From the NCBI GenBank assembly GCA_964565085.1, contig CAZMCS010000001.1, forward strand, positions 1-43,944: DNA of 43,944 nucleotides, written 5' to 3'. A program made the position numbers and the translations under genes. Below are positions 1 to 43,944 of this stretch, in pieces. This DNA is from an uncultured Muribaculaceae bacterium. Its GTDB lineage: Bacteria > Bacillota_I > Bacilli_A > RF39 > UBA660. The notes below the pieces were generated by a model that was not told where the DNA came from, searched no databases, and worked only from the letters and a program-made list of their open reading frames with translations. The first letter of the stretch is position 1; each line of letters starts with the position of its first letter.

Positions 1-362
1 TCATCATTCCATTTTTCTTTCATTTCATCTTTATTGATAAAGCATTGATCACTAGTTGTTGTTTCTAATATGTACTCAGAATTCTTATAACTTTTATTTA
101 AAGTATAAGTGCGAGCTGCGACTGCCATTGCCTTTAGTGCTTCAAATTCAAAAGAAGCAGGCATTTCACATGAAACAACTCCTACTATGTAATCTTCAAG
201 ATTCATTTCAATGTTAAAATCATTTTTTGAAATCATAACTTTTTTTATTTCTTTAATTTTCGCTTTTTCAACTATTTCTTTTGATTCATCATGATGTAAA
301 AAAAAGAAGGAAATAAAAAATATAGGTATTAAAAGCAATACTGTTATAATCAAATATTTCAT
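1..362 (-). CDS. spoIID: Stage II sporulation protein D (SpoIID/LytB family). N-terminal part only; the gene runs off the left edge.
   Basis: My own minus-strand translation from the ATG at 362-360 gives MKYLIITVLLLIPIFF (signal/TM) ... EALKAMAVAARTYTLNKSYKNSEY. AVAARTY is the SpoIID-family signature. It is absent from the ORF track because the window edge truncates it. Confidence 0.7.
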   Translation of the reverse strand, partial: MKYLIITVLLLIPIFFISFFFLHHDESKEIVEKAKIKEIKKVMISKNDFNIEMNLEDYIVGVVSCEMPASFEFEALKAMAVAARTYTLNKSYKNSEYILETTTSDQCFINKDEMKEKWND

Positions 363-390
363 ATAAAATTATATACTATATAAACTAAAT

Positions 391-834
391 TTATGCTCTT
401 TTTTCAATACTTTCTATTTCTTTCAATCTTCTTATATGTCTTTCATCTGATGAAAAGGGAGTATATATAAACTTTTCAATTATTTTTACTGCAAGTTCTA
501 TAGGCATATTATGACTAATAGATATTACATTGGCATTATTATGATCTCTTGCAAGAAATGCTTTATCTTCATCAATAATATTTGCACATCTAATTCCTTT
601 TACTTTGTTTGCTGCAATACACATTCCTATTCCTGTTCCACATATTAAAATTCCGAAATCAATTTCATTAGCAACTACTTTATCTGCTACTACTTGAGCA
701 TATAATGGATAATCTACACTCTCTTCAGAATTAGTTCCATAATCAACAAGTTTTTCTACTTTGCCTTTAAAATGAAATATTAACTTTTGTTTTAATAATA
801 CTCCTCTGTGATCATTTGCAATACCTATTCTCAT
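391..834 (-). CDS. rpiB: Ribose-5-phosphate isomerase B (RpiB/LacA/LacB family)
   Basis: 147 aa. MRIGIANDHRG N-terminus and the CGTGIGMCIAANK active-site loop are typical of RpiB. Confidence 0.9.
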   Translation of the reverse strand: MRIGIANDHRGVLLKQKLIFHFKGKVEKLVDYGTNSEESVDYPLYAQVVADKVVANEIDFGILICGTGIGMCIAANKVKGIRCANIIDEDKAFLARDHNNANVISISHNMPIELAVKIIEKFIYTPFSSDERHIRRLKEIESIEKRA

Positions 835-869
835 ATTTATTCACCTATTATTATTATAATATATAAATT

Positions 870-895
870 AAAAAAGTAAACATTATAAGTTTACT
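870..895 (-). terminator. Rho-independent terminator of rpmE; the stem overlaps the stop codon
   Basis: Read on the minus strand: AGTAAAC, 7-nt loop, GTTTACT, then a T-run. On the plus strand the arms are at 875-881 and 889-895, with an A-run at 870-874. Confidence 0.55.
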
Positions 896-1091
896 CTTTA
901 ATTCCATATTTATCTTTAAATTTCTGCACATTACCTGTTTTAGCTGTTTTAAATTTACCTGTGAAGAATGAGTGACACTTATTACAAGTTTCTAATTGCA
1001 TTTCTTCTTTAGATGATTTAACTGTAAATTCATTTCCACATGCACACTTTACTTTGCATTCTTTTAATTCAGGATGTATTCCTTTTTTCAT
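891..1091 (-). CDS. rpmE: 50S ribosomal protein L31
   Basis: 66 aa. MKKGIHPELKECKVKCACGNEF plus a CxxC...CxxC-like zinc motif. Confidence 0.93.
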   Translation of the reverse strand: MKKGIHPELKECKVKCACGNEFTVKSSKEEMQLETCNKCHSFFTGKFKTAKTGNVQKFKDKYGIKE

Positions 1092-1191
1092 TTTTCCCTC
1101 CTCGCCATAACTTTTTAGTTATAGTAAATAACATCAAATGGTATTATACATTATTTTATTCAATAAATCAATTCTTTTTAATCGAAAAGAT

Positions 1192-1932
1192 TTATCTTCT
1201 TTCATATTTTGATATTATCCTTGTAGATATATAATTGTAACCTTCTAAAGATGGGTAAACTATTTTATTACTTGGTAAATAGTAGTTTTTCTTGTTAAAA
1301 CCTTCAGTTATATCAACATAGTAAACTTTTTTAATTTTTTCTGTTTCTATAAATTTATTATTTATATGACTAAATATTGTTTCAACATGTTTTTTTTGTT
1401 CTAAATTAATATTATTTAGTGGATTATAAAAACCTATTATAAATATCTTACAATCATTAAGTTTTCTTATTTTATATAATACATAATAAATATCTTCAAA
1501 CATTTCATCAATATATGAATGAATTGTATTTATCTGATTATTTCTAATATTGCTGTAATTTAATTTATAAAATATATCATTTAAACCAATAGAAAGTGTT
1601 ATTACCTCTGCATTAACTATAGCTTGATTTATATTTATTTTTTTGTTGTTAAAAACAGTTGATTTTCCATTTTGCATATCCTTTATTAAATCAGTAGTTC
1701 TATAATTTCCTTCAATAAATTTATTATTATAGCTTTTTAATTTATTTTTATTTTGAAGATACTGTGCAAAAAAGTCAGTAAAACTTTTCCCATAATTACC
1801 AAATGGTGTTTTTCCCTTAGATAAATCATCTCCAAGTGCTAAATAATCCAGCTTAGAATCAAAAGTATATTTAAAAATTATAAAACATAAAAATAATACA
1901 ATAGATAATATAATGAGTTTCTTAAGATTCAT
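1192..1932 (-). CDS. Membrane-anchored SGNH/GDSL-family hydrolase (lipase/esterase-like)
   Basis: N-terminal TM helix, then YLALGDDLSKG (GDS-like block I), SIGLNDI (block III-like) and a C-terminal hydrolase-like block. The preferred start is the ATG at 1932 (MNLKKLII), preceded by GGGGGAAGG. The track ORF starts at an upstream TTG (1944). Confidence 0.6.
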   Translation of the reverse strand: MNLKKLIILSIVLFLCFIIFKYTFDSKLDYLALGDDLSKGKTPFGNYGKSFTDFFAQYLQNKNKLKSYNNKFIEGNYRTTDLIKDMQNGKSTVFNNKKININQAIVNAEVITLSIGLNDIFYKLNYSNIRNNQINTIHSYIDEMFEDIYYVLYKIRKLNDCKIFIIGFYNPLNNINLEQKKHVETIFSHINNKFIETEKIKKVYYVDITEGFNKKNYYLPSNKIVYPSLEGYNYISTRIISKYERR

Positions 1933-1965
1933 ACCTTCCCCCAACTTGTACTAGCTTAATAAATT

Positions 1966-3219
1966 TTACTCAATTACATCTATTTTAGCACCTATTTTTT
2001 TAAGTTTTTTAATAACATCTTCATAACCCCTTAATATATGTTCTGTATTATCAATTATAGTAGTTCCTTCTGCGATTAAACCCGCTATAAGTAGAGATGC
2101 ACCTGCTCTTAAATCTGTACACAATACTTTTGTTCCTTTTAAATTAGATTTACCTTTTATTTCTAATAAATCATTTTTTAAAAGTGTTGTTAAAGCCCCC
2201 ATTAAATTTAGATATTCTGCATTTCTAAATCTTGTTTCATATATTGTTTCTTCAACAGTTGAGATACCATTAGCTTGTGTTAACAAAGTAGTAAAAGGCT
2301 GTTGTAAATCAGTTGGAAATCCAGGATATACTAAAGTTTTAATATTTGTTGGTTTTAGATTCATACATTTTTTAATAATAATACTTTCATTTTGAATTTC
2401 GAAGTCAACACCTACTTCTTTTAGTTTTATCAATAAAGATTCTAAATGCTCTTTTATTATCTTCTTTATTATTAGTTTCTTAGCTAAAAGTGCACCTATA
2501 ATTAAATATGTTCCAGCCTCTATTCTATCAGGAAAAACTTCAACAACTCCATTATCAAGTATTTTATTTCCGTAAATTACTATTTTATTTGTACCTGCTC
2601 CACTTATTTTCGCACCCATATTTATTAAAAAGGATGCAATATTTACTATTTCTGGTTCTTTTGCAGCATTCTCAATTACAGTTACTCCTTCTGCACTAGT
2701 GGCTGCAATCATAATGTTTATTGTTGCTCCGACACTAGGAAAATCTAAATATATTTTCGTGCCTTTTAACTTCTCTGCTTCTATTATAAACTTTCCCTTA
2801 ACTTGCGTTGTCTTCGCGCCAAGTGCCTGGAATCCTTTTATATGTAAATCAATTGGTCTATTCCCAATTTTACAACCTCCGGGAAAAGATATAGTAACTT
2901 TTTTAAACTTAGCAAGTAAAACTCCCATAAAGTAATAAGATGCTCTCATTTGAACACTTAACTCTTCTGGTATTTCCTTATTTATTACATTAGAAGATTC
3001 TATACACAAAGTATCTCCTTTTTGATTTATTTTACAGTTTAAAAGTTCCATTATTTCTATAATGTGTTTGATATCGCTAATATTTGGAACATTATATATT
3101 ACACTTTTATTGCTTGCTAAAATAGCTACTGGAATTAATGCTACAGCACTGTTTTTAGCGCCACTAATAATTACTTCTCCTTCAAGTGTATTATTACCCT
3201 CAATCTTTATTTTAGACAT
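1966..3219 (-). CDS. murA: UDP-N-acetylglucosamine 1-carboxyvinyltransferase
   Basis: MSKIKIEGNNTLEGEVIISGAKNSAVALIPVAILA and the GGCKIGNRPIDLHIKG active-site Cys loop. The ATG at 3219 follows GAGGTG. The track start at 3249 would overlap fba. Confidence 0.93.
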   Translation of the reverse strand: MSKIKIEGNNTLEGEVIISGAKNSAVALIPVAILASNKSVIYNVPNISDIKHIIEIMELLNCKINQKGDTLCIESSNVINKEIPEELSVQMRASYYFMGVLLAKFKKVTISFPGGCKIGNRPIDLHIKGFQALGAKTTQVKGKFIIEAEKLKGTKIYLDFPSVGATINIMIAATSAEGVTVIENAAKEPEIVNIASFLINMGAKISGAGTNKIVIYGNKILDNGVVEVFPDRIEAGTYLIIGALLAKKLIIKKIIKEHLESLLIKLKEVGVDFEIQNESIIIKKCMNLKPTNIKTLVYPGFPTDLQQPFTTLLTQANGISTVEETIYETRFRNAEYLNLMGALTTLLKNDLLEIKGKSNLKGTKVLCTDLRAGASLLIAGLIAEGTTIIDNTEHILRGYEDVIKKLKKIGAKIDVIE

Positions 3220-3226
3220 CTTCACC

Positions 3227-4057
3227 TCATGCTTTCTTTTCACTTCCAAATACTTTTATAAGATGAGATACAACTTTCTTTATATATTCTTCTGTATTCT
3301 TTTCAATTAAAACAGGGTCATATTGATCTTTTTCTGTTTCTAATATTTCTTTTACTCCTTTTGTCCAAGCTTGTTTTAATTCAGTATTTATATTTATTTT
3401 TGAAATTCCATTTCGTATACATTCTTTAAATATATCATCACTTAACCCTGAGCCTCCGTGCATTACAAGAGGTTTTTTTAAAACATCGTTTATTTCTTTC
3501 ATTCTATTGAAGTTAATAGCAGGTTTCCCTTTATAAGGACCATGAACGCTTCCTAAAGCGGGTGCTATTAAATGAGCTTTAGTTTCTATACTTAATTTTA
3601 AAGCATCGTTTACTTCAGCATAAATAATGCCTTGATCTCCCTGTTTCCCAATAGATCCTATTTCACACTCTATTATAGTCTTTTTATATTTTTTTGTTAA
3701 AAACTTTGTGCCTTCTATATTTTTTTCAAGACTCTCTGAAGAATAATCCAGCATTACCGAGTCAAAACCTGCTTTTATTGCTTTTTCACAAAGTTCAACT
3801 GTCTTTCCGTGATCAAAGTGAAGAATGACAGGTATTGTTAAATTTAAATCTTTTTTTAATCCTTCAACAAAATATTTTACTGTTGTAAATCCACCTAAAT
3901 GATTTGCCACTTTATTACTTACTCCAATAATTACAGGAGACTTTAATCTTTCACATTCTTCAAGAATAAATTTTGCATACACAATATTTACAATGTTAAA
4001 TTGAGGGATTGCATATTTCTCTTTATATGCTTTTAAAATCACATTATAACTTTTCAT
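3227..4057 (-). CDS. fba: Class II fructose-1,6-bisphosphate aldolase family protein
   Basis: AIPQFNIVN, HFDHGK, MLDYS and VMHGGSGL motifs of class II FBA/tagatose-bisphosphate aldolases. The ATG at 4057 follows AAGGATGG. The track ORF begins at an upstream TTG. Confidence 0.85.
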   Translation of the reverse strand: MKSYNVILKAYKEKYAIPQFNIVNIVYAKFILEECERLKSPVIIGVSNKVANHLGGFTTVKYFVEGLKKDLNLTIPVILHFDHGKTVELCEKAIKAGFDSVMLDYSSESLEKNIEGTKFLTKKYKKTIIECEIGSIGKQGDQGIIYAEVNDALKLSIETKAHLIAPALGSVHGPYKGKPAINFNRMKEINDVLKKPLVMHGGSGLSDDIFKECIRNGISKININTELKQAWTKGVKEILETEKDQYDPVLIEKNTEEYIKKVVSHLIKVFGSEKKA

Positions 4058-4119
4058 AAACCATCCTTTATAATACAAATATACATTTTTATTTGTTTTA
4101 AGTCAAATTAAACGAAAAA

Positions 4120-4647
4120 CTATTTACATAGATAATACATTATTAGAAGTGACATTAAAATTATTCCTATTATCTTTGAAATTTTACCAATTCTTTTAGA
4201 AATAAATCTACCTATATTAAATCCTAGATATGTAAAAAACATACTGAAAACTGAAAATACTACACATGCTCCAAATGGAACTGTAGTTATATAAATTAAT
4301 CCTAATCCAATCGTAAAACTATCTATTGAAACAAGAAATGCAAAAAGAAAAATATTACAGAAATTTATATTAAAAGATTCTTGTTTATCTTCAAATGATT
4401 TAATCATTTCAAATAATATAAATATAAATATCGCAGAAATTAAAAATTTAGGACTTATAGGTAATGTATTAATAAAAAAACTTCCAATATACATACCTAT
4501 TAAAGGCATTATAAAATGAAACAATCCTACCAGTAGAGAGATATGCAATTGTTTATTATTTACATCAATAAGTCCATACGCCAATGCAAGACTAAAAGCA
4601 TCTGCACTTATACTTAGTGCTATTAAAATTATTGTTAGAGTTTGCAA
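4120..4647 (-). CDS. MntP/YtaF-like (DUF204) manganese efflux or sporulation membrane protein
   Basis: 175 aa with about 6 TM segments and duplicated SADAF / SIDSF DUF204 motifs. TTG start, downstream of AGGAGG. Confidence 0.65.
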   Translation of the reverse strand: MQTLTIILIALSISADAFSLALAYGLIDVNNKQLHISLLVGLFHFIMPLIGMYIGSFFINTLPISPKFLISAIFIFILFEMIKSFEDKQESFNINFCNIFLFAFLVSIDSFTIGLGLIYITTVPFGACVVFSVFSMFFTYLGFNIGRFISKRIGKISKIIGIILMSLLIMYYLCK

Positions 4648-4686
4648 AATAAAAAAGCCTCCTACATAATTCTATTAAGAGGCTTT
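4648..4686 (-). terminator. Putative terminator of spoIIR that also contains the mntP-like SD
   Basis: AAAGCCTC (4654-4661) pairs with GAGGCTTT (4679-4686). The A-run at 4648-4656 gives a U-run on the minus strand. Confidence 0.45.
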
Positions 4687-4690
4687 CTTT

Positions 4691-5224
4691 TTATAACCCA
4701 AATAACTTATTTATCAACTCAATTATTTTAAATTTATACTCTACTTCTGCTGTTTCTTCTACCTCTAAAAAACAAAGAGGAGGAAACATAACACACCAGA
4801 AATTATCTCCTTTTGCATTACCCAATTCTACAACTAAAGATTCATAATATCCTTCTTTATATATAACATCGTTATATTGCTTTTCCGGAAAGTAATTTAG
4901 ACCATAATTAACTGTAAAAGGCATATTATAATCATTTGATTCCAAAGTATTTTCAACTGTTTCTTTTATCAAACTTAAATTATTATTTATTGCTTTTCTT
5001 GATTCACTTATTTCTTTATAATTTCCTAATAGATGAACTTCTTTCTGAATATTTTGTAATACTTTTTCTTTTATAAAAATATCTTCTACATTATTACTAT
5101 TTGGAACTATTCTAAATCTAATTGAATCCTCTGGAATATACTCATAACTTTCTTTTTTATATAAAAATAATATAAATATAAATATCGCTAATATAATAAT
5201 AAATCTTTTCAAATAAATAACCAA
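4691..5224 (-). CDS. spoIIR: Stage II sporulation protein R (pro-sigma-E processing signal)
   Basis: N-terminal TM/signal, IRFRIVPNSNN and FWCVMFPPLCF motifs characteristic of SpoIIR. The exact start is uncertain: TTG at 5224 or TTG at 5212. Confidence 0.85.
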   Translation of the reverse strand: MVIYLKRFIIILAIFIFILFLYKKESYEYIPEDSIRFRIVPNSNNVEDIFIKEKVLQNIQKEVHLLGNYKEISESRKAINNNLSLIKETVENTLESNDYNMPFTVNYGLNYFPEKQYNDVIYKEGYYESLVVELGNAKGDNFWCVMFPPLCFLEVEETAEVEYKFKIIELINKLFGL

Positions 5225-5260
5225 CCTTTCTAAGTAAGTATTGGTTATTTGTTAAATCTT

Positions 5261-6037
5261 TTATTCATTAATAATAAATAAATATCTATTCCTTCCAGTT
5301 AGATCCTTTTCAATAATGTATTCTTTTCCTTTAAATTTCTTATTAAGATTAAAATTAGATTCTATAGCCAAAATGGATTTGTTTTTTAAGTATTTCTTTG
5401 ATTCTTTAATTATTTTATTAGTATGGTAAAAACCTTCTTCTTTACTAAATATTGCTAACTTGGGTTCATATTTTAATTCTTTTGATAATTTTTCTTTTTT
5501 TGAAACATATGGAGGATTAGATATAATAATATCAAATTTAATATTTTTAATTTTTTTAAACAAATCACTTTTTATTAAATTTATTTTAACATTATTTAAT
5601 TTAATATTTCTCTTAGCGACTTTTAATGCAATGTTAGAAATATCAGATGCATAAACTATTGAATCTTTTAATTCTTTCTTCAAAGAAATTGCAATACAAC
5701 CACTTCCGGTACATAAATCTAAAATTACAGGATTCTTAATTTCTAAATGCTTTATATACTTTAATACTTTTTCAACTAAAAATTCTGTTTCATATCTTGG
5801 AATAAGAACGTTTTTATTAACTGTTATTTTATTTCCACAGAAATTTACATATCCAATTAAATATTGTATTGGATATCCTTTTTTTAAAGCTTTTAAATCC
5901 TTCTTAATATTTTTAGTTACCTTTAATAATTCTTTTGCCTCAATTTTACTTATTCCTAAAGAAACTATTTCATTGATTATATTGTGATTCAATTTTTCTT
6001 TTTTCATCTTCTGCAACAAGTGCTTCAATAATTTCAT
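5261..6037 (-). CDS. prmC: Release factor glutamine N5-methyltransferase (PrmC/HemK)
   Basis: [15 protein letters not shown] motif and NPPY catalytic motif. The start at 6037 follows GGAAGG and overlaps the prfA 3' end by 68 nt. Confidence 0.88.
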
Positions 6038-7034
6038 CTAAATGACCTTCCATAACTTTATCTAAGCTCATTACTGTATAATTAATTCTATGATCAGTAA
6101 TTCTATTTTGAGGATAATTATAGGTTCTTATTTTCTCTGACCTATCTCCTGTTCCAATTTTGCTTTTTTTATCTGCCCCAAGAACCTCTTCTTGTTCTCT
6201 TAACTTTATATCATAAAGTTTCGTCTTTAATATGTTCATCGCCTTTTCTTTGTTTTTTAACTGACTTCTTTCGTTTTGACAACTTACTACCACTCCTGTA
6301 GGTAAATGTGTAATTCTAACTGCAGAGTCAGTTGTATTTACACTTTGGCCTCCTGCTCCACTACTTCTATACACATCTATCTTTAAATCTTTATCAAATA
6401 CTTCTACATCAACTTCATCTGCTTCTGGCATTACAACAACTGTAGCAGTTGAGGTATGAACTCTTCCTTGTGTTTCAGTTTCTGGTACTCTTTGAACTCT
6501 ATGTGCTCCACTTTCATATTTAAATTTTGAATATACATCATCACCTTTTAATATAAATTCTACTTGTGAGTATCCTCCACTTTCTCCACCTATTTCAGTT
6601 GTCACTTCAATTTGCCAACCATGTTTCTCTGCATATTTTGAATACATTCTAAATAAGTCTCCGGCAAAAATGTTGGCTTCATCTCCGCCTGCAGCTCCTC
6701 TAATTTCCATTATTACATTTTTTCCATCATTTGGATCTTTAGGTAATAATAAAACTCTTAGAGAGTTCTCTAAATCTTCTTTTCTTTTATTTAAATCTTT
6801 AAGTTCATTCTCTGCAAATTCAAACATATCTTCTTCTTTAAGCATTTCTTTTGCAGTTTCAATATCACTTAATACCACGTCATATTTTTGATAACAGTTT
6901 ACTATTTCTTCCAAGTTATTTTTTTCTTTTGATAATTCTTTCATCTTGATATAATCACTATAAACTTCAGGTTTCATTAATTCGCTATTTAAGTAATCGT
7001 ATCTCTTTTTTATAATTTTCAATCTTTCTTCCAT
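5970..7034 (-). CDS. prfA: Peptide chain release factor 1
   Basis: [23 protein letters not shown] (GGQ), the [14 protein letters not shown] recognition loop and a typical RF1 length of 354 aa. Confidence 0.95.
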
Positions 7035-7073
7035 TATTTCACCTCATAATTATTTTTAAAAATGAGTGTCTTG

Positions 7074-7508
7074 CTATAATGCGTCGTCTTCTGTTTCTTC
7101 TTCTATTATTACGAAATCTTTTAAATCATCATCTGCTTTATCATCTTCTATATCTTTTGAATCACTGTATATATCATCTTCTGTTTCTTCGTCTATATAT
7201 TCTTCATTTACAATTTCATCTTCTGTTTCATCATATAAAGTATCAATATCTATCTTTGAAGTGTGATTCTCTCTTAAATCCCAATAACCTTTATCCAATT
7301 GAATAAATCTTTTCTCTGTTGCAAGTAAAGTAAAGAAATCAGCAATTTGTTCTGAATATTGTTTTTCACTTAACTCTAAAAGATCACAAATTTTCTTAAA
7401 TAAATCTGTAATTTTTATTTTCTTGCCTTTCTCTTTTAAAATTATATACGCTAAATCATCAAATGGCATTAATTCTAAATTTTCTTTGGATATATCTTTT
7501 AATTTCAT
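7074..7508 (-). CDS. rpoE: DNA-directed RNA polymerase delta subunit
   Basis: N-terminal HARE-HTH-like domain (FDDLAYIILKEKGKKIKITDLF...FFTLLATEKRFIQLDKGYWDLR), followed by a long D/E-rich tail. Confidence 0.85.
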   Translation of the reverse strand: MKLKDISKENLELMPFDDLAYIILKEKGKKIKITDLFKKICDLLELSEKQYSEQIADFFTLLATEKRFIQLDKGYWDLRENHTSKIDIDTLYDETEDEIVNEEYIDEETEDDIYSDSKDIEDDKADDDLKDFVIIEEETEDDAL

Positions 7509-7679
7509 TTTAATCCTCCATTTTTTGTTTTTTTCTTTCTTTTTAAAATTATACTTATTTTTTTAAAGAAATCAAGTATTTTTTATTATGTTTTTATTTT
7601 GTTCATTTTATGTTATTTATTTTGTTATATTTAATCACTTGACTACTCATACTAATTTATAGGTATTAGGTGGTGTTTA

Positions 7680-9620
7680 ATGAATAAATTTTTAATTATT
7701 TCAAAAATATTAATTTTTTTATTTATCAGTTTTATAATAGTCAATATTTCTTTTTATGTGTATGCTTATATCACTCCAAAGTTAGATATTGGTACTGCAA
7801 ACCAAATTCAAATCTATGATAAGGAAAACAATATTGCATTTGAAAATCTTGATGGAACAAAATGGGTTACTATTGATAAGATTTCAAAAAATATTATAAA
7901 TGCTACAATATCTATAGAAGACAAGAATTTTTATAATCATCATGGATTTGATTATTTAAGAATTGTAAAGGCTTTAGCAATTGATTTTATAAATAAATCT
8001 TTGAATCAAGGAGCTTCTACTATATCTCAGCAATATATTAAAAATTTATATTTAGATTTTGATAAAACATGGAGTAGAAAAATAGAAGAAGCACTACTTA
8101 CACTAGAATTAGAGGTACATTATAGTAAAGACGAAATCTTAGAAGGATATTTAAATACTATAAACTATGGCGCGGGAAACTTTGGAATAGGTCCAGCATC
8201 AGAATATTATTTTAATAAAAGCGCGGATAAATTATCTTTAGCCGAAGCTAGTATAATTGTCGGAATACCTAAAAATCCAACTGGATATAATCCTATAACA
8301 AATCTTGATAATGCAAAAAAAAGACAGAAACTAATACTAAATAGTATGGTTAATAATGATATGATTACAAAAGAAGAAGCTGAAAAAGTTTATAATGAAA
8401 AATTAGAATTTTATGGTAAAAAAGATTCAGAAGAATTAGCAAGTCTTTTATATTATAAAGATGCAGTTTTAAGTGAATTAAAAAGTATTAAAACTATTCC
8501 ACATTCGTTATTGGAAACAAAAGGATTAAAAGTATACACAAATCTTGATATTGAAGTACAAAAAAAACTTGAAAATATTATTAATGAAGAGATGGCAAAT
8601 GAAAGTGAACTTCAAGTTGCTTCTATTGTTGTAGAACCTAATACTGGTAAAGTTTTGGCTTTAATTGGAGGAAGAAACTATTCATCTTCTCAATTTAATA
8701 GAGTTACTCAGTCAAAAAGGCAGGTTGGTTCTACTATGAAACCTTTTTTATACTATGCTGCTTTAGAAAATGGATTTACTGCTTCTTCTTCATTTACCAG
8801 TGAAGCAACCACATTCAATGTAGGCAACAATAAAACATATTCTCCTAAGAATTATGGGGAAATTTATGCTAATAAAGAAATCTCTTTAGCGAGCGCTATT
8901 GCATTCTCTGATAATATTTACGCTGTTAAAACTCACTTATTTTTAGGTGAGCAAACATTAGTAGATACTGCTAAAAGAGTTGGAATAACTGCAGAATTGC
9001 AAGCAAATCCTTCTTTACCATTAGGAAGTAATGAAATAAATATGCTTGATTATAGTAATGGTTTTGTTACTTTAGCAAATGAAGGTATAAAGAATAAAAG
9101 TTATTTTATTACTAAGGTAACTGATATGAATGATAAAGTTTTATATGAATTTAATTATGAAGAAGAAACAGTTTTAAATAGTAGATATGTTTATATTTTG
9201 AATGAATTGTTATCAAATACCTATAATTACTCTTTTGTAGATTATACTTCTCCTACTTTGCTTAGCGTAAAATCTATTCTTAGCAAAAAGTATGCTGTTA
9301 AAAGTGGAAGTACAGATACAGATTACTGGACTATCGGTTATAATCCAGATTTGCTTATTATGACTTGGACAGGTTATGATGATAATAAACCTCTTGCAGG
9401 TTCACAATCTAAAATTGCAAAAAGAATATGGGCGAGAACAATGGAAAGCGTTTTAGAAAATAATACAAATAATTGGTATGAAATTCCTAAAGGAATTACT
9501 GCGTCTTTGGTAAATCCATTATCAGGTGAAATTAAAGAAACGGGATCAACCGTTCTACTTTATTATATTAAAGGTACAGAACCTTCAATGAGTGAAGAAA
9601 TATTTAATGGTCTATTTTAA
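7680..9620 (+). CDS. Class A penicillin-binding protein (bifunctional glycosyltransferase/transpeptidase, PBP1A-like)
   Basis: TM anchor. GT51 motifs EDKNFYNHHGFD, GASTISQQ and RKIEEA. Transpeptidase motifs STMKP (SxxK), SDN and KSGST. RBS GGTGGTG lies before the ATG. Confidence 0.92.
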   Translation: MNKFLIISKILIFLFISFIIVNISFYVYAYITPKLDIGTANQIQIYDKENNIAFENLDGTKWVTIDKISKNIINATISIEDKNFYNHHGFDYLRIVKALAIDFINKSLNQGASTISQQYIKNLYLDFDKTWSRKIEEALLTLELEVHYSKDEILEGYLNTINYGAGNFGIGPASEYYFNKSADKLSLAEASIIVGIPKNPTGYNPITNLDNAKKRQKLILNSMVNNDMITKEEAEKVYNEKLEFYGKKDSEELASLLYYKDAVLSELKSIKTIPHSLLETKGLKVYTNLDIEVQKKLENIINEEMANESELQVASIVVEPNTGKVLALIGGRNYSSSQFNRVTQSKRQVGSTMKPFLYYAALENGFTASSSFTSEATTFNVGNNKTYSPKNYGEIYANKEISLASAIAFSDNIYAVKTHLFLGEQTLVDTAKRVGITAELQANPSLPLGSNEINMLDYSNGFVTLANEGIKNKSYFITKVTDMNDKVLYEFNYEEETVLNSRYVYILNELLSNTYNYSFVDYTSPTLLSVKSILSKKYAVKSGSTDTDYWTIGYNPDLLIMTWTGYDDNKPLAGSQSKIAKRIWARTMESVLENNTNNWYEIPKGITASLVNPLSGEIKETGSTVLLYYIKGTEPSMSEEIFNGLF

Positions 9621-10726
9621 TCTTTTTTAATCTTAATTACAATTTGATACATATCTTCAAAGTCAAACTCTTCAATGTCCGCTATAAAACCTTTATTATT
9701 TAGTTCACTTGTTAACCCTCTTACAGAATTAATAGCTTCAGATATTGATTTAGATGGCTTTAAATCTTCTATAATAGGAATTGTATCTTCTTGTTTTTGT
9801 TGCTTAAATTCTTCTACAAGTTGATTTGTAGGAAGAATCTCTTCAATTGGTTCCACTGCGGGATTATCAAGTTTTAATTCTTCTTTTACATCAAAATTTA
9901 ACACTTCCGCTGATTCCAATTTTTTAATAGAATCATCATTTGTTGAATCAATATCAATCTCTTGAAATGGATTAATAGTTGAAAGTTCTTGTTTAATTTG
10001 GTCAGATGGTTTATTTATGTCTGTGGTTTCATTTATTTGTGGTGATAAAAGCATATCCATATTCATTTTAGGAGTATCTAAGTTAATTATTTCTTCTGGT
10101 TTATTATTTATGTTTTGTTTCCCTAAAAGTTTTGATATTTCTTCTTCTGTTTGTTTAACAGTCAATCTATTTACTATAATTTTATTTAACATTTTTATTT
10201 GAAGAGCAGGATCTGATATAGAAAGCAAACTTCTTGCATGTCTTTCAGATATTTTATTATTAAGTAAAGCATCCTGTACTTCTTCGTCAAGAGATAATAA
10301 TCTGATTTTATTTGCCACAGTAGATTGTTTAACTCCTATTTTTTGAGCTATATCATCCTGAGTTAATCCCCTATTTGCCAATTTTTTATATGACTGAGCC
10401 TCTTCCATTGCATTTAAGTCTTTTCTTTGAACATTTTCTACAACTGCTAATTCTGCACTTGTATCATCATCAGTTTCCATTATAATTGCAGGAACACTTA
10501 TTAATCCAGCAATAGTAGAAGCCTTGTATCTTCTCTCGCCTGCTATTATTTCGTACTTATCTCCTATTTTACGCAATAAAAGCGGTTGTAAAACACCATG
10601 CTGTTTAATAGAAGCAGCAAGATTGTTTAATTCCTGTTCATCAAAAGATAAACGAGGTTGAAATCTATTTGGAATAATATCTTCAACTAATATATTTATT
10701 ATTTCTTTTTTATCTTCCACGGACAC
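9617..10726 (-). CDS. noc: ParB/Noc-family CTP-switch DNA-binding protein with Noc-like specificity residues and a Noc-like C-terminus. It has an atypical architecture.
   Basis: IIPNRFQPR and GERRYKAS ParB boxes. The HTH is LTQDDIAQKIGVKQSTVANKIRLLSLDEEVQDALLNNKISERHARSLL. The C-terminus (EEFDFEDMYQIVIKIKKD) resembles the B. subtilis Noc tail, recalled from memory. It sits directly next to rsmG, the canonical noc position. GTG start, with an in-frame TAA 15 nt upstream. Confidence 0.75.
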   Translation of the reverse strand: MSVEDKKEIINILVEDIIPNRFQPRLSFDEQELNNLAASIKQHGVLQPLLLRKIGDKYEIIAGERRYKASTIAGLISVPAIIMETDDDTSAELAVVENVQRKDLNAMEEAQSYKKLANRGLTQDDIAQKIGVKQSTVANKIRLLSLDEEVQDALLNNKISERHARSLLSISDPALQIKMLNKIIVNRLTVKQTEEEISKLLGKQNINNKPEEIINLDTPKMNMDMLLSPQINETTDINKPSDQIKQELSTINPFQEIDIDSTNDDSIKKLESAEVLNFDVKEELKLDNPAVEPIEEILPTNQLVEEFKQQKQEDTIPIIEDLKPSKSISEAINSVRGLTSELNNKGFIADIEEFDFEDMYQIVIKIKKD

Positions 10727-10774
10727 CAGCCCCTTTACCTCTTATTCTTTTCTATTACTATTTTAATTCATTAT

Positions 10775-11485
10775 TCAATCTTTTTCAATAGTTTTTATTA
10801 TTTTATTATATTCTCTAGGATATAAGGTGTCTGTTTTATCTTTTTTTATTATTATGGGTATAGTTCTTTTTGGATTTTCAATAGGTAAATTAAATTCTAA
10901 AACACTTTCTATACTTGCATTTAATTTATCAATAAAATTCTTACTTATTTTTATTTCTTCTTCTATATTAGATTTAAGTGGCAAAAATTTGCCATTTACT
11001 TTAACCATTGGTATACTTAATTCTGAAATAATTGCTAAATGTGCGACTGCTCTACAAGTAACTACATCAAATTTTTCTCTTAACTTTTTGACAGCCTCTT
11101 CTGCTCTTTCATTTATCACTTCTACATTATTTAGTTTTAATTCATTTATAATAAATCTAAGGAAACTACATTTTTTACTCGAAGATTCAATAAGTGTGAC
11201 TTTCAAATTATTGAATACAATTTTTAAAACTAGTCCAGGAAATCCTGGACCACTTCCAATATCACAAAGAGTGTTAACATTATTTAAGTTAATTGCTCTA
11301 TTTAAACAAAGAGAATCATAAAAATGTTTTAAAAATATTTGCCCTCTATCTGTTATTCTAGTTAAATTAAACTTATTATTCCATTCTTTTAATAAATTGC
11401 TGTAAATTAAAAGTTTACTATACATTTCTTCAGTTATTATTATATTAATTTTTAAACATTCATTTATAAATTCTTCCTTATTCAT
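10775..11485 (-). CDS. rsmG: 16S rRNA (guanine527-N7)-methyltransferase
   Basis: 236 aa, DIGSGPGFPGLVLKI SAM motif, GidB-family layout, downstream of mnmG. Confidence 0.92.
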   Translation of the reverse strand: MNKEEFINECLKINIIITEEMYSKLLIYSNLLKEWNNKFNLTRITDRGQIFLKHFYDSLCLNRAINLNNVNTLCDIGSGPGFPGLVLKIVFNNLKVTLIESSSKKCSFLRFIINELKLNNVEVINERAEEAVKKLREKFDVVTCRAVAHLAIISELSIPMVKVNGKFLPLKSNIEEEIKISKNFIDKLNASIESVLEFNLPIENPKRTIPIIIKKDKTDTLYPREYNKIIKTIEKD

Positions 11486-13310
11486 TTGGATACTCCTTCT
11501 TTAAATAAACTAAAAGCATTGCTATGTCTGAAGGATTAACACCACTAATTCTAGTGGCTTGACCAATAGTAAGGGGTCTAATTAAACTCAATTTTTGCTT
11601 AGCTTCTGTAGCTATATTATATACCTTTTCATAATTGATATCATTTGGAATCTTCTTTTTTTCCAATTTTAACATTTTAGTAACATCATTATTTGTTTTA
11701 TTTATATATCCTTCATATTTAACTTTTATTTCTACACTTTCGGCTATCTCTCTATCTTCTTTTATATTTAAAACTTTTAATATTTTACTAATTGTAATTT
11801 CAGGTCTCTTTAAGAGTTCTAAAGATTTTATAGTTTTATCAATATTTAACTTTTTATTTACTTTGATGATAGAATTTTTTAATTTATATTCTAATTCTTC
11901 AATTTTCTTTAATTTATTTTTAAATATTTTATATTTCTTATCATTTACTAATCCAATCTGTCTTCCAATCTCTGTTAATCTTAAACTTGCATTATCATGT
12001 CTTAAAAGAAGACGAAACTCTGCTCTAGAAGTAAGAAGTCTGTATGGTTCTGTTATTCCCTTATTTATTAAATCATCTATTAATACACCAATGTATGCTT
12101 CATTTCTTTTTAATATAAGAGGTTCTTTCCCTTTTAAATTTAATGCTACATTAATACCAGCGATAATTCCTTGAGCCGCTGCTTCCTCATATCCGCTAGT
12201 GCCATTAATTTGTCCTGCAGTATATAATCCTTTTATTTTTTTACTCTCTAAACTTAAATTTAATTCTGTTGGATCAATTGTATCATATTCAATAGCATAT
12301 CCGTATTTAGTTATAATTGCACTTTCTAATCCAGTCATTGTATGAATTAATTTTTCTTGAATTTTCGGAGGCATAGTTGTTGAGAATCCCCCAACATATA
12401 TTTCATCACCATTAACTTCTTCTGGTTCTAAAAATATTTGATGTCTATCCTTATCACTAAACTTTACTATTTTATCTTCTATTGAAGGACAATATCTAGG
12501 ACCCACTCCCTTTATCATTCCACTATATAATGCACACTTATTTAAGTTATCAAGTATAATTTTATGTGTTTTCTTATTTGTATATGTTAAATAACAAGGT
12601 ACTTGTTCTTTAATTTTATATATTGGTTTAAAAAAATTACTAAAACTTAATAAAGTTGAATCTCCCTTTTCAACTTTTGTTTTATCAAAATTAACACTAC
12701 TTTTAAGTACTCTTGGCGGAGTTCCTGTCTTCAATCTAATTATAGTTATTCCGTTTCTTTTTAAATCATCACTTAAAAACTTAGATGACTTTTCACCATG
12801 TGGACCACCTTTATGCTTTGTATGACCAACTAAAATATCTGAATTTAAATATGTTCCTGTGGTTAAAATTAATTTATCACAAAAATAAACTTCATCACTT
12901 TCAAGTTTTATACCTTTTATTTCTTTATTTTCTATGATTAACTCTTTCGCTAAATCTTCTATAATATTTAAATTATCTTGTTCTTTTAAAGTCTTTAACA
13001 TTTCCTCATGATATCTAGGTTTATCTGCTTGAGCACGCAAAGATCTTACTCCAGGTCCTTTTTTTCTATTTAAAAGTTTTATTTGAATATGAGTCTTATC
13101 TGTAACAATTCCCATTTCTCCGCCTAAAGCATCTATTTCTCTTACTACTATTCCCTTTGCCGAACCACCTATTGAAGGATTACATGGCATATCTGCAATA
13201 TTCTTTATGTTTCCAGTAACTAAAAGTGTTTTAAATCCCATTCTAGAAGTAGCTAAACACGCTTCACATCCTGCGTGTCCTCCACCAACTACTATTACAT
13301 CATATTTCAT
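11478..13310 (-). CDS. mnmG: tRNA uridine 5-carboxymethylaminomethyl modification enzyme MnmG (GidA)
   Basis: YDVIVVGGGHAGCEA FAD motif, GPRYCPSIEDK, GQINGTSGYEEAAAQG. 610 aa. Confidence 0.96.
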   Translation of the reverse strand: MKYDVIVVGGGHAGCEACLATSRMGFKTLLVTGNIKNIADMPCNPSIGGSAKGIVVREIDALGGEMGIVTDKTHIQIKLLNRKKGPGVRSLRAQADKPRYHEEMLKTLKEQDNLNIIEDLAKELIIENKEIKGIKLESDEVYFCDKLILTTGTYLNSDILVGHTKHKGGPHGEKSSKFLSDDLKRNGITIIRLKTGTPPRVLKSSVNFDKTKVEKGDSTLLSFSNFFKPIYKIKEQVPCYLTYTNKKTHKIILDNLNKCALYSGMIKGVGPRYCPSIEDKIVKFSDKDRHQIFLEPEEVNGDEIYVGGFSTTMPPKIQEKLIHTMTGLESAIITKYGYAIEYDTIDPTELNLSLESKKIKGLYTAGQINGTSGYEEAAAQGIIAGINVALNLKGKEPLILKRNEAYIGVLIDDLINKGITEPYRLLTSRAEFRLLLRHDNASLRLTEIGRQIGLVNDKKYKIFKNKLKKIEELEYKLKNSIIKVNKKLNIDKTIKSLELLKRPEITISKILKVLNIKEDREIAESVEIKVKYEGYINKTNNDVTKMLKLEKKKIPNDINYEKVYNIATEAKQKLSLIRPLTIGQATRISGVNPSDIAMLLVYLKKEYPNE

Positions 13311-13318
13311 ATAATCAC

Positions 13319-14674
13319 CTATTTACCTAGACAAAACTTACTGAAGATTTCATCAAGTAACTCTTCTTTATAAGTTTCTCCTGTTATTTCTCCAAGTTTA
13401 TTCCATAAAGATTTTACATTTATTTCAATTAAATCAACTGGATCATCTTTCTCTAATGATTCTTCAATAAAATTGATAATATTTAAACATTCTTTTATAA
13501 TTGAAATTTGTCTAGAATTTGACAAATATGTATAATCTCCTAAATTAATTTCGTTTAATTTAAACATTTCACTTATTTTATTTTTTAGTCCATTCATTCC
13601 TTCTTTATTAATAGTTGAAGTTTCAACGACATTAAAATCTTTAAGATACTTTTTATCTATTTTACTGGCAAGATCAACTTTATTTATAATAATTATAGAT
13701 TTCTTTTTATGTGAATTTAATAAAATCTTTTTATCTTCTTCATCAAGTTTTTCATTATTATTTAATACTATCAATAAAAGATCAGCTTCTTCTATCGCTT
13801 TTTTACTCTTTTCAATTCCAATTTTCTCTATTATATCTTTTGATTCTCTAATACCTGCAGTGTCAATAAGATTTAATTCAATTCCATTAATAAAAATTTT
13901 TCCTTCAACAATATCTCTAGTTGTTCCTGCAACTGATGTAACAATAGCCTTTTCTTCATTAATAAGTTTATTTAAAATACTACTCTTACCTACATTCGGT
14001 TTACCAATTATTACAGTTTTTATTCCATTCTTTATAATAACTCCATTTTCACTTTGTTTTAAAATATTTGTTAATTTATCTTTTATTAACTTGTTTTTCT
14101 CTTTTAATAATTTATTAGTTATTAATATTGCATCCTCATATTCTGGATAATCAATATTTACTTCTATATTTGCAATTAAACTAAGAATTTCTTCTTTTAA
14201 TTCTTTAACTAAGAAAGAAATTTCTCCTTTTATTCCTTTCATACTCATTTTTCTTGCATTTTCTGTTTCAGCGTTTATTAAATCTGATATACTTTCTGCT
14301 TCCACAAGATCTACTCTACCATTTAAAAAAGCTCTTTTTAAAAACTCTCCGGGTTCTGCAAGTCTTGTACCATTATTTAATAAAATTTCTAATATTTTAT
14401 TAGTAGTTATTATCCCTCCATGACAGTTTATTTCAATCATATTTTCTTTAGTATATGATTTCGGCGACTTAAAAACTGACACTAATACTTCATCTATTTC
14501 TTCATTTTTATCAATAATAAAACCATAATTAATAGTATTACCATTAACTTTCGTTAAATCTTTCCCTTTAAATATCTTATTCACTATTTTTATTGAATCT
14601 TTTCCACTTACTTTTATTACATTAAGTGCACTTATGCCAACTGTGGTTGCAATAGCTGCAATAGTATCGTTCAT
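13319..14674 (-). CDS. mnmE: tRNA modification GTPase MnmE (TrmE/ThdF)
   Basis: DTIAAIAT N-terminus, G-domain GKPNVGKSS / DTAGIR / NKVD, and a C-terminal FCLGK motif. Confidence 0.96.
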   Translation of the reverse strand: MNDTIAAIATTVGISALNVIKVSGKDSIKIVNKIFKGKDLTKVNGNTINYGFIIDKNEEIDEVLVSVFKSPKSYTKENMIEINCHGGIITTNKILEILLNNGTRLAEPGEFLKRAFLNGRVDLVEAESISDLINAETENARKMSMKGIKGEISFLVKELKEEILSLIANIEVNIDYPEYEDAILITNKLLKEKNKLIKDKLTNILKQSENGVIIKNGIKTVIIGKPNVGKSSILNKLINEEKAIVTSVAGTTRDIVEGKIFINGIELNLIDTAGIRESKDIIEKIGIEKSKKAIEEADLLLIVLNNNEKLDEEDKKILLNSHKKKSIIIINKVDLASKIDKKYLKDFNVVETSTINKEGMNGLKNKISEMFKLNEINLGDYTYLSNSRQISIIKECLNIINFIEESLEKDDPVDLIEINVKSLWNKLGEITGETYKEELLDEIFSKFCLGK

Positions 14675-14697
14675 AGATATCCCTTCTTTTCCACAAG

Positions 14698-14726
14698 ATT
14701 ATAGCATAAAACTTATTCTAAGTAAA
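14698..14726 (-). promoter_or_regulatory. Putative sigma-A promoter for mnmE
   Basis: Minus strand: TTTACT (14726-14721), 17-nt spacer, TGC-TATAAT (14706-14698; extended -10). It lies about 24 nt upstream of the mnmE ATG, which has SD GAAGGGA. Confidence 0.45.
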
Positions 14727-14736
14727 TTAAAAAATC

Positions 14737-15171
14737 CTATTTATATATTTTCCTACCTAATATTAAACAAGTACCTTTTTTATTTTCTTGAATATAAAAT
14801 TCATATCTTTTTAACCATTCATCTGAAAATTCTTTCATTTGTTTTATAATTAGATAATTTTTGGTAGATTTATATTCTATAAATCCTTCATTTAGTTCTT
14901 TACCTATTTTTTTCTCAAAATGAGAAATTTTATTAAAGATATCATGTTGTAATCTACAAAGTAAAGCGCCATTATTTCTTGTTTTTCCTTTTTTAGGATC
15001 TATATGGTGATATGTTAATACATTCTTTGTAGATATTATTCCACCTAAAAAACATATTTCTCCATATTCTAAAATTAACTTATCTAATCCAGTTAATGTT
15101 TCTCCTCTTTTTAACTTTCCCTCAATAAAAGCAATTCTGTTAATATTTACACCATCTTTCTTAAAAGAATA
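14737..15171 (-). pseudogene. 144-codon open frame with a degenerate HNH-nuclease-like motif and no canonical start codon
   Basis: My own translation gives YSFKKDGVNINRIAFIEGKLKRGETLTGLDKLILEYGEICFLGGIISTKNVLTYHHIDPKKGKTRNNGALLCRLQHDIFNKISHFEKK...GRKIYK*. It is bounded by TAA (15174-15172) and TAG (14739-14737). There is no in-frame ATG/GTG/TTG before codon ~119, so it is missing from the ORF track. Confidence 0.35.
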
Positions 15172-15185
15172 TTAAAAAGAAAACT

Positions 15186-15803
15186 CTAATTAGAATTTTC
15201 TTTATATTTAATTACAACACATCTGTTGGGTTCTTCTCCAACACTTTCAGAAGTTACATATTTAAACCCACTTATTGCATCATGAACAACTTTTCTTTCA
15301 TATGAATTCATTGGATCTAATTTAACATCTATTTTTGATAAAGCAACTTCTCTAGCTATTTTCTTAGCATCTCTTATTATAAAACTATTTTGTTTTTCTT
15401 TATAATTTTCTACATCAATTGAAACCAAAACAAATATATCTGAAAAAGAATACAAAGCCTGTTTTATATAGGTTTGTAAAGCTTCAAGAATATGACCTCT
15501 TTTACCTATTAATATTGAATTATGATCTGAATATAAATCATATTTAATTTGTTTTTCCCTTAATTTTACTTCTATGTTTGCTTTAATATTTAAACCTTTT
15601 AATAATTCTGATAAGATTTCCTTGCCTGCTTCAGAAATATCTGATAATTTTATAAATTCAATTATAAACTTCTTCGCTTTTAAAAGCCCGCCTTTTTCTT
15701 CAATAATTTTATAAACTATTTCTTCTTCTTTTACTTCAAACTCTTTACAAGCATTTTCAATTAAACTTTCTTCATTTTTACTTTCAAACCTGTACTTCTC
15801 CAT
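15186..15803 (-). CDS. jag: Jag/KhpB RNA-binding protein (Jag_N, KH, R3H domains)
   Basis: GKRGHILEALQ (KH GxxG) and ERKVVHDAI (R3H). Conserved position after yidC. Confidence 0.9.
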   Translation of the reverse strand: MEKYRFESKNEESLIENACKEFEVKEEEIVYKIIEEKGGLLKAKKFIIEFIKLSDISEAGKEILSELLKGLNIKANIEVKLREKQIKYDLYSDHNSILIGKRGHILEALQTYIKQALYSFSDIFVLVSIDVENYKEKQNSFIIRDAKKIAREVALSKIDVKLDPMNSYERKVVHDAISGFKYVTSESVGEEPNRCVVIKYKENSN

Positions 15804-16717
15804 TTATTACCACCATCTTTCACTTTATTTTTTAAAATAATATTTTGTACTATAGTAAATCCGTTTGATACTATCCAATAAAGTGCTATTGCTGTTGGAA
15901 GTCCAAAGGATGCTAACGATATAAATACTATCATAAACTTATTCATAAATTTCATTTGTTTTGCTTGTGATTCATCCATTGACATATTCATATTTTTAAA
16001 CGCAAAGTATGTTGCTAATATAATTAAAACTATTATTAATATGTAAAAGTAATTTCCAGATTTAATTCCTTGCCAAGGAGTAGTTCCTAAATTATAAACC
16101 AAAAATTTTTCTTCAAAGAAAACAGGAACTCTATTTATTGACTCTAAAAATGCAAAGAATAAAGGAAGTTGAATAAATGCTCCTAGACAACCTGATAAAG
16201 GGCTTATGTTATATTTTTTATAAATCAGCATCATTTCCTGACTCTTTTTCATCATTGCATCTGAACCTGTGTTATTTTTATACTTTTTCTCTAAATCAGC
16301 CAATTCAGGTTTAGCTTTTCTCATATTTTCACTCATCATAGTGGATTTAGCAGTCATAGGAATCATACAAACTCTTAATAATAAACCTATTATTATTATT
16401 GAAACACCATAATTTCTTACTATATTCCCTACTTTTATAATTACCCATGCTAAAGGTTTAACAAATATTGAAGTCCATAAACCCTCATATTTGCTTTTAA
16501 TAAAATTGAAATCTTTACATTCTGGAAGTTCTTCTAGTTTTATTCCAGTTTTTTCTTCATTATCAACATAGATCTTTTTTAAATCTTTTGATATTGGTTG
16601 GCATATTATATTTGCTGTATATACCTTCTTTTCTGCTTCCTTATTTTCTATTGTAAAGCTTTTAGTACATCCACTTAATAAAAGTAAAAAAAGACACAGT
16701 ACTATTATTTTTTTCAT
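15761..16717 (-). CDS. yidC: Membrane protein insertase YidC/SpoIIIJ (lipoprotein type)
   Basis: Lipobox LLLSGC, conserved YidC core (PLSGCLGAFIQLPLFFAF, ALYWIVSN) and a basic C-tail. It overlaps jag by 43 nt and rnpA by 4 nt. Confidence 0.92.
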   Translation of the reverse strand: MKKIIVLCLFLLLLSGCTKSFTIENKEAEKKVYTANIICQPISKDLKKIYVDNEEKTGIKLEELPECKDFNFIKSKYEGLWTSIFVKPLAWVIIKVGNIVRNYGVSIIIIGLLLRVCMIPMTAKSTMMSENMRKAKPELADLEKKYKNNTGSDAMMKKSQEMMLIYKKYNISPLSGCLGAFIQLPLFFAFLESINRVPVFFEEKFLVYNLGTTPWQGIKSGNYFYILIIVLIILATYFAFKNMNMSMDESQAKQMKFMNKFMIVFISLASFGLPTAIALYWIVSNGFTIVQNIILKNKVKDGGNKWRSTGLKVKMKKV

Positions 16718-17037
16718 AAATTATTCTCCTTTATTTGATTTAATAATTTTGACTTTATATCGCTATAAGACAAATTTAAAAAATTGCTCCTAATTATTAT
16801 AACATAATCATAACTAGATTTTATAGTATTTTTCATTAAAATATCTTTTATTATTCTTTTTAATTTATTTCTTAAGACTACAAGAGATATTTTTTTATTA
16901 ACAGTAATACAAAATCTATTATATTTTAAAGTATTTATAACCTTATATATAACAAATAAATTATTAACATTTTTTTCACCTGTATTAATAATATTTTGTA
17001 TTTCACTTTTTTTTATGACTATATACTTTTTATTCAT
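16714..17037 (-). CDS. rnpA: Ribonuclease P protein component
   Basis: Basic ~107-aa protein with the RNKLKRIIKD RNR-like motif, in the rpmH-rnpA-yidC synteny. The ATG at 17037 lies 7 nt after GGAG. The track ORF starts at the TTG at 17043. Confidence 0.88.
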   Translation of the reverse strand: MNKKYIVIKKSEIQNIINTGEKNVNNLFVIYKVINTLKYNRFCITVNKKISLVVLRNKLKRIIKDILMKNTIKSSYDYVIIIRSNFLNLSYSDIKSKLLNQIKENNL

Positions 17038-17061
17038 AAGCAATCTCCATATTCATTATAC

Positions 17062-17088
17062 AAAAAAAACCACTTAATTAAAAGTAGT
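17062..17088 (-). terminator. Possible partial terminator/attenuator between rpmH and rnpA
   Basis: Minus strand: ACUACUU, loop, AAGUGGU (one G-U pair), then U8, followed by TGTATAAT. Confidence 0.4.
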
Positions 17089-17090
17089 CT

Positions 17091-17213
17091 TTATTTTGCT
17101 ATTTTTTTTCTTCCCTTTGATCTTCTCTTTTTATTAATATCCGTAGATTGTCTTTTTAAAAAACCATGATCTTTCTTCTTTTTTCTATTATTAGGTTGAA
17201 AAGTCATCTTCAT
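17091..17213 (-). CDS. rpmH: 50S ribosomal protein L34
   Basis: My own translation gives [40 protein letters not shown], matching the L34 consensus (TFQPNxRKRxKxHGFRxR). It is below the ORF-track size cut-off. Confidence 0.92.
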
Positions 17214-17290
17214 AATATATTCCTCCTATTATATACAATTTTTCTTGACTTAATTGATTATAATCTATACAATAACTTTTGTCAATTCAT

Positions 17291-17420
17291 TTATTAACAT
17301 TAATGTGGATAACTTATTAACATAATTAAATTAAAAAAAGTGGATAATGTTAATAAGTTAATAATTATAATAAAACTTAATGAATTTTATGTTAATAAAT
17401 TGTGGAAAAGAAGTGGGATA
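17291..17420. promoter_or_regulatory. oriC upstream DnaA-box cluster (rpmH-dnaA intergenic region)
   Basis: TGTGGATAA at 17304-17312 is a perfect TTATCCACA on the complement. Near-matches are AGTGGATAA at 17339-17347, TGTGGAAAA at 17401-17409 and AGTGGGATA at 17412-17420. These are interleaved with TTATTAACA / TGTTAATAA 9-mers at 17291, 17314, 17348 and 17391. Confidence 0.8.
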
Positions 17421-17512
17421 TTTATTTTTAATTAAATTATACTTTTAATTTATAAGAAAGTGTTTTACAATGAAACTATAAGAAATTAAAAAACTATTAG
17501 GGTGTGATTGGG

Positions 17513-18886
17513 ATGAAAGTTGAAACTATTTGGTCTAATTTTTTAAATAATGTTTCTGAAAAAGTTTCAAGTATTACTTACAATACTTGGTTTAAAGATA
17601 TCAAACTTTTGGAAATTAAAGATAATTTAGTTAAACTTATTGTACCTTACGAAGCACATAAAACTCATTTAATAAATAATTATTATGATTTAATAGAAGA
17701 TATTTTAATAGAGATAACTGGATTTAATGTTGAAATTAACTTTTTTTTAGAAAATGAATTTAAAAAAGATATTGATGAAGTTATTATTTTAGAAGAAGAC
17801 AATACAGATGAATTTAGAGAAGAATATAAATATTATAGTAATTTTAATACTAAATATACTTTTGAAAATTTTATAGTTGGAGATTCAAATAGATTTGCAT
17901 ATTCTTCTGCATTAGCAGTCGCTCAAAAACCTGGAAAGTTATATAATCCTTTATTTATATATGGTAAAAGTGGATTAGGGAAAACTCATTTAATGCATGC
18001 GATTGGAAATTATATTAAACAAAATTCTAAAGAAAAAGTTCTTTATATAACAAGTGAACAATTTATAAATGATTTTATTACTTTAAGTAAAAGAGATGCT
18101 GAACATAAAAGTAATATAGATTATATGGAAATGTTTAAAAAGAAATATAGAGATATAGATGTATTAATGATAGATGATATTCAATTTTTAGGTAGTGCTA
18201 CTAAATCTCAACAAGAATTTACTAATACTTTTAATAATTTATATGATAATGAAAAACAAATTATAATATGTTCTGATAGATCTGTTGATGATTTAAAATT
18301 ATTAGAAGATAGATTAAAAACAAGATTTAATTGGGGTTTAAAAGCAGATGTAAATCCTCCTGATTTTGATTTAAAAGTTAAAATTATAAAAAATAAAATA
18401 AAAACTGGAGATTTAGTAATAGAATTAAATGATGATATTATAAATTTTATAGCTTCTAATTGTGGAAGTGATATTAGAAATTTAGAAGGAGCTATTACTA
18501 GATTGTGTGCATATCAAGCAATAATGAATATAAGTAAATTAACAATTGATAATGCAATGGAAGCATTAAAGGATTATACAAATAACTTAATTTACTCTCC
18601 TAATACAATTATAAAAATTCAAAAAGCAGTTGCTAATTACTATAAAATTTCTCCTGAGGATTTAAAAAGTAAAAAAAGACATAAATTAATTGCAAATGCA
18701 AGACAAATAGCGATGTATTTATGTAGAATATTAACTGAAGAAACTTATCCGCGTATTGGATTAGAATTTGGTGGTAGGGATCATTCAACAGTAATACATT
18801 CTTATGAAAAAATATATAAAGATTTGCAAAATAATCAACAACTTGGTAATATAATTATAGAATTAAAAAATTTAATTTGTGAATAA
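17513..18886 (+). CDS. dnaA: Chromosomal replication initiator protein DnaA
   Basis: AAA+ motifs GKSGLGKTHL and LMIDDIQF, and domain IV GGRDHSTVIHSYEKI. The ATG at 17513 follows TAGGGTG. The track ORF begins at the GTG at 17504. Confidence 0.97.
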   Translation: MKVETIWSNFLNNVSEKVSSITYNTWFKDIKLLEIKDNLVKLIVPYEAHKTHLINNYYDLIEDILIEITGFNVEINFFLENEFKKDIDEVIILEEDNTDEFREEYKYYSNFNTKYTFENFIVGDSNRFAYSSALAVAQKPGKLYNPLFIYGKSGLGKTHLMHAIGNYIKQNSKEKVLYITSEQFINDFITLSKRDAEHKSNIDYMEMFKKKYRDIDVLMIDDIQFLGSATKSQQEFTNTFNNLYDNEKQIIICSDRSVDDLKLLEDRLKTRFNWGLKADVNPPDFDLKVKIIKNKIKTGDLVIELNDDIINFIASNCGSDIRNLEGAITRLCAYQAIMNISKLTIDNAMEALKDYTNNLIYSPNTIIKIQKAVANYYKISPEDLKSKKRHKLIANARQIAMYLCRILTEETYPRIGLEFGGRDHSTVIHSYEKIYKDLQNNQQLGNIIIELKNLICE

Positions 18887-18957
18887 AATTTAATTTAATT
18901 TAATTATACACAATCAGTAAATGAGGATAAAATCTAAAGTAAAGATATTTATTAACA
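18887..18957. promoter_or_regulatory. oriC downstream part (dnaA-dnaN spacer): AT-rich candidate unwinding element plus DnaA-box-like sites
   Basis: (AATTT)n-like run AATTTAATTTAATTTAATT at 18888-18906, TTATACACA at 18904-18912 (one mismatch to TTATCCACA) and TTATTAACA at 18949-18957. Confidence 0.5.
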
Positions 18958-19010
18958 ATATAAACTCTATTAAAATAATAAAATATAATATAAGAAAGAA
19001 GGAATTACAA

Positions 19011-20132
19011 ATGAAATTTAAAATTAATAAAGGAATATTACTAGAAAATTTAAATTATGTAAGTAAAGCATTATCTAATAAAAATATAATACCAGTATTA
19101 AATGGAGTTAAATTTGATTTAACAAAAGAAGGATTATTTTTAACATCTACTGACAGTGATATGTCAATAAAATGCTTTATAGATAAAAAAGATATTAAAA
19201 ATATAAAAGAAACAGGTAGTGTTATAATATATGGAAGATATATATTAGATATAGTAAGAAAATTACCAAGTGATGATATTGAAATAGAAGATATTGATGG
19301 AAATAAAGCAATTATTTCAACTTCAACATCAAAATATAATTTAAATTGTTTTGATATTAAAGATTTTCCTAAAATAGAATTAAATGAAACTGAAAAACCA
19401 ATTAAAGTTTTAACAGGAATATTTAAAGAATTAATAAATCAAACATCTTTTGCGTCTTCAACACAAGAAAGTAGACCTTTATTAACAGGAATTAATTTAA
19501 AAATTTTAGGAGATATATTAGAATGTGTAGCAACAGATTCTTATAGATTAGCTAAAAAAATCTTAAAAATTGATAAACAAATATCAGAAAATATTAATAT
19601 AGTTATACCTTCAAAAAATATAAATGAATTAGTTAAAATATTAGAAGATGATAATGATACTTTAGAATTACATATTTTTAGTAATAAAATAATGTTTAAA
19701 TATAAAAATTTATTATTTCAATCTAGTTTATTAAATGGAAATTATCCAAATACAGATAACTTTGTTCCAACAGAATTTGAAACTGAAATTAATTTAGAAT
19801 TAAATGAATTATTTAATGTTATAGATAGAGCATCTTTATTAACACAATCAAAAGAAAAAAATATTGTTCAGTTAGAAATTTTAGAAGAAAAAATAATAAT
19901 AACATCATCTAGTATGGAAATAGGCAAAGTAGAAGAAGTAATGAAACATAATAAAAAAATAGGACCTGATATTAAAATTTCTTTTAGTGCTAAGTATATG
20001 TTAGAAGCTTTAAAAACTTTTAATACAAAAAATATTAGATTGCTCTTAAATGGAGAAATAAAGCCTATTATATTAAAAGAAGATAAAAAAGAAGATTTAA
20101 TCCAATTAATTCTTCCTATAAAGACATATTAA
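19011..20132 (+). CDS. dnaN: DNA polymerase III beta sliding clamp
   Basis: MKFKINKGILLENLNYVSKALS..., ATDSYRLA, three-domain length of 373 aa. The ATG at 19011 follows GAAGGA. The longer track ORF (from 18921) has an implausible N-terminal extension. Confidence 0.95.
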   Translation: MKFKINKGILLENLNYVSKALSNKNIIPVLNGVKFDLTKEGLFLTSTDSDMSIKCFIDKKDIKNIKETGSVIIYGRYILDIVRKLPSDDIEIEDIDGNKAIISTSTSKYNLNCFDIKDFPKIELNETEKPIKVLTGIFKELINQTSFASSTQESRPLLTGINLKILGDILECVATDSYRLAKKILKIDKQISENINIVIPSKNINELVKILEDDNDTLELHIFSNKIMFKYKNLLFQSSLLNGNYPNTDNFVPTEFETEINLELNELFNVIDRASLLTQSKEKNIVQLEILEEKIIITSSSMEIGKVEEVMKHNKKIGPDIKISFSAKYMLEALKTFNTKNIRLLLNGEIKPIILKEDKKEDLIQLILPIKTY

Positions 20133-20160
20133 ACTGGAAAAAAACCAGTTTTTTATTTTT
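20131..20160 (+). terminator. Rho-independent terminator after dnaN
   Basis: AAACTGG, A-rich loop, CCAGTTT, followed by TTTTATTTTT. Confidence 0.6.
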
Positions 20161-20162
20161 TT

Positions 20163-20195
20163 CTTTATTCGACAAATATCAACTTTATTCGACAA
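20163..20195. promoter_or_regulatory. Two perfect Spo0A-box-containing 13-bp direct repeats upstream of comK
   Basis: CTTTATTCGACAA occurs at 20163-20175 and 20183-20195, a 20-bp period. Each contains TTCGACA, the reverse complement of the 0A box TGTCGAA. Confidence 0.5.
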
Positions 20196-20244
20196 TTAAA
20201 AATGTTATTATAGCATCTATTCTTAAAAAGAAGGAGGTGTAGAT

Positions 20245-20700
20245 TTGAGTTATGAAATAAATAAAAATACATTAGCTATTATTCCTATTGAAACTAAAAA
20301 AAGTAAAATAATAGAAAAGTCTAATGAATATGTATTTGAAAAAAATAGTTTTCAAATAGTTGAACATAGTTGTAAGTATTTTGGAAGTTCATATGAAGGA
20401 AGACATAAAGGAACTAAAGAATTAACTGGAATAACACATAAATCACCTATAATAATAGAAGAATCCAGTAAATTAATTTTTTTCCCAACAACTTCTCCCT
20501 TAAGAGATGATTGTATTTGGATTTCATTAAATAATATTTTAAATTATTTCCCGGGAAATAATGGAGATACATCATTTGTTGAATTTAAATCAGGAGAAAA
20601 GTTAGAATTAGATATGTCAATTGGATCACTTACTAATCAAATATTAAGAGCTACAAGACTTCAAGTTGTATTAAGTGAAAGAATTAAAAATAATAACTAA
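20245..20700 (+). CDS. comK: ComK-family competence transcription factor
   Basis: LAIIPIE..., VEHSCKYFGSSYEGRHKGT, KSPIIIEES..LIFFPTTSP...CIWISLNNI match the ComK family pattern. TTG start 5 nt after GGAGGTG. Confidence 0.8.
   Translation: MSYEINKNTLAIIPIETKKSKIIEKSNEYVFEKNSFQIVEHSCKYFGSSYEGRHKGTKELTGITHKSPIIIEESSKLIFFPTTSPLRDDCIWISLNNILNYFPGNNGDTSFVEFKSGEKLELDMSIGSLTNQILRATRLQVVLSERIKNNN
20545..20560. promoter_or_regulatory. Perfect Noc-binding-site (NBS) 16-mer inside the comK coding sequence
   Basis: TATTTCCCGGGAAATA. The perfect palindrome extends to 20 bp (20543-20562) and encodes NYFPGNN. Confidence 0.65.
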
Positions 20701-20738
20701 ATTTAATAGAATTTAAAAAGAATTTATGTTATAATTAG

Positions 20739-20778
20739 TAATAGGTATAGGAGTACATGTATACCTATTATTTAATTT
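20739..20778 (+). terminator. Hairpin/terminator after comK
   Basis: TAATAGGTATA (20739-20749) pairs with TATACCTATTA (20760-20770) around a 10-nt loop, then a T-rich tail (TTTAATTT). Confidence 0.45.
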
Positions 20779-20802
20779 AATGGGGTTAAAAGAGGTTTTA
20801 AA

Positions 20803-23800
<2,998 letters not shown>

Positions 23801-23809
23801 GGAGGTTAA

Positions 23810-26287
23810 ATGATGAATATAGAAAATGAAATAAGAGATAGAGTTTCTGATGTTAATATTTATAATGAAATGAAAAATTCATTTATAGATTATTCAATGA
23901 GTGTAATTGTATCAAGAGCTTTACCTGATGTTAGAGATGGATTAAAACCGGTTCACAGAAGAATATTATATGCAATGAATACTTTAGGGATGACGGCTGG
24001 ATCTCCTTATAAAAAAAGCGCAAGAATCGTCGGAGACATTATTGGTAAATATCACCCTCATGGAGATTCATCTGTTTATGATGCTTTAGTTAGAATGTCT
24101 CAAGATTTTAACTATAGATATGCATTAGTGGACGGACATGGAAACTTTGGTTCTGTTGATGGTGATGGCGCTGCTGCAATGCGTTATACTGAAGCTAGAA
24201 TGAGTAAAATTGCAATGGAAATGATAAGAGATATAAATAAAGATACTGTTGATTTTATTCCAAACTTTGATGAGGAAGAAACAGAACCGGTAGTATTACC
24301 TTCTAGATTTCCAAACTTATTAGTTAATGGAAGTGTAGGGATCGCAGTAGGTATGGCTACAAACATTCCTCCTCATAATATTTGTGAAACCATAGATGGT
24401 TGTATAGCTTGTATAGATAATCCTAATATTAGTATAGTAGAATTAATGCAATATATAAAAGGTCCAGATTTCCCAACAGGAGCAGTTATTTTAGGAAATA
24501 GTGGCATAAAAAAAGCTTATGAAACGGGTAAAGGAATAATCTATATTCGCGCGAAAGCGACTATAGAAGAAAATAAAAATGGAAAACATTCTATTATAAT
24601 TACTGAAATACCATATCAAATTAATAAATCTAATTTAATAATTAAGATAGCAGATTTAGTTAAAGAAAAAATAATTGATGGTGTTTCTAATATAATTGAC
24701 GAAACATCATTAGAAAAAGGTTTAAGAATTGTTATAGATGTTAAAAAAGAAGCTAATGCTAATGTGATTCTAAATAATTTATATAAGCACACTGCACTAC
24801 AATCTTCTTTTGGGATAAATATGTTAGCTTTAGTAGATGGACAACCAAAAATATTAAATTTAAAAGAGATTCTTACTAATTATATTGAATACCAAAAGTT
24901 AGTTATTATTAGAAGAACAAAGTTTGATTTAGAAAAAGCAGAAAAACAAGCTCATATATTAGAAGGATTAAAAATTGCTTTAGATAATATAGATGAAATA
25001 ATTAAATTAATTAAAACTGCAAAGACTGATGCAGAAGCCAAAACTGGCTTAATGACTAAGTTTAATTTATCTGAAGTCCAATCAGAAGCTATTCTTGAAA
25101 TGAAATTAAGAAGGTTAACCGGGTTAGAAAGAGAAAAAATAGAAGAAGAGTTGGAAAAACTATTAAAGTTTATAGCAGAATTAAAAGAAATTTTATCAGA
25201 TCCAACTAAAGTATTAGATACAATTAAAAAAGAACTTCTTGAAATAAAAGAAAAATATGGAGATGAACGAAGGACAGATATAGATATGACATCAGTGGAA
25301 TATATTGAAGATGAATCATTAATTCCAGAAGAAAAAATAGTGGTAACAATTACTAACAACAATTATATTAAAAGAATTCCTAGCGATACATATAAAACTC
25401 AAAATAGAGGTGGAGTGGGCATAAAAGGAATGACAATTAATGAAGAAGATTTTGTAGATAAAATTATCAGTTTAACTACACATGATTATATGTTATTCTT
25501 TTCAAATAAAGGAAAGGTATATAGATTAAAAGGTTACGAAATACCAGAGTTCTCTAGGACAGCTAAGGGGTTACCATTAGTAAATTTATTACAAATAGAT
25601 AAAGATGAGAATATAAATGCTGTAGTAAAAATAGAAAAAGAAAATACATACAAATGTTTGTTCTTTGCAACAAAACAAGGAGTTGTGAAAAGAACAGAAA
25701 TATCTGAATTTGACAGTATAAGACAAAGTGGTAAAATTGCGATTACATTAAAAGATAAAGATGAGTTAATAGCGGTTAAGAAAACCACAGGTAACAACCA
25801 AATATTAATGTGTTCTTCAAATGGAAGAATGGTCAGATTTAATGAAATTGAAGTAAGAATTATGGGAAGAACTGCTGCAGGAGTGAGAGGGATCAATTTA
25901 GGAGAAAATATTTGTGTAGGAACAGAAATATCTGAAGAAAATCATTTGGTTTTAGTTGTTACTGAAAAAGGATATGGCAAAAAAACAAAGATAGAAGAAT
26001 ATAGAGAGACCAAGCGAGGAAGTAAAGGTGTAAAAACATTGAATGTGACATCTAAGAATGGTAACATTGTTGGTTTCAAATCAATTTCTGAGGACTCTGA
26101 TTTAATAATAGTAACAAATAATGGAATAATAATTAGAATAGATGCTAACAAAATATCAGAAATGGGCAGAGTAACTCAAGGAGTAAGATTAATTAATTTA
26201 AAAGAAAATAATTTAGTAGCATCAATATCTATTATAAAAAAAGAAGATGACATTTCTAATGAAATGCCAGAAGATAATAATGAGTAA
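23810..26287 (+). CDS. gyrA: DNA gyrase subunit A
   Basis: [31 protein letters not shown] (QRDR), [11 protein letters not shown] (catalytic Tyr) and C-terminal beta-pinwheel repeats. 825 aa. Confidence 0.98.
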
Positions 26288-26303
26288 TGTTTCACGTGAA
26301 ACA
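26288..26303. promoter_or_regulatory. parS: parS site 1 (perfect ParB/Spo0J centromere-like site); may double as the gyrA terminator stem
   Basis: TGTTTCACGTGAAACA matches the Firmicute parS consensus TGTTNCACGTGAAACA. The palindrome extends to 26 bp (26283-26308), includes the gyrA stop codon, and is followed by CTTTTTTTT. Confidence 0.85.
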
Positions 26304-26322
26304 TTACTTTTTTTTATTAAAT

Positions 26323-26338
26323 TATTTCCCGGGAAATA
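26323..26338. promoter_or_regulatory. Noc-binding site (NBS) copy, module 1
   Basis: TATTTCCCGGGAAATA contains the B. subtilis NBS core ATTTCCCGGGAAAT. The perfect palindrome is 24 bp (26319-26342). Confidence 0.75.
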
Positions 26339-26417
26339 ATTTTGAAATAAAATTTAATTTTAAAAATAAAATAAATGTTAAAATTTAGTTTTATTTTAAA
26401 ACAATATATAAATACTA

Positions 26418-26433
26418 TGTTTCACGTGAAACA
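26418..26433. promoter_or_regulatory. parS: parS site 2 (perfect)
   Basis: TGTTTCACGTGAAACA. The palindrome extends to 22 bp (26415-26436). Confidence 0.85.
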
Positions 26434-26455
26434 TAGGTTTATTAGATAAATAAAT

Positions 26456-26471
26456 TATTTCCCGGGAAATA
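26456..26471. promoter_or_regulatory. Noc-binding site (NBS) copy, module 2
   Basis: TATTTCCCGGGAAATA. The perfect palindrome is 26 bp (26451-26476) and lies immediately upstream of the ffs promoter region. Confidence 0.75.
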
Positions 26472-26480
26472 ATTTACAAT

Positions 26481-26500
26481 TATAATATAATATAATATAA
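26481..26500. repeat. (TATAA)4 pentanucleotide repeat that generates overlapping TATAAT -10 hexamers
   Basis: TATAATATAATATAATATAA. The last TATAAT (26496-26501) lies ~6 nt upstream of the predicted SRP RNA 5' end. Confidence 0.7.
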
Positions 26501-26507
26501 TTTAATT

Positions 26508-26585
26508 GGCACAACATATAACATGGAATCAGGTCAGAGTTGGAAAACAGCAGCCTTAACATAGTTTATATGTGTGTGCCTTTTT
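26508..26585 (+). ncRNA. ffs: Small (4.5S-type) signal recognition particle RNA
   Basis: A long hairpin: GGCACAACAUAUAAC pairs with GUUUAUAUGUGUGUGCC. The apex CAGGUCAGAGUUGGAAAACAGCAGCC matches the conserved SRP domain IV (GGUCAG...GGAA tetraloop...CAGC). It is followed by U5. The position next to tadA/dnaX matches scr in B. subtilis. Confidence 0.8.
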
Positions 26586-26599
26586 AAAAGAGGTTTATA

Positions 26600-27007
26600 A
26601 TGAATAGAAAGTACATAGATATTTTAAAAAGATTAGTTCAAAAAGCAATTAAAAGCGATGAAGTCCCAGTAGGAGCGTTAATAACTTATAATAATAGAAT
26701 AATATCTAAATCATATAATAAGCGAAAAAAGAAAAATAATGTACTTATGCACGCTGAAGTCGACGCAATAATAAAAGCATCAAAAAAATTGAAAGATTGG
26801 AGACTTAATCACTGTATAATGTATGTTACTTTGAAACCATGCGAAATGTGCATTGAAATTATTAAAGCATCAAGAATAAAAAAAGTTTATTATTTGTTAG
26901 AAAACGAGAAAGAAATTAATAATAATACTGAATTTATAATGAAAAAAGATGATTATAGTTTTGAATACAAAGAAACTTTAGCAAATTTTTTTAAAAGAAA
27001 AAGATAA
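26600..27007 (+). CDS. tadA: tRNA-specific adenosine deaminase (CMP/dCMP deaminase zinc-binding)
   Basis: VPVGALI, HAEVDAI and PCEMC zinc-ligand motifs. 135 aa. Confidence 0.88.
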   Translation: MNRKYIDILKRLVQKAIKSDEVPVGALITYNNRIISKSYNKRKKKNNVLMHAEVDAIIKASKKLKDWRLNHCIMYVTLKPCEMCIEIIKASRIKKVYYLLENEKEINNNTEFIMKKDDYSFEYKETLANFFKRKR

Positions 27008-27057
27008 CTATATTAATTTTAAATACAGTGATATAATTTATTAAGGTGGGTGATGAC

Positions 27058-28689
27058 ATGAGTTATACAGCTCTTTATAGAAAATATAGACCGCTTACTT
27101 TCTCAGATGTAAATGGCCAAGATGTTATTATAAAAATATTAAGAAATTCGATTATGCACAATCAAATCGGACACGCTTATTTGTTTAGTGGACCTAGAGG
27201 AACTGGAAAAACAAGTGTTGCTAAAATTTTTGCAAAAGCAGTAAATTGTTTATCTCCTAAAGATGGGGATATTTGTGAAGAATGCGATATGTGTAAAAAA
27301 ATTTCTGAGACATCTGTAGATATAGTAGAGATAGATGCAGCTAGTAACAATGGCGTTGATGAAATAAGAGAAATAAGAAATAATGCGAAATTAATGCCCT
27401 CAATATCAAAATATAAAGTTTATATAATAGATGAAGTGCATATGTTATCTACAGGCGCATTTAATGCTCTTCTCAAAACATTAGAAGAACCACCTGGTCA
27501 TGTAATATTTATTTTAGCTACAACTGAAATTCAAAAAATACCTTTAACTATAATTTCTAGATGCCAAAGATTTGATTTTAAGAAAATTGTTCCATCAATT
27601 TTAAAAAATAGACTCTCTTATATAGCAAAAACAGAAAATAAGAAAATTAATGATAATGTTTTAGATTTAGTATGTAAACTAAGTGATGGCAGTTTTAGAG
27701 ATGCTATTAATTTAATTGATCAAATAACAACAATAGCAGGGGATGACATTACAAATGAAGATGTTTATCTATTAAGCGGAGATGTTAGTGATAATATCAT
27801 CGAACAATTATTCGATAATATGATTTTTTCAGATTTAAATAGTGGTATGAAGATAATAGATGAATTATATCAATCTGGAAAAAATTTTAATACTGTAGCA
27901 GAAAGACTGTTGATTTTCTTAAGAGATATTACAATAAATAATAATATTCGTGGGTATTTTAATGAATATTATTGTAAAATATTAGATAAATATAATCATT
28001 TAACTAATGAATTATGTAAAAAAATAAGTAAAACACTTACAGAACTGTTATTAGAATTAAAAAGATCTACAAATCAAAAAATTATATTTGAAATATATTT
28101 TATTAATCTTTTTTCTTTAAATGATATTGAAGCAGAGATAAAAACAGAAGAAATAAAAGAAGATAAAGTTAAAACAGTTACCAAATCAAACAAGAAAATA
28201 GAAATGCTTGTTGAGAATTTTGAAAACTTAAAGCAAATTAGAATAAATAACGCTTTAGCAACTGCTAATAAAGAAATTCTAAATGAACTATCTAAGAAGT
28301 TTGAAGAAATAGAAAATTATATATCAAATAAAACATATAATAATGTTGCGAAATTATTAGTGACTAGCAAAATCGTTGTGGCTTCTTCAAATTATATTAT
28401 GTTTTCGTTTACTAAATCAGTATCTATGGATATGTTTTATAAAAATTTAAAACAAATTGAAAAACTAGTAGAAAAAATTTACAAAAATAAATATAACTTG
28501 GTTGCGATTACAGACAAAGAGTGGAATATTATTAAAAAAGAATATATTGATAATAAAAACAACGGAATTAAATATGAATTAATTGAAGAAACTAAAGATT
28601 TATTAAGAAATTCAAACGATGATATTATGGAAGAAGTTGAAGTTTCAGCAATAGATTTATTTGGTGAAGAAAATGTAAATATAAAATAA
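27058..28689 (+). CDS. dnaX: DNA polymerase III subunit gamma/tau
   Basis: YRKYRPLTFSDVNGQ, GPRGTGKTS, zinc module CEECDMCKK, IIDEVHMLS, SRCQRFDF. The ATG at 27058 follows AAGGTGGG. Confidence 0.95.
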   Translation: MSYTALYRKYRPLTFSDVNGQDVIIKILRNSIMHNQIGHAYLFSGPRGTGKTSVAKIFAKAVNCLSPKDGDICEECDMCKKISETSVDIVEIDAASNNGVDEIREIRNNAKLMPSISKYKVYIIDEVHMLSTGAFNALLKTLEEPPGHVIFILATTEIQKIPLTIISRCQRFDFKKIVPSILKNRLSYIAKTENKKINDNVLDLVCKLSDGSFRDAINLIDQITTIAGDDITNEDVYLLSGDVSDNIIEQLFDNMIFSDLNSGMKIIDELYQSGKNFNTVAERLLIFLRDITINNNIRGYFNEYYCKILDKYNHLTNELCKKISKTLTELLLELKRSTNQKIIFEIYFINLFSLNDIEAEIKTEEIKEDKVKTVTKSNKKIEMLVENFENLKQIRINNALATANKEILNELSKKFEEIENYISNKTYNNVAKLLVTSKIVVASSNYIMFSFTKSVSMDMFYKNLKQIEKLVEKIYKNKYNLVAITDKEWNIIKKEYIDNKNNGIKYELIEETKDLLRNSNDDIMEEVEVSAIDLFGEENVNIK

Positions 28690-28705
28690 GAAAGGATGAT
28701 TTTAA

Positions 28706-28999
28706 ATGAATATGCAAAATCTTATGGCGCAAGCCAGGAAATTACAAAGTGATATGGAAAAAATCACAAAAGAAATAGAAGAAACAGTATTTACAGGGGA
28801 AAACGGAACAGTTAAAGTTGAAGTTTCCGGAAAAAGTATTGTTAATAAAGTTATAATAACAGATGGAAGTATATTAAATGATAAAGAGATGCTTGAAGAT
28901 ATGATATTATTGGCAATAAATGAGGCTTTAGGGAAAATAAAGAAGATTAAAAATGAACGTTTGGGTAAATTTACAGGTGGTCTTGGAGGAATGTTTTAA
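28706..28999 (+). CDS. ybaB: Nucleoid-associated protein YbaB/EbfC
   Basis: 97 aa, MQNLMAQARKLQSDMEK..., in dnaX-ybaB-recR synteny. Confidence 0.92.
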   Translation: MNMQNLMAQARKLQSDMEKITKEIEETVFTGENGTVKVEVSGKSIVNKVIITDGSILNDKEMLEDMILLAINEALGKIKKIKNERLGKFTGGLGGMF

Positions 29000-29001
29000 G
29001 T

Positions 29002-29601
29002 ATGATATATCCTAAAGACTTTTTACAATTAATTGAGAGTTTTAAAATATTACCTGGAATAGGAGATAAGTCTGCTGAGAGGTTCGTTTATGCGATTGAC
29101 AACAGTGATGAAAAAGAAGTTGAAACTTTTGCGAAAAATTTAATTAATTTTAAAAAAAATATTAAAAAGTGTTCTATTTGTGGGCATTATACTGATAAAG
29201 ATATATGTAATATATGTTCTGATGTTCATCGCGATAATAGTGTTATTTGTGTAGTAGAAGATCCTAAAAGTGTATTTATGTTTGAAAAAACCGGAAATTA
29301 TAGAGGTAAATATCATGTGTTGAACGGATTAATTTCTCCTATAGATGGAATAAATCCTGAAGACATAAATATTGATAATTTAATAAATAAAAGAATAAAT
29401 ACTGATGTAAAAGAAATTATAATTGCAATTAATCCATCAATAGAAGGTGAAACAACTTCTTTATATATTCATACATTGTTAAGAAATAAAAATAAGAAAA
29501 TATCTAGGTTGGCATATGGAATTCCAGCAGGTTCAGAAATAGAATATTTAGATCCTATTATGGTATCTAAAGCATTAGATGATAGAAAAGAAATTTCATA
29601 A
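29002..29601 (+). CDS. recR: Recombination protein RecR
   Basis: LPGIGDKSAERF helix-hairpin-helix, CSICGHYTDKDICNICSD zinc finger and a Toprim region. Confidence 0.95.
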   Translation: MIYPKDFLQLIESFKILPGIGDKSAERFVYAIDNSDEKEVETFAKNLINFKKNIKKCSICGHYTDKDICNICSDVHRDNSVICVVEDPKSVFMFEKTGNYRGKYHVLNGLISPIDGINPEDINIDNLINKRINTDVKEIIIAINPSIEGETTSLYIHTLLRNKNKKISRLAYGIPAGSEIEYLDPIMVSKALDDRKEIS

Positions 29602-29612
29602 ATTGTACAAGT

Positions 29613-29634
29613 CCTTAATATAATTATATTAAGG
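29613..29634 (+). promoter_or_regulatory. 22-bp perfect palindrome that overlaps the bofA Shine-Dalgarno
   Basis: CCTTAATATAATTATATTAAGG. The right arm runs into AAGGAG (29631-29636), 5 nt before the bofA ATG. Confidence 0.4.
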
Positions 29635-29641
29635 AGAAAAG

Positions 29642-29827
29642 ATGAAAAAAATATTTACGATAATTAAAAAAATAGTTGTTGCATTATGTATGCTCTATAC
29701 ATTTAATTTGATTGTTGGTAAGATAGGAATAATAATTCCAATAAATATTCCTTCAATAATAATAGTAAGCGCTTTGGGGCTTCCATCTATCTTAGGATTA
29801 TTGATTTTATATAAAGTTATAGTGTAG
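29642..29827 (+). CDS. bofA: Pro-sigma-K processing inhibitor BofA (short form)
   Basis: A two-TM 61-aa protein. GIIIPINIPSIIIVSALGLPSILGLLILYKVIV resembles the BofA C-terminal motif (HIPINxxT...GxxGIPG). Its position after recR matches B. subtilis. Confidence 0.75.
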   Translation: MKKIFTIIKKIVVALCMLYTFNLIVGKIGIIIPINIPSIIIVSALGLPSILGLLILYKVIV

Positions 29828-29835
29828 GAGGTTAT

Positions 29836-30669
29836 ATGAGTAGTAAAATTGAGCAATATTTTATTAATATGAAGAAACTGAATAAAATTGGACATGCCTT
29901 TTTAATTGGAAATGAAACTTTAGATAAAATTGAAATATCTTTAAACGATATAATTTCAAAATATATTTTAAATGAAGAAACAGATATTCGCAATTGTTCT
30001 GATATTTATGTTATAATTCCAAATGGAACTTCTATAAATAAAGATCAAATGTTGGAACTCCAAAAGAATTTAAAAACGACTTCTCAAATACATGATAAAA
30101 AGATATATATAATAAGTGAATGTGAAAAATTAAATCCACAAGCTGCTAATAGTTTATTAAAAATATTAGAAGAACCTGAACGAGATATATTTGCTTTTTT
30201 AATTACTGGTAATATTAATAAAGTTATGGAAACTATAAAATCTAGATGTCAGATTTTGTTTTTAGCCAGTTCGATAAATCAGGAAAATATATATCAAACT
30301 ATAGATGAAACAACTTTTATAAATATAGTTGAATTTATAAAGAATCTAGAAGGAAGGCAATGTAAAAGTATTGCATATATTAATAAATTATTTGATAAAA
30401 CTACTGAAAAAAGTGATTTAAAAAATATATTTAATATAATGGAATATTTTTATATGGATTGTTTAAATTATTTCCTGGATAAAAATATAGAATATTTTAT
30501 AAATGATGAAATTTTAATAAAAGGAATTTCAAATAGAAATACTATAAAATCTATAACAAACAAAATTTTAATAATAAATTCAATAATAAATAAAATTGAT
30601 TATAACTTGAATGTTAATTTATTATTAGATAAAATTATAATAGAGTTTGGAAGGTGTAAAAATGCTTAA
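29836..30669 (+). CDS. holB: DNA polymerase III delta-prime subunit
   Basis: HAFLIGNE, AANSLLKILEEPE and KSRCQIL motifs. Followed by yaaT/ricT, as in Bacillus. Confidence 0.85.
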   Translation: MSSKIEQYFINMKKLNKIGHAFLIGNETLDKIEISLNDIISKYILNEETDIRNCSDIYVIIPNGTSINKDQMLELQKNLKTTSQIHDKKIYIISECEKLNPQAANSLLKILEEPERDIFAFLITGNINKVMETIKSRCQILFLASSINQENIYQTIDETTFINIVEFIKNLEGRQCKSIAYINKLFDKTTEKSDLKNIFNIMEYFYMDCLNYFLDKNIEYFINDEILIKGISNRNTIKSITNKILIINSIINKIDYNLNVNLLLDKIIIEFGRCKNA

Positions 30670-31477
30670 TATTATTGGAATAGAATTTAAAGACAATGGT
30701 AAAGTTTATTATTTTAATTCGAAAGATTTAAATGTAGTAATAAACGATAATGTAGTTGTAGAAACAGAACGTGGTCTTCAATTTGGTAAAGTCGTAACAG
30801 AGGTTAAAGAAATATCTAATAATGCGGCGAGTCGTAACTTACATGAGGTTATTAGAATAGCTTCTAAAGATGATCAATATCAATATTTAAGAAATATTGA
30901 AGAAGCAAAAAAAGCTTTGTTAAAAGCTACTAAACTCGCAAAAGAATTAAATTTAGATATGAGATTTACCGAAGTTTGTTATACATTTGATAGAAATCAA
31001 TTAATATTATATTTCTTATCAGAGAATAGAGTTGATTTTAGAGAATTAGCAAAACAATTAGCTGCGATTTATAGAACTAGAATTGAATTAAGACAAATAG
31101 GAGTTAGAGATAAAGCAAAAGAAATATCAGGTATAGGGCCTTGCGGGAGGCAATTATGTTGTGCATCATTTTTAAATGATTTAGATGCAGTTAGTATTTC
31201 AATGGCTAAAAATCAAAATTTAGCTTTAAATCCAACTAAGATAAATGGTTTATGTGGAAGATTGCTTTGTTGTTTGAATTATGAAGATGATTTATATACT
31301 GAAAACAAAGAAGGAATGCCTGATATTGGAGATATAGTTAAAACAGATAAAGGCGAAGGAGTAGTTGTAGCAGTTAACATTTTGAATAGAGAATATACTA
31401 TTAATGTTGAAGGCGAAGGAAAAATAGAAATTAAAATGGAAAATAATTGTGAAAGATGTGGAAAATGTAAAAAATAG
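30662..31477 (+). CDS. ricT: PSP1-domain protein RicT/YaaT (stage 0 sporulation / RNase Y maturation complex)
   Basis: GIEFKDNGKVYYF, VVVETERGLQFGKV, IYRTRIELRQIGVRD, GPCGRQLCCASFL..CGRLLCCLNYE. The ATG at 30662 follows GGAAGGTG. Confidence 0.9.
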   Translation: MLNIIGIEFKDNGKVYYFNSKDLNVVINDNVVVETERGLQFGKVVTEVKEISNNAASRNLHEVIRIASKDDQYQYLRNIEEAKKALLKATKLAKELNLDMRFTEVCYTFDRNQLILYFLSENRVDFRELAKQLAAIYRTRIELRQIGVRDKAKEISGIGPCGRQLCCASFLNDLDAVSISMAKNQNLALNPTKINGLCGRLLCCLNYEDDLYTENKEGMPDIGDIVKTDKGEGVVVAVNILNREYTINVEGEGKIEIKMENNCERCGKCKK

Positions 31478-31496
31478 TTTACATTTTTTTATAAAT

Positions 31497-31512
31497 TATT
31501 TCCCGGGAAATA
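31497..31512. promoter_or_regulatory. Noc-binding site (NBS) copy between ricT and pth
   Basis: TATTTCCCGGGAAATA. The perfect palindrome is 24 bp (31493-31516). It is followed by TTTTTATT and then TATAAT at 31524-31529. Confidence 0.75.
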
Positions 31513-31546
31513 ATTTTTTATTGTATAATATATTTAAGGAGAAAGT

Positions 31547-32095
31547 ATGAAATTAATAGTTGGTCTCGGAAATCCTGGTAAGGAATATGAAAAAACAAGA
31601 CATAATATAGGTTTTATGGCTATTGATTCATATTGTTCTAAAAAAAACTTGTCATTTAAAAAAAAGTTTAATGGTATATATGCGAAAGATGTAGTAAATG
31701 GAGAAGAAATTATTTTTTTAAAACCACAAAGTTTTATGAATTTATCAGGGGATGTTATAAATAAGTATATGAATTTCTTTAAAATAACTATTGATAATAT
31801 ATTGATTATATATGACGATGTTGATTTTGAAATAGGTATTTTAAAATTAAAGCCTGATGGGTCTTCAGGAGGGCACAATGGAATAAAGAATATTATAAAT
31901 AAACTTGGTACTTCAAATTTTAAAAGAATAAGAATTGGTATTTCAAAACATAATGAGAATATGGTTAATTATGTGTTAGGAAAGTTCTCAAAGGATGAAA
32001 TGAAAAAAATTAATGAAATTATAGATACCATAATTAGAATAATCGAGGATTATACGAAATTAAGTTTTGAAAATTTAATGAACAAATATAATTAG
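31547..32095 (+). CDS. pth: Peptidyl-tRNA hydrolase
   Basis: MKLIVGLGNPGKEYEKTRHNIGF, GGHNGIKNI. 182 aa. Confidence 0.96.
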   Translation: MKLIVGLGNPGKEYEKTRHNIGFMAIDSYCSKKNLSFKKKFNGIYAKDVVNGEEIIFLKPQSFMNLSGDVINKYMNFFKITIDNILIIYDDVDFEIGILKLKPDGSSGGHNGIKNIINKLGTSNFKRIRIGISKHNENMVNYVLGKFSKDEMKKINEIIDTIIRIIEDYTKLSFENLMNKYN

Positions 32096-32102
32096 GTGAT
32101 TT

Positions 32103-35100
32103 ATGAAAAGCACTTTATATAAGAATCTATTCGATTTCAATGTAAAAAATGAAATGAGAATATCAATAAATAAGAATGAAATATATAATCAGTTGTTATT
32201 ATATATTTTTAATTCGCTTCAAAATAATTTAATACTATTAACCTCAAATTTGCATGAAGCCACTAATATGTATAATAATTTAAGAAATTACATTGATGAT
32301 ATATATTTATTTCCTGAAGATGATTTGTTAACGAAAAAAGCAATAGCAACCTCTCCTGAATTACTTTATATGAGATTAAAATTTTTAAATAATCTAAAAT
32401 TCAATCAAAACAACAAAATAGTAATTTGTCATTTAAACAGTTTTCTTAAAAAATTGCCTAATTATTCAATTTATGAACAAAAAACAATAAAATTGAAAAT
32501 TAATCAAAAATTTGATAGAAATGAATTAATAAATAAATTAAATAATATTGGATATAAAAAAGATTATATAGTGTCTAATACTGGAGATTTTTCAGTCAGA
32601 GGCTTCGTAATAGATGTTTTTCCAATTGAAGAAGAACATCCAATTAGAATTGAATTTTATGGGAATGATATTGAAAAAATTAAATATTTTGATGAAAACA
32701 CGCAATTATCTATTCAATCATTAGATAATATAATTATAAAACCTATAATTGATGAATTTAATAGTAATGAAATTTCTATTATAGAATACTTTAATAATCC
32801 ATATGTGATAATACAAGACATAGATCAAATAAAAAATGCAGAAAAACATTTAATTAGTCAATTAAAATACTATGACACAGAAAAAAGAAATTTTATAAAT
32901 TTTGATGACAGTAAAATTTATAATAAAATATACATAGATTTAATAAATAATGTAGGTAATTATGATTTAGTTGTAAAATCTAAAGATATTAATAATTATA
33001 ATGAAGACTTTAAAAGATTTATAAAAGACTTAAATATTTATAAAGACTCAATATTAGTAACTTTAAATGAAAAGTTATTAAATCAAATAAAAAAAGAAAA
33101 AATTAATCTTAAAGTAATAAAAGAATATTTAAATAAAGGGTTTGAATATAAAGGGTTTGAATATAAAGGTAAATATTATTATTCTGAAAATGATTTAAAA
33201 AAGATTGAAAATACTTCTATGAGTAAAGATTTATACAAATTTGGAAAGAAAATAAATTCTGTTGATAAAATAAAAGTTGGTGACTATGTAGTTCATAAAA
33301 CAAATGGAATTGGTATATACATGGGAATTAAAACAATTACTAAGGATTTGATAAAAAAAGATTATATTTTAATTAAATATAAAGGAAATGACAAATTATA
33401 TTTGCCTGTCGAGAATATAGATAAGTTATATAAATATTCTTCTAAAGAAGGTGCAAAACCTGTTATTCATAAACTCAATAGTTTAGAATGGAAGAAAACA
33501 AAACTAAAAATTAAATCTAGAATTAAGAATATAACAGAAGAGTTATTAAAAATATATAGGGAAAGACAATCTGCAATAGTTGAATCTTTTACTGAAGATA
33601 ATGAAATTCAACAGGTTTTTGAAGGTGAATTTATATATGAAGAAACTTTGGATCAATTAAAAGCAACAGAAGAGATAAAAAAGGATTTGGAAAGTGGTAA
33701 ACCAATGGACAGATTACTTTGTGGAGATGTTGGATATGGGAAAACTGAAGTTATTTTTAGAGCTATATTTAAAAGTGTAATGAATAATAAACAAGTTATG
33801 TATTTATGTCCTACAACACTTCTTTCATATCAACAATATCTTTCATCATTGGAAAGATTTAAGAACTACGCAATAAATATTGAATTTATAAATAGAAATA
33901 AAACTAAAAAAGAAGCGCAGGAAATTATTAAAAAGCTTAAAGAAGGTAAGATTGATGTAATTTTTGGAACTCATAGATTGCTAAGCAAAGATGTTGGATT
34001 TAACGATTTAGGTTTACTTGTAATTGATGAAGAACATAGATTTGGAGTTGAACATAAAGAAAAAATAAAAAAGATAAAGAAAAATGTTCACGTTTTAAGT
34101 GTTTCTGCGACTCCTATCCCCAGATCTTTACAAATGTCATTAATAGGTATAAGAGATTTATCAATTATAGATACTCCTCCTAAAAAGAGATATCCAGTTC
34201 AAACATATGTTATAAATTATAATGAAATGTTATTAAGAGAAATCGTATTAAAAGAAATTAATAGAAATGGTCAAGTATTCATACTATTTAATAAAATAAA
34301 TAGAATTGAAAATATAAGTAAGAAGTTCTCTCAACTTATACCTGAAGCTAAAATAAGATATGCACATGGACAAATAGATAAAGAAGAGATGCAGGATGTA
34401 CTTTTAAAATTTATGAACAATGAATTTAATGTTTTAATAAGTACCACTATTATTGAAAATGGAATTGATATTCCAAATGCAAATACAATTATTATAATTG
34501 ATGCTGAAAAGTTTGGACTCAGTCAATTATATCAAATAAGAGGAAGAGTGGGTAGAAGTGATCGAATAGCTTATGCTTATTTAATGTATGATAAAACCAA
34601 AATATTGACTGAAACGGCATCTAAAAGATTGGAAGCTATTAAAGAATTTACTGAATTAGGAAGTGGATATAAAATCTCTATGAGAGATTTAAGTATTCGT
34701 GGAGCAGGAGATATTTTAGGAAAAGAACAAGCGGGTTTTATAGATTCTGTTGGTATGGATATGTATTTACAACTTGTAAATGAAGAAATTAATAATGTAG
34801 AAGAAGACTCAGAAGAAAAAGCAATAGTAATTGGAGATATTGAAACTCACATAGATAAAAGTTATGCAGAAGAGGATGAAGTAGTTATAGATTTACATAA
34901 AAAGATAAAATCTATTAATAGTGAAAAAGATATTTTAGAACTTAAAAATGAAATAAAAGATAGATTTGGTAAAATTGATGAGATACTTGAAATATATATA
35001 TATCAGACTTTTCTTGAAAAGATTCTTGAAGAACTACACATCAAATTATTTGAAAATAATAATATAAAAGTAAGTTTAAAAATAAATTCTGAATTAATAA

Positions 35101-35273
35101 ATACACTTAATATGGAAGATTTATTTATTAATGCATCAAATATTAATAAAAAGTTTAGATTTATATATAAAAATAAGTTTTTATTAATATCTTTGATTAA
35201 AACTAACTTAGAAAAACATTATATTCATTATTTACTAGACATAGTAAATTATATAAAGAAAAAAGTAAATTAA
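32103..35273 (+). CDS. mfd: Transcription-repair coupling factor Mfd
   Basis: CarD-like RID (VGDYVVHKTNGIGIY), helicase motifs GDVGYGKTEV, LLVIDEEHRFGV and QLYQIRGRVGRS, plus a TRG motif region. The N-terminal UvrB-homology module is divergent. 1056 aa. Confidence 0.93.
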   Translation: MKSTLYKNLFDFNVKNEMRISINKNEIYNQLLLYIFNSLQNNLILLTSNLHEATNMYNNLRNYIDDIYLFPEDDLLTKKAIATSPELLYMRLKFLNNLKFNQNNKIVICHLNSFLKKLPNYSIYEQKTIKLKINQKFDRNELINKLNNIGYKKDYIVSNTGDFSVRGFVIDVFPIEEEHPIRIEFYGNDIEKIKYFDENTQLSIQSLDNIIIKPIIDEFNSNEISIIEYFNNPYVIIQDIDQIKNAEKHLISQLKYYDTEKRNFINFDDSKIYNKIYIDLINNVGNYDLVVKSKDINNYNEDFKRFIKDLNIYKDSILVTLNEKLLNQIKKEKINLKVIKEYLNKGFEYKGFEYKGKYYYSENDLKKIENTSMSKDLYKFGKKINSVDKIKVGDYVVHKTNGIGIYMGIKTITKDLIKKDYILIKYKGNDKLYLPVENIDKLYKYSSKEGAKPVIHKLNSLEWKKTKLKIKSRIKNITEELLKIYRERQSAIVESFTEDNEIQQVFEGEFIYEETLDQLKATEEIKKDLESGKPMDRLLCGDVGYGKTEVIFRAIFKSVMNNKQVMYLCPTTLLSYQQYLSSLERFKNYAINIEFINRNKTKKEAQEIIKKLKEGKIDVIFGTHRLLSKDVGFNDLGLLVIDEEHRFGVEHKEKIKKIKKNVHVLSVSATPIPRSLQMSLIGIRDLSIIDTPPKKRYPVQTYVINYNEMLLREIVLKEINRNGQVFILFNKINRIENISKKFSQLIPEAKIRYAHGQIDKEEMQDVLLKFMNNEFNVLISTTIIENGIDIPNANTIIIIDAEKFGLSQLYQIRGRVGRSDRIAYAYLMYDKTKILTETASKRLEAIKEFTELGSGYKISMRDLSIRGAGDILGKEQAGFIDSVGMDMYLQLVNEEINNVEEDSEEKAIVIGDIETHIDKSYAEEDEVVIDLHKKIKSINSEKDILELKNEIKDRFGKIDEILEIYIYQTFLEKILEELHIKLFENNNIKVSLKINSELINTLNMEDLFINASNINKKFRFIYKNKFLLISLIKTNLEKHYIHYLLDIVNYIKKKVN
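33135..33169 (+). repeat. In-frame 15-bp tandem duplication inside mfd
   Basis: AAAGGGTTTGAATAT x2 plus a partial third copy AAAGG, encoding KGFEY-KGFEY-KG. Confidence 0.9.
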
Positions 35274-35758
35274 CTATTATTTACTTTTTTATAATTTTGC
35301 TTAGAATTTTCAATTACTTTTATAGCTTCATTAATTCCATAGAATTTATCTATTGTAACTTGAACTTTTTGTAGATTTTTGTAATTTTGGAAGAAATCTT
35401 TAATTTCAATTAATTTATGTTCAGGTATATCATTCATTTCAACTATTTCATTAAATCTTGGGTCTTTATCTACAACACCTATAATTTTTTCATCTTCAAA
35501 TCCATTATCTGTGACTTTTAGTAATCCAATAACCCTGGCATCTACTATGCACCCCGGGAATGTAGGATAAGAACTTATAATTAATATGTCAAGTGGATCT
35601 CCATCACCTGCTAAAGTCTCATCTATATAACCATATTCTCCAGGATAAGTTAAAGCAGAATATAATACCCTGTCAAGTTTTATTTTCCCAGTATTTTTAT
35701 TAATTTCAAATTTATTTTTTGTACCCATTGGTATTTCAATTACAGATTCTACAATCAT
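35270..35758 (-). CDS. ppa: Inorganic pyrophosphatase, family I
   Basis: EIPMGTKNKFE, YPGEYGYI, DGDPLDIL, GVVDKDP. The stop codon overlaps the mfd stop (TTAA). Confidence 0.93.
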   Translation of the reverse strand: MIVESVIEIPMGTKNKFEINKNTGKIKLDRVLYSALTYPGEYGYIDETLAGDGDPLDILIISSYPTFPGCIVDARVIGLLKVTDNGFEDEKIIGVVDKDPRFNEIVEMNDIPEHKLIEIKDFFQNYKNLQKVQVTIDKFYGINEAIKVIENSKQNYKKVNNS

Positions 35759-35796
35759 GTTAAATCACGCTCTTTCTATTAAAAAGTATATTTTAA

Positions 35797-35825
35797 TTAC
35801 ATTTAAATGTCAATAAAGGTATAAT
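35797..35825 (+). promoter_or_regulatory. Putative promoter of spoVT
   Basis: TTACAT (35797-35802), 17 nt, TATAAT (35820-35825). A 14-bp palindrome TTTACTTAAGTAAA (35831-35844) lies between the -10 and the SD. Confidence 0.4.
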
Positions 35826-35867
35826 AAAACTTTACTTAAGTAAACTAAAAAATAAAGAGGTGTGATT

Positions 35868-36389
35868 ATGAAATCTACTGGAGTTGTTAGAAAGATTGAT
35901 GAACTTGGAAGAATAGTTATTCCGAAAGAAATAAGAAGAACACTTAATATAAATGATGGAGAAGAAGTGGAAATTTTTGTTGATAATGAAAGCATAATTT
36001 TAAAAAAATATTATAGATTGCTTACATTAAAGGAAATAGCCAAGAAATATATAGATAAGATGGAAAAGTATATAAATTGTGATTTAATTATAACTGATAG
36101 AGAGAAAGTAATGCTGAGTTTTAAAGAATCATATAAAACCTTGGTGCAAGAAAATATAAGTAAAAACATTTATGATATAATTAATGAAAGAAAACAAATA
36201 AATGAGAAGGGTAAATTATCAATTACTAGAGACACATTTATAGAGGCATACTATTTAATTATTCCAATTGTAGTTAATGCTGATTCAATTGGAAGTATAA
36301 TATGTATAAGCAATGAAATAATAAGTGAAAAAGTTATTTTAATCGCAGAAATAATTAATATTCTTCTAAAAACACATTTAGAAAATTAA
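35868..36389 (+). CDS. spoVT: Stage V sporulation transcription regulator SpoVT (AbrB-type SpoVT/AbrB N-domain plus GAF-like C-domain)
   Basis: MKSTGVVRKIDELGRIVIPKEIRRTLNINDGEEVEIFVD is the swapped-hairpin AbrB fold. The ~174 aa length and position after mfd match SpoVT rather than AbrB. Confidence 0.88.
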   Translation: MKSTGVVRKIDELGRIVIPKEIRRTLNINDGEEVEIFVDNESIILKKYYRLLTLKEIAKKYIDKMEKYINCDLIITDREKVMLSFKESYKTLVQENISKNIYDIINERKQINEKGKLSITRDTFIEAYYLIIPIVVNADSIGSIICISNEIISEKVILIAEIINILLKTHLEN

Positions 36390-36478
36390 TATTGTAAAAT
36401 TCTGTCAAATAATGAAATATATTGTCTAAACAATTGTAATGTTTTATAAAACCTGATATATTGTGTGTGATGATATTT

Positions 36479-36670
36479 ATGAATACTATAAAGGCATTAT
36501 TTAAACAGAAGTTTAATAAGCGGTTTGTTGTAGGAGTTATCATAGTAATTATTATTACAAGTATTTTGTTTATGATAAAGATGGAAAATCTTTACGATTA
36601 TTTATTTATTTTAGGGTTTGCATATTTTACCATAAAGTTTTTGTATTTCCAATTTTATAGAGATAATTAA
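36479..36670 (+). CDS. Hypothetical small two-TM membrane protein
   Basis: ORF-track entry 36461-36670. Hydrophobic segments are VVGVIIVIIITSILFMI and YLFILGFAYFTIKFLYF. There is no convincing SD and the start is uncertain. Confidence 0.3.
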   Translation: MNTIKALFKQKFNKRFVVGVIIVIIITSILFMIKMENLYDYLFILGFAYFTIKFLYFQFYRDN

Positions 36671-36679
36671 GGAGTATAG

Positions 36680-37432
36680 ATGTTAACAGATACACACGCG
36701 CATATTTATAATGAAACATATAACAATATAGAAGAAATAATTGCAAGTTCTATAAACGCGGGTGTAAATAGAATTATCAATTGTGCGGATAGTATTAAAA
36801 ATGCTAAAGAAATAGTAGCACTTTCTGAAATATATGAAAGTGTTTTATATTGCGCAATAGGGATCCATCCTCATAATATAGATAGTTTTAATAATGAAGA
36901 TATAAGTAAATTAGAGGACTTAACTAAACACAAAAATGTTATTGCGATAGGAGAAATAGGATTAGATTTTTATTATGTGAAAGATAATAAAAAGGATCAG
37001 ATAAAATTGTTTAAAACTCAATTAGACTTGGCTCAAAGATTAAAAATGCCGGTAATAATTCATTCCAGGAATGCTACAAAAGAAACACTAGATATTTTGA
37101 AAGAATACAAATTAAAAGGAATTATTCATTGTTTTACAGAGAATTTGGAAACTGCAAAAAAATATATTAATATGGGTTATTTGTTAGGAGTAGGTGGAAT
37201 TCTAACTTTTAAGAACAGTGATTTAAGTAAAGTAATCAAAGAAATAGATTTGGAATATATTGTATTGGAAACAGATTCGCCATATTTAACTCCAGAACCA
37301 TTTAGAAAATATAAAAATGAACCAAAATATACTTTGGAAGTAGCAAAGCTTTTAGCAGAAATAAGGAAAACAAATATAAAAGAAATAGCTAATATCACCA
37401 ATAATAATTTAAGTAAAATTTTTGACTTTTAA
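36680..37432 (+). CDS. tatD: TatD-family metal-dependent DNase/hydrolase (YabD)
   Basis: MLTDTHAHI, AIGEIGLDFYY, IIHSRNA, GIIHCF, LETDSPYL. Confidence 0.92.
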   Translation: MLTDTHAHIYNETYNNIEEIIASSINAGVNRIINCADSIKNAKEIVALSEIYESVLYCAIGIHPHNIDSFNNEDISKLEDLTKHKNVIAIGEIGLDFYYVKDNKKDQIKLFKTQLDLAQRLKMPVIIHSRNATKETLDILKEYKLKGIIHCFTENLETAKKYINMGYLLGVGGILTFKNSDLSKVIKEIDLEYIVLETDSPYLTPEPFRKYKNEPKYTLEVAKLLAEIRKTNIKEIANITNNNLSKIFDF

Positions 37433-37474
37433 CTCATTTTATGCTATAATAGTTAGCGTTTGAAGGTGAAAATT

Positions 37475-38035
37475 ATGAAAGTATATAAGCCGAAGAAAGT
37501 GTTAACTTATCTAAGGATTTTGTTACTCGTAGGAATTGTATTATTTTTAAATAATAATACTTTATCTTACGCTAAAATTCATAAAGTTTATAATAATAAC
37601 TTAAATAAGACTGTAGAGATTAGTGTAATTCAAAAGGCACAAGATGAAATATATTTAGAAGAATTACTTACTGTTAAATCAAGTTTTACGGGGAATTTAA
37701 CTGGATATGCTGGAGATTGTCCAAAATGTTCGGGAATATTGGGTTGTCGTCCAAGAACGAATGTATTGGAAGAGGGAATTTTATTTGATGATACTCAGTA
37801 TGGGACAGTAAGAATTGTAGCAAGTAGTAAAAAATATCCTTGTGGTACTATTATTAGATTTACAATAAATAAGTTGTCAAATGAACCGATAATTGCAATT
37901 ATTATGGATCGTGGAGTTAGAGGGGATGCTATAGACTTATTGACTGAATCAGAAGAATATGCAAGAAACAATATTGGTAGAGTTAAAAACCAAAAGTTTG
38001 ACATTTTAAGATTAGGATGGAATAATGCAAGATGA
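37475..38035 (+). CDS. Secreted 3D/DPBB-domain protein (YabE/MltA-like cell-wall-active protein, short form)
   Basis: N-terminal TM/signal. The C-terminus VRIVASSKKYPCGTIIRF...IIMDRGVRGDAIDLL resembles the 3D-domain Asp triad region. The ATG at 37475 follows GAAGGTGA. TGCTATAAT at 37442-37450 is an extended -10. It sits at the yabE position before rsmA. Confidence 0.55.
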   Translation: MKVYKPKKVLTYLRILLLVGIVLFLNNNTLSYAKIHKVYNNNLNKTVEISVIQKAQDEIYLEELLTVKSSFTGNLTGYAGDCPKCSGILGCRPRTNVLEEGILFDDTQYGTVRIVASSKKYPCGTIIRFTINKLSNEPIIAIIMDRGVRGDAIDLLTESEEYARNNIGRVKNQKFDILRLGWNNAR

Positions 38036-38810
38036 TTTAAAGTTAAAAAAATCACTTGGTCAAAATTTCTTAATAGATCATAATATAATAAATAAGATTA
38101 AGGAATCTCTTAACATTGAAAGAGATTCTTTAATCATAGAAATTGGGCCGGGATCTGGAGCCTTAACAAAAGAATTAATAAAATTTAATGAAAAAGTATT
38201 GTGTTTTGAAATTGATAAAAGATTAAAAAAAGTTTTAGATGAAATAAATGTTGATAATTTACATATAATATATGAGGATTTTTTAAAAGTAGATTTAAAA
38301 AAAGTTTTATCAAAATATAATTACAGCAAGTTATATGTAATTGCTAATATTCCATACTACATAACTTCTAGTATTATAAATAAAGTTATAAATGAAACAA
38401 ATGTTGACGAAATGGTCTTAATGGTTCAAAAAGAAGTTGGAGAAAGAATTATTTCTAAACCAAATTCAAGAAACTATGGTTCGTTAAGTGTGTTTTTACA
38501 ATTTAACTTTAAAATAGAAAAAGTTACAATTGTAAGTAAAAATTGCTTTAGGCCAAAACCTAAAGTAGATAGCATGGTTCTTAAATTTATTTCAAATAAA
38601 AACAAATATATAGTAAATTCTATTGACAAGTTTTATGAACTAGTAAGAGAATCTTTTAAATATAAGAGAAAAAATTTAAAAAATAACTTATGTGAATATG
38701 ATTTAGAGAAAATAAATAAAGTTTTAAAAAAATATAATAAAGATTTAACATTTAGAGCTGAAAGTATTACAATTGAAGAGTTTATAGATATATCTAACGA
38801 AATAAGTTAG
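38025..38810 (+). CDS. rsmA: 16S rRNA (adenine1518/1519-N6)-dimethyltransferase
   Basis: KKSLGQNFLID, EIGPGSGALT, ANIPYYITS. Confidence 0.95.
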   Translation: MQDDLKLKKSLGQNFLIDHNIINKIKESLNIERDSLIIEIGPGSGALTKELIKFNEKVLCFEIDKRLKKVLDEINVDNLHIIYEDFLKVDLKKVLSKYNYSKLYVIANIPYYITSSIINKVINETNVDEMVLMVQKEVGERIISKPNSRNYGSLSVFLQFNFKIEKVTIVSKNCFRPKPKVDSMVLKFISNKNKYIVNSIDKFYELVRESFKYKRKNLKNNLCEYDLEKINKVLKKYNKDLTFRAESITIEEFIDISNEIS

Positions 38811-38855
38811 ATATATTTCTTTTCTTTTTTTCATATTATTAACTAGGTGATATTT

Positions 38856-39641
38856 ATGATTAATATTGGTGATTATGTATCTAGAAAATCTTATAATCAC
38901 GATATAATATTTGAAGTAATTGATATTAAAAACAATATGTGTATTTTAAGTGGTATAGATTTTAGATTAATAGCAGATGCCAATATTGAAGATTTAGTAG
39001 TAGTAGATAAAAAAACATTTAAATGTGATGATGATTATGCCAGAATTGTACTAGATGAACAAAATTTAAATCGTGATGATTATTTTTATTTACCTGGAAA
39101 GATTCTACATATTGATGGAGATAGCAACTATTTAAAAAGATGTATAGATTTTTATAAAAAAGCAGGTGTTCTTGCATATGGAAAAAAAGTTAACGAGAGC
39201 GAGGTTTCTGAAATTTTACCAAAATACTTAAAGCAGGTTAATCCAGATATTTTGATTATAACTGGACATGACGCTTATTATAAAAAACGTGTTGGCGAAA
39301 CCGATATGTATAAAAACAGTTCTAATTTTATAGATGCAGTAAAAGAAGCAAGGAGATTTGCGAGAACTCCAGAAGACTTAATTATTATAGCTGGAGCTTG
39401 TCAAAGTAATTATGAAGAACTTATAAAAGCGGGTGCAACATTTGCATCTAGTCCAAAAAGAATAAATATTCACGCATTAGATCCTGCTATAATTGCGACG
39501 ACACTTAGTTTAAGTGATAGAAATCAAGAAGTTAATCTAATTAAGTTACTATCTAAAACAAAATATGGAAAAGATGGAATGGGCGGTTTAAAATCTAAAG
39601 GAACAATGTTTGTTGGATACCCTAGAAATGGGGAAAAATGA
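38856..39641 (+). CDS. yabG: Sporulation-specific protease YabG (peptidase U57)
   Basis: IGDYVSRKSYNHDIIFEV, LHIDGD, DILIITGHDAY, ACQSNYE. In rsmA-yabG-veg synteny. The ATG at 38856 follows TAGGTGA. Confidence 0.88.
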   Translation: MINIGDYVSRKSYNHDIIFEVIDIKNNMCILSGIDFRLIADANIEDLVVVDKKTFKCDDDYARIVLDEQNLNRDDYFYLPGKILHIDGDSNYLKRCIDFYKKAGVLAYGKKVNESEVSEILPKYLKQVNPDILIITGHDAYYKKRVGETDMYKNSSNFIDAVKEARRFARTPEDLIIIAGACQSNYEELIKAGATFASSPKRINIHALDPAIIATTLSLSDRNQEVNLIKLLSKTKYGKDGMGGLKSKGTMFVGYPRNGEK

Positions 39642-39850
39642 ATATAGAAAACGTTGAAAGCGATATAAGGAAAATAATTGGTAAAAAAGTTCAAGCAAAA
39701 GTAAATATTGGCAGAAATAAATACGAGATATTTGAAGGAATTATTGAGAATGCATATCCTTTTTTATTTATTTTAAGGTTAAAAAATGAAATTAAGTCTT
39801 TTTCGTATGTTGATGTATTGACAAAAGATATCATAATAAAGTTAATTTAA
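39638..39850 (+). CDS. veg: Veg protein (biofilm/sporulation-associated small DNA-binding protein)
   Basis: 70 aa, IRKIIGKKVQAKVNIGRNKYEIFEGIIENAYPFLFIL...FSYVDVLTKDI matches the Veg family pattern. Confidence 0.88.
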   Translation: MNIENVESDIRKIIGKKVQAKVNIGRNKYEIFEGIIENAYPFLFILRLKNEIKSFSYVDVLTKDIIIKLI

Positions 39851-39860
39851 TATAAAATAC

Positions 39861-39889
39861 TTGATTTAATTTTTACTATGATGTAAAAT
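39861..39889 (+). promoter_or_regulatory. Putative promoter of spoVG
   Basis: TTGATT (39861-39866), 17 nt, TAAAAT (39884-39889), ~35 nt upstream of the GTG start. Confidence 0.4.
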
Positions 39890-39924
39890 TAAAGTTGAGT
39901 TTATAGCTTAAGGAGGAATGTTCT

Positions 39925-40212
39925 GTGAAGATAACAGAAATCAAGATACGAAAAATTGATAAAGAGAATTCTCGTATGAAAGGAATTGCATCAGTTATAT
40001 TAGATGGGGAATTTGCTGTGCATGATATTAGAATCATTAGTGGGGACAAAGGATTATTTATAGCAATGCCTAGTCGTAAAACAGCGACTGGTAATTATAG
40101 AGATACTGCTCATCCATTAAACCAAGAAGTTAGAAGTATGTTTGAAAGAGAAATATTAGATGCATATGAAAAGGCAGAAGACGAAGTAACAGAATCTGAT
40201 GATGAAGAATAA
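39925..40212 (+). CDS. spoVG: Septation/sporulation regulator SpoVG
   Basis: MKITEIKIRKI...KGIASVILDGEFAVHDIRII.GDKGLFIAMPSRKT..G.YRDTAHPLNQE. GTG start 8 nt after AAGGAGG. Acidic tail. Confidence 0.95.
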   Translation: MKITEIKIRKIDKENSRMKGIASVILDGEFAVHDIRIISGDKGLFIAMPSRKTATGNYRDTAHPLNQEVRSMFEREILDAYEKAEDEVTESDDEE

Positions 40213-40213
40213 G

Positions 40214-40241
40214 ACTCTATAAAAAATATAGAGTTTTTTTG
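40214..40241 (+). terminator. Rho-independent terminator after spoVG
   Basis: ACTCTATA, AAAAA loop, TATAGAGT, followed by T7. Confidence 0.7.
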
Positions 40242-40286
40242 TGCTATTTTTTTCTTTTCTTCATATTCTTTTATTAAGGAGGATTT

Positions 40287-40580
40287 ATGGACAAGACTAG
40301 TAGCATAGAAAATAATATCAATCACAGTATACAAATTAGTGATCGAAAAAACATAGTAATAACAGGTGTAAAAAAATTAGATAATTTTGATAGTAGAGAA
40401 TTCTTTGTTGAAACAGTTTTAGGATTTATTTTAATTAAAGGTGAAGATTTAGAATTGGTAAAATTAGATACTTTTCAAGGAACTTTATCTATAAAAGGGA
40501 AATTAAACTATTTAAATTACTTGGAAGAAGGAAGTAAGAAAGTAAAAGCAGAAAGTGTTTTTGCTAAATTATTTAAATGA
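40287..40580 (+). CDS. yabP: Sporulation protein YabP
   Basis: ISDRKNIVITGVKKLDNFDSREFFVETVLGFILIKGEDLELVKLD..GTLSIKGKLNYLNY matches the YabP/YqfC pattern. SD AAGGAGG. Confidence 0.9.
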   Translation: MDKTSSIENNINHSIQISDRKNIVITGVKKLDNFDSREFFVETVLGFILIKGEDLELVKLDTFQGTLSIKGKLNYLNYLEEGSKKVKAESVFAKLFK

Positions 40581-40891
40581 ATTTGGAACAACAATTGTTG
40601 TCATTAATCTTTTCTCTTATTTATGGAATCTTTTCAGCATACATATATAATCTTAATTATAAATTTATTTATAAAACTGATATTCTCTATAAAATCTTAA
40701 TTAACTTTTTATTTGTCACAAACTTATTTCTGTTATATTTTATACTACTATCGTTAATTAATAATGGTGTAATTCATTTTTACTTATTGTTAGTTTCTTT
40801 AATAAGTTTTTTAATATTTAGTAAAAAATATCAAAAGTTAAGAAATATATTTAAATTAAGACAAAGAATTGTAAAACAAATACACGAATAA
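40577..40891 (+). CDS. yabQ: Spore cortex biosynthesis membrane protein YabQ
   Basis: A ~104-aa polytopic membrane protein, translationally coupled to yabP (ATGA overlap). Conserved yabP-yabQ-divIC order. Confidence 0.8.
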   Translation: MNLEQQLLSLIFSLIYGIFSAYIYNLNYKFIYKTDILYKILINFLFVTNLFLLYFILLSLINNGVIHFYLLLVSLISFLIFSKKYQKLRNIFKLRQRIVKQIHE

Positions 40892-40942
40892 TTGTAAATT
40901 TTAAGAATAAGTGATATACTTTTATTATAATTGGAGGCTTCT

Positions 40943-41230
40943 ATGAAAAGAGTATCTAAAAAAGATAAAAGAAGATTACTAGTTTTAGTTTTAATTTTTA
41001 TTCCATTGCTTACTTTTTTTGTAAGTAATATGTTTAGTTACTGGTCTCAAATATATAGAAATGTAAAAGAAACAAAAGAACTTGGAAAAGAATATATTAA
41101 TATATTAAATGAAGAAGAGATTTTGAAAAGTGAAATACAAAAACTACAGGATATAGATTATGTTGCAAAATATGCAAGAGAAAAATATCTATATTCAAAA
41201 GATGGAGAAATAATAATTAAACTTGATTGA
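40943..41230 (+). CDS. divIC: Septum formation initiator DivIC/FtsB family
   Basis: Basic N-terminus, single TM, coiled coil (EEEILKSEIQKLQD), then DYVAKYAREKY. The ATG at 40943 follows GGAGG. Confidence 0.85.
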   Translation: MKRVSKKDKRRLLVLVLIFIPLLTFFVSNMFSYWSQIYRNVKETKELGKEYINILNEEEILKSEIQKLQDIDYVAKYAREKYLYSKDGEIIIKLD

Positions 41231-41260
41231 ATGTATGTAAAAAATATTTAAATGATAACA

Positions 41261-41289
41261 AAAAACTCTTAAAATTTAAGAGTTTTTTT
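41261..41289. terminator. Bidirectional terminator between divIC and nrdJ
   Basis: AAAAAACTCTTAAA-A-TTTAAGAGTTTTTTT: a perfect stem flanked by an A-run and a T-run. Confidence 0.75.
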
Positions 41290-43819
41290 ATAATCCACAC
41301 TTTAGTTGCGCACCACAATTAGAACAAGTGTTACATCCTCCAGAATCTATTACTTCTCCTTCATTACATATTGGACATAAGTTTCCAACTTCAACTCCAA
41401 TATCTTTTCCAATTTTAGTTCTAGGAGGATTTACATCTGGTGCTTTAACTTCATCAAAATTTAATTCTAATCCTAATTGTTCTATTTTTCTTTCTACTTT
41501 TGTTTCGGTTTGATCATTATTTGTAAGAGTTAATACTTGAGTATCTCTAGAACCATCTACATAAACAGTTCCGCCTTTAGCGCCGCCTTTATATAAATAT
41601 TCATACACTTTTTCAACATCTCTAACAGTAAATCCTTTGGGTGCATTAACTGTTTTCGAAATAGATGAATCTACCCAATTTTGAATAATACATTGTATTT
41701 CAGCATGTTCTTCTGGAGTCAGTTCCATTGCACTTACAAAAGTTTTAGGTAAATCTTTATCTTTATATTCAGGGTGAATTTTTAAATACTCATCAACAAT
41801 TTCTGCATTAACTTCAACAAATTTTCCAAATCTTCCGCTTCTATAATATTTAAATGAGAAATATGGTTCAAGCCCAGTTGAAACTCCAACCATTGTACCA
41901 GTCGTACCTGTTGGTGCAATAGTAAGCAAGTGAGAGTTCCTTATTCCATATTTTAATATATCATCTCTAATTTCTTCAGGTAATTTTTTAACATAACCTG
42001 TTTCTACAAAAGCTTCTCTTTTTTCTAAGAAAGGAAACGAACCTTTTTCTTTAGCAAGGTCAACGCTAGTCTTATAAGCTGTTATTGCTATTGTTTCCAT
42101 CAATTTATCAATAAGTTTATTTCCTGAAGCACTACCATATTTTTTGTTACACCAAATTAATAAATCATGAAGACCCATTATGCCCAATCCAACTCTTCTT
42201 TCACCTAATGCTTGGACTTCATTTTCTTTTAAGAAATATGGAGTTGTATCAATAATGTTATCCTGAAGTCTAACTCCTAATTTAACTGTTTCTTTTAATT
42301 TATCCCAAAGAACTTCTTCTTTTTCTCTATCTACCATATTTGCCAGATTTATTGCGGCCAGGTTACAAACAGAATAAGGAGCTAAAGGTTGCTCTCCACA
42401 AGGATTTGTTGCTACCACTTGTTGACCATACGCTTTTGCATTTGTCATTTTATTAGCATTATCTATAAAAAATATTCCTGGTTCTGCTGAATATGTTGCA
42501 CATATATTTATTAAATCCCATAATACTTTCGCTTTAATTTTTTTATAAGTTTTTACTGGATATCCAAGTTTTTTCCATTCTCTATAATCTCCTATATGAT
42601 ACCAGTTATTATCATAAAATTCTTTTTCTTCATCATTTAAATTATCTAAATCAGGAAAAACTAATTCAAAGTTCTTATCATGTTCTACTGCATCCATAAA
42701 TTCTTCGGTTAATGTTACTGATATATTAGCTCCACTCAAGTAATCAGGAGAATTTACTTCGTAATGCCCACCTTCTTTTAATTTTTCTTTAGCTTCCTCA
42801 TATATTTTTACAGAGCATGATTTTTTATTTTTTTCAAAATTAGTTACAATTGTCTCATATAATTCTTTTTCAATAGTTTTTAGAGGAATAAACTTTAATT
42901 TTTCTTTAGCAAGATTAACAATATCTACATCGTCAAAATGTTCAATTAAAAATTGTAGAATTTTTGGATTTTGCATTTTTGAAATTATAAACTCAATAAT
43001 ATCTGGATGCCAGATTGATAACATTATCATTTGAGCTCCGCGTCTAGAACCACCCTGCTCAACTAAGTGAGTAAGTTGCGATAAATCATGTAGCCATGAA
43101 ACAGATCCACTACTTTTACCCCCTACTGATTTAGCTCGTGTATTTTTTGGTCTTAAGGTTGAACCATTAGTTCCAACACCTCCACCTCTACTCATTATTT
43201 CCATTACTTCTTTTCTATGATCAGCTATTCCGTTTCTAGAGTCTTTCATAAATGGCATAACAAAGCAGTTAAAAAAAGTAACACCACTTCCTGAACCAGC
43301 CCCATAAAGAACTCTGCCTGCAGGGACAAAATCTAAATCCTTTAATGCAATATAAAATTTCTCAAACCATTCATTTCTAAGTTCTTCGCTTTTTTCACAT
43401 CTACTTAAACTATAAGAAATCCTTTTTGCTATTTGCTCATAATAAAGTTCTAAAGGTTTCTCTATTTCATTTTTTCTTCTTTTAATTATCCCACTCTTGT
43501 GTTCTTCTTCATCATCAAGAGCATGTCTAAATTCAACTTCTATTTCAAGTTCTACCCAATCTTCTTCTAAGAATTTAGTAACTTTTCCTAATCCTCTTAC
43601 TGGAAATTTAGGATCGTTTTTTACAATTGTTATGATAAAATCTCCAACTTTTAAAGTGGCTAAGCTTTTATCTTTTTGACTGTATCTATCAATCATTACT
43701 AATCTTCCTACACCTTTATGTGTATTCTTCATGTCTTCAGTAATTTCAAATATATTAGGAAAATACTTTTTTATATCTTTGTTTAAATTTGTTATTAAAA
43801 CATCATCGTATTTTTGCAT
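41288..43819 (-). CDS. nrdJ: Adenosylcobalamin-dependent (class II) ribonucleotide reductase with a C-terminal zinc ribbon
   Basis: NPCGEQPLAPYSVCNLA active-site loop, TIAPTGTTG, SKTVN, C-terminal CPICNEG...CNTCSNCG. 843 aa. There is no adjacent nrdB-type small subunit. Confidence 0.88.
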   Translation of the reverse strand: MQKYDDVLITNLNKDIKKYFPNIFEITEDMKNTHKGVGRLVMIDRYSQKDKSLATLKVGDFIITIVKNDPKFPVRGLGKVTKFLEEDWVELEIEVEFRHALDDEEEHKSGIIKRRKNEIEKPLELYYEQIAKRISYSLSRCEKSEELRNEWFEKFYIALKDLDFVPAGRVLYGAGSGSGVTFFNCFVMPFMKDSRNGIADHRKEVMEIMSRGGGVGTNGSTLRPKNTRAKSVGGKSSGSVSWLHDLSQLTHLVEQGGSRRGAQMIMLSIWHPDIIEFIISKMQNPKILQFLIEHFDDVDIVNLAKEKLKFIPLKTIEKELYETIVTNFEKNKKSCSVKIYEEAKEKLKEGGHYEVNSPDYLSGANISVTLTEEFMDAVEHDKNFELVFPDLDNLNDEEKEFYDNNWYHIGDYREWKKLGYPVKTYKKIKAKVLWDLINICATYSAEPGIFFIDNANKMTNAKAYGQQVVATNPCGEQPLAPYSVCNLAAINLANMVDREKEEVLWDKLKETVKLGVRLQDNIIDTTPYFLKENEVQALGERRVGLGIMGLHDLLIWCNKKYGSASGNKLIDKLMETIAITAYKTSVDLAKEKGSFPFLEKREAFVETGYVKKLPEEIRDDILKYGIRNSHLLTIAPTGTTGTMVGVSTGLEPYFSFKYYRSGRFGKFVEVNAEIVDEYLKIHPEYKDKDLPKTFVSAMELTPEEHAEIQCIIQNWVDSSISKTVNAPKGFTVRDVEKVYEYLYKGGAKGGTVYVDGSRDTQVLTLTNNDQTETKVERKIEQLGLELNFDEVKAPDVNPPRTKIGKDIGVEVGNLCPICNEGEVIDSGGCNTCSNCGAQLKCGL

Positions 43820-43944
43820 ACGCTTACCACCTCACCAATATTATCAATATATAACAAGTTTTGTAAAAAAACAATAGATTTTCAAAAATAATATAAATTG
43901 AAATATTAAGTGTCCGCTTTTTTGATACAAGATTAATTAAGTTA

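Follow-up and report, generated by a model that had tools for sequence, protein, structure and literature searches.

parS and Noc-binding sites (NBS) lie interleaved in the spacer between gyrA and the small SRP RNA gene (ffs) of the window, by which we mean the whole stretch of 43,944 nucleotides analysed here. This composite parS-NBS cluster is real and is conserved in related genomes. The window covers the oriC region; GC skew reaches its minimum there, near 17 kb, and the cassette is situated about 9 kb to the right of this minimum and dnaA (Table 1).

parS and NBS sites in the origin region

The parS 16-mer of the window, TGTTTCACGTGAAACA, starts at 26288 and 26418 and matches the 16-bp parS consensus palindrome TGTTNCACGTGAAACA. 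The NBS palindrome is TATTTCCCGGGAAATA, with a 14-bp core of ATTTCCCGGGAAAT, and is present in four perfect copies. The first-pass annotation had described two modules, each a parS followed by an NBS, and all four of these 16-mers were found to be perfect and to lie where it placed them. The start-to-start parS-NBS distances of 35 and 38 bp, the module period of 130 bp and the two differences per half-site between the motifs (positions 2 and 7) were likewise reproduced. The two motifs are the canonical parS and NBS sequences, and oligonucleotides identical to them are used in PMC8429893. Two further perfect NBS, at 20545-20560 and 31497-31512, had not been listed before. Base composition predicts about 1e-5 occurrences of each perfect 16-mer in the window, and no shuffle reached the observed number of parS or NBS matches. 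With four NBS in 43.9 kb, both parS would by chance have an NBS within 40 bp with a probability of about 5e-5. A near-parS at 162-177, with three mismatches to parS and two to the degenerate parS/NBS pattern, was taken to be a chance match.

The first base of parS#1 is the final base of the gyrA stop codon. At the other end of the cassette, the extended arm of NBS#2 overlaps the -35 hexamer of a promoter-like site (TTTACA-17-TATAAT, 26473-26501) preceding ffs. Outside the extended palindromes, the two module spacers show weak alignment, and spacer sequence differs among relatives as well, in agreement with the earlier view that the sites rather than the spacers are conserved. A recent tandem duplication within the window is unsupported, given this poor alignment; the claim that the modules are not a recent duplication is thus reasonable for the window, but relatives do have clear recent tandem amplifications of composite units.

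Table 1. Sites and gene landmarks in the window
Feature	Position	Strand	Remarks
Noc-like ParB-family CTPase gene, 369 aa	9617..10726	-	adjoins rsmG; predicted NBS reader
oriC region and dnaA	17043..18886	+	GC-skew minimum ~17 kb
Additional NBS	20545..20560	.	perfect; within ComK-family ORF (20245-20700), read ..YFPGN..
gyrA	23810..26287	+	cassette starts at gyrA stop codon
parS#1	26287..26304 (16-mer 26288-26303)	.	perfect match; 18-bp palindrome ATGTTTCACGTGAAACAT conserved in lineage
NBS#1	26319..26342 (16-mer 26323-26338)	.	perfect match; extended 24-bp palindrome AAATTATTTCCCGGGAAATAATTT
parS#2	26417..26434 (16-mer 26418-26433)	.	perfect match; extended palindrome 26415-26436
NBS#2	26452..26475 (16-mer 26456-26471)	.	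perfect match
Small SRP RNA gene (ffs)	26498..26589	+	right-hand border of cassette
tadA-like deaminase gene	26600..27007	+	right-hand syntenic anchor of cassette in relatives
Additional NBS	31497..31512	.	perfect; spacer between PSP1-domain gene (30647-31477) and pth (31547-32095)

Conservation of the cluster in related genomes

A composite-pattern scan of the genome collection, in which loci were selected for having one close parS-NBS pair, recovered parS and NBS together at no fewer than 120 loci in at least 118 assemblies. The composite loci listed were all from uncultured gut Bacilli and all at the gyrA-(ffs)-tadA-dnaX position; ffs adjoins tadA in 17 of 18 relatives. The position of parS and NBS is the same although GyrA identity is as low as 52-70 %. 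The gyrA-proximal cassette therefore recurs at one syntenic place, and the juxtaposition is non-random. One composite locus belongs to a closed 1.31-Mb genome (L095), and OZ006981.1 is a closed genome of the lineage. The NCBI taxonomy labels were found to be inconsistent, namely Bacilli, Erysipelotrichaceae, Tenericutes, Mycoplasma, Muribaculaceae and Clostridium.

When gyrA 3′ flanks were sampled without bias, the parS cluster was constant and NBS were interleaved with it in about half of the relatives. About half had parS only, with relatives that keep a parS cluster and have no NBS anywhere in up to 11 kb, and outgroups with less than 50 % identity in the GyrA C-terminus had neither site. 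The parS system therefore stands alone, as the parS-only clusters show. Among composite loci, the sites vary widely in order, spacing and copy number, which weakens the case for an obligatory composite unit. The earlier idea of hard-wired pairs thus holds for the recurrent juxtaposition, but not for strict adjacency.

The two site classes are discrete. The 718 sites from relatives comprised 402 pure parS/parS and 308 NBS/NBS palindromes and 8 single-base variants, with no chimera. The parS sites have A at -2 in 96 % of 401 cases, with 18 conserved bp (ATGTTTCACGTGAAACAT), and the NBS have the extended flank consensus AAA(T/A)TATTTCCCGGGAAATA(A/T)TTT of about 24 bp (307 sites). With a median of 3 and a maximum of 10 copies per locus, parS was found, in the loci covered, only in the intergenic spacer downstream of gyrA. 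NBS recurs at a homologous place within dnaX of relatives, where it is read KIISREII, and in the PSP1|pth spacer of 5 relatives; none was found in the 21 kb left of oriC. Some loci consist of tandem units with exactly one parS and one NBS each, of 83 bp in 13 copies in L095 and of 75 bp in 8.8 copies in a second locus (L061), whose units use the parS variant TGTTCCACGTGAAACA. The unit identity of 92-95 % marks these arrays as recent amplifications. A literature search found no published description of an interleaved parS/NBS arrangement.

Spacing, alternation and helical phase

Neighbouring parS and NBS are mostly 20-50 bp apart, versus 100-200 bp for parS-parS neighbours, with a minimum of 20 bp and no overlaps. 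Site types switched 270 times along the loci, against 211 ± 8 in shuffles and a maximum of 235 across 2000 label shuffles, and parS-NBS distances showed a 10.5-bp periodicity with a phase of about 170-177 degrees (z about 8, collapsed to 183 spacer families), both the alternation and the phasing statistics being inflated by tandem amplification and shared ancestry. The phase for like-like neighbour distances was about 351 degrees. Under a period scan, the phasing was above the 95th percentile of the null and below its maximum, and beyond 50 bp no helical phasing was detected. These data are suggestive of a preference of unlike neighbours for half-integer helical turns.

The Noc-like protein

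The sole ParB-family gene in the window encodes a Noc-like protein, which matches PF02195 and PF17762 and has Noc structures as its best PDB matches (7nfu, 7ng0 and 7ol9). It has a ParB-type N-terminal domain with CTP motifs, an HTH DNA-binding domain and a Noc-like C-terminal domain; GERRYKA and ENVQR are conserved in 90 % or more of the orthologues. The score against TIGR04285 is 272 bits, below the cut-off of 315.

In the study of PMC7383237, the NBS-type residues are Q173/K179/K184/R201, of which Q173 reads the NBS-specific A and R201 the NBS-specific C, while one K/R at 179 or 184 is enough; R173 is invariant among parS binders, and most of the dual-specificity variants (82 in the deep mutational scan) have T/S at 201. 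The Noc-like protein of the window has Q-K-S-R at positions 173/179/184/201. Q173 and R201 were found in 120 of 120 orthologues and K/R179 in 119 (one T), with N, S, A or T at 184. The exact variants QKNR, QKSR, QKAR and QKTR and PtoN12/13 were not found in the main text of PMC7383237, and it is by the general rules of that paper that the protein is predicted to bind NBS only.

Only 14-22 residues, acidic or polar, precede the PNRFQPR motif in the Noc-like family, whereas B. subtilis Noc has 39. Directly upstream of the start are in-frame stops and an RBS. An N-terminal amphipathic membrane-targeting helix was looked for in the family and none was found. B. subtilis Noc begins with a 10-residue amphipathic helix; helix alpha2 and a loop come between it and the N-terminal domain. 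The amphipathic helix targets Noc to the membrane and is needed for occlusion (PMC8429893). Because the Noc-like protein has no such helix, classical membrane-tethered nucleoid occlusion is unlikely, and the DNA-to-membrane tethering that the first-pass annotation gave as the role of Noc is probably lacking here. The protein also contains an acidic linker insert, about 110 aa long, in which an (I/L)NPFQ motif is conserved; this peptide is a candidate partner-docking site.

The putative reader of the parS sites

The ancestral ORI cluster of Firmicutes normally has parA-parB beside noc (PMC8136486). Here, the 3′ neighbour of the Noc-like gene is PBP1A in the window and a Band_7 gene in relatives, with no parA-parB. 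A search of essentially all ORFs of the 44-kb window with NCBIfam and Pfam gave no canonical ParB or ParA gene, tblastn for ParB/Soj homologues over 167 origin-region loci of relatives (about 1.2 Mb) returned the Noc-like gene only, neither search giving a ParB with the parS-type residues R173 and a small residue at 201, and the 20-kb neighbourhoods of two Noc-like orthologues on long contigs contained no parA/parB. We infer that there are two separate readers and that the parS reader is encoded elsewhere in the genome; the Noc-like protein would bind NBS and a putative ParB would bind parS.

Proposed dual loading zone and alternative explanations

In known systems, a CTP-dependent sliding clamp that recruits SMC is loaded at parS (PMC8429893, PMC6852036), and this is the expected role here. 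We propose that the gyrA-ffs spacer is probably an origin-proximal, centromere-like dual loading zone for two paralogous CTP-dependent clamps. The parS palindromes would nucleate a canonical ParB/Spo0J-type clamp, formed by the putative ParB, and the NBS palindromes the Noc-like clamp, each protein reading its own site alone. With sites 20-50 bp apart, non-overlapping and tending to alternate and to be set at half-integer turns, both dimers could occupy the DNA simultaneously. CTP-driven closure would then let both clamps slide onto the shared flanks, gyrA/gyrB/dnaN/dnaA on one side and ffs/tadA/dnaX on the other, and one oriC-proximal domain would be covered by both nucleoprotein complexes. 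The Noc-like protein may provide a second, ParB-independent handle on the centromere region, for example for origin positioning or for initiation/division control. Co-loading and functional coupling of the two clamps are presumed in this proposal. In B. subtilis, Spo0J and Noc act jointly (PMC6852036); S. aureus has Noc and ParB without ParA, and its Noc spreads over 8-10 kb and controls initiation (PMC5540599).

Other explanations were considered for the same sites. If the palindromes were structural RNA or DNA elements, that is, intrinsic terminators or REP-like intergenic repeats, their resemblance to parS and NBS would be due to chance. parS#1 does supply the 12-bp stem of a terminator-like hairpin at 26282-26309 (-13.3 kcal/mol, z -4.7), which is followed by U8 and is by prediction a good terminator directly 3′ of gyrA, and four of the four cassette sites are intergenic. 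The NBS hairpins, however, are weak (-7.2 kcal/mol, NBS#1 being no better than shuffles), NBS are conserved in coding sequence (dnaX, comK), terminators would not account for arrays of up to 13 copies, the 14-16 bp identity to two independently defined ParB-family sites is exact in at least 118 assemblies, and the cognate Noc-like gene is 16 kb away. A plain terminator or REP explanation was therefore rejected as exceedingly improbable; what stands of it is that parS#1 doubles as the predicted stem of the gyrA terminator hairpin. The suggestion that one protein may recognise both sites is also disfavoured. It would require that ParB and ParA were lost and that the Noc-like protein reads parS as well as NBS, the cluster being a centromere for a dual-specificity clamp. 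The single ParB-family gene in the window and in the origin regions of three relatives, the absence of parA/parB from the ancestral place, the N/S/A/T at position 184 instead of the K of Noc and the existence of 82 dual-specificity variants (PMC7383237) all fit such a protein. Q173/R201 in this sole ParB-family protein is, however, the NBS-specific pattern, differing from both the invariant R173 of parS binders and the T/S201 of most dual-specificity variants; a promiscuous reader should tolerate mixed half-sites, yet chimeras were 0 of 718; the two classes differ in flank preference and genomic distribution; and relatives keep parS clusters without NBS in up to 11 kb. We consider a single reader improbable.

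Two separate readers may also merely share space. The sites would then sit in whichever tolerant non-coding stretch is closest to oriC in very compact 1.3-Mb genomes, with duplication making the arrays and adjacency having no function. The parS-only half of the unbiased relatives, the highly variable order, spacing and copy number and the presence of NBS elsewhere nearby (dnaX, comK, PSP1|pth) are consistent with this, and recent tandem amplification alone yields alternation. Against it, a site and its neighbour of the other type are systematically closer than two neighbours of one type, none of the 2000 label shuffles reaches the observed alternation, the helical-phase preference is opposite for unlike and like neighbours and survives collapse by spacer family, and at least 118 assemblies retain both types in one spacer despite unconserved spacer sequence. 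Passive co-residence is, in our judgement, rather unlikely, though to be taken seriously, and the dual loading zone is preferred.

A more specific form of the dual loading zone is possible, although we hold it to be doubtful. The parS-NBS module may be a stereospecific two-clamp loading unit, with ParB and the Noc-like paralogue without a membrane-targeting sequence on opposite faces of 20-50 bp of DNA, the clamps intermixing or corralling each other over the origin domain, and the (I/L)NPFQ linker replacing the function of ParA or of membrane tethering. If true, two paralogous CTP switches would have evolved in nature to cooperate on one centromere.

Comparison with known systems

As in the ParB/Spo0J-parS systems of Firmicutes (B. 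subtilis, S. aureus and S. pneumoniae), the 16-bp consensus is identical and several parS copies are found within about 10 kb of oriC. Here, in contrast, parS is concentrated in one spacer after gyrA, often in tandem arrays, is extended to an 18-bp palindrome and is interleaved with NBS, and parA/parB are absent from the ancestral place beside noc. The likeness to Noc-NBS of B. subtilis and S. aureus lies in the identical NBS core, the location of the Noc-like gene beside rsmG/gidB, and the residues Q173/K179/R201. NBS lie at 20.5, 26.3, 26.5 and 31.5 kb of the window, which may reflect a comparable spread over origin-proximal DNA. The system here differs in having no membrane helix, a residue other than K at position 184, the acidic insert, a score below the TIGR04285 cut-off and NBS that are very dense near oriC (4 in 11 kb) and interleaved with parS.

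The sopC centromere of F consists of tandem 43-bp repeats with one SopB site each, whose copy number varies by unequal recombination. The arrays described here resemble this iterated centromere in having short tandem units with a palindromic ParB-family site and a variable copy number; sopC has one site type and one protein, whereas the 75-83-bp units carry two sites, predicted to serve two paralogues. In the multipartite genomes of Vibrio and Burkholderia, paralogous ParB systems have insulated specificities. An engineered two-colour labelling system combines ParB-parS and Noc-NBS (PMC11109969). As in these, the two paralogues here would each be faithful to their own palindrome without cross-talk, but those systems act on different replicons or loci, whereas here both site types are adjacent on one stretch of DNA.

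Biological significance

ParB and Noc are founders of the CTP-switch clamp family and the textbook pair for a duplicated DNA-binding protein gaining insulated specificity, and published descriptions give each of them its own separate sites. With both site types interleaved, this lineage offers a natural experiment on whether adjacent paralogous sliding clamps ignore, block or help each other, and equally on the role of a Noc unable to bind the membrane and on centromere function after parA/parB left the origin cluster. The natural 75-83-bp units could be used directly as substrates in loading, roadblock and single-molecule assays in vitro, and the strict lack of hybrid sites is an in-vivo read-out of specificity insulation.

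Genetic organization of the origin region and the cassette

The window is an entire MAG contig of 43,944 bp lying across a replication origin, with the GC-skew minimum at about 17 kb. To the left of the origin are rnpA, yidC, jag, mnmE, mnmG, rsmG and a ParB-family gene; to the right, dnaA, dnaN, a ComK-family gene, recF, gyrB and gyrA are followed by the cassette, the SRP RNA gene (ffs), tadA, dnaX, ybaB, recR, holB, a PSP1 gene, pth, mfd, spoVT and more sporulation genes. The cassette, two parS sites (loading sites of the ParB/Spo0J clamp) alternating with two Noc-binding sites (NBS), lies about 9 kb from oriC and begins on the gyrA stop codon, the final base of which is the first base of parS#1.

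Both parS are perfect copies of the 16-mer TGTTTCACGTGAAACA and both NBS of TATTTCCCGGGAAATA; the first-pass annotation had located all four palindromes correctly, and its parS-to-NBS spacings of 35 and 38 bp and module period of 130 bp were confirmed. Base composition predicts about 1e-5 occurrences of each 16-mer per window, and the observed counts were not reached by any shuffle of the window. Two extra perfect NBS were found, one of them inside the ComK-family gene, where it is read as YFPGN. This gene matches Pfam ComK (E = 2.5e-46), is unrecognised by NCBIfam, and keeps its place in 24 loci from the composite (parS plus NBS) scan and in L122-L124, three further loci of relatives. Scanning the window for hybrid or degenerate parS/NBS sites returned none except a weak match near the left contig end (CATTTCACATGAAACA; 3 mismatches to parS, 2 to the degenerate pattern), which is probably due to chance.

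Features of the window and of the Noc-like gene neighbourhood in relatives (single positions are first bases of 16-mers)
Feature	Position	Strand	Remark
Weak parS/NBS match	162-177		
Noc-like ORF	9617-10726	minus	369 aa; best family match Noc; sole ParB-family gene of the window
ComK-family gene	20245-20700		between dnaN and recF
Extra NBS	20545		inside ComK-family gene
parS#1 with flanks	26282-26309		hairpin
parS#1	26288		
NBS#1	26323		
parS#2	26418		
NBS#2 arm and promoter-like site	26452-26501		before SRP RNA gene
NBS#2	26456		
SRP RNA (ffs)	26498-26589		
Extra NBS	31497		
Band_7_1 gene, L122	11174-12364		directly after Noc-like gene
Band_7_1 gene, L123 and L124	11191-12387		directly after Noc-like gene

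With its flanks, parS#1 folds into a hairpin with a 12-bp stem (-13.3 kcal/mol) followed by U8, and this centromere site thus also acts as the intrinsic terminator of gyrA. The NBS form weak hairpins. NBS#2 and the -35 element of a near-consensus (11/12) promoter-like TTTACA-17-TATAAT, positioned for transcription of ffs, overlap through the extended NBS arm. Occupancy of NBS#2 could affect ffs expression.

Distribution of the cassette in relatives

One genome per species was scanned with the pattern GTTTCACGTGAAAC-N(6-36)-ATTTCCCGGGAAAT, which matched at least 120 loci (118 assemblies among the matches listed), nearly all from uncultured gut Bacilli of 23-45% GC. Every listed locus has the same gyrA-proximal position, with gyrA, the sites, ffs plus tadA, and dnaX in order; GyrA is 52-70% identical to that of the window, and the SRP RNA adjoins tadA in 17 of 18 loci checked. 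Copy numbers per listed locus range from 1 to 10 for parS and from 1 to 13 for NBS. The arrays of L095, whose 1.31-Mb chromosome is closed, and of L061 consist of tandem units, 83 bp long (x13) in the former and 75 bp long (x8.8) in the latter, with one parS and one NBS per unit. Several contigs stop within the array (L005 and L018, both from MAG CANQHY, and L014, L019 and L062, cut at contig ends), which suggests that the repeats break short-read assemblies; copy numbers from MAGs are probably underestimates. The cassette-bearing MAGs (L002-L121) are filed in NCBI under Bacilli, Bacillales, Erysipelotrichaceae, Tenericutes, Mollicutes, Mycoplasma, Clostridium and even Muribaculaceae, and public taxonomic labels for this lineage are inconsistent. 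The lineage includes OZ006981.1, a closed chromosome of 1.31 Mb.

Since the composite scan preselects loci with a close parS-NBS pair, an unbiased sample was gathered from metagenomes via the GyrA C-terminus, counting loci with at least 55% identity and enough 3′ flank. Here L126/L148, L127 and L158 carry a parS cluster but no NBS, L128, L129 and L130 carry interleaved parS and NBS, and L133 has neither; neither site was found in any outgroup below 50% GyrA identity. The core feature is therefore the gyrA-adjacent parS cluster, with NBS interleaving common yet not obligatory: the juxtaposition noted in the window alone recurs in at least 118 assemblies, but the pairing is not strictly hard-wired.

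Within the clusters, sites never overlap (closest, 20 bp). Most neighbours of unlike type lie 20-50 bp from each other and most parS-parS neighbours 100-200 bp, and site type switches 270 times, versus 211 ± 8 in 2000 label shuffles (maximum 235). Peaks in the parS-NBS distances lie near 26, 36 and 48 bp. Over 183 spacer families the Rayleigh statistic is about 8 at 10.5 bp (p ~3e-4 for a pre-specified period); in a 7-16 bp scan the best period, 10.5-10.6 bp, falls between the 95th percentile and the maximum of the scan null. The parS-NBS phase is about 170-177 degrees, i.e. half-integer turns; for like neighbours it is about 351 degrees, at a weak z of 3.3. Helical phasing of the pairs is suggestive, with tandem amplification and shared ancestry incompletely removed.

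The Noc-like protein

With 272 bits, the Noc-like protein falls short of the TIGR04285 cut-off of 315; among solved structures it is closest to Noc of Geobacillus and B. subtilis, with Spo0J/ParB ranking behind them. Across 120 orthologues compared, the specificity positions 173/179/184/201 read Q-K/R-(N/S/A/T)-R (Noc, QKKR; ParB, R..G), a mapping cross-checked against PDB alignments. In a deep mutational scan (Jalal et al., PMC7383237), the NBS-specific bases A and C are read by Q173 and R201, respectively, and a single K/R at 179 or 184 suffices, while R173 is invariant among parS binders and most dual-specificity variants have T/S at 201. By these rules, the Noc-like protein is predicted to read NBS, not parS.

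The CTP motifs GERRYKA and ENVQR and the Noc-like C-terminal domain are conserved among orthologues. Between the DNA-binding and C-terminal domains lies a variable insert of about 110 aa (residues ~210-320), acidic and of low complexity, within which a short conserved (I/L)NPFQ motif (near residues 253-258) is a candidate peptide for docking a partner. The stretch before the PNRFQPR motif is just 14-22 polar residues long in the 120 orthologues, versus 39 residues in B. subtilis Noc, and the start in the window has an RBS and in-frame stops directly upstream. Thus, unlike B. subtilis Noc, this family is without the 10-residue N-terminal amphipathic helix that Noc requires for membrane binding and occlusion (PMC8429893), and the membrane tethering described for B. 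subtilis Noc probably does not carry over.

The ancestral Firmicutes ORI cluster is parA-parB-noc (PMC8136486); neither parA nor parB follows the Noc-like gene in the window or in three relatives examined. In L122-L124 it is followed by a Band_7_1 gene (SPFH-like, PF13421), which is absent from the window, where a PBP1A gene abuts the Noc-like gene.

Readers of the two sites and interpretation

The relatives' loci hold 718 general-form sites, of which 402 are pure parS, 308 pure NBS and 8 have a single odd base; hybrids of one parS and one NBS half are absent. Flanking A and T extend parS to a palindrome of 18 bp (A at -2 in 96%), and flanking AAA(T/A) and (A/T)TTT extend NBS to about 24 bp. 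About 397 of the 402 parS lie in gyrA-tadA-dnaX intergenic space, and NBS also occur in the PSP1-pth spacer and inside dnaX. In at least 20 species (including L006, L011, L015, L020, L021, L025, L027, L043, L049, L052, L064, L067, L073, L077, L083, L084, L104 and L115) a perfect extended NBS is conserved within the dnaX coding sequence, at a homologous linker position after domain III (~residues 360-385 in window DnaX numbering), read K-I/N-I-S-R-E-I-I (KIISREII). Its palindrome holds a TAA stop in the -1 frame; E. coli produces gamma by frameshifting in this dnaX region. The window's own dnaX has no internal NBS, and the 21 kb left of oriC in three relatives contain neither site.

A single dual-specificity protein, the alternative raised in the first-pass annotation, would explain why no parS reader was found in the window or in the relatives' loci searched; the lack of hybrids, the different flanks and distributions and the Noc-like specificity residues disfavour it and favour two separate readers. 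We infer that a separate parS reader exists; S. aureus provides a precedent for having Noc and ParB but no ParA (PMC5540599). As an explanation of the palindromes, plain hairpins can in practice be dismissed.

The reading with the best support is a centromere-like parS cluster near the origin, with interleaved loading sites of a Noc paralogue lacking the membrane helix; the main rival is passive co-residence of both site types in a permissive spacer. With separate readers, two CTP clamps would load next to each other and share the oriC-proximal DNA over which they spread. Functional coupling of the clamps is plausible by analogy, since Spo0J and Noc together influence the timing of division in B. 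subtilis (PMC6852036) and Noc controls initiation in S. aureus (PMC5540599). All components belong to known families. Our literature search, in line with the initial impression that no adjacent parS-NBS arrangement had been described, turned up no account of parS and NBS interleaving or of a Noc family lacking the membrane-targeting sequence (MTS), and the interleaving is of clear interest for the ParB/Noc and CTP-switch field.
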